A DNA stretch of 64,000 bases from a virus. Taxonomy: Duplodnaviria; Caudoviricetes. Every line of letters begins with the position of its first letter. The first letter of the stretch is position 1. The notes beneath the pieces are model-generated. The model saw only the letters and a program-made list of their open reading frames with translations. It did no database searches and was not told where the DNA came from. The stretch spans positions 1,869-65,868 of the IMG/VR virus record IMGVR_UViG_3300005518_000004. One strand, 5' to 3'. The position numbers and the translations under genes were made by a program. Of this stretch, positions 1-64,000 are shown piece after piece.

Positions 1-724
1 TCGTAAGATGCTCGGCAAATAGCTGGTCGTACTCCGGCGTCCCCGGAAAGCACCCATACTTGCTGAAGAAGTATTCCCTATTATGGGCGGCGTTCTGCTC
101 GATCCGCAGCTTCTCCCCCTTATCCGCTGACTTGATCGTGGCCGATCCATGATGCAGAAACGGTATGCTCAAACAGACGGCTTTGATACCCCGCCGATGC
201 AGCTCCACATGGGCGCAGTTATCCTCGTAGAATGCCCCCACACAGTTCTCATCAAACCCGCCTATCGCCTGCCATGCCGACAGCTTCATCATAAAGCAGG
301 AGAAGTCCGGGTGGGGGCGGGCCGTGATCTCGCTATAGGTCATGTCTTCACCGGGTCGGCGGCTCACACAACTCACTAGTCCCACGTCATGGTTGAGCGC
401 CGCGTACCACTCCAGCTCCTTATAGGTATCGGGCAGCAGCTCAGTGTCGTTGTTGACGATGAGGACGTGCGGTAGGTGCATATAGTTGGCCGACTTCATG
501 ATCTGATTCCACACGTGCGATACCGAGGCTGGCTCTTGGTGGGAGATCGCGGCGACGTGGGGGTTTTGTGCCGCTACCGACCGCAGCCACTGAGCAGTGC
601 TATCCGTCGACGCGTTGTCTACTGCCAGCACCGACACGTAGGGCGCAGTTTGGGCCAGCAGGCTCTTGAGGCAGGCCTTCGACAGCTCCACGTTGTTCCT
701 ACAGGTCATCGCTATCAGATTCAT
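1..724 (-). CDS. GT2 family glycosyltransferase (runs off window; absent from ORF track)
   Basis: Manual translation: MNLIAMTCRNNVELSKACLKSLL...AVDNASTDST...VLIVNNDTE...IGGFDE...FYEDN...FLHHGSAT. Confidence 0.9.
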   Translation of the reverse strand, partial: MNLIAMTCRNNVELSKACLKSLLAQTAPYVSVLAVDNASTDSTAQWLRSVAAQNPHVAAISHQEPASVSHVWNQIMKSANYMHLPHVLIVNNDTELLPDTYKELEWYAALNHDVGLVSCVSRRPGEDMTYSEITARPHPDFSCFMMKLSAWQAIGGFDENCVGAFYEDNCAHVELHRRGIKAVCLSIPFLHHGSATIKSADKGEKLRIEQNAAHNREYFFSKYGCFPGTPEYDQLFAEHLT

Positions 725-932
725 CCCGCCCCCAGTCAGCCCTAGCCTTTTCCTGCTGTCCCTTCTTAATGTCCTTCAGGATGTCAATCACCCGCGACCG
801 CTCCCATGATTGCAAATCATCGGCATACTTCACTGGCCTTTTGAACTCTCTTGTCAGCCAAGCCTCCCGCTGCTTGGAGGTGTTGAAGCCGCAGTCGGCA
901 AACAGCAGCGCGATATATTCTAGCTGGTTCAC
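699..932 (-). CDS. hypothetical protein
   Basis: 77 aa ORF coupled to neighbours by overlaps. Confidence 0.7.
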   Translation of the reverse strand: MNQLEYIALLFADCGFNTSKQREAWLTREFKRPVKYADDLQSWERSRVIDILKDIKKGQQEKARADWGRDESDSDDL

Positions 933-1426
933 TTGATCGCCTCACACCCCAATATCCACCAGTCGCAGCTGATGGAAGCATTTTCGATAGGCCGAAAGTC
1001 AAAGCTCTTGACTGTCTTCCAGCTTGCCACGCCCAGCGCCTTCGCCAGCGTCCTCCCCGTATACAACCACTTATGCCTGTCTGCCTCGTCCCCCATGTAA
1101 GCGCCGTAGAGGTTGACGCAGAAGGTGAAGTCGTCGATCATGTGGGCGATCCAGCGTCGGCATAATAAATTGAGATCAGGAGTTGTTACAATTAAACTCC
1201 CCCCCGGCTGGAGGATGCGGTGGCATTCGCGGATAGCATTATCTAGTTCCCCCAAGCCGAAGTGCTCGATCACATGATGCAGCACAATCATCTCGGCTGA
1301 GCTGTCGGCAAACATGGGCATGTGGTTGCAGTCAGCTACCACGTCGGGGTTCCACTTAGGTTGGATATCGCAATTAGTCCAACCATCCCCAAACTTTCTC
1401 TGGCCGCTGCCCACGTTGAGCTTCAT
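929..1426 (-). CDS. class I SAM-dependent methyltransferase (Methyltransf_11-like)
   Basis: KLNVGSG motif I, NCDI, HHVIEHF, ECHRILQPGG.L. Confidence 0.88.
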   Translation of the reverse strand: MKLNVGSGQRKFGDGWTNCDIQPKWNPDVVADCNHMPMFADSSAEMIVLHHVIEHFGLGELDNAIRECHRILQPGGSLIVTTPDLNLLCRRWIAHMIDDFTFCVNLYGAYMGDEADRHKWLYTGRTLAKALGVASWKTVKSFDFRPIENASISCDWWILGCEAIK

Positions 1427-1518
1427 GGCTTACATACCGGCGATGTATATAGCATGACTAACCCAGAAACTATCCAAACGATGATGGTCCATGTGGTTAA
1501 TAGGAATACTCTCTTCAC
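1423..1518 (-). CDS. 31-aa membrane peptide
   Basis: MKRVFLLTTWTIIVWIVSGLVMLYTSPVCKP; 4-nt start/stop overlaps at both ends. Confidence 0.6.
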   Translation of the reverse strand: MKRVFLLTTWTIIVWIVSGLVMLYTSPVCKP

Positions 1519-2204
1519 TTGGGAAACCCCTGTGCCCTTCTCCTGCCCAGTATCTCTAGCCCTCTGTCGTATCGCTCCTGCGAATTCTGCCGCTTGTAGA
1601 TGTCATCGAATGGCACCGTGGTCCCGATCCAGTGCCGGTGCTCGAACAGCAGATGCCGCGCGTCGACTACCACCCCGTCTCGCCTAGCCTTCTCAGTGAA
1701 CTCGTCGTCCGCATACATCCCTTCGTAATCAGGATGAAACAGATAGCCGTAGCGCTCGTAATACTTACGTGTGAGAAAGCTGTGAGCCATGCAGCGGCGC
1801 CACTCGTCATCGAGGCTGGTCCCTGTCCTCACCTCTACCACGTATTCGCCGTCCAGGTCGGGGATAACTTTGAGTAGCTCGGTGTCCCAGTGAGTGGGCG
1901 GGTATAGGTCGTCGGCTACCTGGATGATGAATTTGCCGGTGGAGGCTGCGGCGGCACAGTTCCACGCATCTACGGCGTTCTGGCGCTTGAAATTTATTTC
2001 TAACTTTGCCGCGTAGAGGGGTGGTATATCTGTGTTGAAGTTATTATTTTGAGCGATGAGGTCGTTAAGATCAATGCACAAAATGTACTCTGTATCATGT
2101 GGTTTATCGCAGGACTCACACCACGCAGTCGCAGCCTTTCGCCATTCGTCAGGCACTCGCGCCGTCGCATGACATAGAGAGAATGTGGGCTGGTTAGCGG
2201 ACAA
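1515..2204 (-). CDS. GT-A/GT2-like glycosyltransferase
   Basis: AWNCAAAASTGKFIIQVADD, YADDEFT, FEHRHW; TTG start at 2204 with GAGGAG SD. Confidence 0.82.
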   Translation of the reverse strand: MSANQPTFSLCHATARVPDEWRKAATAWCESCDKPHDTEYILCIDLNDLIAQNNNFNTDIPPLYAAKLEINFKRQNAVDAWNCAAAASTGKFIIQVADDLYPPTHWDTELLKVIPDLDGEYVVEVRTGTSLDDEWRRCMAHSFLTRKYYERYGYLFHPDYEGMYADDEFTEKARRDGVVVDARHLLFEHRHWIGTTVPFDDIYKRQNSQERYDRGLEILGRRRAQGFPK

Positions 2205-2751
2205 AGATGATGTTCTCCTCGTTCTGCATCGCGGTCTTATAGCCGTTAGGAATCTCCACCCAGGCCCCATCATGCTCCACGCAGATCACCTTAGGAGTAG
2301 CGACCAGCAGCAGATCCCTCATCACGGCCACGCTTGTCCCCTCGGTGTCGATGCTGACCACATCGTAGGGGCCACGCTCCAGCAGATCCAGTATCCTGAG
2401 CGTAGGCACCCAGTAGCGGGCCGAGAATCCCTCGTTGATAAACCGATCTCTGTTGTCGATGCTGGTAGTAGAGTAGGTGCGTGTGTTGTTCCAGAACGGC
2501 TGCATACTGCCATCCCCCACAGCCCCGTGTACCAGATCAATCTTGTCGTTATCCCCATGCCGTGCCAGCAGCGCCTGGAATGCTTCTAGTCCCGGCTCCA
2601 CCATCACCCCCCGCCAGCCGCGCTCGACCAGACACATGGTGTTGGAGTAGTTATAGCCGTCGTAGGCCCCTATGTCCAGGAAGCACCCCGTCTCCATGAA
2701 CTCGACAGCTTTGAGAATGTAATCCTGCTCATCCTTCTGCGAATATTTCAT
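2194..2751 (-). CDS. FkbM family methyltransferase
   Basis: YSQ, FLDIGAYDG, GW.GVMVEP, SIDTEG, ICVEH. Confidence 0.9.
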   Translation of the reverse strand: MKYSQKDEQDYILKAVEFMETGCFLDIGAYDGYNYSNTMCLVERGWRGVMVEPGLEAFQALLARHGDNDKIDLVHGAVGDGSMQPFWNNTRTYSTTSIDNRDRFINEGFSARYWVPTLRILDLLERGPYDVVSIDTEGTSVAVMRDLLLVATPKVICVEHDGAWVEIPNGYKTAMQNEENIIFVR

Positions 2752-3050
2752 CCCTTTAAGTTCTCCCCTGCTATTAGCTTCCCGCTACTGGTCTTGTAAA
2801 TTGCCGGGTGCTCATCTGTAGCAGAAACAACCAGCGTGTACTCGTCAGGAGAAGGAGGCAACGGCATCCAATGCGTGGGCTTCAGAGCATTCTGAACGAC
2901 TGGCGTCAGCGCGGGGTCTATATTAGTCCAACATTCCCCATGCCAGTACAGCACCGTGGGGATACCGAACTGACCTATACTGTTCTTCCATGCGCACAGA
3001 ACCCAAGTGCCATCGCGGGGTGCAGTTTCTATTGGTTGCCAAACCGTCAT
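2748..3050 (-). CDS. DUF551-like phage protein
   Basis: WQPIETAPRDGT...PTHWMPLPP. Confidence 0.8.
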   Translation of the reverse strand: MTVWQPIETAPRDGTWVLCAWKNSIGQFGIPTVLYWHGECWTNIDPALTPVVQNALKPTHWMPLPPSPDEYTLVVSATDEHPAIYKTSSGKLIAGENLKG

Positions 3051-3694
3051 CCTTTTATCCTCTGTATGCTCAGCAGCGTCCCCTCCCCCTCCTGCCCACC
3101 CTCGGCGATCCACATGGGCGGCTGGGTGAGATTCATCCGCAGCCGCCAAGCGATGATGGAGGCCGCAGTCTGGTCATGGCGGTGGGCGATGAAGCTGGGA
3201 TCAGCCGACCCAGCCTCGTCAAATACCCCCTTCAGTCCCATCCCCGCCCAATGAAACAGAAACTCTAGGGCAAACTCCCGAGTCAGCCCGAACGCGGACG
3301 CAATGACGTGGGGGATGTGGTTGAGTTGATCCCTACTCAGCCCTACCAGCCGCGCCGCTTGGTCGCTACAGAATGGCCCCGTCATCAGGTCATAGTTGGC
3401 GCTCATCCAATACCCCTGCTGCTCGATCAGCTCCCACAGCGGCGTCAATTCAGCCAACGGCACGATCGAGGAATCCGCCCACAGCATCGTATCTATCCCC
3501 AGCCTCACAGCTTCCGTCAGCGCCGCCACCTTGAACCCATAGGGCACCATCTCGTGACTAGGGGAATCGGGGGGTAGTTCCTCAGACCAGAAAATAAACT
3601 CGGACCTTTCGTTTAAATTCAACAACGCTTGGTTGAGCCGCTTCTGCCCGATCAGGTAGTTGCCGCCAGTAGCTACATTGACGATAGCCCTCAC
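3047..3694 (-). CDS. GT-A fold nucleotide-sugar transferase-like protein
   Basis: YGFK..AL, LWADSS (DxD-like), HRHDQT; GTG start overlaps upstream stop. Confidence 0.7.
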   Translation of the reverse strand: MRAIVNVATGGNYLIGQKRLNQALLNLNERSEFIFWSEELPPDSPSHEMVPYGFKVAALTEAVRLGIDTMLWADSSIVPLAELTPLWELIEQQGYWMSANYDLMTGPFCSDQAARLVGLSRDQLNHIPHVIASAFGLTREFALEFLFHWAGMGLKGVFDEAGSADPSFIAHRHDQTAASIIAWRLRMNLTQPPMWIAEGGQEGEGTLLSIQRIKG

Positions 3695-4221
3695 GCCTTC
3701 CACCTCATCAGCCCCAGCCCATGTGCCTCCCGCGAATGGTCCACAAACTCCCATTGGGGGTTGGCCTTGCAGTAGTCGAGAATAGCCACCGTCATGTGGT
3801 TGCCTAGCCCGAACATCCAAGTGTCGTGGAAGATCCATAGCGTCTGGGGGCCAGCGAACCGTGACCAGATCGGTAGCTCCAATTCCATGTGTTCGTAGGT
3901 GTGGATGGTGTCGATGAAGATGATATCGGCAGAGTGGTCGGGTATAAGCTCGGCTACCTTGATAGCGGTAGATGGGGCTTCCGACGGCCCGCAGATAAAG
4001 TGCCAGTAGCTATCCGGCACCTCCTCCACCCCCTCCGGCCTGATATCGACGCCAATGTGCATCTTCACCTCAGCCGCCGACCGCTTCAGCCCCCGGGCAA
4101 ATGCTCTGGTCGAACCAGCCCCCGTTCCCACGCCGACCTCGATAATGATCCCGGCCTTCGACGCAGCCTCCTCCATGAACGGCATGTGGTAGGCGATATC
4201 CGACTGATCCGGCAGACTCAT
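3691..4221 (-). CDS. class I SAM methyltransferase (Methyltransf_24-like)
   Basis: IIEVGVGTG, GVDI, DIIFIDTIHTYE, IFHDT. Confidence 0.88.
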   Translation of the reverse strand: MSLPDQSDIAYHMPFMEEAASKAGIIIEVGVGTGAGSTRAFARGLKRSAAEVKMHIGVDIRPEGVEEVPDSYWHFICGPSEAPSTAIKVAELIPDHSADIIFIDTIHTYEHMELELPIWSRFAGPQTLWIFHDTWMFGLGNHMTVAILDYCKANPQWEFVDHSREAHGLGLMRWKA

Positions 4222-4421
4222 ATATCATTCCATTTATCCAGCTTGAGCCTATTATCTTCGTCGTCCAGCACCACAACGGTTTGGCCTGCGCGTAAGAGAA
4301 TATTGATGACGGTTACCTGTGATACTTCCCACGTGAGAAAATAAAAGGCCGATATGTCGCGCAGATCAACAAACACACTTGCCCCACCGTGGGCCTTCAG
4401 CTGGACTTTTAGGCCGTTCAT
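4218..4421 (-). CDS. hypothetical protein
   Basis: 67 aa, ATGA-coupled. Confidence 0.6.
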   Translation of the reverse strand: MNGLKVQLKAHGGASVFVDLRDISAFYFLTWEVSQVTVINILLRAGQTVVVLDDEDNRLKLDKWNDI

Positions 4422-5077
4422 TCGTATACCACTCCCTCCACCCGCTTCTTATGCTCATGCCCCGGACTCAGCTGGCCGTCGGTCTGTGTGATGCCAGTAT
4501 CCAGCACCACATGTGGCCATACCGCCCCCACCTTATAGCCGTCCGCGCGTATCTTCTGGCAGAAGGCGTGGTCCTCGCTCTGGCCGACGCCGGGGGCGCC
4601 CGACTCCTCTAGTGGGCCGTAGGTATCCCAAATACCCCATCGCATCAGCCACGAAGTGCCGGCGACCGCGCCATATTCATTGACCTCTCCTTGGTGATTT
4701 ATTACTTGGTGGTATGGATGGTTCTGCCCTCCTACTAATACATACTGCGGATCGACATCATCTGCTAGCTTTGTCAGCTTCTGTGACCAATCTTCGGTAA
4801 AAAAGACATCATTGTCCGACATATACAGCCAGTCGCCGCGACCGAAGTAGTGCTCGCTCCAATACACCCCCAGATTCTTGATCTTGCTCACCACCCCGTT
4901 GGATCGACCTATCCGCAGCACGCAGGCATTAGGTGACTCTACCTCAAGCACGTCATCGCTTTGGTCGTCTACTAGGGTGAGGTTAAAGCTGCCGGGAGGA
5001 GTGTGGGAGTAGAGGCTGACCACAGCTTGGCGCGTGAGGTTGGGGCGATTCCTGGCTATCATGACGACGTTGATCAT
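4418..5077 (-). CDS. GT2 family glycosyltransferase
   Basis: LVDDQS, YMSDNDVFF, SEDHAFC. Confidence 0.88.
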   Translation of the reverse strand: MINVVMIARNRPNLTRQAVVSLYSHTPPGSFNLTLVDDQSDDVLEVESPNACVLRIGRSNGVVSKIKNLGVYWSEHYFGRGDWLYMSDNDVFFTEDWSQKLTKLADDVDPQYVLVGGQNHPYHQVINHQGEVNEYGAVAGTSWLMRWGIWDTYGPLEESGAPGVGQSEDHAFCQKIRADGYKVGAVWPHVVLDTGITQTDGQLSPGHEHKKRVEGVVYE

Positions 5078-5778
5078 ATACGTAGGGGTAGCTCATCTCT
5101 GAAGTTGTCATACAACCAGACGTGGGGCTCCCGGTGGTCGTCTTCCACGGTCTTCCCCTGCTTCCTCAGCATCTCCGCATACTCCACCCCCGTCGACGTC
5201 CCACCCCCATGATGGTGGCAGCGTATCCCCTGCATCTTCACCTTCCACCCCAGACGCGCCGCCATGAGACACAAATAGAGGTCGTAGCAGTGGAAGCCAA
5301 ACGGAAAGCCATGCCACCCCCCGATCAGATCGAGGAAGCTAGTCCGCGCGACGATAGCGAATCCATCGACTACGGCTACGTCCTTCACCCCTGTCTCCCT
5401 TACCCCATGCACCTCCCAGTCCACCTGATTGGAGGCATAGTTGATGCGCTGCAACTGCTCGATACGGTATGGCGTCTTATAGATGTCGTCCACCGCCAGC
5501 CCGGTAGCTCCCCCAAACCCCAGGATGGCTAGCTTGGGATCTTTGTCAAACAGATGACGTACTGCTAGTGGCTCCAGTATCTCCAGATCATCATGCAGGA
5601 ACGCAATAACCTCATGGTCCATGCTAAACGTCTCATAGAGCGTCTGATAGGCCTTCACCATGCCCACGTTCTCGGGGAAGTTGGAGTAGCAGTCGAGATC
5701 TAGCAGCGTACACAGCCCCATCCACTTCAGCCACTGATCCTGCTTGTCCTTGGATGTGCTAGCTGTTACCGCTATCAC
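5074..5778 (-). CDS. GT2-like glycosyltransferase
   Basis: FLHDDL, VAVVDG, FHCYDLYLCL, HHHGGGTS. Confidence 0.82.
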   Translation of the reverse strand: MIAVTASTSKDKQDQWLKWMGLCTLLDLDCYSNFPENVGMVKAYQTLYETFSMDHEVIAFLHDDLEILEPLAVRHLFDKDPKLAILGFGGATGLAVDDIYKTPYRIEQLQRINYASNQVDWEVHGVRETGVKDVAVVDGFAIVARTSFLDLIGGWHGFPFGFHCYDLYLCLMAARLGWKVKMQGIRCHHHGGGTSTGVEYAEMLRKQGKTVEDDHREPHVWLYDNFRDELPLRI

Positions 5779-6910
5779 GCTTCAACCCTTTCCTCACCCA
5801 CTTCTTCCATACCTTCACCAGCTTCGGCCAGTCCAGATGCTCCACCTGCCGCTCCTCCTCGCCCCCACCCCTATCTATCGCCGACCGTAGCGCTTGGGCC
5901 ACATCCGCCGCCTCATATATAGCGCGCCTGACGTTGTGCGGCGTCTCAATCCTGAACGCCTTTGCCGCCACCTTCCAATGCCAGAAGTCCGACTGCGCCC
6001 CATATGCCCCCGTGACTACTGGCACCCCGCAGCTCATACTCTCGACTACGGGATAGCAGAACCCCTCTCCCCCTGAGATGACTAGAGTAGCGTCACAGGC
6101 CGAGTACAGTGCCGCCATCTCCTTATCCGACCGCTCCCCGATATCCGCCACCACCCGATCCGCCACCCCATACTCAAACGCCAGTGCCTGGAGGTTCCAG
6201 CCATGAATCACTCGATCCGTATGCGCCCACAAGATAGCGTTCGGTATCAAGCTCACCGCCTCGATCACGGTGGGCCAGTGCTTGCGATCCTGGTTGGACA
6301 TGCAGCAGCCGATGAGGGGGGCCACAACGTCTACACCCAATATGCTTCTGCCATATTCCTTGTCTACTGGCTTGAACACGCTACGGTTGATGCCGTGCGG
6401 TATCCAGTCGATATCGGGGTGGTTGGTGACGGTGCGGGCCGTGATGTCATAGGCCCACTTGGATGCCAGACACACGCGATCATAGCGCGCCATCACCGAG
6501 GCCGTCTCATACGGCAGCATTCCCGGTGATGGCCCCTCCGCGTCCTGCATGAAATACCCCCAGCGTTTGAATCTGCCAGAGGTTAGGAATTTTTGCAGCT
6601 TCTCAGGCATTCCCTCGCTGGGATTGGTGAACCATAGGAGCCGGGTGGCGTCCCAGATCGTGAAGATGATGCCTTCTCTGCCGGCGCTTAGATCGCCCCA
6701 TGCCTCGGCGATCTTGTGCTCCCCCCACCCGCCACGGAAGCTGTATTGCGCCCAAGGAAACTTAGCCCGCCCCGTAGCTTCCCTCCCTAGGTAGCCGACA
6801 TGGAACTCGGGCATCGACGACAGCAGCCAGGCGAGGTCATGGCCGATGCGACCTAGGCCATTATGTAAGTCAGGACTATCCCCTAGGATCAGCAGTGGGG
6901 TGGCGCTCAT
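5759..6910 (-). CDS. GT4 (GT-B fold) glycosyltransferase
   Basis: IPHGIN, NQDRK, LYSACD, EGFCYPVVESMSCGVPVV (E-X7-E). Confidence 0.92.
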   Translation of the reverse strand: MSATPLLILGDSPDLHNGLGRIGHDLAWLLSSMPEFHVGYLGREATGRAKFPWAQYSFRGGWGEHKIAEAWGDLSAGREGIIFTIWDATRLLWFTNPSEGMPEKLQKFLTSGRFKRWGYFMQDAEGPSPGMLPYETASVMARYDRVCLASKWAYDITARTVTNHPDIDWIPHGINRSVFKPVDKEYGRSILGVDVVAPLIGCCMSNQDRKHWPTVIEAVSLIPNAILWAHTDRVIHGWNLQALAFEYGVADRVVADIGERSDKEMAALYSACDATLVISGGEGFCYPVVESMSCGVPVVTGAYGAQSDFWHWKVAAKAFRIETPHNVRRAIYEAADVAQALRSAIDRGGGEEERQVEHLDWPKLVKVWKKWVRKGLKRDSGNS

Positions 6911-7146
6911 GACTTGGCGGCGGCTTTCGATTTGAGTTTGCGCTTTGACTTAGACGTGTTGGCTTGTATGCGTCGAAGCATAGAGGGAATCATCTGGAAG
7001 TTGGGGCATAGGAGCAGATTGTTCAAGCGCTGCAACTCGTCACGAATATCCATAAGGATGGCTAGTTGTATCCACTCTGGGGTAAATCCATCATCCCTTT
7101 TCCATAGCCTCCAATCGACATTCTTAGGGCGCTCCACAAGATTCAT
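6907..7146 (-). CDS. hypothetical protein
   Basis: Start MNLVERPK overlaps upstream stop (ATGA). Confidence 0.65.
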   Translation of the reverse strand: MNLVERPKNVDWRLWKRDDGFTPEWIQLAILMDIRDELQRLNNLLLCPNFQMIPSMLRRIQANTSKSKRKLKSKAAAKS

Positions 7147-7322
7147 ATCGGTGCCCCAGCTTCCTTCAGCAGCCTCTCCACCTTGCCCCCCTTGGACTTC
7201 CTCCGACCACGGATCACAAGGTAGACGAATTGAGGCGTCACCTTGGCCCGCTCGGCGATCTTGGTCATGGTGCCACGATTCGCCGCCTGCCACATCAGCA
7301 CCTTCATATTAGGGGTCGCCAT
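7143..7322 (-). CDS. Cro-like HTH DNA-binding protein
   Basis: TMTKIAERAKVTPQFVYLVIRGRR. Confidence 0.75.
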   Translation of the reverse strand: MATPNMKVLMWQAANRGTMTKIAERAKVTPQFVYLVIRGRRKSKGGKVERLLKEAGAPI

Positions 7323-7324
7323 GA

Positions 7325-7573
7325 TTATCTTCGTTCTAACGCGAATACAAGGCGCTTCAGGAGGCTGACGGCATGCCAAGCTGGAACATAGTAACGCCAT
7401 GCTAGATCCTCCCAATCCCAGTTTGGGTCAGAGCCAGCTGGCGGTATGCCCGTCTCCACATAGCTGTTTATGGCTTCTATCGTCTTTTCGTGAGCGGCAA
7501 ACTTTGAAGATGTGCCAGCGCCGAATACCTTGGCCAAATCATCGAATTCAGGTGGTGTAATTTTTTTAGCCAT
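7325..7573 (-). CDS. hypothetical protein
   Basis: 82 aa, directly downstream of a promoter-like sequence. Confidence 0.65.
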   Translation of the reverse strand: MAKKITPPEFDDLAKVFGAGTSSKFAAHEKTIEAINSYVETGIPPAGSDPNWDWEDLAWRYYVPAWHAVSLLKRLVFALERR

Positions 7574-7575
7574 TG

Positions 7576-7778
7576 GAGGTTTAATTTTAACCTACTTGGA
7601 GAAGGTTGCAAGCAGGAAAAATATGAACGCTAGCCAAGACCAAGGGAATCCGGCTCCAAACAGTAGCTCTTTGGAGAACTCCGAGAGCATGTAGAACTCC
7701 AAGCGTATTTTTTCCCTGTTCATGAGGTTTAATTTTAACCTATTGACAATATCCGCGCAATAGGTTAATTTTAAACAT
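7576..7778. promoter_or_regulatory. Regulatory block: two leftward promoters, one rightward promoter and three palindromic boxes
   Basis: GAGGTTTAATTTTAACCTA exact repeat at 7576-7594 and 7724-7742; inverted copy at 7761-7778; minus TTGCGC-17-TAAAAT and TTGCAA-16-TAAAAT; plus TTGACA(7743)-17-TAATTT(7766). Confidence 0.75.
7592..7723 (-). CDS. 43-aa membrane protein
   Basis: MNREKIRLEF...FPWSWLAFIFFLLATFSK; ATG 8 nt after TAAAAT. Confidence 0.55.
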   Translation of the reverse strand: MNREKIRLEFYMLSEFSKELLFGAGFPWSWLAFIFFLLATFSK

Positions 7779-7848
7779 CTGCTTTTCCCAAAGGCAGGTT
7801 GCTGATCCTCTGTCACCGTGGCGAGGGGGCTGATTCCCACATCCAGTC

Positions 7849-8349
7849 TCAGTCCTCCTCGCCCCTTTTTTCCTCCCGTCTAGTATTCACCAGCTTCCGC
7901 TCCACAAATGCCTTCCCCGTCTTGACTGATTTGGCAATCACCGCCGCCTTCACCCCGTTCTCCAGCAGCAGCTCCCGGCTGAGAGACTTCCGACCTTCTG
8001 CTTGTCTTTCGTAAAACACCCAATCCAAGTAGCGAATCCCCTTCTGCCTCACCTCGCGCTGCAACTCCCCGAGTGCCACCTTCAGCTCCTCCAGCCGCGT
8101 CTGGTTCTGCTGGATGAGCGCCGCCAGTATCTCGGCTTCCTCAAACAGACCAACCACGTAGAGCGCCTTATCCGGGCTCAGAATTTCCCTGGGGTCGGGC
8201 AGCTCGTCGTACTTTATGCTGCTTTTGCCCAGCGCGTCATGATGCTTCCCTCGGTTTTGATCGGCACCCTGCATCTCAATTCCCCGCTTTCGTCCACCAG
8301 CGCCCGCTCCATCTCCCATCTGCACACCTCCTCCACTTCCTCCGCCCAC
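7849..8349 (-). CDS. hypothetical coiled-coil protein (true start probably near 8215-8275)
   Basis: Protein-like from KYDELPDP onward; the N-terminal part overlaps the polymerase gene. Confidence 0.65.
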   Translation of the reverse strand: MGGGSGGGVQMGDGAGAGGRKRGIEMQGADQNRGKHHDALGKSSIKYDELPDPREILSPDKALYVVGLFEEAEILAALIQQNQTRLEELKVALGELQREVRQKGIRYLDWVFYERQAEGRKSLSRELLLENGVKAAVIAKSVKTGKAFVERKLVNTRREEKRGEED

Positions 8350-10544
8350 TCCGCGTCTACCTCGATCAGCAGCTCATCATGCACCGGCAGCAGCGCCTCC
8401 GCGTATACACCGCTTGCCCTGATCCCCTCCAACACTCTCTCGACGCGCGCCATCCCGATCTTCATCACGCCGGCGGCAGCGGCCTGGATGGGGAGATTCC
8501 CCGCCTGCCTCAACCCCGCGTACTGAACGCGCTCCAGCTGACTACGGACTTCTGGTACCAGACGGGTGCGCCCAAACATATCCCACACCATCTCGTACCG
8601 CCTAGCCCTCCAATGCTGGAGCTGAAAATACTCCAGCGCGTCTGGGTATAAATTAAACCACTTCTCGATGAATCGCTCGCACCACTCGATGTCCAGCCAG
8701 TCAGGCATGGGCAGGCCAGCAGTCGCATACGTCACCGCCATCAGGTCGTACAACCCGGAGGCAGTTAGCCCATAACAGTTGCTGACTAATTTGCCTTCGA
8801 CGGTGAAGCGCCTGCGGGGGCCTGCATTGCGGATGTCGTAGACCGGCGTCTCCTGGGAAATCGGCACAGGATCTCCTGCCAAGAGACTCCCTGAGCGGCT
8901 AAGCGCCTCGTCGTGCCGAGTGTCAGGCGAAACCATGGGTAGTCCCTTACTAGCACTGGGTACAACTGAGTGGCAGTCAGTACTTGATTCTTGTAACGCA
9001 CCCATTTGTTCCGTCGTGTGTTGCTGCCATTTTCCGAACGTGTCTCTAGCTCTAGATTCCCTGGCGCGTAGTGGCCGTCGTTGTCCTTTCGGCCAATATC
9101 CACTCCCCGATATGTCGGGTGCGGCAGATAGCGCAACATGTACTTTATGAAGTGCTCCGGGCTCTGAAACCTGCACTCGATCCCCCGACCGCCATAGTTG
9201 GGCCAACTCGGGCTCCTTGGGTTGGTGCAGCGCTGCCACATAGCCGAGTAGCGTTCCTGTAATACAAAGGCTCTCGGATCGCGGTATTTGGTCTGTTGGC
9301 ACTTGCACTGTCGGCTTTTGCCACTTAGGATGTTGTCCACCGATACTTCCCTCACTACCTCGCAGGCCGTGCAGGTCATTTTCACATGCCTGTATGCCTT
9401 CCTCCCCAAGCGGTAAATCTTTGACGCCACCCGGAGCGTATCGAACGGGATGCTCTCCACGGCCTGTAACAGCAAGTTCAGATCCCTCGGCCACGGCTTG
9501 GGATAGGGGGATCTTTCGACCGTCTTGTACCCAAACTTTATGGTCCGGGGTCGCGGTGAGTCCTTGGTAGGTGATGACTCGCTTGATGCCTTTGTAGATG
9601 ACTCCTTCATGGCGGACGAACTCCTCTCCGTCCCATACCATATCATGACATGACACGTTTTGTATAGGAATCAGTCCATGGTTTGTGAGCACCTGCTGCC
9701 CATGCGCGATGCATACTCCAAAGTTAATGTTTTTGCACGGATTACGCTGGGATATCTTGTCCACCTTATCGGGGTCGTCAATCCCAAACGCCCTCATCGC
9801 GGTCTCGGTATGGATGTCGCCTCCCGACTCGAACACACGTATCATGGCCCGCTCCCGTGCGCGATCCGCCAGCAGCCGCAGCTCTATCTGGGAATAGTCG
9901 ATGCTAATGAGCCGGCAGCCGGGGCGCGAGATAAAGGCTCGGCGGATCATCTGGCCCAGCTTGGTGCGGGTAGGAATATTTTGCAGGTTGGGAAGTTTAC
10001 TGGCCAGGCGTCCTGTAGACGTCCTAGTAGTGGGCAGCTGGGTGTGTATGATGCGCAGATCGCCTTCTGCTTTCGCCAGCAGCGGCAGCGCGTCGGCATA
10101 AGTGGACTTCAGCTTGGATGCCTCCCTATACTCCAGTATCTTTGGGATAACGGGATGATCGCGCTTCAGCTTCTCCAGCTGCTTTTTCCCCGTCGATATC
10201 CTGAGGCCGCTGGGGGTGCGCTTCAGATCCTTCCCCTCTCCCAGCTTCAGCGCCTTGAACAGTAGATCGGCTATCTGCTCGGCGGAGTCTACGTTGATGG
10301 CGATGTCGTCCCCTGATTCAGCCAAAAACGCGTTGAGGTAGGCAGGCGGGATATAGGAGGTGATCTCCAGCTCTAGTTCCGCCATCTTCGCCGCCAAGAT
10401 CTCGCTAAGCTCCCCCAGCCTCTCCACATCAATCGCCACCCCCACCTGCATCATGCGGCAGATCTGGGGGATGGGGAGCAGATCGAGGGCACGCACGTTG
10501 GCTAAGTCAGGGTGGCCGGGAAGCTCGATGCCGCCGAATAGCAT
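8214..10544 (-). CDS. DNA polymerase family A, polymerase domain, with intein
   Basis: TGRLAS..PNLQNIP, motif A DYSQIELR, motif B R..K.INFGV/CYG interrupted, motif C VHDEL. Confidence 0.97.
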   Translation of the reverse strand: MLFGGIELPGHPDLANVRALDLLPIPQICRMMQVGVAIDVERLGELSEILAAKMAELELEITSYIPPAYLNAFLAESGDDIAINVDSAEQIADLLFKALKLGEGKDLKRTPSGLRISTGKKQLEKLKRDHPVIPKILEYREASKLKSTYADALPLLAKAEGDLRIIHTQLPTTRTSTGRLASKLPNLQNIPTRTKLGQMIRRAFISRPGCRLISIDYSQIELRLLADRARERAMIRVFESGGDIHTETAMRAFGIDDPDKVDKISQRNPCKNINFGVCIAHGQQVLTNHGLIPIQNVSCHDMVWDGEEFVRHEGVIYKGIKRVITYQGLTATPDHKVWVQDGRKIPLSQAVAEGSELAVTGRGEHPVRYAPGGVKDLPLGEEGIQACENDLHGLRGSEGSIGGQHPKWQKPTVQVPTDQIPRSESLCITGTLLGYVAALHQPKEPELAQLWRSGDRVQVSEPGALHKVHVALSAAPDISGSGYWPKGQRRPLRARESRARDTFGKWQQHTTEQMGALQESSTDCHSVVPSASKGLPMVSPDTRHDEALSRSGSLLAGDPVPISQETPVYDIRNAGPRRRFTVEGKLVSNCYGLTASGLYDLMAVTYATAGLPMPDWLDIEWCERFIEKWFNLYPDALEYFQLQHWRARRYEMVWDMFGRTRLVPEVRSQLERVQYAGLRQAGNLPIQAAAAGVMKIGMARVERVLEGIRASGVYAEALLPVHDELLIEVDAEWAEEVEEVCRWEMERALVDESGELRCRVPIKTEGSIMTRWAKAA
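8778..9713 (-). mobile_element. Intein (312 aa, Cys278-Asn589) in PolA motif B
   Basis: Block A CIAHGQQVLT, block B TPDHKVW, block F VYDI, C-terminal VSN followed by extein Cys; removal restores KNINFGVCYG. Confidence 0.93.
8786..9610 (-). CDS. HNH homing endonuclease nested in the +1 frame of the intein (start uncertain: 9646, 9610 or 9475)
   Basis: CTAC...NILSGKSRQCKC module, MWQRCTNP...NYGGRGI, IGRKDNDGHYAPGNL...SEN..N; AGGAG 10 nt before ATG 9610. Confidence 0.85.
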   Translation of the reverse strand: MKESSTKASSESSPTKDSPRPRTIKFGYKTVERSPYPKPWPRDLNLLLQAVESIPFDTLRVASKIYRLGRKAYRHVKMTCTACEVVREVSVDNILSGKSRQCKCQQTKYRDPRAFVLQERYSAMWQRCTNPRSPSWPNYGGRGIECRFQSPEHFIKYMLRYLPHPTYRGVDIGRKDNDGHYAPGNLELETRSENGSNTRRNKWVRYKNQVLTATQLYPVLVRDYPWFRLTLGTTRRLAAQGVSWQEILCRFPRRRRSTTSAMQAPAGASPSKAN

Positions 10545-11885
10545 CTACTGATCCCAATCTTCTACCGGCACTTCCACCGCCAGCTGCTGGTCCATCCACG
10601 TCCCTACTCGCCCCGTCACGTCGGCATCCCTACACCCATACTCCACGACTTCCTCCAGCGGCACATGCCCAATCCCAGGCCTCGGCACCTCCCCGCATAC
10701 TTCTACCAACTCATCAGTCACCAGCCCCGCCGCCTCCGCCCGCTCCCAGATGTCATAGTCAGGCTTGTGGGCGTGCTTGATGATCCTGGCGATGTCACGC
10801 TCCATCGCCGTACGCCTATAGGTGATCTTGAGCTTGGTTTTGAGCTGCGTCTCCTGCCGCTCCCGGTTATCGCTCGCCCAGTCCCATGCCCTCGACAGCC
10901 ACTCCACCATGCGGGCGCGGGAGTAGGGCATCACCAGATCCTCCCAGGACTTCATCCGAATGCCGAATAGCCGCCACCCTAGCGCCTTCAAGCCTTGTGG
11001 TAGGTTGCCTCGGTGATACGCCTCTTGCATGGTGTCACGGAACTTGAACCCGGTAATCCCCATTTGCTCTAACCAGTAAAGGTCGTGTGGAGCATTGTGT
11101 AGGACGAGCCCTTCATAGTGCTTGATGTAGCCCTTGAACCATTCAAGCATTTTTGGCTCATTCAGAATCATGAATCCGAAGTTGGGGGATTGGGAAAACT
11201 GTAGCGAATAAGCGCCTTCTGCCGTGTTTTCTGTATCTACCGCCAGCCAACCTGACTGCCCGTATGCTGCTGCGAGCGGCGCATGGGTTAAAAGAGAGTA
11301 TTGTGCATACCGAATACCATTAGGCGGCACCCACTTCTCCCTCCGCCACTGACCCATGCGCTCAAAATCCTGTATGAGCGGTATCATGAGGCTGGTCTGA
11401 TGCAACCCCGCAGCCGGATGGTAGCTGGGCCACACCCACCCCTCCCACGCCCCTAACACGCTTCTGGCATGTTGCTTCTCCAGCCAGAGCGGTATCCCAT
11501 GGTCCTTGTCTAGCTCAATCTCAGGCACTAGCTTGCACGCGGTCGCCCCCAATGGCACAATCACCCTAGGCCTGCACCTGGCTACCTCCTCTGCCAGCCA
11601 GTACCGCGCACACGCCGACATCTGGGCCTCGGTAGGCTTGGCATTAGATGCTCCTAACCGACACTTAAGTACGTTGGTGATGCGGACCTGGGACCTATCG
11701 AGGCCTGCTAAGGGCAGATACAGCCCATCCAGCTCCACTCCCGCATCTCCCACAAACACCCGCTGCCTCCTGTCCTCTTCCTTCCCCGGCTTCTCCCCAA
11801 TCAGTAGGTAGTCACAGGGCTCGGGGCCGGATGGGTGGACGAAGCGGCAGTTGGGATCGCAGGCGGAGCAGCGGCTAACCATCAA
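10545..11885 (-). CDS. Uracil-DNA glycosylase (family 4-like) fused to 3'-5' exonuclease; N-terminal half of a split SPO1-type polymerase
   Basis: CxxC, IGEKPG, FVG, TNVLKCR, YHPAA; ExoI AVDTE, ExoII HNAPHDL, ExoIII YGCRD. Confidence 0.92.
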   Translation of the reverse strand: MMVSRCSACDPNCRFVHPSGPEPCDYLLIGEKPGKEEDRRQRVFVGDAGVELDGLYLPLAGLDRSQVRITNVLKCRLGASNAKPTEAQMSACARYWLAEEVARCRPRVIVPLGATACKLVPEIELDKDHGIPLWLEKQHARSVLGAWEGWVWPSYHPAAGLHQTSLMIPLIQDFERMGQWRREKWVPPNGIRYAQYSLLTHAPLAAAYGQSGWLAVDTENTAEGAYSLQFSQSPNFGFMILNEPKMLEWFKGYIKHYEGLVLHNAPHDLYWLEQMGITGFKFRDTMQEAYHRGNLPQGLKALGWRLFGIRMKSWEDLVMPYSRARMVEWLSRAWDWASDNRERQETQLKTKLKITYRRTAMERDIARIIKHAHKPDYDIWERAEAAGLVTDELVEVCGEVPRPGIGHVPLEEVVEYGCRDADVTGRVGTWMDQQLAVEVPVEDWDQ

Positions 11886-12067
11886 TCCCTACTAGCGCGC
11901 AATAACTCACAGCCACTGTCATAACCAGCCTGATAAACAGAATCCAGCAAATCCACTACTTCCTCTACCATGCTTCTAGTCCATCCACCAGACTTCCGCA
12001 AATAAGCTACCAACCTGCCTTCTCTATACACGCTAAACCCCTCAGGCATCGCTATCAGATCGTACAT
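11882..12067 (-). CDS. hypothetical protein
   Basis: 61 aa with SD, coupled to neighbours. Confidence 0.6.
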   Translation of the reverse strand: MYDLIAMPEGFSVYREGRLVAYLRKSGGWTRSMVEEVVDLLDSVYQAGYDSGCELLRASRD

Positions 12068-12290
12068 ATCCCCCCTCCGCTTTCAACTCCTCTAATCCCT
12101 GCCGCTCCACCCGCATCTTCTCTGCTGCCTCCACCACCTTGGGATCGCGCCTAGCCCGCTTGATACTGGATATCGCCTGCTGCCGCGATACGTCCCATGC
12201 CTTGGCAATAGCGTCAAAAGTGTCTCCGCGATTCCGCCTCCACAGCATATCCACGCGGCGATTGAAGTGGTAGAGCTGGAGCCAGGTCAA
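12042..12290 (-). CDS. sigma-70 region 4-like HTH protein
   Basis: GDTFDAIAKAWDVSRQQAISSIKRA. Confidence 0.65.
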   Translation of the reverse strand: MTWLQLYHFNRRVDMLWRRNRGDTFDAIAKAWDVSRQQAISSIKRARRDPKVVEAAEKMRVERQGLEELKAEGGYVRSDSDA

Positions 12291-13018
12291 CGATTAAGCG
12301 CCTCTACGATCTTCTTCGCCCCCACCTTACCCACCGCCCCCTTGATCAGCCAGTCCTTCTCGGTCGCCATCACCATCTCCCGAACGCTCCCAAACTTCTT
12401 CGCTACTTCCCGCGCTCGCTGATCCAGCCCAGGCAACTGTAGCGCTACCTTCTCCACTAGGCTGACTCTACGCGGCACCAAGCTCATTCGTCTCCCCTGC
12501 TGCCCGTCTGCCGGCGCATAAACCATGTCATGAGCCTTGTGCTTGGCCCACTCCTTATCCGTCCACCACCGGTATAGGTCCACTATCTGCCATACTGACT
12601 CGCGCGGTGAAGCAGTGCGCCGATATACAACCCCAGCAAGAAGCTCCAGAGTTGTGAGATAGGCATCCACAGCCCGGTAATGAATGCCACGACCATGATT
12701 GCGGGACCAAGTACCGTTGTTGATCTCCAGTTCACCGTCTTCTCCAGGTCGCCATATCCCCTCCACAATCAGATAGCAGTAGTCGTACTGTTCAGCCATC
12801 CCCGGCAGCTGATGCCCCGACAGCCGCTTTGACTGCATGGAGGCAACCAGATCGTGTATGGTTTTGCGCTCGACGACAACCGCGCATTCCCCATTCGGCC
12901 CATGCCCCACAAAATCTGCATCCCCGTAGTCGAGCTTGGAGCGCTGGGGCCGGATACCAAACGGCTCGAATAGCCTAGCAAGCTCCCAAGAACCGGTCCG
13001 ATAATCAAGACGGATCAC
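12287..13018 (-). CDS. ERCC4/XPF family nuclease with C-terminal HhH
   Basis: GDADF, VERKT..DL, YLIVEG, LPGL, GAVGKVGAKKI. Confidence 0.9.
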   Translation of the reverse strand: MIRLDYRTGSWELARLFEPFGIRPQRSKLDYGDADFVGHGPNGECAVVVERKTIHDLVASMQSKRLSGHQLPGMAEQYDYCYLIVEGIWRPGEDGELEINNGTWSRNHGRGIHYRAVDAYLTTLELLAGVVYRRTASPRESVWQIVDLYRWWTDKEWAKHKAHDMVYAPADGQQGRRMSLVPRRVSLVEKVALQLPGLDQRAREVAKKFGSVREMVMATEKDWLIKGAVGKVGAKKIVEALNR

Positions 13019-13296
13019 TGAGTAGTATTGAACCAAGGCAGGGCATCCTCGGCTTCCATCTGCCTTCTACGCTCCTCCGCCAGCTCCTGCTCCGCTTGGT
13101 ACTCACGCTCTATGATCGTTTGCAGGTGATCGGAGAAGCTGCCCTCCGGTCGGCGGATATCCACCTTCTCATCCACGATGATCACGCTATTCCCCGTAGC
13201 CTCCAGCTTAGCCATGTCGGCGGCTGCTAATGGATCATCAGCGTCAACTACAGTTTCAAACTCCGTTGTCCGCGTCACCCGTATTAGATACTCCAT
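13015..13296 (-). CDS. hypothetical protein
   Basis: MEYLIRVTRTT..., SD present. Confidence 0.65.
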   Translation of the reverse strand: MEYLIRVTRTTEFETVVDADDPLAAADMAKLEATGNSVIIVDEKVDIRRPEGSFSDHLQTIIEREYQAEQELAEERRRQMEAEDALPWFNTTQ

Positions 13297-13298
13297 AT

Positions 13299-14132
13299 TT
13301 ATTCCCCTTCCTGCCCGATCACCATCATCAGGTTCTCCCACGTAATCCCCTCCCCCGCCAACCCATAGTCAGTCAGATCCTGCCCCTCCAGCAGCGTGTT
13401 GCCCTTGCAGCGGATAAGCTTGCACTTGTATTTGGCCCTGTAGGCGTCCTCGGGGTCCATATCATACTTCTTCTGACCGCTCGACAACTCAATAGTGGCC
13501 GTGACAAACCGATCGATCTGGTTGAAGCCGTCGGGCTTGAATTTGCCGCTGGGGGCTTGCTTCTTCTTCCCCTGTGTATCCACTTCCCCGGTGTCCTTCC
13601 ATATTTCGGTAGCTTTGCAGATCAGGCAGAGGTTCTTCTTGCTCAGGGCATTGATGATGTCGATCATGTCCTGGTTGGGGGCGCCGCGCATGAACGACTC
13701 GATCTGGTTGCGGCGGCCAAAGTGGGAGAAGAGAATATAGTCGAACAACTGGCTACAGCGGTCGATCACGATATTCTCCACGTCTTTGTGGTCGTGCAGC
13801 GCCATCAGCCGGTCAATCACCCGCTTCAACGCCTCCGCATACACGGCCTTTACCTTTTTGGGGTCGTCGTTCATGGCGATCTCGACCGCTGCCTTCTCGC
13901 CGATGAATGGTTCCTTGTTGATGAGTATGGGTAGGCCACGCTTCACCCGGTGCTCATCCACGGTGGCCTTGGAGTTGCGATCGAGCGCGATCCAGCCGCT
14001 CATGCCGCCGTTGGTGGGGAGAGTGGTGCCAAACCGAGTGGTCCCCGTGTTCGCCTCGCCGAATACGCAGACGGCTGGCTTGACATCGGGCTTGGTGTCG
14101 GAGGTGAAGCCCTCTATTTTGATCTCACGCAC
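13299..14132 (-). CDS. Sak4/AAA_24-like P-loop protein (degenerate Walker A)
   Basis: VCVFGEANTGTT, IALD, NIVID; lies next to nuclease and SSB-like genes. Confidence 0.65.
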   Translation of the reverse strand: MREIKIEGFTSDTKPDVKPAVCVFGEANTGTTRFGTTLPTNGGMSGWIALDRNSKATVDEHRVKRGLPILINKEPFIGEKAAVEIAMNDDPKKVKAVYAEALKRVIDRLMALHDHKDVENIVIDRCSQLFDYILFSHFGRRNQIESFMRGAPNQDMIDIINALSKKNLCLICKATEIWKDTGEVDTQGKKKQAPSGKFKPDGFNQIDRFVTATIELSSGQKKYDMDPEDAYRAKYKCKLIRCKGNTLLEGQDLTDYGLAGEGITWENLMMVIGQEGE

Positions 14133-14775
14133 GCGCCCGCTCCGGCTCTACCTGATCCTTATTTGCCATGACCACATTCCTCCAAAACTCCTCCAGCTCC
14201 TGCTCGGTGAATCGTAGCAGGTAGGTGCGATACACAGGCGAGGGCGGTCGGTAGTCGCCATTCACCCATAACACATGCAGCCGCGCGTAAGTGAGCCCCA
14301 TCATGGCGCAGTAGCCCGCCATCTGCCACACCCATAACCGGTTCAAGGGGGCTAGGATATCGCCGTATTTGTTGAGCGACTTCCACGTACATTTAAACTC
14401 CTCCAACCAGTAGTACTTGGATGGGCTGGCTTCCTTAGACTTACCATCCGGGCTGCCAAATATCCCATCCCTCTCACATTCCCCAGGTTGCCACTCAATC
14501 GTCGGCCACAACCCCACTGCCCACTCCTCCCAAGCCATCCCCACCGCCATCCTCACCGGCATTCCATCCTCCTCATCCTCCCGCGTCAATATGCCCGCTG
14601 TCCTTGCCGCATACTCGATCACGCCGCTGAGATGGATGCCGGGTGAACGGGTAGTCGAGATGCGGCGCTTGGGGGTGCGGCTATTGATGTCCGACCAGTC
14701 GAGTTTGATTTCGGATTCGGATATGAGCTTGGGCATTGGTGAGTTAGCCGGGGACCAAACAATCGGGGTTTTCAA
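14125..14775 (-). CDS. PD-(D/E)XK (RecB/Cas4-like) exonuclease (alternative start 14736)
   Basis: G.AWE, GSPDG, EEFKCT, WQMAGYC. Confidence 0.8.
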   Translation of the reverse strand: MKTPIVWSPANSPMPKLISESEIKLDWSDINSRTPKRRISTTRSPGIHLSGVIEYAARTAGILTREDEEDGMPVRMAVGMAWEEWAVGLWPTIEWQPGECERDGIFGSPDGKSKEASPSKYYWLEEFKCTWKSLNKYGDILAPLNRLWVWQMAGYCAMMGLTYARLHVLWVNGDYRPPSPVYRTYLLRFTEQELEEFWRNVVMANKDQVEPERARA

Positions 14776-14826
14776 GGCCTCTACGACTGTTCAGCCCCCT
14801 ACCTCAGTACTGAGGATCTTATTCAA

Positions 14827-15759
14827 CTACCAGGGAATATCGCTCCCCAGTCGTCCCTCGTCGCCAAACACCACAGTCCCCTTGTCGAAGTCCACTGTCA
14901 TGCCGTAGTCGGCGGCATGTTTGCGTAACCAGGCGTCGTCCTTGGTAAACGACATCACCGGCACAAACAAGCGGGGGTCGATCTTCCGCTCCTGTAGCTG
15001 CTGGTTGATGCGAGTGTTAAGGGCCTTGCGGGTCATGGAGACGCCAGGATTCGCCTCCTGGAGCGTGACCAATATCATCGCCAGCAGCCCCTCGGCTTCA
15101 GCGCCCTTGTCCTGCCCATTCGCCGCTGCCCCGACTGGTGCCTTCCCCGTGGTCTTGGATTTGGGCTTCTCGTAGGGGGCACGGATGATGCGGTCGACCA
15201 CCTTGTAGTTGATGGTGTTCTTGTCGTCGGGCCTGATCTTCTCGTCGGTGACTTTGGTCTTCATACGGCACACTAGCCCCTTGAAGTCGGGCGCCCAGAT
15301 GCGATCCAGATACTCTTCCTTGTAGCCGGCGTCCTTGAGCGACCCATAGAGCTGGCTCACCGACGACTTCTCATGGGGCATCCAGCTGGTATTGACCAGA
15401 AACAGGGTATTGCCCCGGCTCTCCCCCGGATCTGCCCCTGCATCCTCGATCTCGTTATCATCCGGCGACTCAGCCTTACCCGGATGCACTTGGGCCAGCG
15501 ACTTGCCGCCGCATGAGAATAGCAGCCGCTCGGTCACGGGCGTGTCGTCTTCCGGGTGGGTAAGCGGCTCTAGCTCCTCATCCAACCGCGTCACATCCCA
15601 TACGAGCGACGTGGTAATCAGCCGATCCGGCATCCCCGGCTGTGGATCTTGCGGCTTAGGCACAGAGAAATAGCTGTCATCGACCCTGACATTCCCCTCC
15701 TTGAATCCGCCACCGGTCGATTTGACGGCGTTTTTGGGGTTGAGTAGTCCTTTTGGCAT
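14827..15759 (-). CDS. putative ssDNA-binding / recombination protein
   Basis: Beta-rich N-domain, C-terminal DIPW tail, position in the recombination module. Confidence 0.5.
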   Translation of the reverse strand: MPKGLLNPKNAVKSTGGGFKEGNVRVDDSYFSVPKPQDPQPGMPDRLITTSLVWDVTRLDEELEPLTHPEDDTPVTERLLFSCGGKSLAQVHPGKAESPDDNEIEDAGADPGESRGNTLFLVNTSWMPHEKSSVSQLYGSLKDAGYKEEYLDRIWAPDFKGLVCRMKTKVTDEKIRPDDKNTINYKVVDRIIRAPYEKPKSKTTGKAPVGAAANGQDKGAEAEGLLAMILVTLQEANPGVSMTRKALNTRINQQLQERKIDPRLFVPVMSFTKDDAWLRKHAADYGMTVDFDKGTVVFGDEGRLGSDIPW

Positions 15760-15777
15760 TGCGTTCGATTCTCCTTT

Positions 15778-15987
15778 TCAGTATTTCCTGCCAAGCAGTT
15801 CGAGCGCTCGGCTTAAGTCTGGGTTGCGTTCCAGCAAGCCCAAAAGTTCGTCTGTTCTAGCTAATTCCAACTGCGCCCGTTCACGCTCCCCCTCAATCTG
15901 CTCTTTGAGCGTGATAGGGCGCGCTGAAGGCAGCTGAGTAGCATATTGCAATTTGTCTAGTTGCTCGCCGCCATACGACATGTTCAC
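15778..15987 (-). CDS. hypothetical protein
   Basis: Strong SD AAGGAG. Confidence 0.7.
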   Translation of the reverse strand: MNMSYGGEQLDKLQYATQLPSARPITLKEQIEGERERAQLELARTDELLGLLERNPDLSRALELLGRKY

Positions 15988-16009
15988 CTCTCTCCTTTTG
16001 GCTTTCGAT

Positions 16010-16043
16010 TACTATAGCTCACTCTAGGTTACAATTCAACCTA
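16010..16043 (-). promoter_or_regulatory. sigma70-like promoter overlapped by palindromic box
   Basis: Minus TTGAAT-17-TATAGT; TAGGTTACAATTCAACCTA at 16025-16043. Confidence 0.7.
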
Positions 16044-16049
16044 AATCTT

Positions 16050-16202
16050 TCAATCATCTTCCTCATCCACATACTGCCCCGGCCCATGGCAGCGCGGACA
16101 CCATTCCACCGGGTGCCGCTCGTCGCAGGCACACTTGTCCCACGGCTTGCGGCACTCCGAACATATCTCGCCTGTGCCGTCACAGACTTCACATATGGTC
16201 AT
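16050..16202 (-). CDS. 50-aa Cys-rich zinc-finger protein
   Basis: MTICEVCDGTGEICSECRKPWDKCAC...CPRCHGPG; ATGA-coupled; absent from ORF track. Confidence 0.7.
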   Translation of the reverse strand: MTICEVCDGTGEICSECRKPWDKCACDERHPVEWCPRCHGPGQYVDEEDD

Positions 16203-17371
16203 TGTAGGAAGCCTCGTTCATATTCCGTCTTCATCCGCGCCGTCAGCCCATACCGCACAATCCCCGTCAGCGACTTCTCCCGCTCGACCACATGATGGAC
16301 AGCAAGATCCTGCAACGTCCGCAGCATCACTGACTGGCTGCATCCGACCAAATTCATAGCTTCTTCAGCTGATATCGTTGGATTGATTAGCAGATACTCC
16401 ACCAGCATCTGCCGCATCCGCGGCATGGAATCCAAGGCTACACGCTTAATAGACTTCCACCGATTCGCTTCTGACACACCTACGACTTTGAGCCCCGCCA
16501 TGAGTTGCCCCAACGTCCCCGCGAGGCGACTCGACTGCTCCGTCTCCCGCGGCCCAATAATCTCCCTCGATCCCGATGTCTCCCGCAACACGGCTGATCG
16601 GCATGGGGCTACGAAGCTGGCAATACGGATGATGCGTACCATTTCAGCCGTCATCATCTCCGGTCGAGCCGCAATACTCTTGAATCCCAACTCCTCCACG
16701 TCAAAGAACGACCGCATCAGCTCCCTCAACTCCTCCCGCCATGAGCTGAACCCCGCATTTACCAGCGCGCGCCGCGACTTGTGGTAGCCGTCTTCCTCGG
16801 TCAGCCGATAGTAGATCCAGCGTTCCCCGAGCGATGCCGACACCGAGTGGTAGTGGTCGATCGACCCGGTAGCCCCTCCCAGAAACGCGAGCTTGCCGCA
16901 CCAATGCAGTATCTTGCCCCCGTCCACCCCCATCGCCCGGTCATATCTGCCACTGAAGGTTTGCCGCATCACGTCCATCACGATGCGTATCTGGTCGGCT
17001 GGCAGCGAGAGTATACAGCTCAGGTCGTCAATCACCAGTGCCCCAGCTTCCCCCACTTGGCGTAATAGCCCCCCAGTAGCATCCGTGGCCCTCTCCCGGG
17101 CACTGGTGCCGCTCAGAAACACGCCCTTACCCTCTAGGCTGCTGACTGGGTGGACGCCTGGCACCCCCAGCAACGCCATCAGCAGCTCCGTCTTCCCGCT
17201 CCCCGGCGCCCCTACCAGCATCAGCCAAACCGGGTTGCCCTCAATCATGTTGGCCGCCAAGCTCCCAATCACTGTATACAGCATCAGGGGATCGGGCATA
17301 TGCAGGTATTCGCGCACCTTAAGCGCAAGCCAGTCAATCGGCGTATCTGGCAATCCTCGGAATCTAGCCAC
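16199..17371 (-). CDS. AAA+ ATPase, probable replicative helicase (MCM-like) with C-terminal wHTH
   Basis: GAPGSGKT, GGLL, LVIDD, LGERW. Confidence 0.75.
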   Translation of the reverse strand: MARFRGLPDTPIDWLALKVREYLHMPDPLMLYTVIGSLAANMIEGNPVWLMLVGAPGSGKTELLMALLGVPGVHPVSSLEGKGVFLSGTSARERATDATGGLLRQVGEAGALVIDDLSCILSLPADQIRIVMDVMRQTFSGRYDRAMGVDGGKILHWCGKLAFLGGATGSIDHYHSVSASLGERWIYYRLTEEDGYHKSRRALVNAGFSSWREELRELMRSFFDVEELGFKSIAARPEMMTAEMVRIIRIASFVAPCRSAVLRETSGSREIIGPRETEQSSRLAGTLGQLMAGLKVVGVSEANRWKSIKRVALDSMPRMRQMLVEYLLINPTISAEEAMNLVGCSQSVMLRTLQDLAVHHVVEREKSLTGIVRYGLTARMKTEYERGFLQ

Positions 17372-17401
17372 GGATGCGGTCGTAGGGATACCAGTGTATC
17401 G

Positions 17402-18364
17402 CTATTTTTTCTGCTTGGAATATCTATAGCTGGGGGTGGGCTTATGCCTGATTTTGGGGGGTGGACCCAGCATGGCGGCGAACTTCAATGTCAATGTTCT
17501 GTCACTGCCCCTTCCCTTGGCCCACTGATCCACCATATAGCGCGCCCACTCCGCCACCCGTGCCCCATAGGCTGGCCCATCCAGCGCTTCCACCCACTCC
17601 AGAATCTCCCGCCTAGACCTTGCCACCGCCGTATCGGTTGTCTCCCGGATCGCCCTCTTCACCGCCGGATGCTGGATACGCCCCTGCCGCTTCTCCACCG
17701 GCTTCCTAGCCTCTTCTTCTGCCTGTATCTCCTCGGCCCGCTCCAATACCTCCTGCCGCTTCTCAGGGGGTAGCTTCTTGCGCGTCAGCTCAGCCGCCGA
17801 CTGCCAACTCAGTACACCCGCGTGCAGCCGGTCCTGGAGCGACTTGTCAGCGGTCAGGAACTTCTCGTGCTCCATCACCTGCTGACGGCTGATAGCCAGG
17901 TATTCCGCGATCTTGGCCGTCCCCTTCCCCCCCACCCAGTCATGAGCATATCTGAGCCGATTAATGATCATGGCCAGATCCATGGGGGAGAAGTCCTCGC
18001 GGTGGAGGTTGGATACGATAGCCTTGCGCAGGGGGTCGCCGTTGTAGTCGACGATGACGCGCATCCTGAGCAGCGGCTGACCAGACAAGGAGCGGGACTC
18101 ATTCAACAGAGCAATGGCGCGCCGCCGCCTATGCCCCGCCACGAGCGTATAGGTGACCGTATCGCCGTTTTCAGACGCATAGACTATTCCGGCATCCAGT
18201 TGCCCGTCGCGTTCAATGGTGGCCGCCAGATCGCTCAATTTGCCATCCGCCGCCTCGCCATCCCCATAGGTGCGGACGTTAAACTTGGCGTCTACCTGGA
18301 TCTGCTCGGGTAGAAGCCATTTGGTTTCAGCACCATACTGGCGGGATTCTGGCTCCGGTATCAT
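17402..18364 (-). CDS. ParB/Srx N-terminal domain protein with HTH
   Basis: NVR, LAATIERDGQL, LVAGHRRRRA, SNLHREDFSPMD, IAEYLAISRQQV. Confidence 0.9.
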   Translation of the reverse strand: MIPEPESRQYGAETKWLLPEQIQVDAKFNVRTYGDGEAADGKLSDLAATIERDGQLDAGIVYASENGDTVTYTLVAGHRRRRAIALLNESRSLSGQPLLRMRVIVDYNGDPLRKAIVSNLHREDFSPMDLAMIINRLRYAHDWVGGKGTAKIAEYLAISRQQVMEHEKFLTADKSLQDRLHAGVLSWQSAAELTRKKLPPEKRQEVLERAEEIQAEEEARKPVEKRQGRIQHPAVKRAIRETTDTAVARSRREILEWVEALDGPAYGARVAEWARYMVDQWAKGRGSDRTLTLKFAAMLGPPPKIRHKPTPSYRYSKQKK

Positions 18365-18630
18365 CGTCTGTCCTTTCCGTTGCTGGTAATACGCATCTGA
18401 TCCAGCTTCCTGGCCATCTGGATGCGCCGCATGATGGCCGGCAGCCCAATCCCCAGTGCCTTGGCCACCCGCTCCAGCGCATCAAGCGTCACACCCTCAC
18501 GCCCGGTCAGCGCCTCCCTCAGGTGTTCGGCAGTCATGTTGAGCTTGCGGGCCAAGGCGACAAAGTTGGTTTGCTCCCATCCCGGCACACGGCGGCCACG
18601 GGAATTAGGTGGGTGGGGGAACTTTTTCAT
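18361..18630 (-). CDS. XRE/Cro HTH regulator
   Basis: LARKLNMTAEHLREALTG...TLDALERVAKALG. Confidence 0.82.
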   Translation of the reverse strand: MKKFPHPPNSRGRRVPGWEQTNFVALARKLNMTAEHLREALTGREGVTLDALERVAKALGIGLPAIMRRIQMARKLDQMRITSNGKDRR

Positions 18631-18641
18631 TGGACTCGTGG

Positions 18642-18686
18642 ATCATAACGCATGCTGGAGTGTGAGTCAAGGTTGCAGTTGAACCG
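18642..18686 (-). promoter_or_regulatory. Promoter of the replication operon with adjacent box
   Basis: Minus TTGACT(18670)-17-TATGAT(18647); AGGTTGCAGTTGAACCG at 18670-18686. Confidence 0.72.
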
Positions 18687-18759
18687 GTGGATCTAGCCGG
18701 TTGATCTGCTCTTTCGAGCCCATGCCGAGCCAAGTTAGGCCGCTATCAGCCGCTTTCAC

Positions 18760-19260
18760 TATCGATATGTGTATATGCTCAACATACTTAATAAGTTAGG
18801 TCAGTCGCTATTTATCCTCTATCACGGCTGTTTTACTCACTTTGAAAATAGAAACGAGAGATAGAATCCATGTCAAAACCTACAACTATAATGATTACAT
18901 AGTCTTATCTCACTATCCACCACGGTTGAGTGGTGCCTGACCTGCTATCCCAACCCAATTCTCACCTACTCTCAGTTACTATATACTATATATATATATT
19001 TATATAAAAAAAAAAGAAGATGTATAGTAGCAGAATTCCCATATCTGGACAGGCCGGTATTATAGCGACCTCTGGGGGGTAGGGGGGTGAAGAATAAGAG
19101 GTTTTGGGTGGATTAGGTGGCCATTCGAAAAGACGATATTCTACTACTATACATATACATAATAAGTATATGATTATACTTATATATCAATAGTATATAG
19201 TGGTTTAGAATAGGCCACAGTCTGACCTAGATCGAAATAGTTAGCCATTTTTCCACAGTC
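18760..19260. other. AT-rich non-coding region, candidate replication origin
   Basis: (TA)n and poly-A tract at about 18977-19015; 17-bp inverted repeat 19020-19036/19138-19154 (1 mismatch); adjacent to HTH-ParB-helicase genes. Confidence 0.55.
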
Positions 19261-19354
19261 TGCAACCTATTGCAACTGGGTGACTTATTTCTACACACGG
19301 AAGGCCATTTTTGGGGGTTGTCGAGTTTTGCGTACTATGATATGTTATCAAATT

Positions 19355-20029
19355 ATGGCCAGCCGACGCTTCTCCTTCAACCACCGCCCCACCTCCACCC
19401 CCCACCCCTTCGGCCCTATCCATCCCCAGGAAAAGCCCAAAAAGTGGCGTCAAAGCAAGAAGAAGCTGGCGCCGGGGATGAAGATCAACCTCATCCGCAT
19501 CGTGGAGATTGAAACTAATTGGTCTAACTACTTTGAACACTTTTACCGTACTGGGTGGGTTAAAGTCCTGTGTCTGGCGTGCGGCAACGAGAAGCGGGTG
19601 AGACGCAATCGGCTTAGCCCCCGCCCCAGCAAATCCATCTTCTCGTGCGGCTGCAAACGCCGACCGCTGAAGCCCCCCAAGCCCGGACGCAAGCCCAAGC
19701 CCCGCAAGCCAGGCGCCGGTCGAAAGCCCGCCGATCTCACCAATATCGTGTTCGGGCAGCTGGAGCCCCTAACCTATCAATCAGGGGTAGGCTGGATATG
19801 CAATTGCTCTTGTGGGCGCGTGTGTATTGTGCCCAAGCCCTACAAGCTGATTAAGGGGGCGGTGAAGGCGTGTCCCACTTGCAGGCCAGTGGATTGGAGC
19901 GGGAAGCGGGGGCCAAAGCCTGGGAGTCGATGGAGCAAGAAGCACTATGAGCGATTCCCGGAGCAGGACCCGCGCAATCTGCCGGGGACAGGGAAGGGGG
20001 ATCTGCCCTATCCCCTGCATGAGATTTAG
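19355..20029 (+). CDS. Basic protein with two Cys-rich modules of the HNH/AP2 N-terminal type; no catalytic HNH seen
   Basis: CLACGNEK...SCGC and DLTNIVFGQL...WICNCSCG...CPTC. Confidence 0.7.
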   Translation: MASRRFSFNHRPTSTPHPFGPIHPQEKPKKWRQSKKKLAPGMKINLIRIVEIETNWSNYFEHFYRTGWVKVLCLACGNEKRVRRNRLSPRPSKSIFSCGCKRRPLKPPKPGRKPKPRKPGAGRKPADLTNIVFGQLEPLTYQSGVGWICNCSCGRVCIVPKPYKLIKGAVKACPTCRPVDWSGKRGPKPGSRWSKKHYERFPEQDPRNLPGTGKGDLPYPLHEI

Positions 20030-20262
20030 TCGGGAGCGCCTGAACGCAATAGCCGCAACGACTCCTGCAACTGACACTCCAGCTCCGACTCCGGCTCATC
20101 TCCGATAGCTGCTGGTAGTCGCCGCATGAAGATGTAGCGCGTATAGGGGCCGCCGTCGCTATCCGTTATCACCCATGCCAGCTCCCAGCCGTCCGCGCCT
20201 AGTTTGTTGAGCTGTTGGGTGTCGAGATAGAGGGTGGATTCGATCTGCTGGTATTCGATCAC
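20026..20262 (-). CDS. DUF4177-like protein
   Basis: EY...LNKLGADGWEL...YIFMR. Confidence 0.75.
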   Translation of the reverse strand: MIEYQQIESTLYLDTQQLNKLGADGWELAWVITDSDGGPYTRYIFMRRLPAAIGDEPESELECQLQESLRLLRSGAPD

Positions 20263-20357
20263 GGCCGCCTCCTCGACTCTAGAAGTATCCAGGTGATGGT
20301 GAACGTGAGCGCGAAACAGACCAACCCCGGCAATAGTATCAGCAGGTATTCGATCAT
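20259..20357 (-). CDS. 32-aa membrane peptide
   Basis: MIEYLLILLPGLVCFALTFTITWILLESRRRP; coupled at both ends. Confidence 0.6.
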   Translation of the reverse strand: MIEYLLILLPGLVCFALTFTITWILLESRRRP

Positions 20358-20566
20358 GGTATATAATCTCCCCCCACCGCCTCCCCTATTTCAGCCGCCG
20401 CGCAACGCCGGCAGACAGCGCGCCCAGTCTCATCGTCTCCACTTCCCGGCAGGACACATTCGTCACACACATCCTCCATGCACTCTACGCAACTCCACCA
20501 CGGCGTGTACTCGGGTGAGCGCGTGCCGCAGCGGTCGCAGATCACCGTGGCGTTTTCCGCAGCCAT
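20354..20566 (-). CDS. zinc-finger protein
   Basis: Four CxxC pairs in 70 aa. Confidence 0.7.
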   Translation of the reverse strand: MAAENATVICDRCGTRSPEYTPWWSCVECMEDVCDECVLPGSGDDETGRAVCRRCAAAEIGEAVGGDYIP

Positions 20567-20667
20567 ACCTGCCCCCCTTTCAGCCGGCGCCGGGTGTAGC
20601 GTTTGAGCATGAGCCGCAGTGCTATCACGAGGGCGCGATGGGTGGATTTGGGATAGTAGCGTTTCAT
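20542..20667 (-). CDS. small basic protein
   Basis: MKRYYPKSTHRAL..., ATGA-coupled. Confidence 0.5.
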   Translation of the reverse strand: MKRYYPKSTHRALVIALRLMLKRYTRRRLKGGQVWLRKTPR

Positions 20668-20978
20668 GCCACCCCCTCCACCGGCTTTCCACTTTCCGGT
20701 ACGTCCCTTGTTATCTGCTTGCGCAGCCATGGCTCGAAATGATCACCGCGCCATGAGTTGCCACGGGCAAAGGCTACATTGCCTGTAAGGGTCTCGGCTA
20801 CATCGAGCACAGCACAGTCCCCCTGTTCAGGGAACACGATAGCCACCATGCGGCGCGTTTCGGCCTGTTCCGGGTCCTTCCAGTCAAACACAGCTGCATG
20901 AAACCCATTACCGGACACGCCGTTTCGATGGTAGTCGAGTTGTACCAAGCGCATTTCGTTATTCCGCATACGCCTCAC
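20664..20978 (-). CDS. hypothetical phage protein
   Basis: HRNGVSGNGF...NSWRGDHFE. Confidence 0.7.
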   Translation of the reverse strand: MRRMRNNEMRLVQLDYHRNGVSGNGFHAAVFDWKDPEQAETRRMVAIVFPEQGDCAVLDVAETLTGNVAFARGNSWRGDHFEPWLRKQITRDVPESGKPVEGVA

Positions 20979-21121
20979 AGCCGCCCCCTAATCACCCGCT
21001 CCACGGCGCGCACAAACTCCCTCTGCCGCCGCATCATCCTTACCATATCCACCACTGCCCAGCCGCCGACCAGGATCATGAACAGGCAGCAGGCGAGCAT
21101 GAGAATAGTTAGCATCAGCAT
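20975..21121 (-). CDS. 48-aa membrane protein
   Basis: MLMLTILMLACCLFMILVGGWAVV...; fills the gap between coupled genes. Confidence 0.55.
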   Translation of the reverse strand: MLMLTILMLACCLFMILVGGWAVVDMVRMMRRQREFVRAVERVIRGRL

Positions 21122-21396
21122 CGGTTCCACTCCTTTGTCAGCCGCGCGAAGTACCGCGTATCTTTGGCACCCGCCCGCCAGAATGCCGTGACTCGCTCGG
21201 CACCCTCCGCGAATCCAAAGTTAGCTGAGCGCGACGTGCCATCGTCAAAATGCGCGATGTAGTGCATGTGAATCGGCGGCAGCACTTCAAGGAACCAGTA
21301 GAATAGCTCCTCATCTACTTCCACCATGCCGCCCTGATTGCGCTCTTCACAGAACGCGCTAATTGTGTCCATTGTGTAAACGCTTGTGGGTTCCAT
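21115..21396 (-). CDS. DUF1419-like protein
   Basis: EVDEELFYWFLEVLPP...FAEG. Confidence 0.55.
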   Translation of the reverse strand: MEPTSVYTMDTISAFCEERNQGGMVEVDEELFYWFLEVLPPIHMHYIAHFDDGTSRSANFGFAEGAERVTAFWRAGAKDTRYFARLTKEWNRC

Positions 21397-21398
21397 GC

Positions 21399-21668
21399 TT
21401 AGGCCACCTGCTTCCACACGAAATCCACCAGCCGCCCAAGCGGGATGTTGTCAAACTTGGCCTGATGTTCAGGCTTCAGCTTCTCGTACACCGCTTTCAT
21501 GGCTGACGCGGTGAACGAATCCAGCATGATCCATCCGCGTTTGCTACCCGTGAATATCGGCTTACAGTCGTATTCCGCCGTCCCTGTTTCCGCGTGGCTG
21601 TTAGCGCGGTATCGAATGAGCACCGCACCGTTTTCTGCTGCTTGTTTGGCTATTGCACTGATCGTCAT
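21399..21668 (-). CDS. hypothetical phage protein
   Basis: SD GAGG; LDSFTASA..VYEKL. Confidence 0.7.
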   Translation of the reverse strand: MTISAIAKQAAENGAVLIRYRANSHAETGTAEYDCKPIFTGSKRGWIMLDSFTASAMKAVYEKLKPEHQAKFDNIPLGRLVDFVWKQVA

Positions 21669-21689
21669 TGTCCTCTGTCACCTTTCGAT

Positions 21690-21905
21690 TTAGATTCGTC
21701 CTGCTTTGGCGTCTATCAGTACTTGTTCAAACGCCTCAAACGACGCCACCGCCTCACGTTTGGTCTTGAATACCACGGGTGGCCCCTTGACGTGATCTGT
21801 TCCCCACACCCAGCCACGCCCCAGCTTATACACTGGGTAGCCATCCGACCCCCAAAGCATGCAGTGATTCAATAACCACCGCTCGTCTTCGCTAATTCCT
21901 CTCAT
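21690..21905 (-). CDS. hypothetical protein
   Basis: 71 aa with SD. Confidence 0.65.
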   Translation of the reverse strand: MRGISEDERWLLNHCMLWGSDGYPVYKLGRGWVWGTDHVKGPPVVFKTKREAVASFEAFEQVLIDAKAGRI

Positions 21906-22581
21906 GTTTGCCTCTCCCTTTCATCACACCCACCGCCAGCAGCCCCACCGTAGTCAGCACCAGCACCCACTCCGTCGGCTCCGGTATGTGCTGCGTCCTG
22001 CTACTGGGGGCAAACGGATCACCCCCCTTGCTCAACACCTCCCACACTCTCTCCCCTTGCTCATCCTCCCGCCACGACAGCAGATTGCCGCCGCCGTTGA
22101 CGTTGACTAGGAATCTCCCGCTTATGACGTCATCAGTCGCCACGCTCCACAGCCACCCTCCATCTATTTCAGAAGTGAACACTGGGTAGGCGACTGTTTG
22201 CAGCGTGCCGTAGTACATGCCCAGATCGTTGATCTCATAGAGCAACACCTGAGAATCGCTGGGGAAGCCGAAACTCCTAGACCACTCATCCTCATGCCAC
22301 CTCACTATCCACGCGTCCCCGTCCCCCGCCAGCAGGTAGGCGGCCCAATGTGCGTCCGGCGACTCGGCTAGTGGTGCATAATACTGGCCTGCTAGCGTAC
22401 CGGGGGGATAGTCGGGATGGTAGCGCAGTGGAGGGAGGGGGGGATCGGGCAGCGGGAATAGCGCCTGGCAGCCGTCGAATGTGCAGGCGTAGGCGTGGTA
22501 GGTGCCTTGGCCGATGGACGCAATATCCAGCGTATCCGCTCTAGCCGCGGCCGTCAGCAGCATTAGCAACGCCAGCCTCAT
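21892..22581 (-). CDS. PEP-CTERM sorting domain protein
   Basis: Signal peptide MRLALLMLLTAAARA; C-terminal IPEP + TM helix + basic tail KGRGKHER. Confidence 0.85.
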   Translation of the reverse strand: MRLALLMLLTAAARADTLDIASIGQGTYHAYACTFDGCQALFPLPDPPLPPLRYHPDYPPGTLAGQYYAPLAESPDAHWAAYLLAGDGDAWIVRWHEDEWSRSFGFPSDSQVLLYEINDLGMYYGTLQTVAYPVFTSEIDGGWLWSVATDDVISGRFLVNVNGGGNLLSWREDEQGERVWEVLSKGGDPFAPSSRTQHIPEPTEWVLVLTTVGLLAVGVMKGRGKHERN

Positions 22582-22802
22582 ACCGCCACCCTAAACCCTT
22601 CCTCGATGATCTGCTCGGCGATATCCGCCGCGTACCTGTGATCGACGTACAGCCCATTCCCTACCGTGCGCATAGCCCCGAACCATTGCCAGTCTTCGCT
22701 ATAGACTTCCTCGGTTAGCCAATTAAGCGCTTTGGTCGTCAGCGGCACAAACATCCAAACCGTCCCCTGATCCGTTATCGTGAAATCCGTCCGTCTCGCC
22801 AT
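22578..22802 (-). CDS. hypothetical phage protein
   Basis: 74 aa with SD. Confidence 0.7.
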   Translation of the reverse strand: MARRTDFTITDQGTVWMFVPLTTKALNWLTEEVYSEDWQWFGAMRTVGNGLYVDHRYAADIAEQIIEEGFRVAV

Positions 22803-23712
22803 CGCTTTTCTCCTCTATCTCGATTTCCACTTCGCTCAGCTTGATATCGATCCCGTCCACCGCCGCTTTCCCCCGCCTCAACTCCAGCACTCCCCCCAGA
22901 TACAGCTGTGTATTGATGAGCGACTGATGACCCAGCATGCCCTGTATCTGTTCGAGCTCAGCCCCGTTCGCCCGCAGCAGCTTGGCCATGGTGCGCCTCA
23001 GATCGTGGGGAGCGAGCCTGACCCCTATAGCTGCGGCGTATTCGGCCACCAATTGGTGAATCCGGTAGTAGCCTACCCCAAACATCCACTTGCTGTAGCG
23101 ACGCGTCTGAAGGGCTGTAATGCGCCAATGGTCGATTGCCTTGGCTGCCCATGTGGGGATAGGGACCGTGCGCAGCCTACCGCCTTTCCCCATAACGTCT
23201 ACAAAACACATGCGATCATCGCGCGATTGGTAATGCGTCCACGTGAGGCCAGCCACTTCCTGCCCGCGTAGGCCGGTAGACACTAATGCACATAGCAGTG
23301 CCCTATCCCGCTTCCCCTTGAGCGTGTGGGTGTCGGGCGCCTCCAACAGCCGCTTCACTTGCTCCAGTGGCAGCCAATTACCCGCCCTCACCCCCTTCGG
23401 CCTCCGTGGTAGTGGGTATTGCATGACGCCGTCGCAGGCGCGGTCGTCAATCACCCCCTGTAGCCGACATTCCTTCGCCAATGCTTTGAGCGCTGCCACA
23501 TGAATGCTCGCCCTCGCCCACGACTTCACCTGAATGGGGTACAGGAACGCAATTACGCCCGCCCTGGTTAGTGGTTGCCGCGAGCCCAGGAATGCATCAA
23601 TCGCCATCCGATACCGATAGCGCGTCTCAGTAGACCGATACGAATCGAGCAACGATTGGGCGCATGACTCTAGGGTTGGGATAGTGGGTGCCGGCAGCTG
23701 AAGGGCGCTCAT
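22723..23712 (-). CDS. tyrosine recombinase (XerC/D-like integrase/resolvase)
   Basis: RDRALL...TGLR..E, GKG...RTVP, PHDLRRT, LGH.S...TQLY. Confidence 0.93.
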   Translation of the reverse strand: MSALQLPAPTIPTLESCAQSLLDSYRSTETRYRYRMAIDAFLGSRQPLTRAGVIAFLYPIQVKSWARASIHVAALKALAKECRLQGVIDDRACDGVMQYPLPRRPKGVRAGNWLPLEQVKRLLEAPDTHTLKGKRDRALLCALVSTGLRGQEVAGLTWTHYQSRDDRMCFVDVMGKGGRLRTVPIPTWAAKAIDHWRITALQTRRYSKWMFGVGYYRIHQLVAEYAAAIGVRLAPHDLRRTMAKLLRANGAELEQIQGMLGHQSLINTQLYLGGVLELRRGKAAVDGIDIKLSEVEIEIEEKSDGETDGFHDNGSGDGLDVCAADDQSA

Positions 23713-23948
23713 ACGCTGATGGTCCGTCCACAATCGCAGACCCATTCTTCCTTGCTTTGAATCGACGCCTCAATCTCATCTAGCCTTTGGCGTACATCCC
23801 ACTCCGGGATTACCACGCCAGCGTAGCCATGCGGATGCCCGCTTTGATCGCTTTCCCCAAAGTGTCGAGTGTTCAATTCTCTATGGCTGATTAGCCACTG
23901 GCGCAGATGCACTAACAGGTCACGCGGGTTTAATGGCGTATCCATCAC
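23709..23948 (-). CDS. hypothetical protein
   Basis: Coupled ORF. Confidence 0.6.
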   Translation of the reverse strand: MMDTPLNPRDLLVHLRQWLISHRELNTRHFGESDQSGHPHGYAGVVIPEWDVRQRLDEIEASIQSKEEWVCDCGRTISV

Positions 23949-24157
23949 ATTCCCACTTCCCGATAATGGTCATGCGGCAGTACCCACACGGCATATTGCT
24001 TGCGTCCGGGACCGTCGAACGACAGCCGCACATCCACCTTGTCGTAATTGCCGCATCCGCCTAGCGCCTTGAGCTTGGCCTCCTCGCGCTGGATCTTACG
24101 CGCTTTGAGCATGGCCTTGTCGTAGGGCAGATCGCTATAGAGTTTTAGCCAAGTCAC
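23945..24157 (-). CDS. hypothetical protein
   Basis: GTG start overlapping upstream stop. Confidence 0.6.
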   Translation of the reverse strand: MTWLKLYSDLPYDKAMLKARKIQREEAKLKALGGCGNYDKVDVRLSFDGPGRKQYAVWVLPHDHYREVGM

Positions 24158-24417
24158 GTAGTGGCCTTTCGTGGTGCGTTCAGCCGATCCACTTCGGCCA
24201 CGCTGCATGTATCCAGTACTTGCTCCAGCCGCTGAAGAGTAGCCCACTTGCCACGTGGGAAGTAGTCCGAGTAATCCTCAGCCGCACGCAGAATGAAGTA
24301 TAGCCATGCGCAGTTCTGAGGATCGGTACAGGCTGCCTCATACAGCTCTAGCAGGTCATGCGAAGAGCAATAATCTTTGATCGCAGAACGCGCCACATAC
24401 GACAATTCGTTAAGCAT
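24154..24417 (-). CDS. hypothetical protein
   Basis: SD GGGGGAG. Confidence 0.65.
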   Translation of the reverse strand: MLNELSYVARSAIKDYCSSHDLLELYEAACTDPQNCAWLYFILRAAEDYSDYFPRGKWATLQRLEQVLDTCSVAEVDRLNAPRKATT

Positions 24418-24473
24418 TTCTCCCCCACTTACGCGCGCGCACGCGCGTTATATACTATTACTAATACTTATAC

Positions 24474-24887
24474 TTACTCCGCACACACCAAGGCTAGTGA
24501 ACGCAGGTTGTAGAGTGCTTCCGACGCAAGCTCGGCCTCTACCACACGACGATACTCTGTAGTGGGTTCGCAAATTCCCCATAGAGACGCCAATGCGATT
24601 TGCGGTGGTATGACGTTGCCATGCGCCCTTTGCTCGCGATTGAACAGAATGCAGCCTAAGGTTTCGTGTTCAGCACCGGACGCACATGGGCAATCTGGCG
24701 AACCGCAATCGCAGCCTGAACAGCCGTTATCGTCATACTCCCAGCTGAATACCCAATCGTGATCCCATGCGTAGACTTCGGCCTCAGCCAAACTGCGAGC
24801 ACACCGCATCCGTCCCTGTTCCCGTGTCTCACCTTTGCCGTAACTGTAACCGGCGTTGTCGTAGAAAAACTGCTCATCCTTAGTCAT
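24474..24887 (-). CDS. hypothetical phage protein
   Basis: FFYDNAGYSY...ASLWGI...YRRVVEAELA. Confidence 0.75.
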   Translation of the reverse strand: MTKDEQFFYDNAGYSYGKGETREQGRMRCARSLAEAEVYAWDHDWVFSWEYDDNGCSGCDCGSPDCPCASGAEHETLGCILFNREQRAHGNVIPPQIALASLWGICEPTTEYRRVVEAELASEALYNLRSLALVCAE

Positions 24888-24955
24888 CTGCTACCCTCCT
24901 ACAAGCAGCTATCCACTGCTTGTTTCGTCCGATTCCCACGGACTCATCAGGGAGG

Positions 24956-25345
24956 TTAGGTGCTGTATTCTTCCTCTATCTCCTGACTCACTGCGTCCCA
25001 AGCCTTCATCAGGTCAGCATGGTCTGTGTAGTATTCCACGTCGACAAACCCCTGTGAGTTTTCGCTGAGGATAGCGCCTGCTTGGGCTCGCAGAAACGTG
25101 TCCTCGGCATCTGTCGGCACCACGTCGGACGGGACGCAATCAATGAGACCAGGCCGAACGCCCCCAGTAGTGCCGACCATCAGCCCATACCATCCTGTTG
25201 ATTCCGATTCTCCACATTGCTCGTCTAGGTTGCCGTCCAAGCTGGCATCGTAGACATAAGAGTCGATATAGGTATTGAATTTACCCGGACCATAAGGCCG
25301 GATGCCGTCATCTGTCGTTTGCTGGCGTTCCTGTTGTTTGCTCAT
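24956..25345 (-). CDS. hypothetical acidic protein, first gene of the leftward arm
   Basis: SD AGGAG; GPGKF...E.SQGFV. Confidence 0.75.
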   Translation of the reverse strand: MSKQQERQQTTDDGIRPYGPGKFNTYIDSYVYDASLDGNLDEQCGESESTGWYGLMVGTTGGVRPGLIDCVPSDVVPTDAEDTFLRAQAGAILSENSQGFVDVEYYTDHADLMKAWDAVSQEIEEEYST

Positions 25346-25429
25346 CCCTCTATCTCCTATCTGTGCATTGACTAAATTATCCTGGAATTTGCTGCTCATG
25401 GGACGAGCATACACCAGGCCAGCGAGCAT

Positions 25430-25800
25430 ATCAATTATTATTATTACCTATATTTGGTTTGTTATCAGTAGTTAGTGCTTTTGAAATTCACACTAGGCTA
25501 TTTTCATACTTACCCATTGAAGAATCGGCACAGGTGTGACAAAACGGCACAGGTAGACAGTCTACATATTCACCACTCACTAGTGGTGCTGGAGTACAAG
25601 CAGCGAAACTACTGCATTCTCCAATTCCAGATAATAAGGATTATCTTGCAATCACGCTCACCTGGCTGCAGCTGGCGGTATTGAACGGCCGGCAAAGGGG
25701 GTGAATTGTCCAAGGGGGTAGGGGTGCCGGCGCGGGGGGCGGCCTTGACCCCCTAGACCTATTAAAAAAATCCCCCGTGCTCGTGTTACATTTAAACCTC
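25430..25800. promoter_or_regulatory. Divergent intergenic region with G-tract cluster and palindromic box
   Basis: Strand switch; G tracts at 25697, 25714, 25721, 25734; GTTACATTTAAAC at 25785. Confidence 0.55.
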
Positions 25801-26577
25801 GTGGTCTACTACAACGAAATTGATCCGTATTGTGCTCAGTGGCTGCGGAATCTCATAGTCGATGAGCAGCTGCCGTTTGGCGAAGTCGACCAGCGTGATA
25901 TACGGGAGGTAAGCGCGAATGACGTTAAAGGGTATCGGCAGTGTCACTGGTTTGCCGGGATCGGGGGGTGGGCCTACGCTCTTGAGCTTGCAGGGTGGCC
26001 CGCTGACCGTGGGGTGTGGACCGGCTCCTGCCCCTGCCAGCCCTTCTCCTGCGCCGGCAAACGGCAAGGCGAGTCGGATGATCGCCATCTGTGGCCCGAC
26101 TGGGGGAGTCTCATTAGCGTCTGCCAGCCTCCAGTCGTGTTTGGAGAGCAGGTTGCGGGCCTCGCTGGACGCAGCTGGCTCTCTGGAGTACGTGCTGACC
26201 TGGAAGCATTGGGATATGGAGTTGGGGCTGCCGATCTGTGCGCTGCGGGCATCGGAGCTCCGCATAAAAGACAACGGCTACATTGGGTTGCTTCTGCCAA
26301 CGTGTACGGCAGACGACTCCACCGGTCGGCAGCTACACAAGCCAAAGATGACGCACAGCGGAACGTTTCGGCACAACAACAAGTCTGGAACGCAGTCTCA
26401 TACCCGCCTTTCACAAGTCTTGAATCATCTAGGCAGGTCGGATCTTGCCGTGTCCGCGACTTTCCGAGGATGGATGATGGGGTTCCCCATGGCATGGACG
26501 CAGTGCGCGCCTACGGCAATGCCATCGTGCCGCCGCTCGCAGCCGAATTCATAAGAGCGTTTATGGATTGCCATTGA
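25801..26577 (+). CDS. C5 cytosine DNA methyltransferase, alpha-type subunit (lacks motif IX)
   Basis: FAGIGG (I), GSCPCQPFS (IV), EQV (VI), H.RQR (VIII), YGNAIV (X). Confidence 0.92.
   Translation: MVYYNEIDPYCAQWLRNLIVDEQLPFGEVDQRDIREVSANDVKGYRQCHWFAGIGGWAYALELAGWPADRGVWTGSCPCQPFSCAGKRQGESDDRHLWPDWGSLISVCQPPVVFGEQVAGLAGRSWLSGVRADLEALGYGVGAADLCAAGIGAPHKRQRLHWVASANVYGRRLHRSAATQAKDDAQRNVSAQQQVWNAVSYPPFTSLESSRQVGSCRVRDFPRMDDGVPHGMDAVRAYGNAIVPPLAAEFIRAFMDCH
25919..26554 (+). CDS. C5 methyltransferase beta-type subunit nested in +1 frame
   Basis: GGAGGT SD 8 nt before ATG; LPT...RLSQV...RGWMMGFPMAWT resembles motif IX. Confidence 0.75.
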   Translation: MTLKGIGSVTGLPGSGGGPTLLSLQGGPLTVGCGPAPAPASPSPAPANGKASRMIAICGPTGGVSLASASLQSCLESRLRASLDAAGSLEYVLTWKHWDMELGLPICALRASELRIKDNGYIGLLLPTCTADDSTGRQLHKPKMTHSGTFRHNNKSGTQSHTRLSQVLNHLGRSDLAVSATFRGWMMGFPMAWTQCAPTAMPSCRRSQPNS

Positions 26578-26609
26578 CCGCTGCCGCAGTCTATGTTACA
26601 TTTAAACCG
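26574..26609 (+). promoter_or_regulatory. sigma70-like promoter with box over -10
   Basis: TTGACC-17-TACATT; GTTACATTTAAAC at 26595-26607. Confidence 0.72.
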
Positions 26610-26629
26610 AATCCAAGGAGCCCATAATC

Positions 26630-26968
26630 ATGGCCAACGCCTACGTACCCGCCGCCGACCGCGAGCAAATCTCCGCTATCCGCACCATTCTTCAGCCGCG
26701 CCTCGCCGCTATCAAGGAGCAACTGGCTATCGAGGCCAACTGGCGCGACCGCTGGCAGGGGCCGCTGCATGCCGCCGAAGTCGCCGCCCTAACGTTTGAA
26801 TTCCAGTGGGTGGATTCGCTGCTCAACACTCTTCTCTACAACTACGAGAACGCCGTGGATCAGTGGGCGGTGAACGACCCCGAATATAAGAGGCTGCATA
26901 TGCACCAGCCGCCCAAGCCCGCCCTGCCCTCGTCTCTGGCGGCGTTTCTGCCCAAATCCGATGCCTGA
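26630..26968 (+). CDS. hypothetical protein
   Basis: SD AAGGAG. Confidence 0.75.
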   Translation: MANAYVPAADREQISAIRTILQPRLAAIKEQLAIEANWRDRWQGPLHAAEVAALTFEFQWVDSLLNTLLYNYENAVDQWAVNDPEYKRLHMHQPPKPALPSSLAAFLPKSDA

Positions 26969-27320
26969 CACACCACTCACCAAAGCCGAGTTGCGACGAA
27001 TAGAGGGCGACTTTATCAACGGAACTTTAAGTATCACTATTCCCGCTCTGGTCGCGGAGTTCAGGCGACTGCGGGCGGATCTCAAACAGGCGGCGAAGGA
27101 TGCTGATTATAAGACAGAAGTTCTAGTAGCCACGAGGGACTTCTTATCCTCCGTGCAAAAGCAGTTGGGTATTGTGCCGACACAGAATGCGTATTCGGCC
27201 AAAATGGCTGAAGGGGAAATGAATACCGCGCGCGCGGTTGCTGATCTGAATTCAATTACAGAGCGGCCCGATCCTGACTGGCTCAAGCGCGTGCGCGAGA
27301 GGGAGGGGAAGAATGGCTGA
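26961..27320 (+). CDS. hypothetical protein
   Basis: IPALVAEFRRLR motif common in small phage proteins. Confidence 0.7.
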   Translation: MPDTPLTKAELRRIEGDFINGTLSITIPALVAEFRRLRADLKQAAKDADYKTEVLVATRDFLSSVQKQLGIVPTQNAYSAKMAEGEMNTARAVADLNSITERPDPDWLKRVREREGKNG

Positions 27321-27393
27321 TTACTGGTGGATAGAGGGCTTTATCATCGGCGTATTTTGTTTGTGGGTACTCAGGAAAGCACATATTTTATGA
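27313..27393 (+). CDS. 26-aa membrane peptide
   Basis: MADYWWIEGFIIGVFCLWVLRKAHIL; SD GGAGG, ATGA overlap downstream. Confidence 0.55.
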   Translation: MADYWWIEGFIIGVFCLWVLRKAHIL

Positions 27394-27644
27394 CTGACAC
27401 CCTACAACTGGATCTGAGTGATGATGGGCTGCGGGAAATGGTTGCTAAGCAGGTTAGACCCATCCGACACGCGAGTGGCGTACCTGATGAAATCGCAGTC
27501 GAATTACTCCGCTCCGTCCGCGACCAGGCTCGTGCGGCAGAGCGGAAGAAGACGCTGCTATGGGTTGCGGATCAATTAGACGGGGAACGCTTTTGGGTTG
27601 AATGGTTGCGTCGCGCCGCCGAGGAGGGAGCGAAAGATGCCTGA
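27390..27644 (+). CDS. hypothetical protein
   Basis: Coupled ORF. Confidence 0.65.
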   Translation: MTDTLQLDLSDDGLREMVAKQVRPIRHASGVPDEIAVELLRSVRDQARAAERKKTLLWVADQLDGERFWVEWLRRAAEEGAKDA

Positions 27645-27795
27645 GTCCCGTTACTGGCAGCACAACAATCCAATCGACTGCCCAAAAGGTCACCAGATGA
27701 TCTGGTCCGGTTCGGTCTATTGGCTCTGCTGCGAGTGCCATCAGGTATACGTACAGGTCAGAGAAGAAGAAGAGGAGGGAGGCAAAGATGCCTGA
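27637..27795 (+). CDS. small zinc-ribbon protein
   Basis: CPKGH...CCEC. Confidence 0.6.
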   Translation: MPESRYWQHNNPIDCPKGHQMIWSGSVYWLCCECHQVYVQVREEEEEGGKDA

Positions 27796-28036
27796 GCTAA
27801 ATGGGATTAGGTATGGAATTGGAAATAGCAGAGGTGAGCCTGCTGGAGCTTGCGGGCCATTCCATGAGTTCCCTCCAGGGCCGGATCATATGTGCCAATG
27901 TTGCAGACCGGCACCAGATGATCCCGAGATAATAAGGGCCAATAAATGGCTTGAGAAACGGCACATCAGCACCAAATATAGCAGCAAGGAGTGGGGCGAG
28001 GGATTGGTTAAATGGGACGAGGCCGGAAGACCGTGA
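27788..28036 (+). CDS. hypothetical protein
   Basis: SD GGAGG. Confidence 0.6.
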   Translation: MPELNGIRYGIGNSRGEPAGACGPFHEFPPGPDHMCQCCRPAPDDPEIIRANKWLEKRHISTKYSSKEWGEGLVKWDEAGRP

Positions 28037-28353
28037 TGTCTAACCCATTAACCGCCGAGAGAGCGCGGGAGATCGCACGTGATAGCCTGAAACGTGCCAC
28101 TGGGTTTCCGGTAGAGTTGATGCACCCTGTAGTAATCAACAGCATTGCCGCTGATTTCATCGACCAGCACATCGAAACGCTGGAGGCGTGCGCGAAGCAA
28201 CGCTGTTTTTGCTTTGAAGAAGGCTACCGTACATATGAGGATGGATACGGGATCTACAGGCACGAAAGAAAAGGAATACGAGAAACTTGCCATGCCCAAT
28301 ACGAGCAACGCGAACTCATCCGCCTGAAACGCGAACTGGAGAAACTATGTTAG
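28033..28353 (+). CDS. hypothetical protein (paralog of next gene)
   Basis: AREIA...IETLEA...RELIRLK. Confidence 0.7.
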   Translation: MMSNPLTAERAREIARDSLKRATGFPVELMHPVVINSIAADFIDQHIETLEACAKQRCFCFEEGYRTYEDGYGIYRHERKGIRETCHAQYEQRELIRLKRELEKLC

Positions 28354-28652
28354 CTGATAAAGCGCGGGAGATCGCAACTAGGTTTCTTGTCGATCTCGGA
28401 GTATGGATCGCACAGAGCAAGGGGATGGAGCACAATATTGGCAAGCTGACCGCTGTCTTGCTCGTCCAAGCCTTGGACGCTCGCATAGAGACGCTGGAGG
28501 CGTGGCTCGTAATACATCGACGCAACCGTTTGCATTGGACTGAGTATGACCGATCAGATGACTGTTTGGAATGTACAGATTTAAAGCGCGAACTCACCCG
28601 CCTGCGTAAGGAGCGGGAGACGCTAACTGCCGCTAGTACAATAATTGAGTGA
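28347..28652 (+). CDS. hypothetical protein (paralog of previous gene)
   Basis: AREIA...IETLEA...RELTRLR. Confidence 0.7.
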   Translation: MLADKAREIATRFLVDLGVWIAQSKGMEHNIGKLTAVLLVQALDARIETLEAWLVIHRRNRLHWTEYDRSDDCLECTDLKRELTRLRKERETLTAASTIIE

Positions 28653-29392
28653 TCCCCCTACTCCTCCTGCTCCTCTCCCAGCTCCCCAACCGTACCGACT
28701 TCATCTGCGAGTCCTCGAACATCCGCTACGTCTGCGGCTCGGCCTCTACTGGCTTCTACCACGCCATGCTCGATCCCCCTCCCATCTACGATACTCCCCT
28801 ATATAAGGTGAGTCTGGATGCCCCTCCCCAAGACCCCCTTCCCCCTCCCGTTCCCATCACCGTCAGCTTCTCCGGCCAGGGAGCCCAGGCCCTCTACGCG
28901 CTCACCGGCAAGCGCATCCCCGGCCTCCAACTCGTGCAGGCGACTATATGCTCCCCTATCACCACCCAAATCTCCGTCGGCGAAGTCATTCAGCTGGCCA
29001 ACGCCCACCACTTTCAAACGCAGTTACCGGAGATTTCAGCGGCCATCATCCGTCGCACCTCGAACCTCAACTGGCGCAACGTGGCGGTGAACACGAGCCG
29101 CATCCTCACTGGGGCCGCCCTGGTGCTCATAACAGGAGGTACGATAGCCGCTACTCCGGCGTGGCAGGTGGGGATGGCGTTGGCGCATACTGGGTCGGAC
29201 GCGCTACCGGGATTGTTTAGCTTAGGGACGCCCGACCCCTCCCCCTTCCTCAACTCGGTGGTCCCGGCTGATAGCCAACTAGACTTGGTGGTGCCAGCGG
29301 GGTCCGACCGCCGCTGCCGCTCGATCATGCTCACCGCCGTCTACGGCAAGACTACCCCAGTCCTTACCGGCCCCCTACCATTGCGCCCATGA
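28649..29392 (+). CDS. exported/membrane protein, possibly lysis-associated
   Basis: Hydrophobic N-terminus MIPLLLLLL, internal hydrophobic hairpin, Cys pairs. Confidence 0.65.
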   Translation: MIPLLLLLLSQLPNRTDFICESSNIRYVCGSASTGFYHAMLDPPPIYDTPLYKVSLDAPPQDPLPPPVPITVSFSGQGAQALYALTGKRIPGLQLVQATICSPITTQISVGEVIQLANAHHFQTQLPEISAAIIRRTSNLNWRNVAVNTSRILTGAALVLITGGTIAATPAWQVGMALAHTGSDALPGLFSLGTPDPSPFLNSVVPADSQLDLVVPAGSDRRCRSIMLTAVYGKTTPVLTGPLPLRP

Positions 29393-29568
29393 CCATTCAA
29401 GAACGCAAAGCACTGTGGCAGGGAATTGTTCACCCATGGGACTGGAGGTTCTGGGCTCCGCCTAAGCGCTACAAGCCCGGAATGATCTGGCATTGTCATG
29501 GCACGGAACCGTGGTGGGCTTGGGATCAGCGTCTGCCATTGCCGCAGAGGAAAATATACAAAGGGTAG
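29389..29568 (+). CDS. 59-aa Trp-rich protein
   Basis: MTIQERKALWQGIVHPWDWRFW...; ATGA-coupled. Confidence 0.5.
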   Translation: MTIQERKALWQGIVHPWDWRFWAPPKRYKPGMIWHCHGTEPWWAWDQRLPLPQRKIYKG

Positions 29569-29613
29569 AGGTCGTTGCGCCCCCTGCCCTAAACCTCGTA
29601 CTATAGGTCACGG

Positions 29614-29955
29614 ATGGCCACTATCACGCTTGACTGGAGAAACTGGGCATATGGCATTGGAGCGGGCTTCATCGGCGGGGGCGCCAACGCTGTCGTGGGC
29701 GGCGTGGTGATCAACCTGGTCGACGCCAAGGACTTCAACATCTACACCCTCAAGTTCTACGTCATGGTGGGGATGATGTTTGTAGGCAATGGCATGATGT
29801 CGATGCTCGCATTTCTGGCCCAGCACCCGCTCCCCACTGTCAAAACCGTAACTACGGTCGAAACCACCGAGAAGCAGCCACCGTCCACCGTAGTAGTTAC
29901 TAAAGTAGAAGAGACCGTGATCAAGCCCGCCGACCCCCTCAAGCCCAAACCCTAG
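29614..29955 (+). CDS. holin-like membrane protein
   Basis: Two hydrophobic segments, charged tail. Confidence 0.6.
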   Translation: MATITLDWRNWAYGIGAGFIGGGANAVVGGVVINLVDAKDFNIYTLKFYVMVGMMFVGNGMMSMLAFLAQHPLPTVKTVTTVETTEKQPPSTVVVTKVEETVIKPADPLKPKP

Positions 29956-29969
29956 ACCCCTACTGCTCG

Positions 29970-30263
29970 ATGCCCATATCCCACAGCTCCAAATATGTAG
30001 CCGCCGTCGTGATTATGGCGCTCATCGGCATCGTCGGCATCCTGGTAGTGGTAGGGTTGCGCCCCGCCCAGGACAACACTGCCCTCATCACCCTCATCAT
30101 CGGCTTCCTAGCCCCTACCACGCTCTCCCTGCTCACCTTCATCAAAGCCGAGGAAACGCACCATTCCGTCAACAGCCGCCTGGACACCCTTTTAGCCGTC
30201 GAGCGCCGCGCCTCCCGCGCCGAGGGATTTGAGGAAGGCAGAACCCACCGCGATCCTGCATAA
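29970..30263 (+). CDS. holin-like membrane protein
   Basis: Two TM segments then H.SVNSRLD. Confidence 0.6.
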   Translation: MPISHSSKYVAAVVIMALIGIVGILVVVGLRPAQDNTALITLIIGFLAPTTLSLLTFIKAEETHHSVNSRLDTLLAVERRASRAEGFEEGRTHRDPA

Positions 30264-30731
30264 CTAGGTGATATGTCGCCATGTTTTCCTTCTGATGATG
30301 GCAGATACCGTTGTCTGCTCTACTCCGTATCTTTTTGCTAATTCATACTGATTAACACCAGATCGGTAAGCGGATCTGAGTTCGGATATTTGCTCTGTAG
30401 TGAACTTGGCCCATGCTCGATTCTGCCCTCTTGGCATTCTCTTTTTGGCGATCATATCGGCTAAATTCGCCCCTTGAGTGCCAAGGAATAGGTGGTCTGG
30501 TCGAACGCATGCTGGATTGTCGCAGAGATGGCAGACATAGAGCTTTCCTGGGGAAATTCCATTGTATAGTTCCCAGGAGAACCGGTGTGCCCTTACTGGG
30601 CTGGCACCTTTGGAAATTCCGAACATTCCATAGCCGTCTACGTAATAGCCCCCAGTCCAGACCCAGCATGTCTCTGTCTTCCAAACAAAGCGCCAAAATC
30701 TTATAGCTGGTGGGATACTGTTACGAGGCAT
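30264..30731 (-). CDS. HNH homing endonuclease (HNH_3 type) with C-terminal HTH
   Basis: RFW, CWVWTG, AHRFSW, VCHLCDNPACVRPDHLFLGT..N..D; lower GC, antisense insertion. Confidence 0.92.
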   Translation of the reverse strand: MPRNSIPPAIRFWRFVWKTETCWVWTGGYYVDGYGMFGISKGASPVRAHRFSWELYNGISPGKLYVCHLCDNPACVRPDHLFLGTQGANLADMIAKKRMPRGQNRAWAKFTTEQISELRSAYRSGVNQYELAKRYGVEQTTVSAIIRRKTWRHIT

Positions 30732-30824
30732 GCGAGAAATTCGCCTTTCTCCGTGCTATTGGGGGAGGTGACTGTTAATGGCAGTCACACTCCTCTATTG
30801 TATACCTAAGAAAAAGGAGCGAAG

Positions 30825-31007
30825 ATGCCGCTCATTATCAATCTTCTGATCTTCTGCGTAGTCCTCGCCGTTATTTGGTGGATCTGGACGCTGCTGCCCC
30901 TTCCCCAGCCGGCCAAAAACATCGTGCTCATCGTTTTGCTGATTCTATTGCTGATCACGCTCGTCGGCTATCTCGGTCCTGTATATTGGCCCGCACGCGT
31001 CCGCTAA
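30825..31007 (+). CDS. small two-TM membrane protein
   Basis: LLPLPQPAKNI between two TM helices. Confidence 0.75.
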   Translation: MPLIINLLIFCVVLAVIWWIWTLLPLPQPAKNIVLIVLLILLLITLVGYLGPVYWPARVR

Positions 31008-31033
31008 GTCAGCTACCATAGGATCACCCCTCG

Positions 31034-31330
31034 GTGAAAGTGAGGATACTGGTGAAGAAGCCCGACAAGCTGCCGCCCAACCTGTTTCAGCGCCTGGACG
31101 ATCTGATCGCCAACATCATTGGATCCAGTCATCGCCAGATCCTGAAGAAGCTCGATCTACTCCAGGCCGATGTCACCATCATCAAATCCATCTTGCTAGT
31201 CCCGCCTGGAGGGGGAGGGGGAGACGACCAATCCCAGATCGACGACGCCACCCAGAAAATATTAGAATCAACCACCCGGCTGAAGGCGTCTAGCGATGCC
31301 CTCAAAGCCCTGGTGGAAGCCGAGCAATAA
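31034..31330 (+). CDS. hypothetical coiled-coil protein
   Basis: 98 aa ORF. Confidence 0.65.
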   Translation: MKVRILVKKPDKLPPNLFQRLDDLIANIIGSSHRQILKKLDLLQADVTIIKSILLVPPGGGGGDDQSQIDDATQKILESTTRLKASSDALKALVEAEQ

Positions 31331-31350
31331 ACCTAAAAGGAGATTCACCC

Positions 31351-31626
31351 ATGCCCGCAAACGATTTCACCGCGCTCAACCAAGCGATCTCGACGCTGAC
31401 CGACCAAGTATCCGCTACCGAAACCACCGAAGCCGGTGCCGTTGCCCTGATTAAAGGGTTCTCGGCATCTCTGCAAAAAGCCGTAGCCGACGCACTGGCC
31501 GCCGACGACGCCGCCGACGCCGGTAGCATTGAGGCCGCCAACGCCGCTATTGCCGCCGTCACTGCCCGCTTCCAGGCATCTGCCGCCGCGCTCGGTGCTG
31601 CCGTGGCTGAAGTACCGCCCGCCTAA
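31351..31626 (+). CDS. Ala-rich acidic helical protein
   Basis: SD AAGGAG. Confidence 0.75.
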   Translation: MPANDFTALNQAISTLTDQVSATETTEAGAVALIKGFSASLQKAVADALAADDAADAGSIEAANAAIAAVTARFQASAAALGAAVAEVPPA

Positions 31627-31669
31627 ACGACTGGCTGCAACCGAAAGCGGGCATATAATAACGTTACGT

Positions 31670-31837
31670 ATGCCCGCTAAATCCCAAGCTCAACAGCGTT
31701 TATTTGCCGTAGCCGAGCACGCGCCCGGCAAGCTCTACTCTAGGAACAAAGGCTTGGCGTCTCTGCCCAAAAAGACGCTGCATGATTTTGCCGCCACCAA
31801 ACGTTCCAAGCTGCCGATGCGCGCCAAACCGCGTTAA
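31670..31837 (+). CDS. DUF3008-like small basic protein
   Basis: MPAKSQAQQR...LHDFAATKRSKLP. Confidence 0.7.
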   Translation: MPAKSQAQQRLFAVAEHAPGKLYSRNKGLASLPKKTLHDFAATKRSKLPMRAKPR

Positions 31838-31847
31838 ACTACTTTTT

Positions 31848-31988
31848 GTGCCCCACATCGTAGTGATTGTGCTTCTGACCATTCTAGGTGCTCTCGCTCT
31901 ATCGGCAACCATTCTCGCTTGGCTGGAACTATATTGGCATGCGCGAGAAGTAGAGCGGCGGGAGCGCAAATGGGGAGGGCTAGATTAA
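31848..31988 (+). CDS. small membrane protein
   Basis: Single TM plus charged tail. Confidence 0.5.
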   Translation: MPHIVVIVLLTILGALALSATILAWLELYWHAREVERRERKWGGLD

Positions 31989-32687
31989 GTGCCCCACATC
32001 CCCGCCATCGAGCGCCTGGACATGCTGCTCGACGACAACGGCAAAACCAAATCAATCGACCGCTATATAGCCGAAACCAGGGAAGTGGAAGCCCTCAAGG
32101 ACGCCTATATCCGGTCGTTATCCGACGACATCCGCCAGCAACTGATGTTCGACGACAGCCCCCAGATCGTGGCCTTCCTCAACGACCTGTGCAGCCCGCG
32201 CCAGAAGCAAAACGTCTACCAGGTGGCGCGCAAACACGGCATCACTCCGCTGGTGCTGGTTGGCGTGATGGAGCGATTCTATAAGCACCAGGTCGTCCAC
32301 AACTACTTCCGCGCCGGCCCCGCCGCCTCCCAACGCGTGATTGCCGAAGCCATGCCCCCTCCCGTCGCCTGCCAGACTTGCGGCGGTCGCGGCAGACTCT
32401 ATTTCCCGCCTCAGACCAACGATCAGGACAAGGTGGTGATGAAGGAAATGGTGCGCGACTGCCCCACCTGTGCGGGAACTGGGTCCACCATGCAGCCCGG
32501 CAGTATAGAGGCCCAGAAGATCATCTTCAAATCCATGGGGGTGATCGACTCCAAGGAATCCCAAGTCCAGGTGCAGGTGAACAACTTCAACGGGGTGGAA
32601 TCCGTCCTCGACGAGATTGAGCGGATGAAGAAAAAGCGCCCCGACCACCCTGAGATCGAGCTGGCGGCGGAGGCAACTGATGCTTGA
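31989..32687 (+). CDS. putative terminase small subunit with DnaJ-type Zn finger
   Basis: HTH-like VARKHGITP, CxxCxGxG twice, beta-tail QVQVQVNN; upstream of TerL. Confidence 0.45.
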   Translation: MPHIPAIERLDMLLDDNGKTKSIDRYIAETREVEALKDAYIRSLSDDIRQQLMFDDSPQIVAFLNDLCSPRQKQNVYQVARKHGITPLVLVGVMERFYKHQVVHNYFRAGPAASQRVIAEAMPPPVACQTCGGRGRLYFPPQTNDQDKVVMKEMVRDCPTCAGTGSTMQPGSIEAQKIIFKSMGVIDSKESQVQVQVNNFNGVESVLDEIERMKKKRPDHPEIELAAEATDA

Positions 32688-32847
32688 TACGCGTGGCTTT
32701 AGTGCATTCCTGCTGGATGAGTCTATTACTCGCTATGAGAACGATTGCGTGATCTGCGAGCGGCTACCGGACGGCTCTGTTCTTGTGACAGGTAAGCCGC
32801 TGAAGTCTGTCTTCATCTACGAACCGTTGGCGGCGGATGGCGAGTAG
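32680..32847 (+). CDS. 55-aa hypothetical protein
   Basis: SD GGAGG; fills the gap between genes. Confidence 0.55.
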   Translation: MLDTRGFSAFLLDESITRYENDCVICERLPDGSVLVTGKPLKSVFIYEPLAADGE

Positions 32848-33277
32848 CCCCCACTTCTCCGACGCCGAGTTGTGCTGCCACCACACCGTCCGCACCGTGG
32901 ATACCAACGGCATCCCCACCTTTAGCCCCTGTAACAAACTCGGCGCTACCCAGGAACTCGTGGACGCCCTGGAGCAGCTACGGCTCATTGTCGACCGCCC
33001 CATAGCCGTCAACTCCGCTTATCGCTGCCCCCAGCACCCCCTCTCTATTGCGCGTCCCGGCTCCATGCACGCCAAAGGACTAGCAGCCGACATCCGCGTA
33101 CGGGGGATGACCGCGAGAGAGCTATATAGGGAAGCCCAGAAGGTGACCGCATTCCACGGCTTTGGGGTGGACGACCGCAAACAGTATCTCCACATTGATC
33201 TCCGCCTATCCGACCATGTGGCATTGTGGACCTATGGCCCCGATGGCCGGACGCTGCCATGGACCGAGGCAGTGTAA
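32837..33277 (+). CDS. endolysin, peptidase M15 family
   Basis: HFS..EL.C, NSAYRC, SMH..GLAADI, LHIDLR. Confidence 0.9.
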   Translation: MASSPHFSDAELCCHHTVRTVDTNGIPTFSPCNKLGATQELVDALEQLRLIVDRPIAVNSAYRCPQHPLSIARPGSMHAKGLAADIRVRGMTARELYREAQKVTAFHGFGVDDRKQYLHIDLRLSDHVALWTYGPDGRTLPWTEAV

Positions 33278-33481
33278 ATGTTAGCGTTCGCACGTGCCCT
33301 CCTCATCTTGGCCCGCTACGTCCGCCGTGGGGCTGTGGCGCTGGAGGAACTAGTGAAGCTCTACCGCCTCGACCTAGACTCACGCGGCCTCATCCCCCCT
33401 ACCGCCTCTGTAGCCGACCCCGTAGAGGTGTCCTATCCAGGCGACCGCCGCCACCCCTCCGACCCCTTTGATGGTCTATAA
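33278..33481 (+). CDS. hypothetical protein
   Basis: 67 aa ORF. Confidence 0.55.
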   Translation: MLAFARALLILARYVRRGAVALEELVKLYRLDLDSRGLIPPTASVADPVEVSYPGDRRHPSDPFDGL

Positions 33482-33560
33482 TCCAACTAACGTTGTGGCA
33501 AGCTGTATTCTCATGCGATTGCGGGCGTAAGATTGCAGGGCGCGAGGTAAGCTGGACTAT

Positions 33561-36500
33561 ATGACCCTGGTCACTTATGCCCGCACCCTTTTACCGCTTC
33601 TCTTATTTCCCCTCTCCCTATCCGCCATCAACAGCCTGGTGCTCTATGAGGTGGACGGCGCCACCCAGTCCACGCGCCCCACCGAGTTTGGACGCGTATT
33701 CGCCGACTCCGAGAACATTGCCCAATGCCCCCAAGCCATCATCGACGGCACCCCCGTGGGCGCCGGACAGTGGCAGGCAGACGTGAAGACCCGGTATGCG
33801 TCGGGCAACGCCAAGTTCGCCATCATCACGCTAAATACGAGTTTCACGGCTAATCCTACTTCCGGCTCCTCCCACACCGTGACATTCCAAAACGCCACAT
33901 GCTCCAACACCCCGCTCTCCCAAGCCCAGATGCTGGCGTTCAACAGCGGCAACTGGGCGGCCCAGATGGAGATCGGCATCTCCGGCTCCAGCTTCAACAC
34001 CAGCTTCGAGAATGGCACCATATCCGACTTCTGCTCCCCTGGCACCTTCAACGCCGGCCCCCCCGAATCCTGCTCCGGCTCAAACGGCGGCAATACCGAG
34101 CCCAGCGGCATCGCCTCCACCACGGTAGTCAGCACCCCCGTCCACTCCGGCACCAAGTCGCTCAAGCTCCAGATATCGACTCCGAATACGCCTACGTCGG
34201 GGGAGCGTATGTTCCGCTGGCTGGAGCCGCGCGCCATGCAGAAGGGCTACTACTCGGTCTGGATCAACATCCCCCAGCGCTACGTCCTCACCGGCAACCC
34301 GGTCAACGGCCACTTCGTCAATCTCTTCCAGTTCAAGTCAGCAGACGGCGGTGGGCGGATCGACCCCATCTGGGCGCTCCACATCAACGACGACGACCCG
34401 GCTCACTGGTATTTGCAGATGATATGGGGCGACGGCGGATTCACTGGGGCTGGACCGCATTCTGGCGACCCCGTGAGCCGCAAAGCCTATACGCAGGCAA
34501 TTAAGGAACTACCAGTCGGATCGTGGGTCCACCTGGAAGCCTACTTGTCGCAGTCCAACGCATTCGGCGGCCAACTGACTATCTGGCAGGACGGCACCCA
34601 GATCTTCAACTTCACCAGCGTGAAAACCAGCTACAACAACTGCGCCTACAACTCCTGGTGCGCCGACGACGAATGGTCAGTCAACCTCTACTCCGACGGA
34701 CTCACCCCCAACCCTGCCTACATCTACGTGGATGACTTTCACATCTATAGCGTGAGAGTGAGGGCGGCGGACATGCTGGGGGGGACAGACCCAGGGGGCG
34801 CCCCCGAATGCGGCAACAACTACTGGCGATCGGGGCCAGTCGTCACCACCGTAGTCGTCCAGGACTGCACCTCGACTACGCTCTATGACTTCGGCTGGAC
34901 CTGGAACGGCGCCACCATGGCGTCCCCCGTTACCGGCAACGCCTCCACCGCCAGCCTCCACCCCATCTACATCCTCTCCTTCTACGCCCAGAACATCGTG
35001 AAGGTGGAGAGCATCCTGGAAAATACGTGGACAGGCCGCTACCAGGATCAAAAGTACAACTTCCGCCTCGAATCCGGCTCCCCCCTCACCGTCTCCTTCG
35101 ACCATGCCTCTACCCTCTTCACCCACGTAGGCCGCACCCGCTGGCGCAAGATTGGATGGTCGGGCACCCCACCCGGCAAAATCCGTATCGACCACAACCT
35201 GGCCCACTTCGGCTCCACAGGGGCTCTCCCCAACTACGACCTCACGCGCCGCGCCTCCGTGACCACGTCCAACCCCGGCAATTACGCCTACTCGATCGCC
35301 AACTTCATAGCGGGCGACAGGGCCGACATCTGCCCCACATGCGCTACAGCCGGGCTAGGCCCCGCCACCCCATGGACAGGCGACTACGCATCCAATGGCG
35401 AGGGCGCGATCCTGCAACGTGAGGATCTGCTCTACCTCTACAACATGAACGCTTCCACGTCGTTCGACGGCAGTAGCTGTGGCACCCCCAACAGTCAATG
35501 CGCCTCTGCCTGGTACATGCTGACCGGCGAGAGTGGGCTACTGGACACTACGCTCCCGGCTATATCGGGAGGGGGAGCAGGCGCGTGGAACATGATCACC
35601 CACGTCCCCTACCACACGCGCGAGAGCCGCGCTGGCAACTTCTACTGCGCGGGCCGCGCCGACAAAAATGCCAGCCAGGGGGCAGCCTGTGGGTCCGCCA
35701 CCGGCAACGCCACGGGCCGCACCTTCTCCCGCCACGCTTATCCCGGCGACCAGAACGTCCCCAGCCCACCGCCAGTAGCGGCTGTCGGCACCAAAACAAG
35801 CGGCGGCTGGAGCTACGACATCGCCCATTGGCTGGACTACGCCTACCCGGCCTACCTGCTGACGGGAGATTATTTCTGGCTGGATGAGGAATACTCAGCG
35901 GCGGGCAGCATCCTGAGCTTCACCAACTCCACGGTTCGCTTATTCGGCAGCGCCAGCTTCTTCTCCGCCTTCACCGTGTCGGCTAATGGCTACCGGTCCG
36001 CTGCGTGGCCCCTCCAGACAGTAGCTCGTGCCGCGTACATCGCTCCCGACGGCACCGCGGAGAAAACCTACTTCACCTCCATGCTGGACTCGACTATCGG
36101 CGTCTACGAAGGCATCCTCAACATCACCGGCACCACCCTAACCCCCACGGTGGCCGACACGAATGGTTCGATTACTAATTCCACCTGTGCCGGATTTACT
36201 TATAGCGGCCCCACCTCCGCCTCCACCGCCAACCGCTGGAACCTAGGCCACTGCGAATGGACCCAAGCCTCGCTCAACAGTTCCATCGTCCCCGGCATCT
36301 CGACGCTCCACAACCTGGGCGAGATCGGCTGCTCCTCCACAGGCGAAGTCCTGCAATTCTTCAACACCGCCGTGTCCAAGTCCAACGGTCCCATCTGGCA
36401 GCGCAACCAGCTAGGGCTCGCGCTCGGCCACATCAACGAGCTAGGATTCGCCGAAGTCCTCCCAGTAGCCCAACACATCTGGAAAACCCCGGTAGAAATG

Positions 36501-36992
36501 GTGATGGACGTCGCCTACAACCCCTTCCTGGTGGGATCGTACAAGACTCCTACAGCTGGGGTGGCCCAGGTATGTGGCAACTCCAACGGGGCTTTCTCCT
36601 CCAACACCTACTTCCAGACGTGGGCGGCCACCCTGGCTGGCTACTTGTCCACGGTGCAGGCGGTCAACGGCTTCAACTCCACACAGGACGCCATCAGCGG
36701 CAACACCCGGTGCGGCGATCACGGCTACTCCGGCCTCGCCCGGGCAGCGTTGACGTTCGCTAAGAACAACACCATCGTCGGCGCCTGCTCCCAAGGCGCT
36801 TGTTCCGCCAACGACGCCTATACGTGGGCCGCTGCTAATATCCCCTACTTCAACACCCTGGCCCAGCCGCCCTCGACCAACTGCGGCACCTCTGATTTCC
36901 AAATCAAACTCGCCCTATCCCCACGCTCCACCACCCCGCCCAACGGCATGAACGGCAAGGTAGTGATATCCGGGGAAGGCGTGATAAGGTAG
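33561..36992 (+). CDS. 1143-aa exported protein with polysaccharide-lyase-like domain
   Basis: Signal peptide ending SLSA; jelly-roll-like insert SFENG...PVHSGTKSLK...FQFK...GSWVHLE...YVDD; D.AH...Y.AYLLTGDYFWL helical domain; many Cys pairs. Confidence 0.7.
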   Translation: MTLVTYARTLLPLLLFPLSLSAINSLVLYEVDGATQSTRPTEFGRVFADSENIAQCPQAIIDGTPVGAGQWQADVKTRYASGNAKFAIITLNTSFTANPTSGSSHTVTFQNATCSNTPLSQAQMLAFNSGNWAAQMEIGISGSSFNTSFENGTISDFCSPGTFNAGPPESCSGSNGGNTEPSGIASTTVVSTPVHSGTKSLKLQISTPNTPTSGERMFRWLEPRAMQKGYYSVWINIPQRYVLTGNPVNGHFVNLFQFKSADGGGRIDPIWALHINDDDPAHWYLQMIWGDGGFTGAGPHSGDPVSRKAYTQAIKELPVGSWVHLEAYLSQSNAFGGQLTIWQDGTQIFNFTSVKTSYNNCAYNSWCADDEWSVNLYSDGLTPNPAYIYVDDFHIYSVRVRAADMLGGTDPGGAPECGNNYWRSGPVVTTVVVQDCTSTTLYDFGWTWNGATMASPVTGNASTASLHPIYILSFYAQNIVKVESILENTWTGRYQDQKYNFRLESGSPLTVSFDHASTLFTHVGRTRWRKIGWSGTPPGKIRIDHNLAHFGSTGALPNYDLTRRASVTTSNPGNYAYSIANFIAGDRADICPTCATAGLGPATPWTGDYASNGEGAILQREDLLYLYNMNASTSFDGSSCGTPNSQCASAWYMLTGESGLLDTTLPAISGGGAGAWNMITHVPYHTRESRAGNFYCAGRADKNASQGAACGSATGNATGRTFSRHAYPGDQNVPSPPPVAAVGTKTSGGWSYDIAHWLDYAYPAYLLTGDYFWLDEEYSAAGSILSFTNSTVRLFGSASFFSAFTVSANGYRSAAWPLQTVARAAYIAPDGTAEKTYFTSMLDSTIGVYEGILNITGTTLTPTVADTNGSITNSTCAGFTYSGPTSASTANRWNLGHCEWTQASLNSSIVPGISTLHNLGEIGCSSTGEVLQFFNTAVSKSNGPIWQRNQLGLALGHINELGFAEVLPVAQHIWKTPVEMVMDVAYNPFLVGSYKTPTAGVAQVCGNSNGAFSSNTYFQTWAATLAGYLSTVQAVNGFNSTQDAISGNTRCGDHGYSGLARAALTFAKNNTIVGACSQGACSANDAYTWAAANIPYFNTLAQPPSTNCGTSDFQIKLALSPRSTTPPNGMNGKVVISGEGVIR

Positions 36993-36999
36993 GACCACG

Positions 37000-37338
37000 A
37001 TGAAACGCTATATCCCAATACTTGCTATTTGCCTATCTCTGCTAGCCCAAGCGTCGGGCGTCACCGTTACTGCGTCTATGACCGGCACAGGCTCCACTAT
37101 CAATGCCGACATCACCATTCCGCTCGCCCCCAGCTCGATCACATGGGTGTGTACGCCGGCACTGTTGCAAAAAGGCTCCACGGTCAGCTGCGTGGGGACG
37201 CTGGATCAGCCGGTGCCAACTGGTATGACGGGCACCATTACCCTCACTGCCCCCGCTAACTTCACGGTTGCCCCGGCCACAGTCACTGTCGCCGCTGGCG
37301 CCTCCACCACTCCTCCTGTTGTAGTGGGCCGCCCATAG
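37000..37338 (+). CDS. small exported Ig-like protein
   Basis: MKRYIPILAICLSLLAQA signal; PATVTVAAGAS; one Cys pair in the mature part. Confidence 0.7.
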   Translation: MKRYIPILAICLSLLAQASGVTVTASMTGTGSTINADITIPLAPSSITWVCTPALLQKGSTVSCVGTLDQPVPTGMTGTITLTAPANFTVAPATVTVAAGASTTPPVVVGRP

Positions 37339-37354
37339 CCCTATACTTGTCTCC

Positions 37355-37636
37355 ATGGTCCACGCCCTAGCTGATCTCACGCTCAACGGCAGCGCACAAC
37401 AACTTACTGCTACTCCAACCAAATGCAACTGGGTGATTCTACAAGGCGTGGGATCGAACGCCGTGGTGCGTGTGGCAGACTCGAATGTCGCTACCGGCAG
37501 GGGTGGCATTATCACGGCTAGCGGCGGCATCCTGACGCTTCCCCCCGTTACCGACAACAACGGCTACGATCTAGCGCAAATCTACGTGATCGGCACCAAC
37601 AACGACAAAATCACCATCTTATATTTCGTGAGGTAG
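37355..37636 (+). CDS. small beta-rich virion-type protein (similar to 51011-51307)
   Basis: TPTKCNWVILQ vs TQLNCQSILIQ; DLAQIYV vs DALAYTI. Confidence 0.6.
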   Translation: MVHALADLTLNGSAQQLTATPTKCNWVILQGVGSNAVVRVADSNVATGRGGIITASGGILTLPPVTDNNGYDLAQIYVIGTNNDKITILYFVR

Positions 37637-37688
37637 ACCCATGTTCACCAGCTGGTATCAGGTGTGGAAGCTATTATTCGGCTGCTAA

Positions 37689-38912
37689 GTGTACTCGCCA
37701 CTTATCGTTGAGCGCAACCTCCACTCGCTCAACATCCCTCCTCTCCGCCGCCGGACTGTATGGGAGTGCCGGGAGTTCGTCGATGCCATGGATAAGTCGC
37801 TCGACCCTGCTACCGGCTCACTCACCCGCGGCCTGACCAACGGAGAAGCAGCGTTCATCAAGTCCGAAACACTCTTATGCCAACATGATTTCCGCTACTG
37901 GGCCGAGCGCTATGGCTATATGGAGCTGGACGCATCTACTGGCGGCGGCATCGGGCTAGCTACGTTTTGGGCCTCTCAGAACCGTGCCTTGGATCTGATC
38001 GCCAAACGGGAGGAGGAGTCGTGGGCGAGCTATGACAAACACGGATTTGGCGAAGGCATCCTCACGGTGTGGCATAAGGCGCGCCAGTTGGGGGCGACGG
38101 CAATCATGCGGCTGATCTCGCTCCACCGCATGACGCTGCACAAAAACACCCGCCTCATTGCCGCCTCGCTCGACGAGGACAAGATCCACGAACTCTATAC
38201 GCGCGACAAGGTGGTGCTCGACAACCTGCCGTTCTTCTTCCGCCCCAAGGTAGAGTTCGACGTGAAGGACCAGCACCTATCGCTCGACCTGATTAAGTCC
38301 CGCCTCACCTACCAGCAGGCCAACCAGCAGGCAGGGATTGGAACGGGATCGCAGTTTGACCTGTTCCACTTTACGGAGGTAGCGATGTGGAGCTGGGCCG
38401 ACCGTCTGAAGTTCGATTTCCTCCCCGCCGTCCCCAAGCACCCTAAAGTCTTCGGCGCCCTCGAATCTACAGCCAATGGCCGGGGCAACTTCTGGCACGA
38501 ATTCTCGGAGAACGTCCGCAAACGTGAGTATGGGTATGAGTCGTGGATCTACATCTTCGCCCCCTATTACATTGAGCCCACCAAATACCGCCGCCCCGCC
38601 CCCGACGACTGGCGTCCCAACCAAGTCACTATCCAGCATGCGGAGATGGTGGAGCAGACGAGCCCCGACGTGATCGGCGTGACGCAGCGGTTGACGCGCG
38701 ACCAGATGTATTGGTGGGAGACCGAGCGCGAGATGTATCGCAAGGACGGCAGTCTGAATGTGTTTCTGACGAATTACTGCGCCACCCCTGAAGAGAGTTT
38801 CCAGCATTCCACGCAGTCGGCACTCCCCATAGAGACTATTGAGTGGATGCGGGCCACGAGCGCGATCAAGGGTATCCCCTATCTCCCCACCGACCTGAGC
38901 TTCCGGGCATGA
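37689..38912 (+). CDS. terL: terminase large subunit, ATPase domain
   Basis: Walker A KARQLGAT, Walker B FHFTE, coupling motif ESTANG, Y..TPEESF. Confidence 0.9.
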   Translation: MYSPLIVERNLHSLNIPPLRRRTVWECREFVDAMDKSLDPATGSLTRGLTNGEAAFIKSETLLCQHDFRYWAERYGYMELDASTGGGIGLATFWASQNRALDLIAKREEESWASYDKHGFGEGILTVWHKARQLGATAIMRLISLHRMTLHKNTRLIAASLDEDKIHELYTRDKVVLDNLPFFFRPKVEFDVKDQHLSLDLIKSRLTYQQANQQAGIGTGSQFDLFHFTEVAMWSWADRLKFDFLPAVPKHPKVFGALESTANGRGNFWHEFSENVRKREYGYESWIYIFAPYYIEPTKYRRPAPDDWRPNQVTIQHAEMVEQTSPDVIGVTQRLTRDQMYWWETEREMYRKDGSLNVFLTNYCATPEESFQHSTQSALPIETIEWMRATSAIKGIPYLPTDLSFRA

Positions 38913-39748
38913 GCAACTTCCCTTCCACCTACACCATCGGCAGCTCCGGCAGCCTGTCCCGTATGGAGACCGCGGAATGGGACGCCGACCCCCGCGGCAT
39001 CTTGTGGATGTGGGAGCCCCCCAGCAAATCCTCTTCCTACTGTATGGGAGTGGACGTAGCGGTAGGGCGAACGGGGTGGAACCGCTACAACCGGGTGAGA
39101 GAGGACCACAAGACCGACAATGGGGCTATCGAAATCCTCCGCATAGGCCGCAACGGAGCCCCCGACCACCAGGTAGCCGAATTCGCCGCCCCCATCGACC
39201 CCTTCGAGCTAGGCGACGTGGCCAACCTCATGGGCCGCCTCTACGCCGGCACCGAGGACGACCAATGCAAGTGCATCATCGAAGTCCACCCAGGCCCAGG
39301 CTTTGGCACCCTGCAACGGATGCTGGAAGCCGGATATACCAACCACTTCCGCTGGGAGTATTACGCCGACGCCCCCGCCGCCCCCACTCGCACCCTGGCG
39401 TTCGGGTGGCACGCCTCCCAGCGCACCAACCGCGATTTGTGGGTGAAAGCCAGTCGCCACCTCAACCTCCGCAACGTCCACATCCGATCCCCGTGGCTGG
39501 CGGAGGAGTATGCGGACTGCCGCATGGATCAGGACAAGCAGTATGCGGATAATCCTGGGGGCCACGATGACCGGGTCCGCGCTATGAATTTGGCTATCTG
39601 GCAGGCGAATGGCTGGAGCTTCTCGGTCGAGCGCACCACCGAGCCTGTCCGCCCTAACACAAAGATGGTAGATTGGCAGAATACCGATATGGGCCATGAT
39701 GAGATCATGGCGGACTGGGCTAACGCGCTGGATCGGCTGGGGAACTGA
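38909..39748 (+). CDS. terL: terminase large subunit, RNase H-like nuclease domain (separate ORF)
   Basis: MWE.P...YCMGVDVA.G, D..AI, QVAEF, IIE, HDDRV.AM.LA; ATGA overlap. Confidence 0.88.
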   Translation: MSNFPSTYTIGSSGSLSRMETAEWDADPRGILWMWEPPSKSSSYCMGVDVAVGRTGWNRYNRVREDHKTDNGAIEILRIGRNGAPDHQVAEFAAPIDPFELGDVANLMGRLYAGTEDDQCKCIIEVHPGPGFGTLQRMLEAGYTNHFRWEYYADAPAAPTRTLAFGWHASQRTNRDLWVKASRHLNLRNVHIRSPWLAEEYADCRMDQDKQYADNPGGHDDRVRAMNLAIWQANGWSFSVERTTEPVRPNTKMVDWQNTDMGHDEIMADWANALDRLGN

Positions 39749-39963
39749 TGCTGTCGTTTGAGCCCGAGAAGAGTTCGCATATTAAGCTAGTGGAATACGA
39801 ACCGGATCATAAGCTACTGCATGTGACGTTCTCGACCAATGGCCGCCGCTACACCTACCGCAACGTCCCCCAGGCGGCCTATACCAACTTCAGCCGCTAC
39901 CGGTCGCCGGGCCAGTTCCTGCATCAGGTGATCGTGAAAAACTACCCATTGCAGGAGGTATAA
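39748..39963 (+). CDS. KTSC domain protein
   Basis: SS.IK.VEYE...L.VTF..GRRYTY.NVP...S.GQF. Confidence 0.9.
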   Translation: MLSFEPEKSSHIKLVEYEPDHKLLHVTFSTNGRRYTYRNVPQAAYTNFSRYRSPGQFLHQVIVKNYPLQEV

Positions 39964-39974
39964 TTTAAACCACT

Positions 39975-40325
39975 ATGTCCGTCATCCAGCCCGCAGCCAA
40001 AGTGAAAGACGCCAAGATGCTGTCCGACGCCAAGCCCTATCTGTCGCATAATCCCACCGACCCAGCCGAGGAGCCGTGGGCCATCGTATTGGTTGCCTCC
40101 GACATCGCCGAGATCACGCCCTACCTCGGTCTCAACGTGGCCAATCGGGAGGATCTGATTACCCGCATCAAGATGCTGTCGTCGCTGCGGCTGGATAATA
40201 CGGATGTGATCTTTGAACCGGCGCTGCTGACGCGGCTGAAGTCCCGCTGCCTAGACAAGGCGAATTTCGGCAAGTGGCTGGGGGAGAGGGTGAAGGAGTG
40301 GGCGCACAGCTATGTCGGTTGGTGA
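39975..40325 (+). CDS. hypothetical protein
   Basis: 116 aa after TATAAT and a palindromic box. Confidence 0.7.
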   Translation: MSVIQPAAKVKDAKMLSDAKPYLSHNPTDPAEEPWAIVLVASDIAEITPYLGLNVANREDLITRIKMLSSLRLDNTDVIFEPALLTRLKSRCLDKANFGKWLGERVKEWAHSYVGW

Positions 40326-40551
40326 TCTGGACGCGGATGAGATTGACCGCTTATATGAGAAGGCGCTAGCTACGAGCCCCGAGCCAAATCTTTTAACACG
40401 AGAAGGAATCTCTCATGCGCTGCGGCTATTGCAAAAAGGAACTGGCAATCGGCGACTACCCCTATTGCCCCCACGACCCCGTCGAGCCCCGCAACGCCTC
40501 AGTCCACGCCTCCGAACGCGTAGTGGTGAACGTAAATCCCCAGACAGGTGA
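40312..40551 (+). CDS. hypothetical protein (long overlap with next ORF)
   Basis: SD AAGGAG; overlaps the next gene by 137 nt. Confidence 0.4.
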   Translation: MSVGDLDADEIDRLYEKALATSPEPNLLTREGISHALRLLQKGTGNRRLPLLPPRPRRAPQRLSPRLRTRSGERKSPDR

Positions 40552-40735
40552 AGTGCGGATTCCAGGTCGCGCCGACCGCCCTATCGACCCTAAGTATGAA
40601 GCTGCTGGGTATGTGCGGCAGGAGCTAAACTCACTAGCCGAAGTACGCCGGTTAGAGAAAAAGCATGGGCTAATTCACGAGGAATCCAACTACGACCACT
40701 CAGGCAGGGCCGAGCGTGAAACCGGATCGCGGTAG
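40415..40735 (+). CDS. Zn-ribbon protein preceding portal
   Basis: CGYC...CPH; SD AAGGA. Confidence 0.7.
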   Translation: MRCGYCKKELAIGDYPYCPHDPVEPRNASVHASERVVVNVNPQTGEVRIPGRADRPIDPKYEAAGYVRQELNSLAEVRRLEKKHGLIHEESNYDHSGRAERETGSR

Positions 40736-40769
40736 TTAGTTCAATTTCAACGGTGCCATACTGCACAAT

Positions 40770-42701
40770 GTGAGCACCCAGTCCTTCTCCCCCATCCCCA
40801 ATGCCCCCATCCCCGACCTCCCCGGCCCCAACAAGCTGTCCGATCCAGTCATCGGCTGGCTGAGGGAAGCCGTCCAAGAAGGGGAATCATTCCTATCCGC
40901 CCAACCCGGCTTCAGCCAAATCTCCAAGACCTTCGACACGATTCTGTCTTTGGATGAGACCGAGATATTCGACCCGCGCTCCACTATCTCCCAAACCCGC
41001 ACCAACCGCGTGGCCAAGATCGCGGAAGACATAGCGGCCATGATGACCGACACGAAGCCATTTTGGGAGTACCAGATCAACAACCGCCGCTTCGAGCAGC
41101 AGGCTAACGTCTACTCCAAACTCGCCACTAACTGGTATGCGCGCCGCAACATCGACATGCGCATGGCGGATGTGATTAAGTACTACTGTGTAGCGGGCAC
41201 CGGGTACGCCCACCTCCACTGGTCGCCTGAAATAGAAGACCAGTATGTGTCCGCCGAAGACCCCCGTAATGTGCTGCCGATCCGACCTGTAGACTACACA
41301 TCGCTGGAGTCCTGCCTAGGGGTGATCCTGAAGCGCAAAGTGCCGGTCAACTACATCGAGGAGCGCTATGGCGTGAAGGTGAACGCCGATTCCGACGGCT
41401 CAGCAGTCACCTGGCTGAACAAGATGCGGGATTCGTTCGCCGACATCACTAGCCCCATTTGGAAGTTTACTAAGACCTCCGACTCGCCCGACATCCCCCG
41501 CATCCCCACCGTCACCCTCTACACGGCGTGGCTGAAGGACAATCGCCGCTCCAAATCCGCCACCCCCGTCCGCATGGGCAACTTCAACCCCGACGGCACT
41601 CCCGCCGACAACTGGAGCTATATCGTGAATAAGGGGGAGCTGCTGTATCCGCATCGCCGCATGGTGATGTGGGTGGGCAATACCCTGATCTACGACGGCC
41701 CGAGCATCTACTGGCACGGCCAATTCCCCATCATCAAGCTGACCCTCAACCCGTGGCCCAACACGTGGCTGGGGAAAGCCCCGTTGTGGGATCTGCTGCG
41801 GCTGCAAACGTCGATGAACCGTCTGCTGCGGGTAGTGGACGACCATGCCAGCCAAGTCGCCCAACCCGGCAGCGTCCACGACAAGAACTCAGTCAGCCGC
41901 TCCGCCTACGAATCGTTCGACACTAGGCGGGCAGGCTGGAAAATCTACCAGAATCCGCTGGCCGGCAAGGGCATCCAGATCGTCAATCCGCCGCCTCTGG
42001 ACAGTGTGATCAAGGAGCACATCGCGTGGATACAGGCCGAGATGTCGGAGCTATCTGGCCTCACCGATATGCGCCAGCTGTTGGACCTGAATCAAATTCC
42101 GTCAACGTCTACGGTGGAGTCGATTATCCGCTCGATGTCCCCGGCTCTCAGATTCCGCAGTCGTGTGATGGAGGCGTTTGCCCGCGACTTTGCGATGCAG
42201 GTGGCCTACAACTTCTCCCAATTCACTTCGATCACGATGCGAACAGCCGAACTCGGCCCCGGCAGTATCACCCAGGATGACTTCGACTTCGACCCCGGCT
42301 CCATGATCCCCCAATACATCCACCCCGACGACCTGAACGCCGAAACCGGAGAGCCGACCGAGGGTGCTATCCTGCGCGGCCCCCGCCCCCGCTACGACCG
42401 CGCCCGCGAATTCCTCCGCCGCTTTGTGTTCAAAATAGCCCCCGGCTCGCTGCTGAACGCGGCTCAAGTGGAGCAGAAGCTGATCTATCTACAGCTGGCG
42501 CGCGCCGGGTGGATGGATATTTTCACGCTGTGGGAGATCCTAGGCATACCCAACATAGGTGTGCTGCCGGATAACGTGAGGACGATTCCGGAGCGTCTGA
42601 TCTACCAACAGGCGTTAGGATTGACTGGTATAGTTTCTCCAGCCGGAAGGAAAGCATCTGGGCAGGAGACTCCAAGATTGGTCACTAAGGAAAGTAGCTG
42701 A
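40770..42701 (+). CDS. portal protein
   Basis: 643 aa between terminase and scaffold/capsid; NRVAKI, GTGY..L.W, DPRNV, FPII, ELSG. Confidence 0.85.
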   Translation: MSTQSFSPIPNAPIPDLPGPNKLSDPVIGWLREAVQEGESFLSAQPGFSQISKTFDTILSLDETEIFDPRSTISQTRTNRVAKIAEDIAAMMTDTKPFWEYQINNRRFEQQANVYSKLATNWYARRNIDMRMADVIKYYCVAGTGYAHLHWSPEIEDQYVSAEDPRNVLPIRPVDYTSLESCLGVILKRKVPVNYIEERYGVKVNADSDGSAVTWLNKMRDSFADITSPIWKFTKTSDSPDIPRIPTVTLYTAWLKDNRRSKSATPVRMGNFNPDGTPADNWSYIVNKGELLYPHRRMVMWVGNTLIYDGPSIYWHGQFPIIKLTLNPWPNTWLGKAPLWDLLRLQTSMNRLLRVVDDHASQVAQPGSVHDKNSVSRSAYESFDTRRAGWKIYQNPLAGKGIQIVNPPPLDSVIKEHIAWIQAEMSELSGLTDMRQLLDLNQIPSTSTVESIIRSMSPALRFRSRVMEAFARDFAMQVAYNFSQFTSITMRTAELGPGSITQDDFDFDPGSMIPQYIHPDDLNAETGEPTEGAILRGPRPRYDRAREFLRRFVFKIAPGSLLNAAQVEQKLIYLQLARAGWMDIFTLWEILGIPNIGVLPDNVRTIPERLIYQQALGLTGIVSPAGRKASGQETPRLVTKESS

Positions 42702-42811
42702 TTCTCGGGGCGGGTCATCGCTTGGCCCAGTGTGAAATATACGAAAGCACCGGATTTCGCTCGCCGCCCCTTCAACCACTACTCTACCTCTAGCTAGACC
42801 CTAACACCAGT

Positions 42812-42840
42812 TTTACAAACAATTTCTTTTCTGTTATTTT
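42812..42840 (+). promoter_or_regulatory. sigma70-like promoter for the head operon
   Basis: TTTACA-17-TATTTT. Confidence 0.55.
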
Positions 42841-42863
42841 CCACACTGAGGTAAGCCCTATCC

Positions 42864-43040
42864 ATGGCGCGTCATCCAGGCGGCTCGGGCAGCATGGGGA
42901 TTCATGGCAGTATGCCCTCCCATCGCGGAGGCCGCAAGTCCATGGGTAAGCAATCAAGAGGCGGCAACCTAGCCAAAGCCAAGGTGAAGTCCTCTGCCCG
43001 TTTTTCCGCCAAGGGGGCGGCCACCAAGTCCCCTTATTAG
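42864..43040 (+). CDS. 58-aa basic Gly/Ser/Lys-rich protein
   Basis: MARHPGGSGSMGIHG...AKGAATKSPY; SD GAGGT; absent from ORF track. Confidence 0.6.
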   Translation: MARHPGGSGSMGIHGSMPSHRGGRKSMGKQSRGGNLAKAKVKSSARFSAKGAATKSPY

Positions 43041-43045
43041 CCACG

Positions 43046-43426
43046 ATGCCCGACTCGCTCCCACCTCTCCCTAAAAACGTATCCAAGTCGAGCGCGGCAT
43101 CTACGCCCCCCGGAGCGCCCCCCATGTCAGGCGCCCCCGGAGCACCATCATCGCCAATGGCCGGCGGCCTGCCCGGTCTGATGCAAGGTATCCAGCAGGT
43201 AGAAGCGGGAGCCCAGATGCTGGCGTCACAGCTACCATCCCTCACTCCCATAATCGCGGAATTCGTATCCAAACTCCGCATGGCAATTCCATCCGCGCTT
43301 GGAGCTAACGCAGGCCAGGGACAACCTCCTATGGGTCAGCAACAGCCTATGGGCGGCGGCATGCCCGGTGTACCCGGACCTCCGGCTATTACAGGCGGCC
43401 AGTCGCTTCCGTTACCTCCCATGTAA
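43046..43426 (+). CDS. Pro/Gly-rich head-associated protein
   Basis: Position between portal and scaffold. Confidence 0.65.
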   Translation: MPDSLPPLPKNVSKSSAASTPPGAPPMSGAPGAPSSPMAGGLPGLMQGIQQVEAGAQMLASQLPSLTPIIAEFVSKLRMAIPSALGANAGQGQPPMGQQQPMGGGMPGVPGPPAITGGQSLPLPPM

Positions 43427-43436
43427 GGACTAGACA

Positions 43437-44213
43437 ATGGCACAGACACCAGAGCAATTCTTTACCGAGTTATGCACCGAAGCCGGGTACTCGCCAGAAC
43501 AGACTGCCCAGCTATTGCAACTCGCCAAGCACGAGAAAGTAGCAACCAAACTAGGCGGCGTACTCAAGACCGCGCAAGACGATTATCAATCTCAGGTTGG
43601 ACGGCAGAAGGCAGCGGAAGATAAGTTGAAGTCCTATGAGCAGCAGGTGACGGACTGGTATGCCAAGTCCAATGCCGCCTACCAGCAGGCCCAAGCCGAA
43701 CGCGACGCCATGAACCAGCAGTTGTCAGCTCTCAAGCAGCAGTTAGGCGTCGATCCAGGCAACGGCTACCAGCCTCCTACCAACGGCGACACCTCCAAAT
43801 ACCTGACCAAGGAGGATCTGCTGGCGGCGATGAACGAGCAAAACACCCGATTCGCCGGCGTCATCAAGGACATCACCCGCGTAGCCAGCCGCCACGCCGC
43901 CAAGTTCGGCGAGGAGCTGGACACCGAAGCACTGGAGGAGACGCTCAAGCAACACCCTGGCCTCTCGGTCGCCCAGGCCTACGAGCAGATGGTGGGGCCG
44001 CGGCTGAGGGAGGAACAGGAGAAGAGGCACCAGAAAGAGAAAGAGGAGTATGCCGCCGAGAAGCTGCGGGATTACAAGAGCCAGCATCATCTGCCGGTTG
44101 ATCCCGTACCTGCCGAGACGGCGCCGATGTATCGCAATACAGACCCCAAGGACATGCCGAAAGATATTGATGCTGATTTGCTGGAGGCGTGGCATAGCGT
44201 GGGACGGAAGTGA
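43437..44213 (+). CDS. capsid scaffolding protein
   Basis: Helical, charged, upstream of capsid gene. Confidence 0.7.
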   Translation: MAQTPEQFFTELCTEAGYSPEQTAQLLQLAKHEKVATKLGGVLKTAQDDYQSQVGRQKAAEDKLKSYEQQVTDWYAKSNAAYQQAQAERDAMNQQLSALKQQLGVDPGNGYQPPTNGDTSKYLTKEDLLAAMNEQNTRFAGVIKDITRVASRHAAKFGEELDTEALEETLKQHPGLSVAQAYEQMVGPRLREEQEKRHQKEKEEYAAEKLRDYKSQHHLPVDPVPAETAPMYRNTDPKDMPKDIDADLLEAWHSVGRK

Positions 44214-44219
44214 CTCTTT

Positions 44220-44759
44220 ATGGCGCTGACTGAAGCGAAGCTGGAGTATCACCGGAAATACCGGGAAGCTCATCGCGATCAGTACAACGCCAGATTCAAG
44301 CGCTGGCATGAGGTCAATGGCAGGTCTCGATACTACGAGAATGTCGAACTGACGAGAGCCATAAAGAGAAAGTGTTATTACAAGTCGGTCGGTAATCTAC
44401 TGCAAGCTGAGAAAGAACAGGACGTGATCGACGCGCTCCGTGAAAAATTCCCTAGAAAGCCTGGTGGGCCGCCGACTAGGTTTTCAAAAGAGGAAATGGC
44501 AGTTCGTCGAAAGGCAACCGTTCGTAAGGCTAGGTATAAAGGCATCTCGGGCATCGCAGAGAATTGCTTGAATGAACCCAAGCATTGTGAGTTGTGTGGC
44601 AGTGGCAAGAAGATCAGCATGGATCACTGTCATGAGACTCGCAAATTTCGTGGCTGGCTTTGTGACGACTGTAATTTGGCTCTCGGGCGCGTGAAAGAAA
44701 ACATCGCCACTTTAGAAGCGATGATCGCGTACCTCAAAAAACATAAAGAAGGAGGTTAG
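44220..44759 (+). CDS. Endonuclease VII-family free-standing homing endonuclease
   Basis: CELCG...DHCHET.KFRGWLCDDCN.ALG; lower GC. Confidence 0.9.
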   Translation: MALTEAKLEYHRKYREAHRDQYNARFKRWHEVNGRSRYYENVELTRAIKRKCYYKSVGNLLQAEKEQDVIDALREKFPRKPGGPPTRFSKEEMAVRRKATVRKARYKGISGIAENCLNEPKHCELCGSGKKISMDHCHETRKFRGWLCDDCNLALGRVKENIATLEAMIAYLKKHKEGG

Positions 44760-44780
44760 ATTTTATAATCTAACTACAAC

Positions 44781-45887
44781 ATGCCAGATAACTTGGACCA
44801 AATCAATGTTAGTACGCGACGCTACATAAGAAGTAACCCCGCGCTAGTCGATAACATCTACAACCAGGACGCGCTCAATTATTTCCTCCGCAAGAATCTC
44901 AGGGAGGACTTCTCCGGCGGCTCGACGATCAACGAGAATTTCATCTACGCCTCGATGATCGGCGGCCCCTATTTGAAGGGGAAGAACTTCAACGTGGCCC
45001 AGCGCCAGACCGAGCAGCAGCTGCGGTTTGACGTGAAGTTTACCCAAGTCTCCGTCCCCCTCTACCAGGAAGACATCCAGGTGCTCAACAAGGGGGATCT
45101 GGCGGCGGTGAAGCTGCTGAGGGCGCGTATCGACGAGGGGTATATGTCGTTAGGCGCGTTTGTGTCTATCCTGACGTATCTCAACGGCATCAACGCCAAC
45201 TACACGGCCAATATCAACGGCCTCGCCGAGGCGCTGAACGACGGTACGACAGCCGGGTGGGACGGCAACACCTACACGACTTACGGCGGCCTGACCCGAG
45301 CTACTTATGCTCCGTCGCTCACTTCCGCCCCCACCGTCATCGCAGGCGCCATCGAGTACGACACCATCGACCGCCAGTACATGAACGCCTTCTACGGTAG
45401 CGGCAACTACGAGCCCAACCTGATGATTACCACCCCCATCGGGTTCAGCTACATCAAATCTAAGTTCCAGACCCAGCAGCGGTTCCAGGACACCAAGCTG
45501 GATGTGGGCGTGGGATTCCGCGGCATGAGCTTCAACGGCGCCACCCTGGTAGCCAGCCGTTATGCTCCCGGCAGCTACATGACAGGCCCCGCCGGCGCCG
45601 GCACCGCCGACCCAGTAGCGACCACGGTGCTGTCGGAAATGTCCAATGGAGCAGTGGTTGCCTACCCGGTGGGATCGCTAGGCAACTCAGGTGAGTCTCT
45701 GTTCATTTTGAACGCCCGTAAGCCGTTCCTGAACTACTACGTGTCGAACGACTCTACGTTCGGCGGCGGCTTCAGGGACTTCATTCCGTCGGCCAACAAC
45801 ACGATTCTGGTCGGTCAGGTATTGCTCGCCCACAACCTCACCCTCCACCCGCGCTACCACCGTTACCTCTACGGGTTCAGTTCATAG
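44781..45887 (+). CDS. major capsid protein
   Basis: 368 aa after scaffold; LVDNIY, GG..I, INGL, P.LMITT, GF.GMSFNG. Confidence 0.85.
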   Translation: MPDNLDQINVSTRRYIRSNPALVDNIYNQDALNYFLRKNLREDFSGGSTINENFIYASMIGGPYLKGKNFNVAQRQTEQQLRFDVKFTQVSVPLYQEDIQVLNKGDLAAVKLLRARIDEGYMSLGAFVSILTYLNGINANYTANINGLAEALNDGTTAGWDGNTYTTYGGLTRATYAPSLTSAPTVIAGAIEYDTIDRQYMNAFYGSGNYEPNLMITTPIGFSYIKSKFQTQQRFQDTKLDVGVGFRGMSFNGATLVASRYAPGSYMTGPAGAGTADPVATTVLSEMSNGAVVAYPVGSLGNSGESLFILNARKPFLNYYVSNDSTFGGGFRDFIPSANNTILVGQVLLAHNLTLHPRYHRYLYGFSS

Positions 45888-45914
45888 AGAAAGGATCTAT
45901 AGGAGACTACTACT

Positions 45915-46475
45915 ATGCCAAATGTGGTTCGCATCATTTCCCCTTTCATCGTGAACGGCAACCCGGACACCATGAATGTCCAGCTCACCCAGTCGCCCAC
46001 CGCTCCCGGCAGCTTCACGCCCTATGCTCCCGGCGACCTGGGAGCGAGCTTCGACCTGAACGACAAGACCTATGAGGTGGTGCTGCTGGACTCGGGCGCT
46101 ACCTCCGCTACTGGAGTTGGAGCGGTTACGGCTGGCCAGGTGGCGTTCTGGAAGTCCAAGACCCTGCGCGTCGTCACCAACAACTTCCAGCAATGCCTGA
46201 CGCCGACGGTCCCTGCCAACTCGGTAGCTGGCATCTTCCGCTCGGCCCTGACTCCCGGCACCTACGGGTCTCTCATCTGCGTGCTGACGCGGGGCGCAGC
46301 CATCACCGTGGCTGCTGGCACCACCGCTCTGGGATCTACGGTTATGGCGGGAGCAGTCGCTTCTACCGCTAACGTGATTACGGCTACTGGCGTCTTCACC
46401 CAGATCGGCATCGCCCGCACAGCCGACTCGGGGGGATTTGCTACCGTGGACGTAGACATCCCGAATCTGCCGTAA
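45915..46475 (+). CDS. capsid decoration/cement protein
   Basis: Follows the capsid gene; Ala/Thr/Gly-rich; SD AGGAG. Confidence 0.65.
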   Translation: MPNVVRIISPFIVNGNPDTMNVQLTQSPTAPGSFTPYAPGDLGASFDLNDKTYEVVLLDSGATSATGVGAVTAGQVAFWKSKTLRVVTNNFQQCLTPTVPANSVAGIFRSALTPGTYGSLICVLTRGAAITVAAGTTALGSTVMAGAVASTANVITATGVFTQIGIARTADSGGFATVDVDIPNLP

Positions 46476-46488
46476 AAGGAGGAGACTA

Positions 46489-46728
46489 ATGGCAGCCGTC
46501 ACCCAGTTATCGGCCCGCTTCAACGTGGTGGGCAACCGCCGCTCCCAGCTCTATCGCATCTCGGGAGGCACAGGCGACACGCTCACCACGGGCCTCAACT
46601 CGATCATCGAAGTCAACGTAGAACCCAATGCCACCAACTCGCCCACGGTGGCTAGCTCTGGCGGAGTCGTCACCTTCACCTCGGGAGGCGCTTACACCAA
46701 TGTGGGGGTCGAGGTAATCGGCAACTAA
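46489..46728 (+). CDS. small virion protein
   Basis: SD AGGAGG; beta-rich. Confidence 0.7.
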   Translation: MAAVTQLSARFNVVGNRRSQLYRISGGTGDTLTTGLNSIIEVNVEPNATNSPTVASSGGVVTFTSGGAYTNVGVEVIGN

Positions 46729-46738
46729 CGGTCACCGT

Positions 46739-47986
46739 GTGGACACCTTCTACACTCTCTGGAACCGGCTCCAGCTCCGCTCGCCCGCTATCGGCCCGGC
46801 GCTCGCCCAGGACTTCATCCGGGACGCGTTCAACCAGTTAGCCGAACGGCGCGAGTGGAGCTGGCTCCAGAGATCGTCTGCTTTCTTCCCCCCCACCTTC
46901 ACCCTCACCGGCACGGTAAGCGTAACCGGCGATTCCGTCTACGTGACTGGAGTAGCCACTACGTTCACGGCCCTGGCTATCGGCGCTCAAATACGGATTG
47001 GCGGCTTAGGCGGCTCCTCCTACCCGACTTATACCATCGCCCAAATCCCCTCCGACACGTTGCTGGTGATGGACAAGCCATGGGCCGGCCCATCGCTCTC
47101 TACCCAGCAATATCAGGTATTCCAGTGCTACTACCCGGTGCCTGCTGACTTCAACTACTTCTACTCCATCGTCAACACCACCTCCAACTACCGGCTGTGG
47201 CACAATCTCACCCAGGCGGAACTGGACTTGGCCGACCCCCAACGTGTCCAAACCGGCATCACCTTCGCGGCAGCCTTCTATGACTACACCACCAACTACA
47301 ACGGAAGCGTCTCCCCCATCCTCCAGGTTAGCGGCACCGGGCCTGCGCCCGTCTCGACCACGAGTCAGGGGTTTTCTTTCCCGGCAGACTCAGTCTACAC
47401 TGTCGAAATCACGACGGCAGGCGTCCCCTCGGGCGCTCTCGTCTTTGAGTGGAAGCAAGACTCGAACCCCTATAACACGGGGGTTGCGGTCGCCGACAAC
47501 AATCCGATAGACCTCTCCAACGGCATCCAGGTCTACTTCCCCCAAGACACCTATGTGCTAGGCGACGTGTTTATCATCCAGGCCTTCGCCGCCACCACAT
47601 CCGGCGTGCCCCGCTACGAACTGTGGCCGCGCCCCATCAATACCCCCTACGTCTACCCATACCTCTACATCGCCAAACTCCCCGATCTCTCCGACACACG
47701 GCCACAGTTGCCGGATCTGATCGCAAGGAGAGGGGACGTGCTGCTGGAGATGGCATTGGCGAATTGCGCCCGCTTCCCCGGCACCGACACTATGGCCAAC
47801 CCCTACTTCAACCTCAACGTCGCGGTGCAGCACGAGGCACGGGCGGAGCGCATGATATACGAGCTGGAGAAGAAGGATGACGACCTGGCCATCAAGGATC
47901 TGCGCTATCAGGCAGCGCCGTTCGCCCCAGCTCCATGGATGGACGGCAGCTGGCTACAGACCCACGCAATCTATAATAGTCCGTAG
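46739..47986 (+). CDS. head-tail adaptor-like protein with inserted beta domains
   Basis: FI.DA..QL...WSWL, Y..P.DF, ELWPRP. Confidence 0.7.
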   Translation: MDTFYTLWNRLQLRSPAIGPALAQDFIRDAFNQLAERREWSWLQRSSAFFPPTFTLTGTVSVTGDSVYVTGVATTFTALAIGAQIRIGGLGGSSYPTYTIAQIPSDTLLVMDKPWAGPSLSTQQYQVFQCYYPVPADFNYFYSIVNTTSNYRLWHNLTQAELDLADPQRVQTGITFAAAFYDYTTNYNGSVSPILQVSGTGPAPVSTTSQGFSFPADSVYTVEITTAGVPSGALVFEWKQDSNPYNTGVAVADNNPIDLSNGIQVYFPQDTYVLGDVFIIQAFAATTSGVPRYELWPRPINTPYVYPYLYIAKLPDLSDTRPQLPDLIARRGDVLLEMALANCARFPGTDTMANPYFNLNVAVQHEARAERMIYELEKKDDDLAIKDLRYQAAPFAPAPWMDGSWLQTHAIYNSP

Positions 47987-47989
47987 CCT

Positions 47990-48460
47990 ATGCGTGACCC
48001 CTACTTGAAGCTGTCCGACTCCACTCCCTCAGTCGGCACTACCCCCATCGCCCTCCCCCATGCCGCCACCTACTTCGACGGTAGTAGTGAGGCGCGTCTG
48101 CGGAATATAGAGCAGCTACTACAGCTACTGACGCCGCGTGTGAGCCAGTTGGAAGCCGTCACCCTCAAGCAATCAGCCGAGCTAGCGTCGGCGCTGAATC
48201 AAGTCTCTCTCGCCTACTCCATCGTCAGCGACCTCAGTTCCCGGCTGCTATTGGCGGAGCAGCGGATAGAGAAGTTTACCGAAGACACCCATTCCCAAGT
48301 ATCCATGCTGCTGCCATTGGTCCATCGCTTGGAGGATGCAATTGCCGCCGACCGCCGCCTCTACACCGCTCAGGCCCTCGACATAGCCTCCCGCGTGGAC
48401 AAACTAGAACTCACTCTCTGGCAGCGCATCCGTTACTGGCTCTCTAACTTATGGCCCTAG
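47990..48460 (+). CDS. coiled-coil protein
   Basis: Heptad repeats, LWQRI..W end. Confidence 0.65.
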   Translation: MRDPYLKLSDSTPSVGTTPIALPHAATYFDGSSEARLRNIEQLLQLLTPRVSQLEAVTLKQSAELASALNQVSLAYSIVSDLSSRLLLAEQRIEKFTEDTHSQVSMLLPLVHRLEDAIAADRRLYTAQALDIASRVDKLELTLWQRIRYWLSNLWP

Positions 48461-50082
48461 CCGCCACGACAATCTGGGAGGTTCAGACCGGTGGCTCGGA
48501 CGCCAACAACGGCGGCGCATTTGATCCGGGGCAAACGGCGGGCATGTTTACCGATGGTGCCGCCACCGTGGCTACCTCCGCTGCTCCTGTATTCACCTCG
48601 GCGTCCTACAACTTCGTGGCAGGCGACGTGTCGGCGTGGCTGTATATAGCGAGTGGCACCAACTGGATTGCAGGGTGGTATAAGATTGCCTCGGTCGCAG
48701 CCAACGCTGCCACCTTGACCGCAACTGCCGGCGCCGCTGTACTCTCTACCCGCACTCCCACCACAGCCACTGGATGCGCGACTACTGCCTCCCCTACTGG
48801 CGCTACATGGTCGATCGACTACTCCCAGCAAGCCGGAGCGGAGTTCACCTATACCGACATCACCTCTACCGGCGTCGGCCTGACCGCGACATCGGCTGCA
48901 CACCCGTTCGGCAAGCAGCAGGTGGGAAACTCGCTGGTCATCACGGGCGGCACCAACTTCCTTACTGGCCGCTACGTGCTGGCGTCGGTATCCGGCGTCA
49001 CCGGCACCTTCATCGGCCCTACTAATCTGCATAACGCTGCCGGCACCAACAACAACGGTGCGGGCGGCATGGGGGGAGCGCTCGTGACTCTAGGCACCCC
49101 CAATGGCATCATGGTGAGCGGTAACTGCTGCTACGTGGCGGCTGGTACCTACGTCATCACCGTAGGCATTACCCTCACCGCTGGTGCTACTAGCCTCAAC
49201 AAGCGCTGGTATGGCTATACCACGGTACGCGGCGATAGTGGGAAGGCCACTATCCAACTCTCCGGCTCGACGATCACGATGATCACGATGTCGAACGCCA
49301 ATACGACGTTCCAGAACTTTATCCTGGACGCCAACGCTCAAACTGCCTCGATCTGCCTAAGCATCAGCAGTTCCACTTCCTACGCGAATAACATCAAGTG
49401 CTCGAACTTCAGGGGCGCACAGGCAGTAGTAGTGACGGGCGGCGCGTCGGCATCTAATATCTGGGCTACTGGCGGCAGTTCAGCGGTTACGCAGGCGTTC
49501 ATTGTCAATTCAGCTAGCAGCGTGTTGCTTTACTGTATCGCCAACGGCAACGCTCACCGGGGGTTCACGGCGGGTGCGGCGTGTGCTTTCATCGGCTGCA
49601 TTGCGGCCAACAATTCAGGAGCCTCGACCGACGGCTTCGTGTCCGCTACTTCCAGCAATTTCCGCATGGTGAACTGCATCGCCTACGGCAACGCGCGGGA
49701 CGGCATCCGGGTGTCGGTGGGACTACTTGATGGGGCTACTCTCATCAACAACATCTCCTATCTCAACTCCGGTATTGACATCAACGAAACCGGCACGGCA
49801 GTGACGGATGGCCAACTCTACTTCGACTACAACGCCTACGCTACCAAAACCGGCGTCCCCTCCGGCGTCCATGACGTGGTGCTGACTGCCGATCCCTTCA
49901 TCAACGCCCCCTCCCTCAACTTTGCCCTCAACACCGTGGCGGGCGGCGGCGCGGCATTGCGGGGCGTCGGGTTTCCGGGTGTGTTTGTGGACGGTGGGTC
50001 TACCGGCTACGAAGACCTCTGCCTGATCCAGCATCATGATCCCTTCTTCCACACGGGCATGGCTGGAGGATTTCCGGCATGA
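48451..50082 (+). CDS. beta-helix (pectin-lyase-like) tailspike/fibre
   Basis: GSD.NNGG, YVAAGTY, repeated CIAxxN..GF, DP.F...NF.L. Confidence 0.7.
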   Translation: MALAATTIWEVQTGGSDANNGGAFDPGQTAGMFTDGAATVATSAAPVFTSASYNFVAGDVSAWLYIASGTNWIAGWYKIASVAANAATLTATAGAAVLSTRTPTTATGCATTASPTGATWSIDYSQQAGAEFTYTDITSTGVGLTATSAAHPFGKQQVGNSLVITGGTNFLTGRYVLASVSGVTGTFIGPTNLHNAAGTNNNGAGGMGGALVTLGTPNGIMVSGNCCYVAAGTYVITVGITLTAGATSLNKRWYGYTTVRGDSGKATIQLSGSTITMITMSNANTTFQNFILDANAQTASICLSISSSTSYANNIKCSNFRGAQAVVVTGGASASNIWATGGSSAVTQAFIVNSASSVLLYCIANGNAHRGFTAGAACAFIGCIAANNSGASTDGFVSATSSNFRMVNCIAYGNARDGIRVSVGLLDGATLINNISYLNSGIDINETGTAVTDGQLYFDYNAYATKTGVPSGVHDVVLTADPFINAPSLNFALNTVAGGGAALRGVGFPGVFVDGGSTGYEDLCLIQHHDPFFHTGMAGGFPA

Positions 50083-50840
50083 AGCTCGATATCCTCCAGG
50101 GCAAGACCTCCAAGCGCATCGTGGTGTTTATCCAGAGTTCCATCTCGACCAACGGAGCGGGGCTGACGGGGCTGGTGAATAATAGTGGCGGCCTTACTTG
50201 GTACTACTGGCGCGAGGACACTGGCAATGCGGCGGGCACCATAGTAAACATTGTCTCCGCCACGCGTGGCACCTTCACCTCCAGCGGCTTCATCGAGATA
50301 GACGCCACCAATCTCCCCGGCTTCTACGAGCTAGGCGTTCCCAATGCGGTGCTGGCGACGGGCGCAACGTGGGCCGTGATGATGCTACAGGGGGCGGCGA
50401 ATATGGTGCCATGTCCGGTCGAAATTCAGCTAACCGCCTACGACCCGTACAACGCTACGACTCTAGGGCTGACCAACTTGGACGCCACCATCAGCAGCCG
50501 CAGCACCTATGCCGGTGGTGCTGTGGCGTCGGTCACCGCCCCGGTAACCATAACGGCTGGCCAGTTGTTCATCAAAAAGAACACGGCGCTCGCCAACTTC
50601 GAGTTCCTGATGGTAAGCTCTACCGACCACATCACCCCCAAGACCGGCCTCACCATTACCGCCCAGCGCTCCATCGACGGCGGCGCCTTTGCAGCATGCG
50701 CCAACGCCGCTACAGAACTCAGCGCCGGCATCTACGTGATCAACCTCAACGCATCCGATCTCAATGGCTCCGTAATTACGTTCAAATTCTCGGGTACTGG
50801 GGCCGACACCCGCTACCTCACCATGGTGACTCAAACATGA
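50079..50840 (+). CDS. virion protein with two related beta domains
   Basis: G.TGL...E....PG.Y.L repeated as KTGL...ELSAGIY.I. Confidence 0.65.
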   Translation: MKLDILQGKTSKRIVVFIQSSISTNGAGLTGLVNNSGGLTWYYWREDTGNAAGTIVNIVSATRGTFTSSGFIEIDATNLPGFYELGVPNAVLATGATWAVMMLQGAANMVPCPVEIQLTAYDPYNATTLGLTNLDATISSRSTYAGGAVASVTAPVTITAGQLFIKKNTALANFEFLMVSSTDHITPKTGLTITAQRSIDGGAFAACANAATELSAGIYVINLNASDLNGSVITFKFSGTGADTRYLTMVTQT

Positions 50841-51010
50841 TCATCGACTGGAACTCGCAGGATATCGGCAATTACGCGCTAGGATGGTTGCTGGACTGGT
50901 CTACTGGCGCTTCCGTTACACCGTCTGGAGGAGCCGCCAACGACCAGCGCGTCTCGATCGGCACCATCTTCGGCCTCAAAACTCCCGAGCCTCGGATCGG
51001 AGGATTCTAG
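50837..51010 (+). CDS. 57-aa protein
   Basis: MIIDWNSQD..., ATGA-coupled. Confidence 0.6.
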   Translation: MIIDWNSQDIGNYALGWLLDWSTGASVTPSGGAANDQRVSIGTIFGLKTPEPRIGGF

Positions 51011-51307
51011 ATGCAGCGCCCGCTCGGCACTATCGTGGTACTCACCCCCGGCACCCCAGTGGCTATCAGCCCCACCCAGCTCAACTGCCAGTCGATCCTC
51101 ATCCAGGCCCTATTCACCAACACAGGCCGCATCTACATCAACTGCTACGGCCAGCGCGTGGCCACCCTCGCCGTCCCTACTGCCAACTCCATCCCCTCGT
51201 TCTCGGTCACGATCCCCGATGCGCCGGGGGGGTTGGATGCACTGGCCTATACGATTGATGCCCAAGTAGGGGGCGAAGGAGTTGACGTGAGCTATGCAAG
51301 ACCCTAG
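51011..51307 (+). CDS. small beta-rich virion-type protein
   Basis: ILIQAL.TNTG.IYI. Confidence 0.7.
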   Translation: MQRPLGTIVVLTPGTPVAISPTQLNCQSILIQALFTNTGRIYINCYGQRVATLAVPTANSIPSFSVTIPDAPGGLDALAYTIDAQVGGEGVDVSYARP

Positions 51308-51346
51308 GATGCTGGTAGACTAAGCGTGAAGGAGAACACCTGAATC

Positions 51347-51562
51347 ATGGCCAAATTGGATAGCCCCATGCAGGACGGCACCACGGTGGATCAGATTAAG
51401 ACTTCCATGAGTGATGCCAACGTGGGCAAAAAGAACGGCCCCGGCGTCCACTCATACAGCGGGACGTTCAACTCTGGCGGCTCGGGCGGATCGAACAAGA
51501 TCGTGGGGCCTGGGGTAGAAGGCCAGTACCCGATCAAATCGCCCAAGGAAACCAAGCTCTAA
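51347..51562 (+). CDS. hypothetical protein
   Basis: SD AAGGAG. Confidence 0.65.
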   Translation: MAKLDSPMQDGTTVDQIKTSMSDANVGKKNGPGVHSYSGTFNSGGSGGSNKIVGPGVEGQYPIKSPKETKL

Positions 51563-51572
51563 TCCTGCGTGA

Positions 51573-52889
51573 GTGCCCTATTCCCAGACCACGCTCGCCC
51601 AGTTCACCGCTGACATCAGTTCGGCGTTGCTGGACACTGCCAACGTTTACTGGACGGTGGATGAGATCGAGCGGGCGATCCGGGAGTCGCTGCTTGTATG
51701 GGGGGCGCTCACCAGCTACTGGAGAGAACGTGGCATCTTCAATACCTCGGCATCGACTGCGATATATGACTTGTCTGTGCTCCTGCCCACTCTGCGTTCC
51801 CGAGTCTACAGCTTCGATCAGCTGGCAAGAGAGATTCAATACCACTTTTATGAGCCAAGTACTGGAGTTCTGGGCACGGGGATGTCCACCCAGTTCACCA
51901 TTGGACAAATCATCTCCGCCCTCGGACGCGCCCGCAACCAGTTCATAATCGACGCCCGGCTACCGATAGCCGACTTAGAGATCTCTGGTATCTTCCCCAG
52001 CCCCCCCTCTGGTCGTACCCCGCTCCCCCAGCAGGTAGTTGCGTTGTCTCATCTGTGGTGGCAAGACGCCCCTAGTGGCATCTGGTACCCGTTACGCAAG
52101 ATCGACGCATGGGCCGAGGATAGCTACCTGCCGACTTGGCCTACTCAATCCGCCATCCCATTCGCCTACTCCACTGCCGAGATGCCCCCGCTCGAAGTCG
52201 GCTTCTACCCCATCCCCGGCAACTCCGGCGCGATCTCAGCCTTCGCCTTGGAATCCGAGGACTATACTGCTACCCCCATTGATGCCTTCACCAGCCTCCT
52301 CCTCCCTGACGAGTTTTCGGCGGCAGTCAAATATGGTGCGATGTATTCGGTGCTGAATAGCGACAATGAGGCGTTTGACGAGCTGCGATCCCAGTACGCT
52401 AAGCAGCGGTATACGTCGTTAACCGGGGCCGCCAACGCCCTGATGCGCTCCGTCATCCGCACCCAGATCGGCAGCGTCCCCATCCCGCTCGACACCGTGG
52501 CCAACCTAGACTCTGCCAGACCTCAATGGAGAAACATACTTGGGTATCCGAATTTTGCGGCCTGCGCCTACGACCTGCTGGTATTCGCCCCTACGCCTAA
52601 CGCCCAATACAGCGTGAGCTGCGACGTGGTGCGCTCTGCCCCGGTGCCGCTGACGACGAACACGCTGCTCCAAGTCGGCCCTGAGGAGCTGCCCTATCTG
52701 TTCGACTACTGCCGCCATATCCTGAGCTTCAAGCTGGGTGGGGCCGAGTTCACCGCCACCATGCCGCTCTATGACAACTTCCTGGCAGGCGCAAAACAAC
52801 GTAACTCTATCCTCACCGCCAAGTCCGAATACTTAACGCCGTTGTTCGGCCAGAGTAGAAAGGAAGCCGACCTTGCTGTCCCTGCGTAA
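51573..52889 (+). CDS. head-tail adaptor-like protein with repeated domains
   Basis: YWT..EI..AI; FYPIP and FAPTP repeats; LP.EF..AV.YG. Confidence 0.7.
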   Translation: MPYSQTTLAQFTADISSALLDTANVYWTVDEIERAIRESLLVWGALTSYWRERGIFNTSASTAIYDLSVLLPTLRSRVYSFDQLAREIQYHFYEPSTGVLGTGMSTQFTIGQIISALGRARNQFIIDARLPIADLEISGIFPSPPSGRTPLPQQVVALSHLWWQDAPSGIWYPLRKIDAWAEDSYLPTWPTQSAIPFAYSTAEMPPLEVGFYPIPGNSGAISAFALESEDYTATPIDAFTSLLLPDEFSAAVKYGAMYSVLNSDNEAFDELRSQYAKQRYTSLTGAANALMRSVIRTQIGSVPIPLDTVANLDSARPQWRNILGYPNFAACAYDLLVFAPTPNAQYSVSCDVVRSAPVPLTTNTLLQVGPEELPYLFDYCRHILSFKLGGAEFTATMPLYDNFLAGAKQRNSILTAKSEYLTPLFGQSRKEADLAVPA

Positions 52890-54675
52890 TCTAGTACCCA
52901 TACTTCTACTTCTCCTACCCGCTCCAGCGCTCGCCGTGAACATGCGCCTAACCGGCTGGTGCCAGCAAGGGGGGCAAGTCGTCACCATCTCCCCCAAATC
53001 CTCTACCACCAAGTTCCAGCGCTCCTACCCCGGCTGCACCGTGACCGTGTATGCCGTGGGCACCCTGACGCTGGCTACTATCTATTCAGATTCGTCGGCC
53101 ACCCCATTAGCCAATCCGTTTACGGCTAATTCGGTCACCGGCATGTGGTTCTTCTACGCCGCCGATGGCCGCTACGACATTCAGCTATCCGGCTCCAACA
53201 TCTCCCCCCCATTCACCATCGGCGACGTTACCTTTCTGACCACGGGAGGAGGTGGTGGGGGAGGCGGCGGTACACCGGGAGGGGCCAACCTTCAGATCCA
53301 ATACAACGCTAGTGGCACATTCGGCGGCTTCACAGTCACCGGCGACGCCACTCTCAGCACGGCCACAGGCGTCCTCACCCTCTCCACGGTCAACTCGAAC
53401 GTGGGCGTCTGCGGCTCTACCACTAGCTTCCCCATCATCACCCTCGACGCCAAGGGCCGCGCCACCGCCTGTACTACCCAGACCGTAGCTGGATCGAGCG
53501 GTACCCCCGGCGGCAGTAGCGGCCAAGTGCAGTACAACAACTCCGGCGCATTCGGGGGCTTTACGGTGAGCGGCGACGGCAGTTTAAATACAACCACCGG
53601 CGTCCTCACGGTGACGGCGACCGGGGGATCGGCGTTCGCGGCATCGGCTACCACGAATGCGCTGGTAGCGTCCAACATTTCCTCGGGCACTCTCCCCACA
53701 GGCCGCCTCCCGGCGTTCTTAGGAGATGCTACATCAGCCGCTGGTACCGCTACCCTAACCCTAGCCACCGTCAACTCCAACACCGGCCCCTGCGGCGACT
53801 CCACCCACATCCCCCAAGTCACCCTCAACGCCAAAGGCCTGACCACGGCCTGCACCCCCGTCTCCATCTCGGCGGGCGGCGCCCCCGCGTGGTCGGCCCT
53901 AACCAACCCCACCGGCTCCCTCTCCCTTACTATGGCCGCCTTCCAATCCATCTGGACCTACAACGCCGCTACCGGCAGTTCGGCCATGCAGCTGGTTACG
54001 GATACCGTGAACAATACCGGCACCGGCCAGCTGTGGCGCTCCTCCTCCGCTGCCGGATCTCAAGCGGTGCCGTGGCAGGCAGACGCAAACGGGGTGGGCT
54101 GGCGTGTCACTAACACCGGCAACTTCGAGAGCGTGGGGATGAGCGGGGTGCCGTGGACGATTACCGGGCTTGTGGGTACAACGCCGACTACCCCAGCGGC
54201 CTCCAACCTGACGCTATTTTTCGACACTACGAAGAAGCGCATCAGCTCAGTAGACGATGCCGGCGTAGTTACTAAGTACACGGGCGTGCTCCCCGGGGCT
54301 GTATCGGCTACAGCGCAGGTAGCAGCTATTACGACTTCTACCCTATGTGCGACGGCCAACTGCATCGCGGGCCAGTATCGGATCACTGCCTACATCGCCT
54401 CCACGGTGACGTGTGCTACTCCTGGCCCCGGCATCACCGGCATCACTATAGGATGGACCGACGACGTAGCGGCCAAGACCCAGAAGCTGCCCCTAGTAGG
54501 AGCCGGAGTTACTGGCAGCGACATAGCAATAGGGGATCTTACCAGTTTTGGCCAGTCCACGATCAACTTCTGGTCGAGTGGGGCAGTCGTGATCACCTAC
54601 GCGACCAACTACACGGCTTGTACTACAGGCACCGGCACTTACTCTCTACGTATAACTACAGAGAGAATTCAGTAG
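52873..54675 (+). CDS. tail fibre with N-terminal signal peptide
   Basis: LVPILLLLLPAPALA; TVY..GT.TLATIYSD...NPFTA...FYAADGRYDI; PGG...QYN.SG.FGG and TL.AKG repeats. Confidence 0.75.
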   Translation: MLSLRNLVPILLLLLPAPALAVNMRLTGWCQQGGQVVTISPKSSTTKFQRSYPGCTVTVYAVGTLTLATIYSDSSATPLANPFTANSVTGMWFFYAADGRYDIQLSGSNISPPFTIGDVTFLTTGGGGGGGGGTPGGANLQIQYNASGTFGGFTVTGDATLSTATGVLTLSTVNSNVGVCGSTTSFPIITLDAKGRATACTTQTVAGSSGTPGGSSGQVQYNNSGAFGGFTVSGDGSLNTTTGVLTVTATGGSAFAASATTNALVASNISSGTLPTGRLPAFLGDATSAAGTATLTLATVNSNTGPCGDSTHIPQVTLNAKGLTTACTPVSISAGGAPAWSALTNPTGSLSLTMAAFQSIWTYNAATGSSAMQLVTDTVNNTGTGQLWRSSSAAGSQAVPWQADANGVGWRVTNTGNFESVGMSGVPWTITGLVGTTPTTPAASNLTLFFDTTKKRISSVDDAGVVTKYTGVLPGAVSATAQVAAITTSTLCATANCIAGQYRITAYIASTVTCATPGPGITGITIGWTDDVAAKTQKLPLVGAGVTGSDIAIGDLTSFGQSTINFWSSGAVVITYATNYTACTTGTGTYSLRITTERIQ

Positions 54676-54685
54676 GAGGATTATC

Positions 54686-55159
54686 TTGAGCACGCTTAAG
54701 ACATTGTATGGTACTGCCAACCAGCCTATCACCTGTACCATCACCAGCCTTGCCGACCAGAGCTACCGTCAGTCCACAGCAGTCGACAACTCTACTAACC
54801 TCTATCTGGATGTGCTGGTCACGGTCAAAGGTAAATCCAATGCGGCTGGCGTCTCATCTACCGGCAAGCTGGAGATTTTCGCCTACGCCTCCACCGACGG
54901 TAGCTCCTACGATGGCAGCTGCACCGGTACTGACGGCAGCTACACCCCCCCATCTACTCCTACCAACCTATCCTACTTAGGTGTCCTCAACCTCACTGGT
55001 AATGCGGTTACCGACCAGCGCACCTTCTCGCTAGCCCAAGCCTATGGCGGCTCTATCCCAACCAAGTGGGGCATCGTGGTCTACAATGCTACTGCCGCCT
55101 CGCTTGATGCCGCAGTAGGGTCGGCATGGTATCAAGGGATTCAGGCACAGACGGTGTAG
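54686..55159 (+). CDS. virion protein
   Basis: SD AGGAGG; SLA...DNS.NLY.D...P.KWGIVV.N. Confidence 0.7.
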   Translation: MSTLKTLYGTANQPITCTITSLADQSYRQSTAVDNSTNLYLDVLVTVKGKSNAAGVSSTGKLEIFAYASTDGSSYDGSCTGTDGSYTPPSTPTNLSYLGVLNLTGNAVTDQRTFSLAQAYGGSIPTKWGIVVYNATAASLDAAVGSAWYQGIQAQTV

Positions 55160-55162
55160 TGG

Positions 55163-56563
55163 ATGCATTCGAGCATCTTCAGGCAGGGGACGGGGAAGCC
55201 AGCACAAGGGCTTCAGCTAAGAGGGTCGAACCACCTCACCAATGGTCTTGTTGCCTTTGCTCCCTTCTCGATCGACGCGGCTACGTTTGGTGCCGCAGGC
55301 TCTATCACCAACCTCAAGACGCTCGACATCGGACCCAACCTGTTCCGCGTCCAGTGGCAGAACTACTCCTCGATCACTAGCGTCTACGAGCCCTGTCCGT
55401 GGGGGACCGCTGTCCGGTTTGGTCGCTCAACCGCCCAGGCTGACCAGAACTTTTGGCTACACTATACTGCTGACCAGGTGCTGCTGGACAAGATGCCGCT
55501 CGGCACCAGCCCACGCACCATCTCTGCCCTGATCCGTGCCGACCCTGCCTTCGACATCTACCCGCAGCAGATCGTCAACTATGGCCGCTACATCTTCGCT
55601 CCCGCCAACGGCCAGTACTTCGCCTTTCTCTATTACAACAACAGCGTAGCCTTGTTCACCAATCCCTATCAGCTGAACGCCCTTTACCCGTCAGATGGTG
55701 GATGGCATATGGTGTCGGTAGTATTTCCTAATAGTTCCACGCTCAACATCCAGGCCCTGATCTATGTGGATGGGCTGGTAGCTACCTCACTGGGAAATAC
55801 CGGCTCGCAGACCATCGATACCCAGATGACCGTCAACCGGCAGGAGTGGGCGTTTGCCATAGGTCAGGACAACTACGAATACGCGGCGAATGGCACTCAG
55901 GTGTTTCACGGCGCGATGGCTGGGGTGTGGGTATGGAACCGGGCACTAACTCCCAATCAGCAGATATCCCATGCGCTTGATCCGTTTCAGATGATCGCCC
56001 GCCCCCGCAGCTACGTCACCTTCATCGAAGTCCTAGCCCCCCCACCCCCCAACCCCCCTCCTACCTGCTCCATCTTCTCTAGCCCCGGCACCATCCACCC
56101 CGGCGATACCTCAACTCTCACTTGGACTACAGCCAACACTCCCGATACCGCTACCATCGACAACGGCATAGGATCGGTCAACCCGCTAGGCGGCAGCGTG
56201 GACGTGACCCCGACTACGACTACCACTTATGTACTGACAGTGGAAAATGTGGACGGCACCTCCACCTGCGAGGCCACCGTGATCGTGCAGGAGATACCGG
56301 GAGAGCTGGAGGGGCAGTGTAATAATCCTCCGTCAGGCAGAGTAGGAGTCGATTACATCCACACATTCATCGCCACCGGCGGCGTCCCTGCCTACACCTA
56401 CACCATCATTGCCGGCATCCTGCCTATCGGCCTCATTCTAGCGTCTAATGGCGTGGTCAGCGGCATCCCATTACTGCGTGGCATGTACTTCTTCACGGTG
56501 CAGGCGACGGACTCCAACGGCTTAATCTCTACTTTTAGCTGCAATATTCCGATAGCATGTTGA
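55163..56563 (+). CDS. LamG-like plus Ig-like domain virion protein
   Basis: DGGWH.V, IYVDG, F.G......WNRALT; STLTW, P.TTTTY.LT; A.GG.P.YT...LP.GL.L...G.ISG-type putative Ig repeat. Confidence 0.8.
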   Translation: MHSSIFRQGTGKPAQGLQLRGSNHLTNGLVAFAPFSIDAATFGAAGSITNLKTLDIGPNLFRVQWQNYSSITSVYEPCPWGTAVRFGRSTAQADQNFWLHYTADQVLLDKMPLGTSPRTISALIRADPAFDIYPQQIVNYGRYIFAPANGQYFAFLYYNNSVALFTNPYQLNALYPSDGGWHMVSVVFPNSSTLNIQALIYVDGLVATSLGNTGSQTIDTQMTVNRQEWAFAIGQDNYEYAANGTQVFHGAMAGVWVWNRALTPNQQISHALDPFQMIARPRSYVTFIEVLAPPPPNPPPTCSIFSSPGTIHPGDTSTLTWTTANTPDTATIDNGIGSVNPLGGSVDVTPTTTTTYVLTVENVDGTSTCEATVIVQEIPGELEGQCNNPPSGRVGVDYIHTFIATGGVPAYTYTIIAGILPIGLILASNGVVSGIPLLRGMYFFTVQATDSNGLISTFSCNIPIAC

Positions 56564-56564
56564 T

Positions 56565-59500
56565 ATGCCGATCCCCGACCGCACCCCTTTCAAGCTGACG
56601 TTGCGCGGCATCAACTTGGTGGACCTGGTGGACCAGCTCCCTCCTGGCGACTACCCCTACTGCAACAACATCCGCTCCCTCTCCCAGGACGGCGTCGAAT
56701 CCCGCCCCGGCCAGGACCCCGTATTCCCTGCTGCGATGCCCGATCTCGCTGTCCACTCTATCCGGTCGCTCACCGACATCACCTCCCCAGCTCCTTTGTA
56801 CGAGCTGCTAATCGGCGCAGGCACCAACCTCTACGGCCAGCTAGGCGCCGCCCAGCCGGTGCTCATCGATAGCGGCTACTCCGGCAACCCCCTATCTCTC
56901 GTCCCCTACCGCCCCGACCAGTCCCCCGACCCCCGCATGTATGTGGCGAACGACCTCCGTATGTCGCGCATCAACACCACGACTGGAGTGCGGGATAACG
57001 TCGGCATAGCTCCCCCCAACGTGCCGCCATCAGCCGAAGTCACCTCCAACCTCCACGCCGTCATCAGCTCCGACGTGGCAGCGAGCTGGTCCGCTACCGG
57101 GATAGCGGGCTCCATCACGTCCCAAACCCGCGTCTCCACCAATATTGCCCAGATCCTCTACGATACCGGCACCACGGGATTCGCCACCATATCTCCAGCT
57201 TCTACCGACAACCATTGGCTGCAACCTGGAGCGCGGCTCGTGTTGGCGGGCGGGCCGGATACGTCGACCGTGCTGGAGGTGCATCCCGCTATCAGCTCGA
57301 CTACGATCGACAACATCGTCTATGATTCGGGGGCTACGGGCGACTGCACCATGGTGTTGGTAGGCCTCTCCAAGGGCATCGCGCGCAATTCACTTATCGT
57401 AATCGCCGGGGAGGTGATACGTGTTCTTTCGGTTACTCCCTCCCCCGACGGCTCCTACTCCCTACGTTGCTCTACTGTCGGCTCCTATGCGGCAGGCAAT
57501 GCTGTCACGGGTTTGGTCTCATTCAGGATGGTGACCAGTGTTAATTATGCGATTGGCACGACTCTTACGGCGCTGGCGGTGCAGTTTATTCTCACTACGG
57601 GGGCCACGTTTGTCGGCGGAATCAAGATGCCCCGCGTCGTCGATTTATCCAGCATTCGTCCCGGTATACCGCTTCAGCTCGACGATTACATTCACATATC
57701 TATCAACGCCAACACCCCCTCCAACATCACCAGTGGTCGTCTGCTCCTCGACGTGGACTCCACTCTCAACGATTTCACCAAGGAATACTACCAGTACGAA
57801 TTCACCTCCACCGCCTTCACCGACGCCGGGTCGAGCCAGTGGGTAGAGCTATTTGTCCGCGTATCGGACTTCACTAAGATCGGTTCCGACTATACGCGTA
57901 CGTTCGCCAACGTGCAGGAGATTGGGGTGGAACTGACGGTGACTGGCAACACCACGGTCCAGATAGCGGCGTGGTGGGCAGGCGGCGGATATGGTCCCGA
58001 CGTCATCCCCGGCTCCCCTGTCGGCCTCATCTATCGTTATCGTTACCGCGACTCCAGGACAGGTGCCAAGTCCGTCCCCGGCGCCGCCACCCGCTACGAG
58101 CTATTCCCCCAGCGCCAGCAAGTGACGGTGCTGGTGTATCCATCTACCGACACTCAGGTGGACTCGATCGACATCGAGCGGCTGGACCCGCTGCTCCAAG
58201 CCCCCGCCCCCGCCACCGCCAGCTTCACCTACGTCGGCACAGTACCCAATGCGCTGACCTTGTTCAACGACAATCTATCCGCCACCGCTATCTCGTCCAA
58301 CCCATCGCTTGAGACGAATGTGTTTCAGCCATTCCCGGTACTCAAGCCGCCGCTGGCTGGCGTCGTGAATGTAGTGGGCACGTGGGTGACCTACGTCTCG
58401 GGTGATCTGTTCCCCGCCAACCTCATCGCCGGCACGGTGATCCTGATCAACGGGGTCGCCTATCAGACGTATGGTCAGCCCCTAGCCTCCAATGTGTTGC
58501 AGCTAGTGCTGTCGGCAGGCACCCAGTTGGGCGTCAGCTACTCCATCGTCAGCCCAGTCATCGCAGGCACTCCGCTGCCAGTTCTATTCGGCCCTCTAGA
58601 AGGCCCTACGGCTTCCTTCCTGTTCGGTACTGGTGACTCAGATAACCCCGGTACTATCTACTACACCAACGGCAACGACCCGGATTCAGCAGCCTCCACC
58701 AACTTTATAGAGATCACCCCTCCATCAGAACCACAGATAGGTGGTGTTGTATGGAATACCTATGTTTTCAGCGGTAGTCGGGAGCGCCTGTTTATGGTGC
58801 AGCCGACGTTCGACCAGCCCAACCTGTTTACGCCGCTCCAGATCCCGGCTGCATCGGGCTTCTGGTCTCCATGGTCGATAGCGGCGGGCAAGGATGGCAT
58901 CTACTACCTAGGCAGGGATGGGATTTATCGGGCGGTCCCCTACTCAGGCTCCATTCCGGTAGCGACGGATCTGTGGCCGCTATTCCCCCACGAAGGCGAC
59001 CCCGGCGTGCAAGCTGGACCCCTGCTGCCGGTCGACATGACCCAGGGCAGCCCCAGCTCCCTCCAACACTCGCTTACTGTGTGCGAGCAGGATGTGTACT
59101 TGGACTACCTGGATACTGGTGGGGCGCGCCGTACCCTACGCTATGCCCCAGACAACATAGGTGCTTCTCAACCACGCCACGGCTGGCTGCCGTCAACCTA
59201 TGCCCACCCGGTGACGCGCCACTACTGGGAGGAAGTCCCCTTTGGCACCACCCCTCGCTTGCTGGAGTGTACGAGCGACGGCTTTGTCATGGCGTCCAGG
59301 GGGGATGCCGATGTAGCCACCAACATCACCTGCTCCCTCCAGCTCCCCATCATCACTGCCGGGGACAGCCGCGCCCAGAAGCTGTATATGGACTGCATTA
59401 CCGACATGGATGGTGTAGCGGATATTACGCTTGGGTTTAATTACAACTCGATTCTATTAGGCGCCGTGGTGACATCGGCATCTCCACGTGGCCAAGGCAT

Positions 59501-59981
59501 CACCATCATCGACAGCGTGCTGCTATCGGGCGCTACAGTGGTGATCAACCTGCCGATCTTCATCAACATCTCCGCCCTATATACGTTTCATCCCGGCACT
59601 ACGCTCTATGAGTTTCAGCCATCCTTCTACCCGCAGCCCTATATCGTGGAGAACGTCGTCACCCAGTTCAAGGACCACGGCATGCCGGGGTGGAAGGTCA
59701 CCCGCTTCGGAAGGTTTGCCTACATCTCGGCCACCCCCTTGACGCTGACGATCGCTACGTCCGATGAGCGCGCCTACGAGTACACGCTACCGGCTCACTT
59801 GGGCCACCTCCACGTCTACGACTTCAACGTGCAGCAGCTACAGAAGGGAGAACTATTTGCATACGACTTGAGATCGGGCGATTGCCAGCCATTTGTGCTA
59901 TTCCCCGATGAGACCTATATCAAGATGAAGCCGTGGACCGGTGACGGCCCATTTAGCGAGGTCAAGCCCTTTATCACATAA
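56565..59981 (+). CDS. tail nozzle / DNA stabilisation protein (P22 gp10-like) with insertions
   Basis: GIN....L.PG....NN; propeller motifs SPWSIA...IYYLG.DGIY. Confidence 0.65.
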   Translation: MPIPDRTPFKLTLRGINLVDLVDQLPPGDYPYCNNIRSLSQDGVESRPGQDPVFPAAMPDLAVHSIRSLTDITSPAPLYELLIGAGTNLYGQLGAAQPVLIDSGYSGNPLSLVPYRPDQSPDPRMYVANDLRMSRINTTTGVRDNVGIAPPNVPPSAEVTSNLHAVISSDVAASWSATGIAGSITSQTRVSTNIAQILYDTGTTGFATISPASTDNHWLQPGARLVLAGGPDTSTVLEVHPAISSTTIDNIVYDSGATGDCTMVLVGLSKGIARNSLIVIAGEVIRVLSVTPSPDGSYSLRCSTVGSYAAGNAVTGLVSFRMVTSVNYAIGTTLTALAVQFILTTGATFVGGIKMPRVVDLSSIRPGIPLQLDDYIHISINANTPSNITSGRLLLDVDSTLNDFTKEYYQYEFTSTAFTDAGSSQWVELFVRVSDFTKIGSDYTRTFANVQEIGVELTVTGNTTVQIAAWWAGGGYGPDVIPGSPVGLIYRYRYRDSRTGAKSVPGAATRYELFPQRQQVTVLVYPSTDTQVDSIDIERLDPLLQAPAPATASFTYVGTVPNALTLFNDNLSATAISSNPSLETNVFQPFPVLKPPLAGVVNVVGTWVTYVSGDLFPANLIAGTVILINGVAYQTYGQPLASNVLQLVLSAGTQLGVSYSIVSPVIAGTPLPVLFGPLEGPTASFLFGTGDSDNPGTIYYTNGNDPDSAASTNFIEITPPSEPQIGGVVWNTYVFSGSRERLFMVQPTFDQPNLFTPLQIPAASGFWSPWSIAAGKDGIYYLGRDGIYRAVPYSGSIPVATDLWPLFPHEGDPGVQAGPLLPVDMTQGSPSSLQHSLTVCEQDVYLDYLDTGGARRTLRYAPDNIGASQPRHGWLPSTYAHPVTRHYWEEVPFGTTPRLLECTSDGFVMASRGDADVATNITCSLQLPIITAGDSRAQKLYMDCITDMDGVADITLGFNYNSILLGAVVTSASPRGQGITIIDSVLLSGATVVINLPIFINISALYTFHPGTTLYEFQPSFYPQPYIVENVVTQFKDHGMPGWKVTRFGRFAYISATPLTLTIATSDERAYEYTLPAHLGHLHVYDFNVQQLQKGELFAYDLRSGDCQPFVLFPDETYIKMKPWTGDGPFSEVKPFIT

Positions 59982-59986
59982 ATAAT

Positions 59987-60367
59987 ATGGCCAAAATACC
60001 AAACATCCCTCTCTTGCGTGCTTATGCTACGGTACGGAGCCAGCCTAACCTAGCAGGCATCCCCGCCAACGCTCAGCGAGAGCTTGAATTCCTGCGTTCT
60101 TACGCGTACAAGTTATTAGGAAAGAGCAATAGCACAGCGGACCAGACCTCCTCCTTCCAGCAATTCGATACTACCTACGATGGCCACCCCATCCTCACCC
60201 TCCCCTCCTCCCCTGTCGAATCCACCGTGCAGGCCTACCGCAACGGCCTGCTGCTGCGGCGTGGGAAGGATCACGACTACCTGATCTCAGGCCGTATCCT
60301 GGAGCTGCGACCGGGAGCGGCGGCGCTCGCTGGCGACTGGATCGAAGTAACCTATGATTCGCTATAA
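59987..60367 (+). CDS. virion protein
   Basis: YRNGLL....DY.ISG..L....GD.I.V.Y. Confidence 0.7.
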   Translation: MAKIPNIPLLRAYATVRSQPNLAGIPANAQRELEFLRSYAYKLLGKSNSTADQTSSFQQFDTTYDGHPILTLPSSPVESTVQAYRNGLLLRRGKDHDYLISGRILELRPGAAALAGDWIEVTYDSL

Positions 60368-61523
60368 CCAGATCGACAACGACGACCGGCAAGGCGACGG
60401 CACCCAGTTTCTCACCTCCGCTGGCCCCTTTACCAGCGGCAACGTGATCACTACTGACGCCTCGGGCAAAGCAGTAGATGGGGGTGCGACTCCTGGTGCT
60501 GGTACCGTCACCCACACAGGCACTCTCACCAGCGGCCAGATCATCAAGGGCAATGGGGCAGCTGACATCACGGTGGGCAACCTAGCTGGCGACGTGACGA
60601 CTAGCGGCTCCATGACCACGACGCTGGCCAATATTCCCAACGACACCCCCATGGCAGGAGACCTATTAGCCACGGCCATCGCTGCCCCCGCTACCCCGGC
60701 TGCGGGTAAGGGCCGGATCTATGTGGACTCGACAGCGAAGAATATCGCGGTGAAGGATGATGCCGGAGTAGTGAAGCATGGGGTGCAGTCGAAAGCTGCG
60801 GTGGCTACTAATTTCCTGACTGCGATCTCAGATGCTGGCTTGGTCACTGCTGCCCAGCCTACGGATGCCGACCTGTCGCTCTCCGCTATTACCACCAACG
60901 ACGTGAGCACGACGAAGCACGGATTCGCCCCCACGCTACCTAACGATGCAACAAAATTTCTAAATGGCGTAGGCGGCTATACTACTCCAGGCGGTAGTTC
61001 CGGCGGTTACGTGCTGCTCGAACAACACACCGCCTCCGCTTCCTCCACTCTTGACTTCACCACATGGTATAGCTCAGCCTATGACGACTACATCATTCGC
61101 TTCGTCAACATCCTAGTAGGCACAAATACCGCAGACCTGCTGATGCGGATGTCAACCGATGGCGGCGCGACCTATGATTCTGGCAATAATTACGGGTGGG
61201 CACTCAACGCATGGATCAGAAGCTCGGCAGGACAGGCGGGGTCGGATACCACCAATGTCATCGAACTGGCCAACTCTATCTCCACCACTGCCAGTTATGT
61301 CACTACCGGCGAAATCAATCTAGTCGCGCCTGCCGACGCCGCTGCTTTCAAAACCGTCTACGGCATGATGTTTGCCCGCAACTCGGCCAATGGCCTACCA
61401 GCAGAAGGCAAGACAGTAGTTGGTGTCTACAAGATCACGACAGCGGTCAACGCCTTTCGCATCCTCCCCTCCACGGGCACCATCACCTCGGGCACGGTGC
61501 GGGTGTATGGGTTGGCGAAGTGA
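60354..61523 (+). CDS. tail fibre protein
   Basis: GDVT, KHGFAP.L, FLNG.G; C-terminal YDDY...STDGG.TYD...ITSG.VRVYG. Confidence 0.75.
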   Translation: MIRYNQIDNDDRQGDGTQFLTSAGPFTSGNVITTDASGKAVDGGATPGAGTVTHTGTLTSGQIIKGNGAADITVGNLAGDVTTSGSMTTTLANIPNDTPMAGDLLATAIAAPATPAAGKGRIYVDSTAKNIAVKDDAGVVKHGVQSKAAVATNFLTAISDAGLVTAAQPTDADLSLSAITTNDVSTTKHGFAPTLPNDATKFLNGVGGYTTPGGSSGGYVLLEQHTASASSTLDFTTWYSSAYDDYIIRFVNILVGTNTADLLMRMSTDGGATYDSGNNYGWALNAWIRSSAGQAGSDTTNVIELANSISTTASYVTTGEINLVAPADAAAFKTVYGMMFARNSANGLPAEGKTVVGVYKITTAVNAFRILPSTGTITSGTVRVYGLAK

Positions 61524-61876
61524 CCTACCGGTTGCTCGACCCTTGTACCGAGTGGCCGCTCATCGAATCCGAATTCACCACCCGTGGCTTCCCCATGCCA
61601 GACCCGACATTCGCCATGATCATGGGGGCATTCGATGGCACCGATACGTTGCAAGGCTTCCTAGTCTGCCAGTTGCAGCTCCACATGGAGCCCATCGTCC
61701 TCTACGCCCCTACTGCTCTACGTGGCCTGCTGCACAACATGGAAGACGCTATCAAATCCAAGGTCGGCCATGCGGTCTACTTCGCCTTCGCCCAGACTGA
61801 ACTGGTCCAAGGGGTGTGTGAGCGGGTGTTGGGGATGGAGAAGGTAGACATGACGCTCTATCGCAAGCAGCTATGA
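61520..61876 (+). CDS. GNAT-like protein preceding the ejection genes
   Basis: GTGA overlap; LQGF...LGMEK; position typical of podoviruses. Confidence 0.55.
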   Translation: MTYRLLDPCTEWPLIESEFTTRGFPMPDPTFAMIMGAFDGTDTLQGFLVCQLQLHMEPIVLYAPTALRGLLHNMEDAIKSKVGHAVYFAFAQTELVQGVCERVLGMEKVDMTLYRKQL

Positions 61877-61911
61877 AGTGCAAGGGGTTTCGCCTATAAT
61901 AGGGCAGACCG

Positions 61912-62667
61912 ATGCCCTTCTTACTACCATTTGCCCCGGCACTGATTGGCGCAGCAGGCGCGATCGGGGGCTCGTTAATCGGTCGTAAGGCCGGAGCTGG
62001 CAGCGCGAACCAGAAGCAAGCCTACAACCTCCTCAACTACAACGCCCAGCTAGCCCCCCGGCAGGCGCAGCAGATGTTTGGCCAAGGTCAGCAGCTGACG
62101 GGGAAGGGGATGAACCTTCTCGACAGGGCTCAGGGCGCAGCAGGTGGGGCTCAGTCCTACTTCCAACAGCTTCTCTCCGGCTCCCCCGCTGCCACCACCT
62201 CTGCTCTTGCCCCGGATATCTCCCGCATCCGCGATACCAGCCAGCAGGCGTTGCAGTCCACCTCGACGCTGGCACCGAGGGGGGGTGGCAGGAGCGGGAC
62301 TCTATTTAATCTGCCGTTCCAGCAACAGGCCCAGACCAGCGGCCTCTACAACATGGTGCGTCCAATGGCAGCGCGCGGGCTACTGGATGTAGGTGGCCTG
62401 TTCGGCAACCTCGGACTGGGAACAGCGGGAGTCGGCCTCGGGGCGGCAGGCGTCGGCACCAACTTGCTGAATGCCGGTAATTACGCGGCGGGGACGATGT
62501 TTGGAGGGGCAAATCAGTTAGCCATGCAGGGAGCACAGGCGGGGGCGGCGGGAGGGCAGGGGATATTTGACATTCTTCGGTCGCTGCCATGGGACAAGAT
62601 ATTCAAGGGTGGAGGTGGCGGTGGCGTTCCTGTAGGTGGCACTGGTGGCTGGATAGGAGAATTTTAG
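61912..62667 (+). CDS. DNA ejection (pilot) protein
   Basis: Gly/Ala/Gln-rich, ALIGAAGAIGGSLIG N-terminus, RGGGRSG. Confidence 0.7.
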   Translation: MPFLLPFAPALIGAAGAIGGSLIGRKAGAGSANQKQAYNLLNYNAQLAPRQAQQMFGQGQQLTGKGMNLLDRAQGAAGGAQSYFQQLLSGSPAATTSALAPDISRIRDTSQQALQSTSTLAPRGGGRSGTLFNLPFQQQAQTSGLYNMVRPMAARGLLDVGGLFGNLGLGTAGVGLGAAGVGTNLLNAGNYAAGTMFGGANQLAMQGAQAGAAGGQGIFDILRSLPWDKIFKGGGGGGVPVGGTGGWIGEF

Positions 62668-64000
62668 GTGGGCGGATTTGCATCAGCACTAGGCGCGGTC
62701 GGCAATCGCATGCACGAGGAAAACCTCATCAACTGGCAGGCGAACTATGCCGCTAACCAGAAGATGGCGGATACGCTGGAGGCCATGTCCAAGGATGCGC
62801 GCCCCGAGTTCGCCCCCAAGCTTCAGCAGGCGGCGTTCATGTTCCGCACCTTGCCCCCCCAGAAATCACCGCCTAAGGGATTCGACCTCCATACGCTCAT
62901 GGTGGACCATGCCAAGCAGGCGCTAGGCAGTGAGCGTGGGATCGAGCAGAAGCCGCAGGGAGAAGCCAAGGAAGTTCCGTCCGAAGCTCCTCAGCCCACG
63001 CAGCAACCAGCGGCTCAGGGGCAGCCGCTAGCCCAAGGAGGTCTCCCATCGCCTCCCCAAGCCGCTGTTGCCCCCACTACTCCTCCCTGGATGGGACCAC
63101 CACAAGGACCGGCTGCCCAACAGGCAGTAGGGCAGGCAGTAGATCAGGGGGCCAAGCAGCAGCAGACCATAGCTGGCGCTCCTCCACCAGTTAGTGGCAT
63201 GGCATCCCCCGGCTTCTCCACTCCAGGCACGCCTCCTCCCGCTGCCCTCCAGCCGCCCCCCACGCCACAGGGGTTTGCCGACGAGCATGGACCTGGCCAG
63301 TTCTACACCTACACCATGCCCGAGCGGATGCAGATGGAGGCGGGGTTTCAGGGGGCGTTGACGCGGGCCAAGGCGCAGGCGGAGGCGGAGGGCAAGCTGC
63401 AATTGTTCATGGCCGAGCGCGCCGAGAACATGAAAACCATGGAGGCGTTCCGCAAGCAGGGGTTCAGCCATTTCAAACCCGGTCTGTCGGCGTCTGGCGG
63501 TATGAGTATGCAGCCCGACCTTGGCTACCCCATCCCCGGCCTCATGACTGGCGCCGAGATACTGGCCGAAGACCCGGAGGCGATGGCGGGGAAAGCAACG
63601 ATAGACCCGCAGAAGCTCTACCGGGCACGCGGGTATGCGGACCAGACGAGAGACTATGTAGGGCAGCAAGTGGGAAGGCCCAAGAAAGCAACCGACCCAC
63701 TCTCCCCCACGGGCTTCTCATGGGTATGGTATGACGCGCTCGGCAATGAGTTGAAGCGCCAGCCCAATGCGCCTGCCGAGGGTGGGGCGGGGACTACAGA
63801 AACATCTAGCACGCGTGAGCAGAGAGTCACTATTGCTGGGCCAAATGGTGAGCAGATCATTGTCAAGAAGCCGTTCAGCACCTCGACCAAGGTAACCAAA
63901 ACCCCCCGTGGCTTGACTGCCCTACCTGCCCCTCCGACTGCTGGAGCAGAAGCCGGTGCGAAGACGGGCGGTGCCCACACCCCCACCTTTGCCCCTGCGA
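62668..64000 (+). CDS. probable second ejection/internal virion protein (runs off window; absent from ORF track)
   Basis: GTG right after upstream stop; MGGFASALGAVGNRMHEENLINWQ...; Pro/Gln-rich. Confidence 0.7.
   Translation, partial: MGGFASALGAVGNRMHEENLINWQANYAANQKMADTLEAMSKDARPEFAPKLQQAAFMFRTLPPQKSPPKGFDLHTLMVDHAKQALGSERGIEQKPQGEAKEVPSEAPQPTQQPAAQGQPLAQGGLPSPPQAAVAPTTPPWMGPPQGPAAQQAVGQAVDQGAKQQQTIAGAPPPVSGMASPGFSTPGTPPPAALQPPPTPQGFADEHGPGQFYTYTMPERMQMEAGFQGALTRAKAQAEAEGKLQLFMAERAENMKTMEAFRKQGFSHFKPGLSASGGMSMQPDLGYPIPGLMTGAEILAEDPEAMAGKATIDPQKLYRARGYADQTRDYVGQQVGRPKKATDPLSPTGFSWVWYDALGNELKRQPNAPAEGGAGTTETSSTREQRVTIAGPNGEQIIVKKPFSTSTKVTKTPRGLTALPAPPTAGAEAGAKTGGAHTPTFAPA

Follow-up and report, generated by a model that had tools for sequence, protein, structure and literature searches.

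The window analysed here, a stretch of 64,000 nt, comes from a complete, metagenome-assembled phage genome. Its minus strand, on which all of the features below lie, carries a family-A DNA polymerase ORF that includes an intein (776 codons in the ORF list, 8214-10544). The Pfam model DNA_pol_A matches this ORF at 1.1e-86 in two stretches, with the insert between them. The N-extein (9714-10544) ends with ...CKNINFGV in motif B, the class-1 intein occupies 312 codons of the polymerase frame (8778-9713), and the C-extein (8214-8777) begins with CYGLTASGL. The junctions read ...KNINFGV/CIAHGQQVLT...GKLVSN/CYGLTASGL in the polymerase ORF (slashes mark the intein boundaries), with Cys1 of the intein at 9713-9711, the terminal Asn at 8780-8778 and the +1 Cys at 8777-8775, and the predicted spliced polymerase is 464 aa long. 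The insert splits a conserved host motif that is unbroken in an intein-less homologue (L084), whose sequence is contiguous over the insertion site (KNVNFGV/FYGLAAEGL). A preliminary description, made from the sequence alone, had placed a 312-aa intein in PolA motif B, and its coordinates and junction residues all hold.

An E-value-based Rfam scan of 8000-12000 gave no match to a group I intron or other RNA, and DNA comparison with a phage collection returned a single 127-nt match and no other close relative. At the TAG junction between UDG and the polymerase, alignments to two related loci (L007 and P0041) stop short of the junction.

The intein in the polymerase frame

In the polymerase frame (frame 0), the intein is predicted to be folded at its two ends and disordered between them. 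The N-terminal splicing domain (blocks A and B, residues 1-95; 9429-9713) is beta-rich in the AlphaFold model, with pLDDT values of 95-98, and contains the TPDH of block B at 9551-9540. The C-terminal splicing domain (blocks F and G, VYDIRNAGPRRRFTVEGKLVSN, residues 285-312; 8778-8862) forms beta strands with pLDDT values of 92-98, and is conserved in 16 of 16 aligned inteins. The same 16 sequences are invariant at C1, T55/D57/H58, D293, G298, P299 and N312, so that blocks A, B (TPDH) and F are as intact as first described. The residues expected of class 1 are all present, namely the block A Cys, the TxxH of block B, the block F Asp, the terminal Asn and a Cys at the +1 position (C in 54 and S in 15 of 69 family members). 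The intein profile matches inteins in the PDB, among them the Mtu RecA mini-intein (2in0, E 0.002, centred on block B). The penultimate residue is Ser in place of the usual, but not universal, His; this had been raised as a caveat, yet among 69 family members Ser is frequent (25, against 33 with His, 9 with Ala and 2 with Gly).

The region between the splicing domains (approximately residues 97-280; 8874-9425) is the polymerase-frame reading of the endonuclease-like gene. It had been called non-globular filler, and AlphaFold agrees, with pLDDT values below 50 and almost no secondary structure.

A putative second coding sequence in the +1 frame

Read in the +1 frame, the same DNA contains an ORF for an HNH-labelled, endonuclease-like protein (8786-9646), which has 286 codons from the first ATG and ends at TAG 8788-8786. 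This frame opens 43 nt inside the intein and runs for 295 codons from stop to stop, a length over which the third frame is interrupted by 17 stops. The stop lies just inside the intein, as had been noted, 8 nt ahead of its end, and is placed in the same way in 28 of 52 family members. The earlier observation that both frames stay open for more than 800 nt is therefore correct, and chance can be excluded as its cause: when the HNH protein was kept and synonymous codons were shuffled, none of 2000 shuffles left frame 0 open (mean 8.4 stops), and when the frame-0 protein was kept, none of 2000 left the HNH frame open (mean 8.1 stops). For two relatives, in Streptococcus phage Javan255 and Salmonella phage AG11, the corresponding numbers kept open were 0 and 1, and 0 and 0, of 2000.

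The ORF matches phrog_374 (6.1e-22), phrog_3377 (2.4e-19) and phrog_8790 (3.6e-16), the first two of which carry the label HNH endonuclease, and its free-standing homologues are widespread in phages and annotated as HNH endonucleases. The window ORF has no HNH match in Pfam or NCBIfam, and indeed neither frame of the intein has any match in these collections. The curated model HNH_3 matches only one of 62 family members, and a sequence search of the PDB found no relative at E <0.1.

AlphaFold distinguishes clearly between the two frames, in that the +1 product folds (mean pLDDT 87.4) and the frame-0 middle does not. The confidently modelled part comprises residues 41-250 of a 274-aa form (8861-9490; pLDDT 92-98), and consists of a Cys-rich beta module, a YGGRGI segment, a beta-beta-alpha segment (DIGRKDNDGHY...N...N) and a C-terminal helical domain. 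The low-confidence ends are the stretches that overlap the splicing domains.

At the motif itself, DSSP assigns two strands and a helix (E170-174, E186-190, H191-196), and a weak alignment to I-HmuI (1u3e, E 1.4) sets the VDH of that enzyme opposite IDR. His75 of I-HmuI is the catalytic general base. By that weak alignment, its position is occupied by Arg in 61 and Gln in one of 62 family members. The column before it is D in 49, E in 9 and G in 4 (n=62), and the window has Gly, which confirms that IGR replaces the usual IDR; the same Gly is found in P0001, P0006, P0007 and L100, so that the variant has persisted. The motif retains its Asn residues across the family, N185 in all 62 members and N197 in 59 of them. 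The claim of a recognisable HNH protein thus stands as far as the PHROG and GenBank labels go, but not for the Pfam models or the general-base His, and a nuclease-like domain that lacks the canonical His may work by an unusual mechanism.

The two frames also differ in their pattern of substitution, which we examined with L100, a natural variant 95% identical to the window. Over 9474-8854, synonymous and non-synonymous differences number 29 and 17 in the HNH frame (pN/pS 0.17) and 4 and 42 in frame 0 (pN/pS 3.49), values that rest on this one close pair, itself a recombination mosaic (pS 0.42 in 9474-9240 and 0.078 in 9239-8854). The exteins have frame-0 pN/pS values of 0.16 (N-extein) and 0.06 (C-extein). 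Ten variants are listed between 8861 and 9245; eight of them leave the HNH-frame protein unchanged, and all ten alter the frame-0 protein. When 17 inteins were compared in pairs (136 pairs), local scores for the middle averaged 234 in the HNH frame, 54 in frame 0 and 31 for shuffles, and the intein ends score 186 and 77 in frame 0. These sequence comparisons indicate purifying selection on the +1 frame and none on the frame-0 middle, with the ends constrained in frame 0, which is the pattern that the preliminary description had predicted.

A candidate internal start (9608-9629) consists of GGAGAGGAG (9629-9621), the Shine-Dalgarno (SD)-like motif noted earlier, which ends 10 nt ahead of ATG 9610-9608; it has a duplex dG of -8.6, and would give the 274-aa product. 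This combination is unexceptional when compared with out-of-frame, start-like controls from the exteins (P = 0.80; 26% of single controls equal it), and RNA structure around the 9610 start is nothing special (z = -1.12). An alternative is TTG 9475-9473, behind GAGGGA (dG -6.4). In the family, 24 of 52 inteins have an ATG at nt 145 that falls within the open HNH frame, and 14 of these have an SD with dG <= -7; the window is without this ATG. When the best start of each locus is set against extein controls, its SD is the stronger in 10 of 17 loci (P < 0.05).

Relatives, insertion sites and probable mobility

The embedded, out-of-frame layout is found in isolates, in Streptococcus phage Javan255 and Salmonella phage AG11 (loci L001 and L002), as well as in 16 of 80 viral loci, 7 of 14 genome loci and 70 of 80 metagenome loci (the best 80 matches), which makes it common for a type of intein that has been treated as a rarity. 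These relatives were found by alignment-based scans; a single-protein scan of viral contigs gave none. The host genes are DNA_pol_A polymerases or SF2 helicases, with many insertion sites. The endonuclease ORF is offset by +1 in 50 and by +2 in two of 52 inteins, the AG11 ORF being in the +2 frame. The preliminary description proposed that an HNH gene had invaded a mini-intein out of frame. The layout holds in all of the computational checks that the description had put forward, but it is not the result of a one-off invasion in the window phage, as it recurs in many phages; the composite has been inherited, as a design common to a large family.

Other arrangements of the endonuclease gene occur among the relatives, in which it may be free-standing, fractured, fused to the N-terminal intein half or fully overlapped, so that the family may preserve a record of the steps by which inteins gain endonucleases. 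In L015 and L034, the host gene is split, with parts in three frames and an HNH-like gene between the halves, while P0041 is a natural in-frame N-extein-IntN-HNH protein. The host ORF of the window is continuous, rather than two host ORFs as in a fractured gene. No complete in-frame family member was found in the 80 viral loci or in one search for longer proteins. Three long HNH-frame ORFs (L026, L044 and L054) were considered as in-frame inteins and rejected, two being GC-rich open frames and one a tandem HNH.

Several patterns bear on mobility. Of the 936 intein positions, only 47 differ between the window and L100, none of them among the 239 of the N-terminal domain (9713-9475), while the exteins of the same pair differ at 82 of 426 (N-extein) and 68 of 486 (C-extein) positions. 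Among Salmonella Jersey-like phages, there is a presence/absence polymorphism: of 382 records, 151 match the AG11 gene over at least 80% of its length, and others do so over approximately 71%, in two pieces. Together with insertion into a conserved motif, this polymorphism and the divergence of intein versus exteins fit homing.

Interpretation and comparison with known systems

We consider it probable that the locus encodes two genes in one stretch of DNA: an intein that is spliced in the polymerase frame, and a separately made, endonuclease-like +1 protein that promotes homing. Ribosomes in the polymerase frame would read straight across the intein. The first ~95 and last ~28 intein residues would make the Hint splicing domain, and the ~185 residues between would be an unstructured, sequence-unconstrained loop, whose sole demand is the absence of stop codons. 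Splicing would excise all 312 residues and restore motif B. One base further on, the same DNA would give a 274-286-residue protein with the Cys-rich module, an HNH-like segment and a helical, DNA-binding-like tail. This protein would most likely arise by internal initiation within the N-terminal coding region of the intein and, judging from the population patterns, would most likely drive copying of the intein into intein-less alleles, or homing. In many relatives, conserved intein codons would provide the SD, ATG and stop of the endonuclease gene. An extension of this reading has about an even chance of being correct. It holds that these inteins form a large, so-far-undescribed family in which overlapping coding is a stable, selected design, that conserved codons (...REV..YDG..., ...LV[HS]N) double as SD, ATG and stop, and that the unit has moved among many sites in family-A polymerases and SF2 helicases.

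Because the window is a metagenome assembly, a compensating pair of indel errors might in principle mask an ordinary, in-frame HNH intein. Contigs in Logan from four runs are indel-free within 8767-9665, although X1 and X2 may be the window's own source samples, in which case they are not independent. Other samples yield a 94-95% variant whose intein is free of indels, L100 aligns without gaps over 1848 nt with both frames open, and frame 0 is stop-free over ~290 codons where 8.4 stops would be expected. With the same layout in Javan255, AG11 and 93 other loci, and the complete in-frame form absent from the searches described above, an artefact is exceedingly improbable. It is also very doubtful that a past invasion left the +1 ORF behind as a silent relic, open but neither translated nor functional now. 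The Gly in place of the conserved acidic residue (4 of 62) and the ordinary start signal would suit a relic; the low +1-frame pN/pS, the lack of new stops in L100, the retention of every other conserved residue, the confident predicted fold, the sharing of the Gly variant with four relatives and the greater likeness of inteins than exteins between two phages all argue against one.

Two further alternatives accept that the +1 protein is made. Programmed frameshifting from the polymerase frame would produce an N-extein-IntN-endonuclease fusion, of which P0041 is a natural, in-frame counterpart; the +1 frame is open from intein nt 43, and the window SD is unexceptional. We consider this route unlikely, since relatives conserve an SD and an ATG (the latter at nt 145 in 24 of 52), one slippery mechanism could hardly serve both the +1 (50) and the +2 (2) layouts, and the leader ahead of residue 41 is poorly modelled (pLDDT 56-64). 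Somewhat less unlikely is an expressed protein that is not a nuclease, but a DNA-binding helper or regulator, with another enzyme needed for mobility. The Arg at the His75 equivalent, the window Gly at the preceding acidic position and the failure of curated HNH models on the window ORF (HNH_3 in one of 62) are compatible with such a role, as are the atlas neighbours of a free-standing homologue of the +1 ORF (P0017), which carry only NUMOD-type DNA-binding families and serve as leads only. Set against it are the widespread free-standing homologues annotated as HNH endonucleases, the conserved motif Asn columns, the beta-beta-alpha topology of the model, and the insertion, polymorphism and divergence patterns that fit homing.

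The novelty is smaller than had been presumed, because the architecture is in print for other endonuclease types. Out-of-frame endonuclease inteins are the subject of 2025-26 preprints, one of which (bioRxiv 10.64898/2026.09.14.751524) cites Gorbalenya 1998 ('Non-canonical inteins') for such an architecture. The Endonuclease VII-like (IPR004211) inteins share with the window a splicing domain in the extein frame, an endonuclease ORF that occupies a different frame of the central region on the same strand, an in-frame middle predicted to be unstructured, and a proposed origin in which a free-standing endonuclease gene invaded an intein. Their endonuclease is in 'frame 3' and their arrangement is described as rare, whereas the window family is of the phrog_374 type, mostly +1, and common. 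Their description lists DNA polymerase, minor capsid, terminase and thymidylate synthase as hosts of four non-canonical HEN types together; the window family is hosted by family-A polymerases and SF2 helicases in many phages outside the actinobacterial ones.

The cyanobacterial DnaX intein (Phillips, DeSimone and Gogarten, bioRxiv 10.64898/2026.09.14.751524) has an overlapping ORF within the intein, a disordered in-frame middle, a raised dN/dS in the extein frame with a low one for the endonuclease, and a proposed secondary invasion of a mini-intein, all as in the window. Its endonuclease, however, is of the LAGLIDADG type and encoded in a +2 ORF, its host gene (dnaX) is cellular and it has one insertion site, in contrast to the HNH-like protein, phage genes and many insertion sites of the window family. 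The ShiLan domain of a mycobacteriophage methylase (Arsenault et al., Genes 2025, PMC11855218) likewise hides an HNH-type ORF out of frame in an insertion that is open in the host frame. No splicing domain is detectable in it, and the insert is presumed to remain part of the protein, whereas the class-1 blocks of the window are intact. Canonical HNH inteins (Dalgaard et al. 1997, as cited in the Gosselin preprint) pair an intein with an HNH-type endonuclease as well, but as a domain of the intein polypeptide, unlike the window.

Fractured genes (Dassa et al.) share with the window an endonuclease gene that invaded an intein-coding region, short coding overlaps and replication-enzyme hosts, and relatives L015 and L034 match their split layout exactly. 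Dassa et al. report only GIY-YIG and Vsr-like genes from fractured loci, while the window has an unbroken host ORF and total overlap. The free-standing, fractured and fused relatives would allow the model in which the splicing domain comes first and the endonuclease invades later to be compared over living intermediates. A literature search gave no description of a phrog_374-type HNH-like family in polymerase or helicase inteins, related cases of which could be listed in supplements from the Gogarten laboratory.

The family also includes an annotated GenBank protein, the 'intein-containing DNA polymerase precursor' of Salmonella Jersey-like phages, whose intein belongs to the window's family and conceals the same ORF, at another insertion point in motif B (RQIGKA/C...HN/CELGLGY). 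Since these phages and Streptococcus prophages are cultivable, splicing, internal initiation and homing are testable at the bench. Gene callers output the polymerase alone, so that the hidden ORF is overlooked; it is unannotated in the GenBank records sampled, the exception being an 'endonuclease' feature in VT223.

The intein and the hidden reading frame

The viral record from which the window is taken (bases 1869-65868 of 65,868 bp) has direct terminal repeats and is rated complete. A 776-codon ORF on the minus strand (8214-10544) encodes a family-A DNA polymerase (Pfam DNA_pol_A, 1.1e-86), and the Pfam match falls in two stretches with an insert between them. The insert is an intein that splits motif B (KNINFGV|...|CYGLTASGL): its first residue is Cys 9713-9711, its last is Asn 8780-8778, and the C-extein opens with Cys 8777-8775. 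The nearest polymerase found (L084, 49% N-extein identity) has no insert and reads KNVNFGV|FYGLAAEGL without interruption; since it is contiguous across the site, it fixes the boundaries of the window intein. Within the intein, also on the minus strand but in the +1 frame relative to the polymerase, lies a second ORF of 286 codons (8786-9646), which matches phrog_374 (6.1e-22), phrog_3377 (2.4e-19) and phrog_8790 (3.6e-16), the first two of which carry the label HNH endonuclease. Pfam and NCBIfam gave no match in either frame of the insert, an Rfam search of 8000-12000 found no family, group I introns included, and the +1 ORF is present in a single copy in the whole phage genome. The preliminary description had reported an intein with an out-of-frame HNH ORF, and this observation is borne out by the intein blocks, the PHROG matches and the openness of both frames.

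The polymerase ATG directly follows an in-frame TAG (10545-10547, minus strand), which ends a 446-codon ORF (10548-11885, minus) with a UDG-superfamily domain (Pfam, 1.2e-24). UDG and polymerase share one ORF in two relatives (locus L007 and protein P0041), and possible readings of the junction are TAG read-through, translational coupling or a gene that has been split. Of the stops that end 46 long ORFs, TAG is the most frequent (TAG 20, TGA 18, TAA 8).

Constraint and predicted structure in the two frames

Across the overlap, the third frame has 17 stops and the polymerase and +1 frames have none. Shuffling the synonymous codons of the +1 protein introduced stops into the polymerase frame in all 2000 trials (8.4 on average), and the reciprocal test, in which the polymerase-frame protein was preserved, closed the +1 frame every time as well (0 of 2000 open; 8.1 stops on average). 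Contigs from four public sequencing runs (X1-X4) were aligned to window 8400-10100. Those of X1 and X2 are identical to the window, and these runs may be its source samples, while an 899-nt X4 contig that spans 8767-9665 has 50 substitutions and is gap-free. On the evidence of the shuffles and the X4 contig, the two open frames are neither a chance overlap nor an assembly error. In particular, compensating indels that conceal an in-frame endonuclease, the error against which the preliminary description had cautioned, are absent: no indel occurs inside the intein in the run contigs (8767-9665) or in L100, a close natural variant of the window intein. The sole indels in the run contigs, at 8715 and 8718, are in the C-extein. 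In the X3 and X4 variant contigs one base is deleted and another inserted at a distance of 3 nt, a compensated frameshift that alters one or two residues.

L100 is a metagenome contig whose +1 protein is 95% identical to that of the window; it aligns gap-free to window 10139-8292 with both frames open, and may be the same strain as the variant run contigs. Polymerase-frame pN/pS is 0.16 for the N-extein (82/426 differences) and 0.06 for the C-extein (68/486), where the +1 frame is not relevant. The intein N-domain has 0/239 differences in both frames, and the C-domain has 1/76, too few for pN/pS in either frame. In the intein middle (9474-8854, 46/621 differences), pN/pS is 3.49 in the polymerase frame (4 synonymous, 42 non-synonymous), but 0.17 in the +1 frame (29 synonymous, 17 non-synonymous). 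Of the 12 intein variants listed for the run contigs, ten fall in 8861-9245; eight of these leave the +1 protein unchanged, and none leaves the polymerase-frame product unchanged. The other two, at 8826 and 9540 in splicing blocks, are synonymous only in the polymerase frame. Constraint had been predicted on the +1 frame in the middle and on the polymerase frame at the ends, and this is the distribution found.

The window/L100 pair is a mosaic, in which the patch 9474-9240 has an extein-like pS of 0.42 and the remaining intein has pS values of 0.078 and 0; +1-frame pN/pS is 0.13-0.18 in both parts. The extein differences closest to the intein are at 9744 and 8766. An intein much less diverged than its exteins usually points to recent transfer from one allele to another. 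Most of the intein differences from L100 (36 of 47) fall in 9446-9240, where the +1 frame encodes its Cys-rich module, and the intein on either side of this patch is nearly identical; the pattern is a recombination mosaic within the intein.

The polymerase-frame intein model (312 aa, 16-sequence alignment) has two beta-rich ends with pLDDT values of 95-98 (residues 1-95) and 92-98 (285-312), and residues 97-280 are below 50 and nearly without secondary structure. The +1 protein model (274 aa starting at ATG 9610, 62-sequence alignment) has a mean pLDDT of 87.4, with residues 41-250 at 92-98; the sole drop, to 56-67, is in the leader at the N-terminus and the tail at the C-terminus, where the coding sequence overlaps that of the splicing domains. 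On these patterns, any given DNA stretch of the intein is predicted to be structured in a single frame, and the models agree with the proposal that the +1 product folds and the polymerase-frame middle does not.

Occurrence of the layout in other phages

The top phage matches of the +1 ORF sit within annotated polymerase genes. Relative to the polymerase CDS, the homologous ORF is in the +1 frame in Streptococcus phage Javan255 and in the +2 frame in Salmonella phage AG11; each CDS stays open across the hidden ORF, and shuffling gives the window's result in both phages. Further loci, duplicates among them, were sorted by in-house tblastn and an ORF script. On viral contigs, 16 of 80 scored loci are embedded out of frame within a same-strand ORF of 566-1287 codons, and the other 64 comprise 58 free-standing, 2 fractured, 3 with long non-intein ORFs and 1 under a short ORF. 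Among the best 80 loci scored on metagenome contigs, 70 are embedded out of frame and covered by a frame that has intein motifs, 2 are covered by a frame with no recognised motif and 8 are free; on genome contigs, 14 loci divide into 7 embedded out of frame and 7 free. Viral and isolate hosts (n=18) are 11 DNA_pol_A, 5 SF2 helicases and 2 without assignment, and complete metagenome hosts (n=33) are 25 DNA_pol_A and 8 helicases. There is a single intein type throughout (C[IL]AEGxLVLTxRGLVPIE...VWDGxEWVxHxGV...ATPDH...VYDIxNAGPRHRFTVxGxLV[HSA]N); insertion points vary, and L100 and another locus, L101, have the window's site. Pairwise scoring over 17 inteins (L025 and the AG11 locus were left out, as boundary patterns failed) gave the middle a mean local score of 234 when read as endonuclease and 54 when read in the polymerase frame (shuffles, 31); the ends, read in the polymerase frame, reached 186 and 77. 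Judged from the sequences, the out-of-frame endonuclease layout is a family trait, not an accident. The openness of both frames is under selection, constraint and foldability are frame-specific, and the layout recurs across many phages, all of which supports the original interpretation of a mini-intein in the polymerase frame with an endonuclease-like gene out of frame in its middle.

Other layouts also occur. Loci L015 and L034 (each 2500-4400) are fractured genes with three parts in three different frames (N-extein plus N-intein half; HNH-like endonuclease gene; C-intein half plus C-extein), so that the host ORF is broken. Dassa et al. describe fractured genes of this kind, with GIY-YIG or Vsr-like genes where these loci carry an HNH-like gene. 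P0041 (1177 aa, 5949-nt contig) has a UDG-exonuclease-polymerase N-part and an N-intein half with an in-frame endonuclease fusion; it has neither the Cys-rich module nor a C-intein half at its end. Neither the 80 viral loci nor a longer-protein search, the latter a weak test, yielded a complete intein of the family with the endonuclease in frame. In a first quick tree (65 rows), a 98% branch has on one side 15/15 +1-embedded rows, 2/3 +2-embedded rows and protein homologues P0001-P0012, and on the other 33 free-standing viral homologues. In a second (61 selected rows, with 13 viral free-standing genes as root), the embedded clade contains 10 close relatives that are free-standing, in at least two places on starred branches. 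The state has thus changed at least twice; which way it changed depends on this rooting.

Several free-standing HNH-like copies (L103, L109, L116, L137, L150-L152 and L180-L184) have 39-53% core identity to the window's gene and are as near to it as embedded copies; in a quick tree they fall within the embedded clade. Locus L133, scored free-standing, still contains a decayed piece of an N-intein in a different frame, and at L053 the intein pattern matched a 149-residue mini-intein-like stretch (…LLQI|CCIAGD…IVHN|CGVV) where the HNH-like gene scored free-standing. Among 382 records of Jersey-like phages, the 151 in which 80% or more of the AG11 gene is covered are intein-bearing; many others cover ~71% of it in two pieces (~2202 nt span, 88-94% identity) and are apparently intein-less. 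The hidden ORF is unannotated in sampled records, except for an 'endonuclease' feature in phage VT223.

The overlapping intein/endonuclease architecture itself is already published. A preprint by Phillips, DeSimone and Gogarten (bioRxiv 10.64898/2026.09.14.751524) describes cyanobacterial DnaX inteins with LAGLIDADG in a +2 ORF and the same dN/dS contrast between frames as in the window intein, and names Gorbalenya 1998 as the origin of the idea. Arsenault et al. (PMC11855218) report an HNH concealed in another frame where no splicing domain is present. A literature search of main texts found no account of this HNH-like family within inteins of polymerases or helicases. In this family the layout is unusually widespread, gene signals are built into intein codons, and cultivable phages carry it.

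Nature and proposed expression of the hidden ORF

The nuclease label is taken from the names of PHROG families and from the way free-standing homologues are annotated in GenBank. A 62-sequence profile had no PDB relative below E 0.1. Its weak alignment with I-HmuI (1u3e, E 1.4) pairs ...IDRIDNDGHYEPGNLRW...N with ...VDHKDGNKDNNLSTNLRW...N, and the +1 model has a predicted strand-strand-helix at this motif; the aligned I-HmuI residues, including the His, are catalytic. If this alignment holds, 61/62 family members have Arg at the His position, and the window has Gly where 58/62 have Asp or Glu. The same Gly is found in alignment members P0001, P0006 and P0007 and, outside the alignment, in L100; the motif Asn columns are kept in 62/62 and 59/62. 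We thus infer a nuclease from family behaviour rather than from an active site; this behaviour includes insertion in conserved motifs, an intein much less diverged than its exteins, and the presence/absence polymorphism in Jersey-like phages.

Regular expressions resolved 52 distinct contiguous inteins, the window's among them, with the endonuclease frame +1 in 50 and +2 in 2. The endonuclease stop is 8 nt short of the intein end in 28/52, including the window, and 50 nt short in 14/52; at the 8-nt position the block G codons for Leu (NTA) and Val (G..) usually supply a TAG. In 24/52 the open endonuclease frame has an ATG at intein nt 145, which arises from the Tyr-Asp-Gly codons immediately upstream of block B; in 14 of these 24 it is preceded by a strong Shine-Dalgarno match from Arg/Lys-Glu-Val codons. 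The Shine-Dalgarno of the best start beats all out-of-frame start-like extein sites in 10/17 loci (P < 0.05). The window reads YQG instead of YDG, and therefore has no nt-145 ATG. Its candidate start, the earlier proposed ATG 9610, does follow GGAGAGGAG (dG -8.6), but the signal is no better than the window's own extein controls (P = 0.80), and RNA structure around this ATG is unremarkable. Given start signals that recur in the family and a window that departs from them, internal initiation is the best-supported route to the endonuclease at the family level but no more than plausible in the window phage. The intein would splice out of the polymerase, and the endonuclease would be translated separately, probably by internal initiation, act as a nuclease and drive homing.
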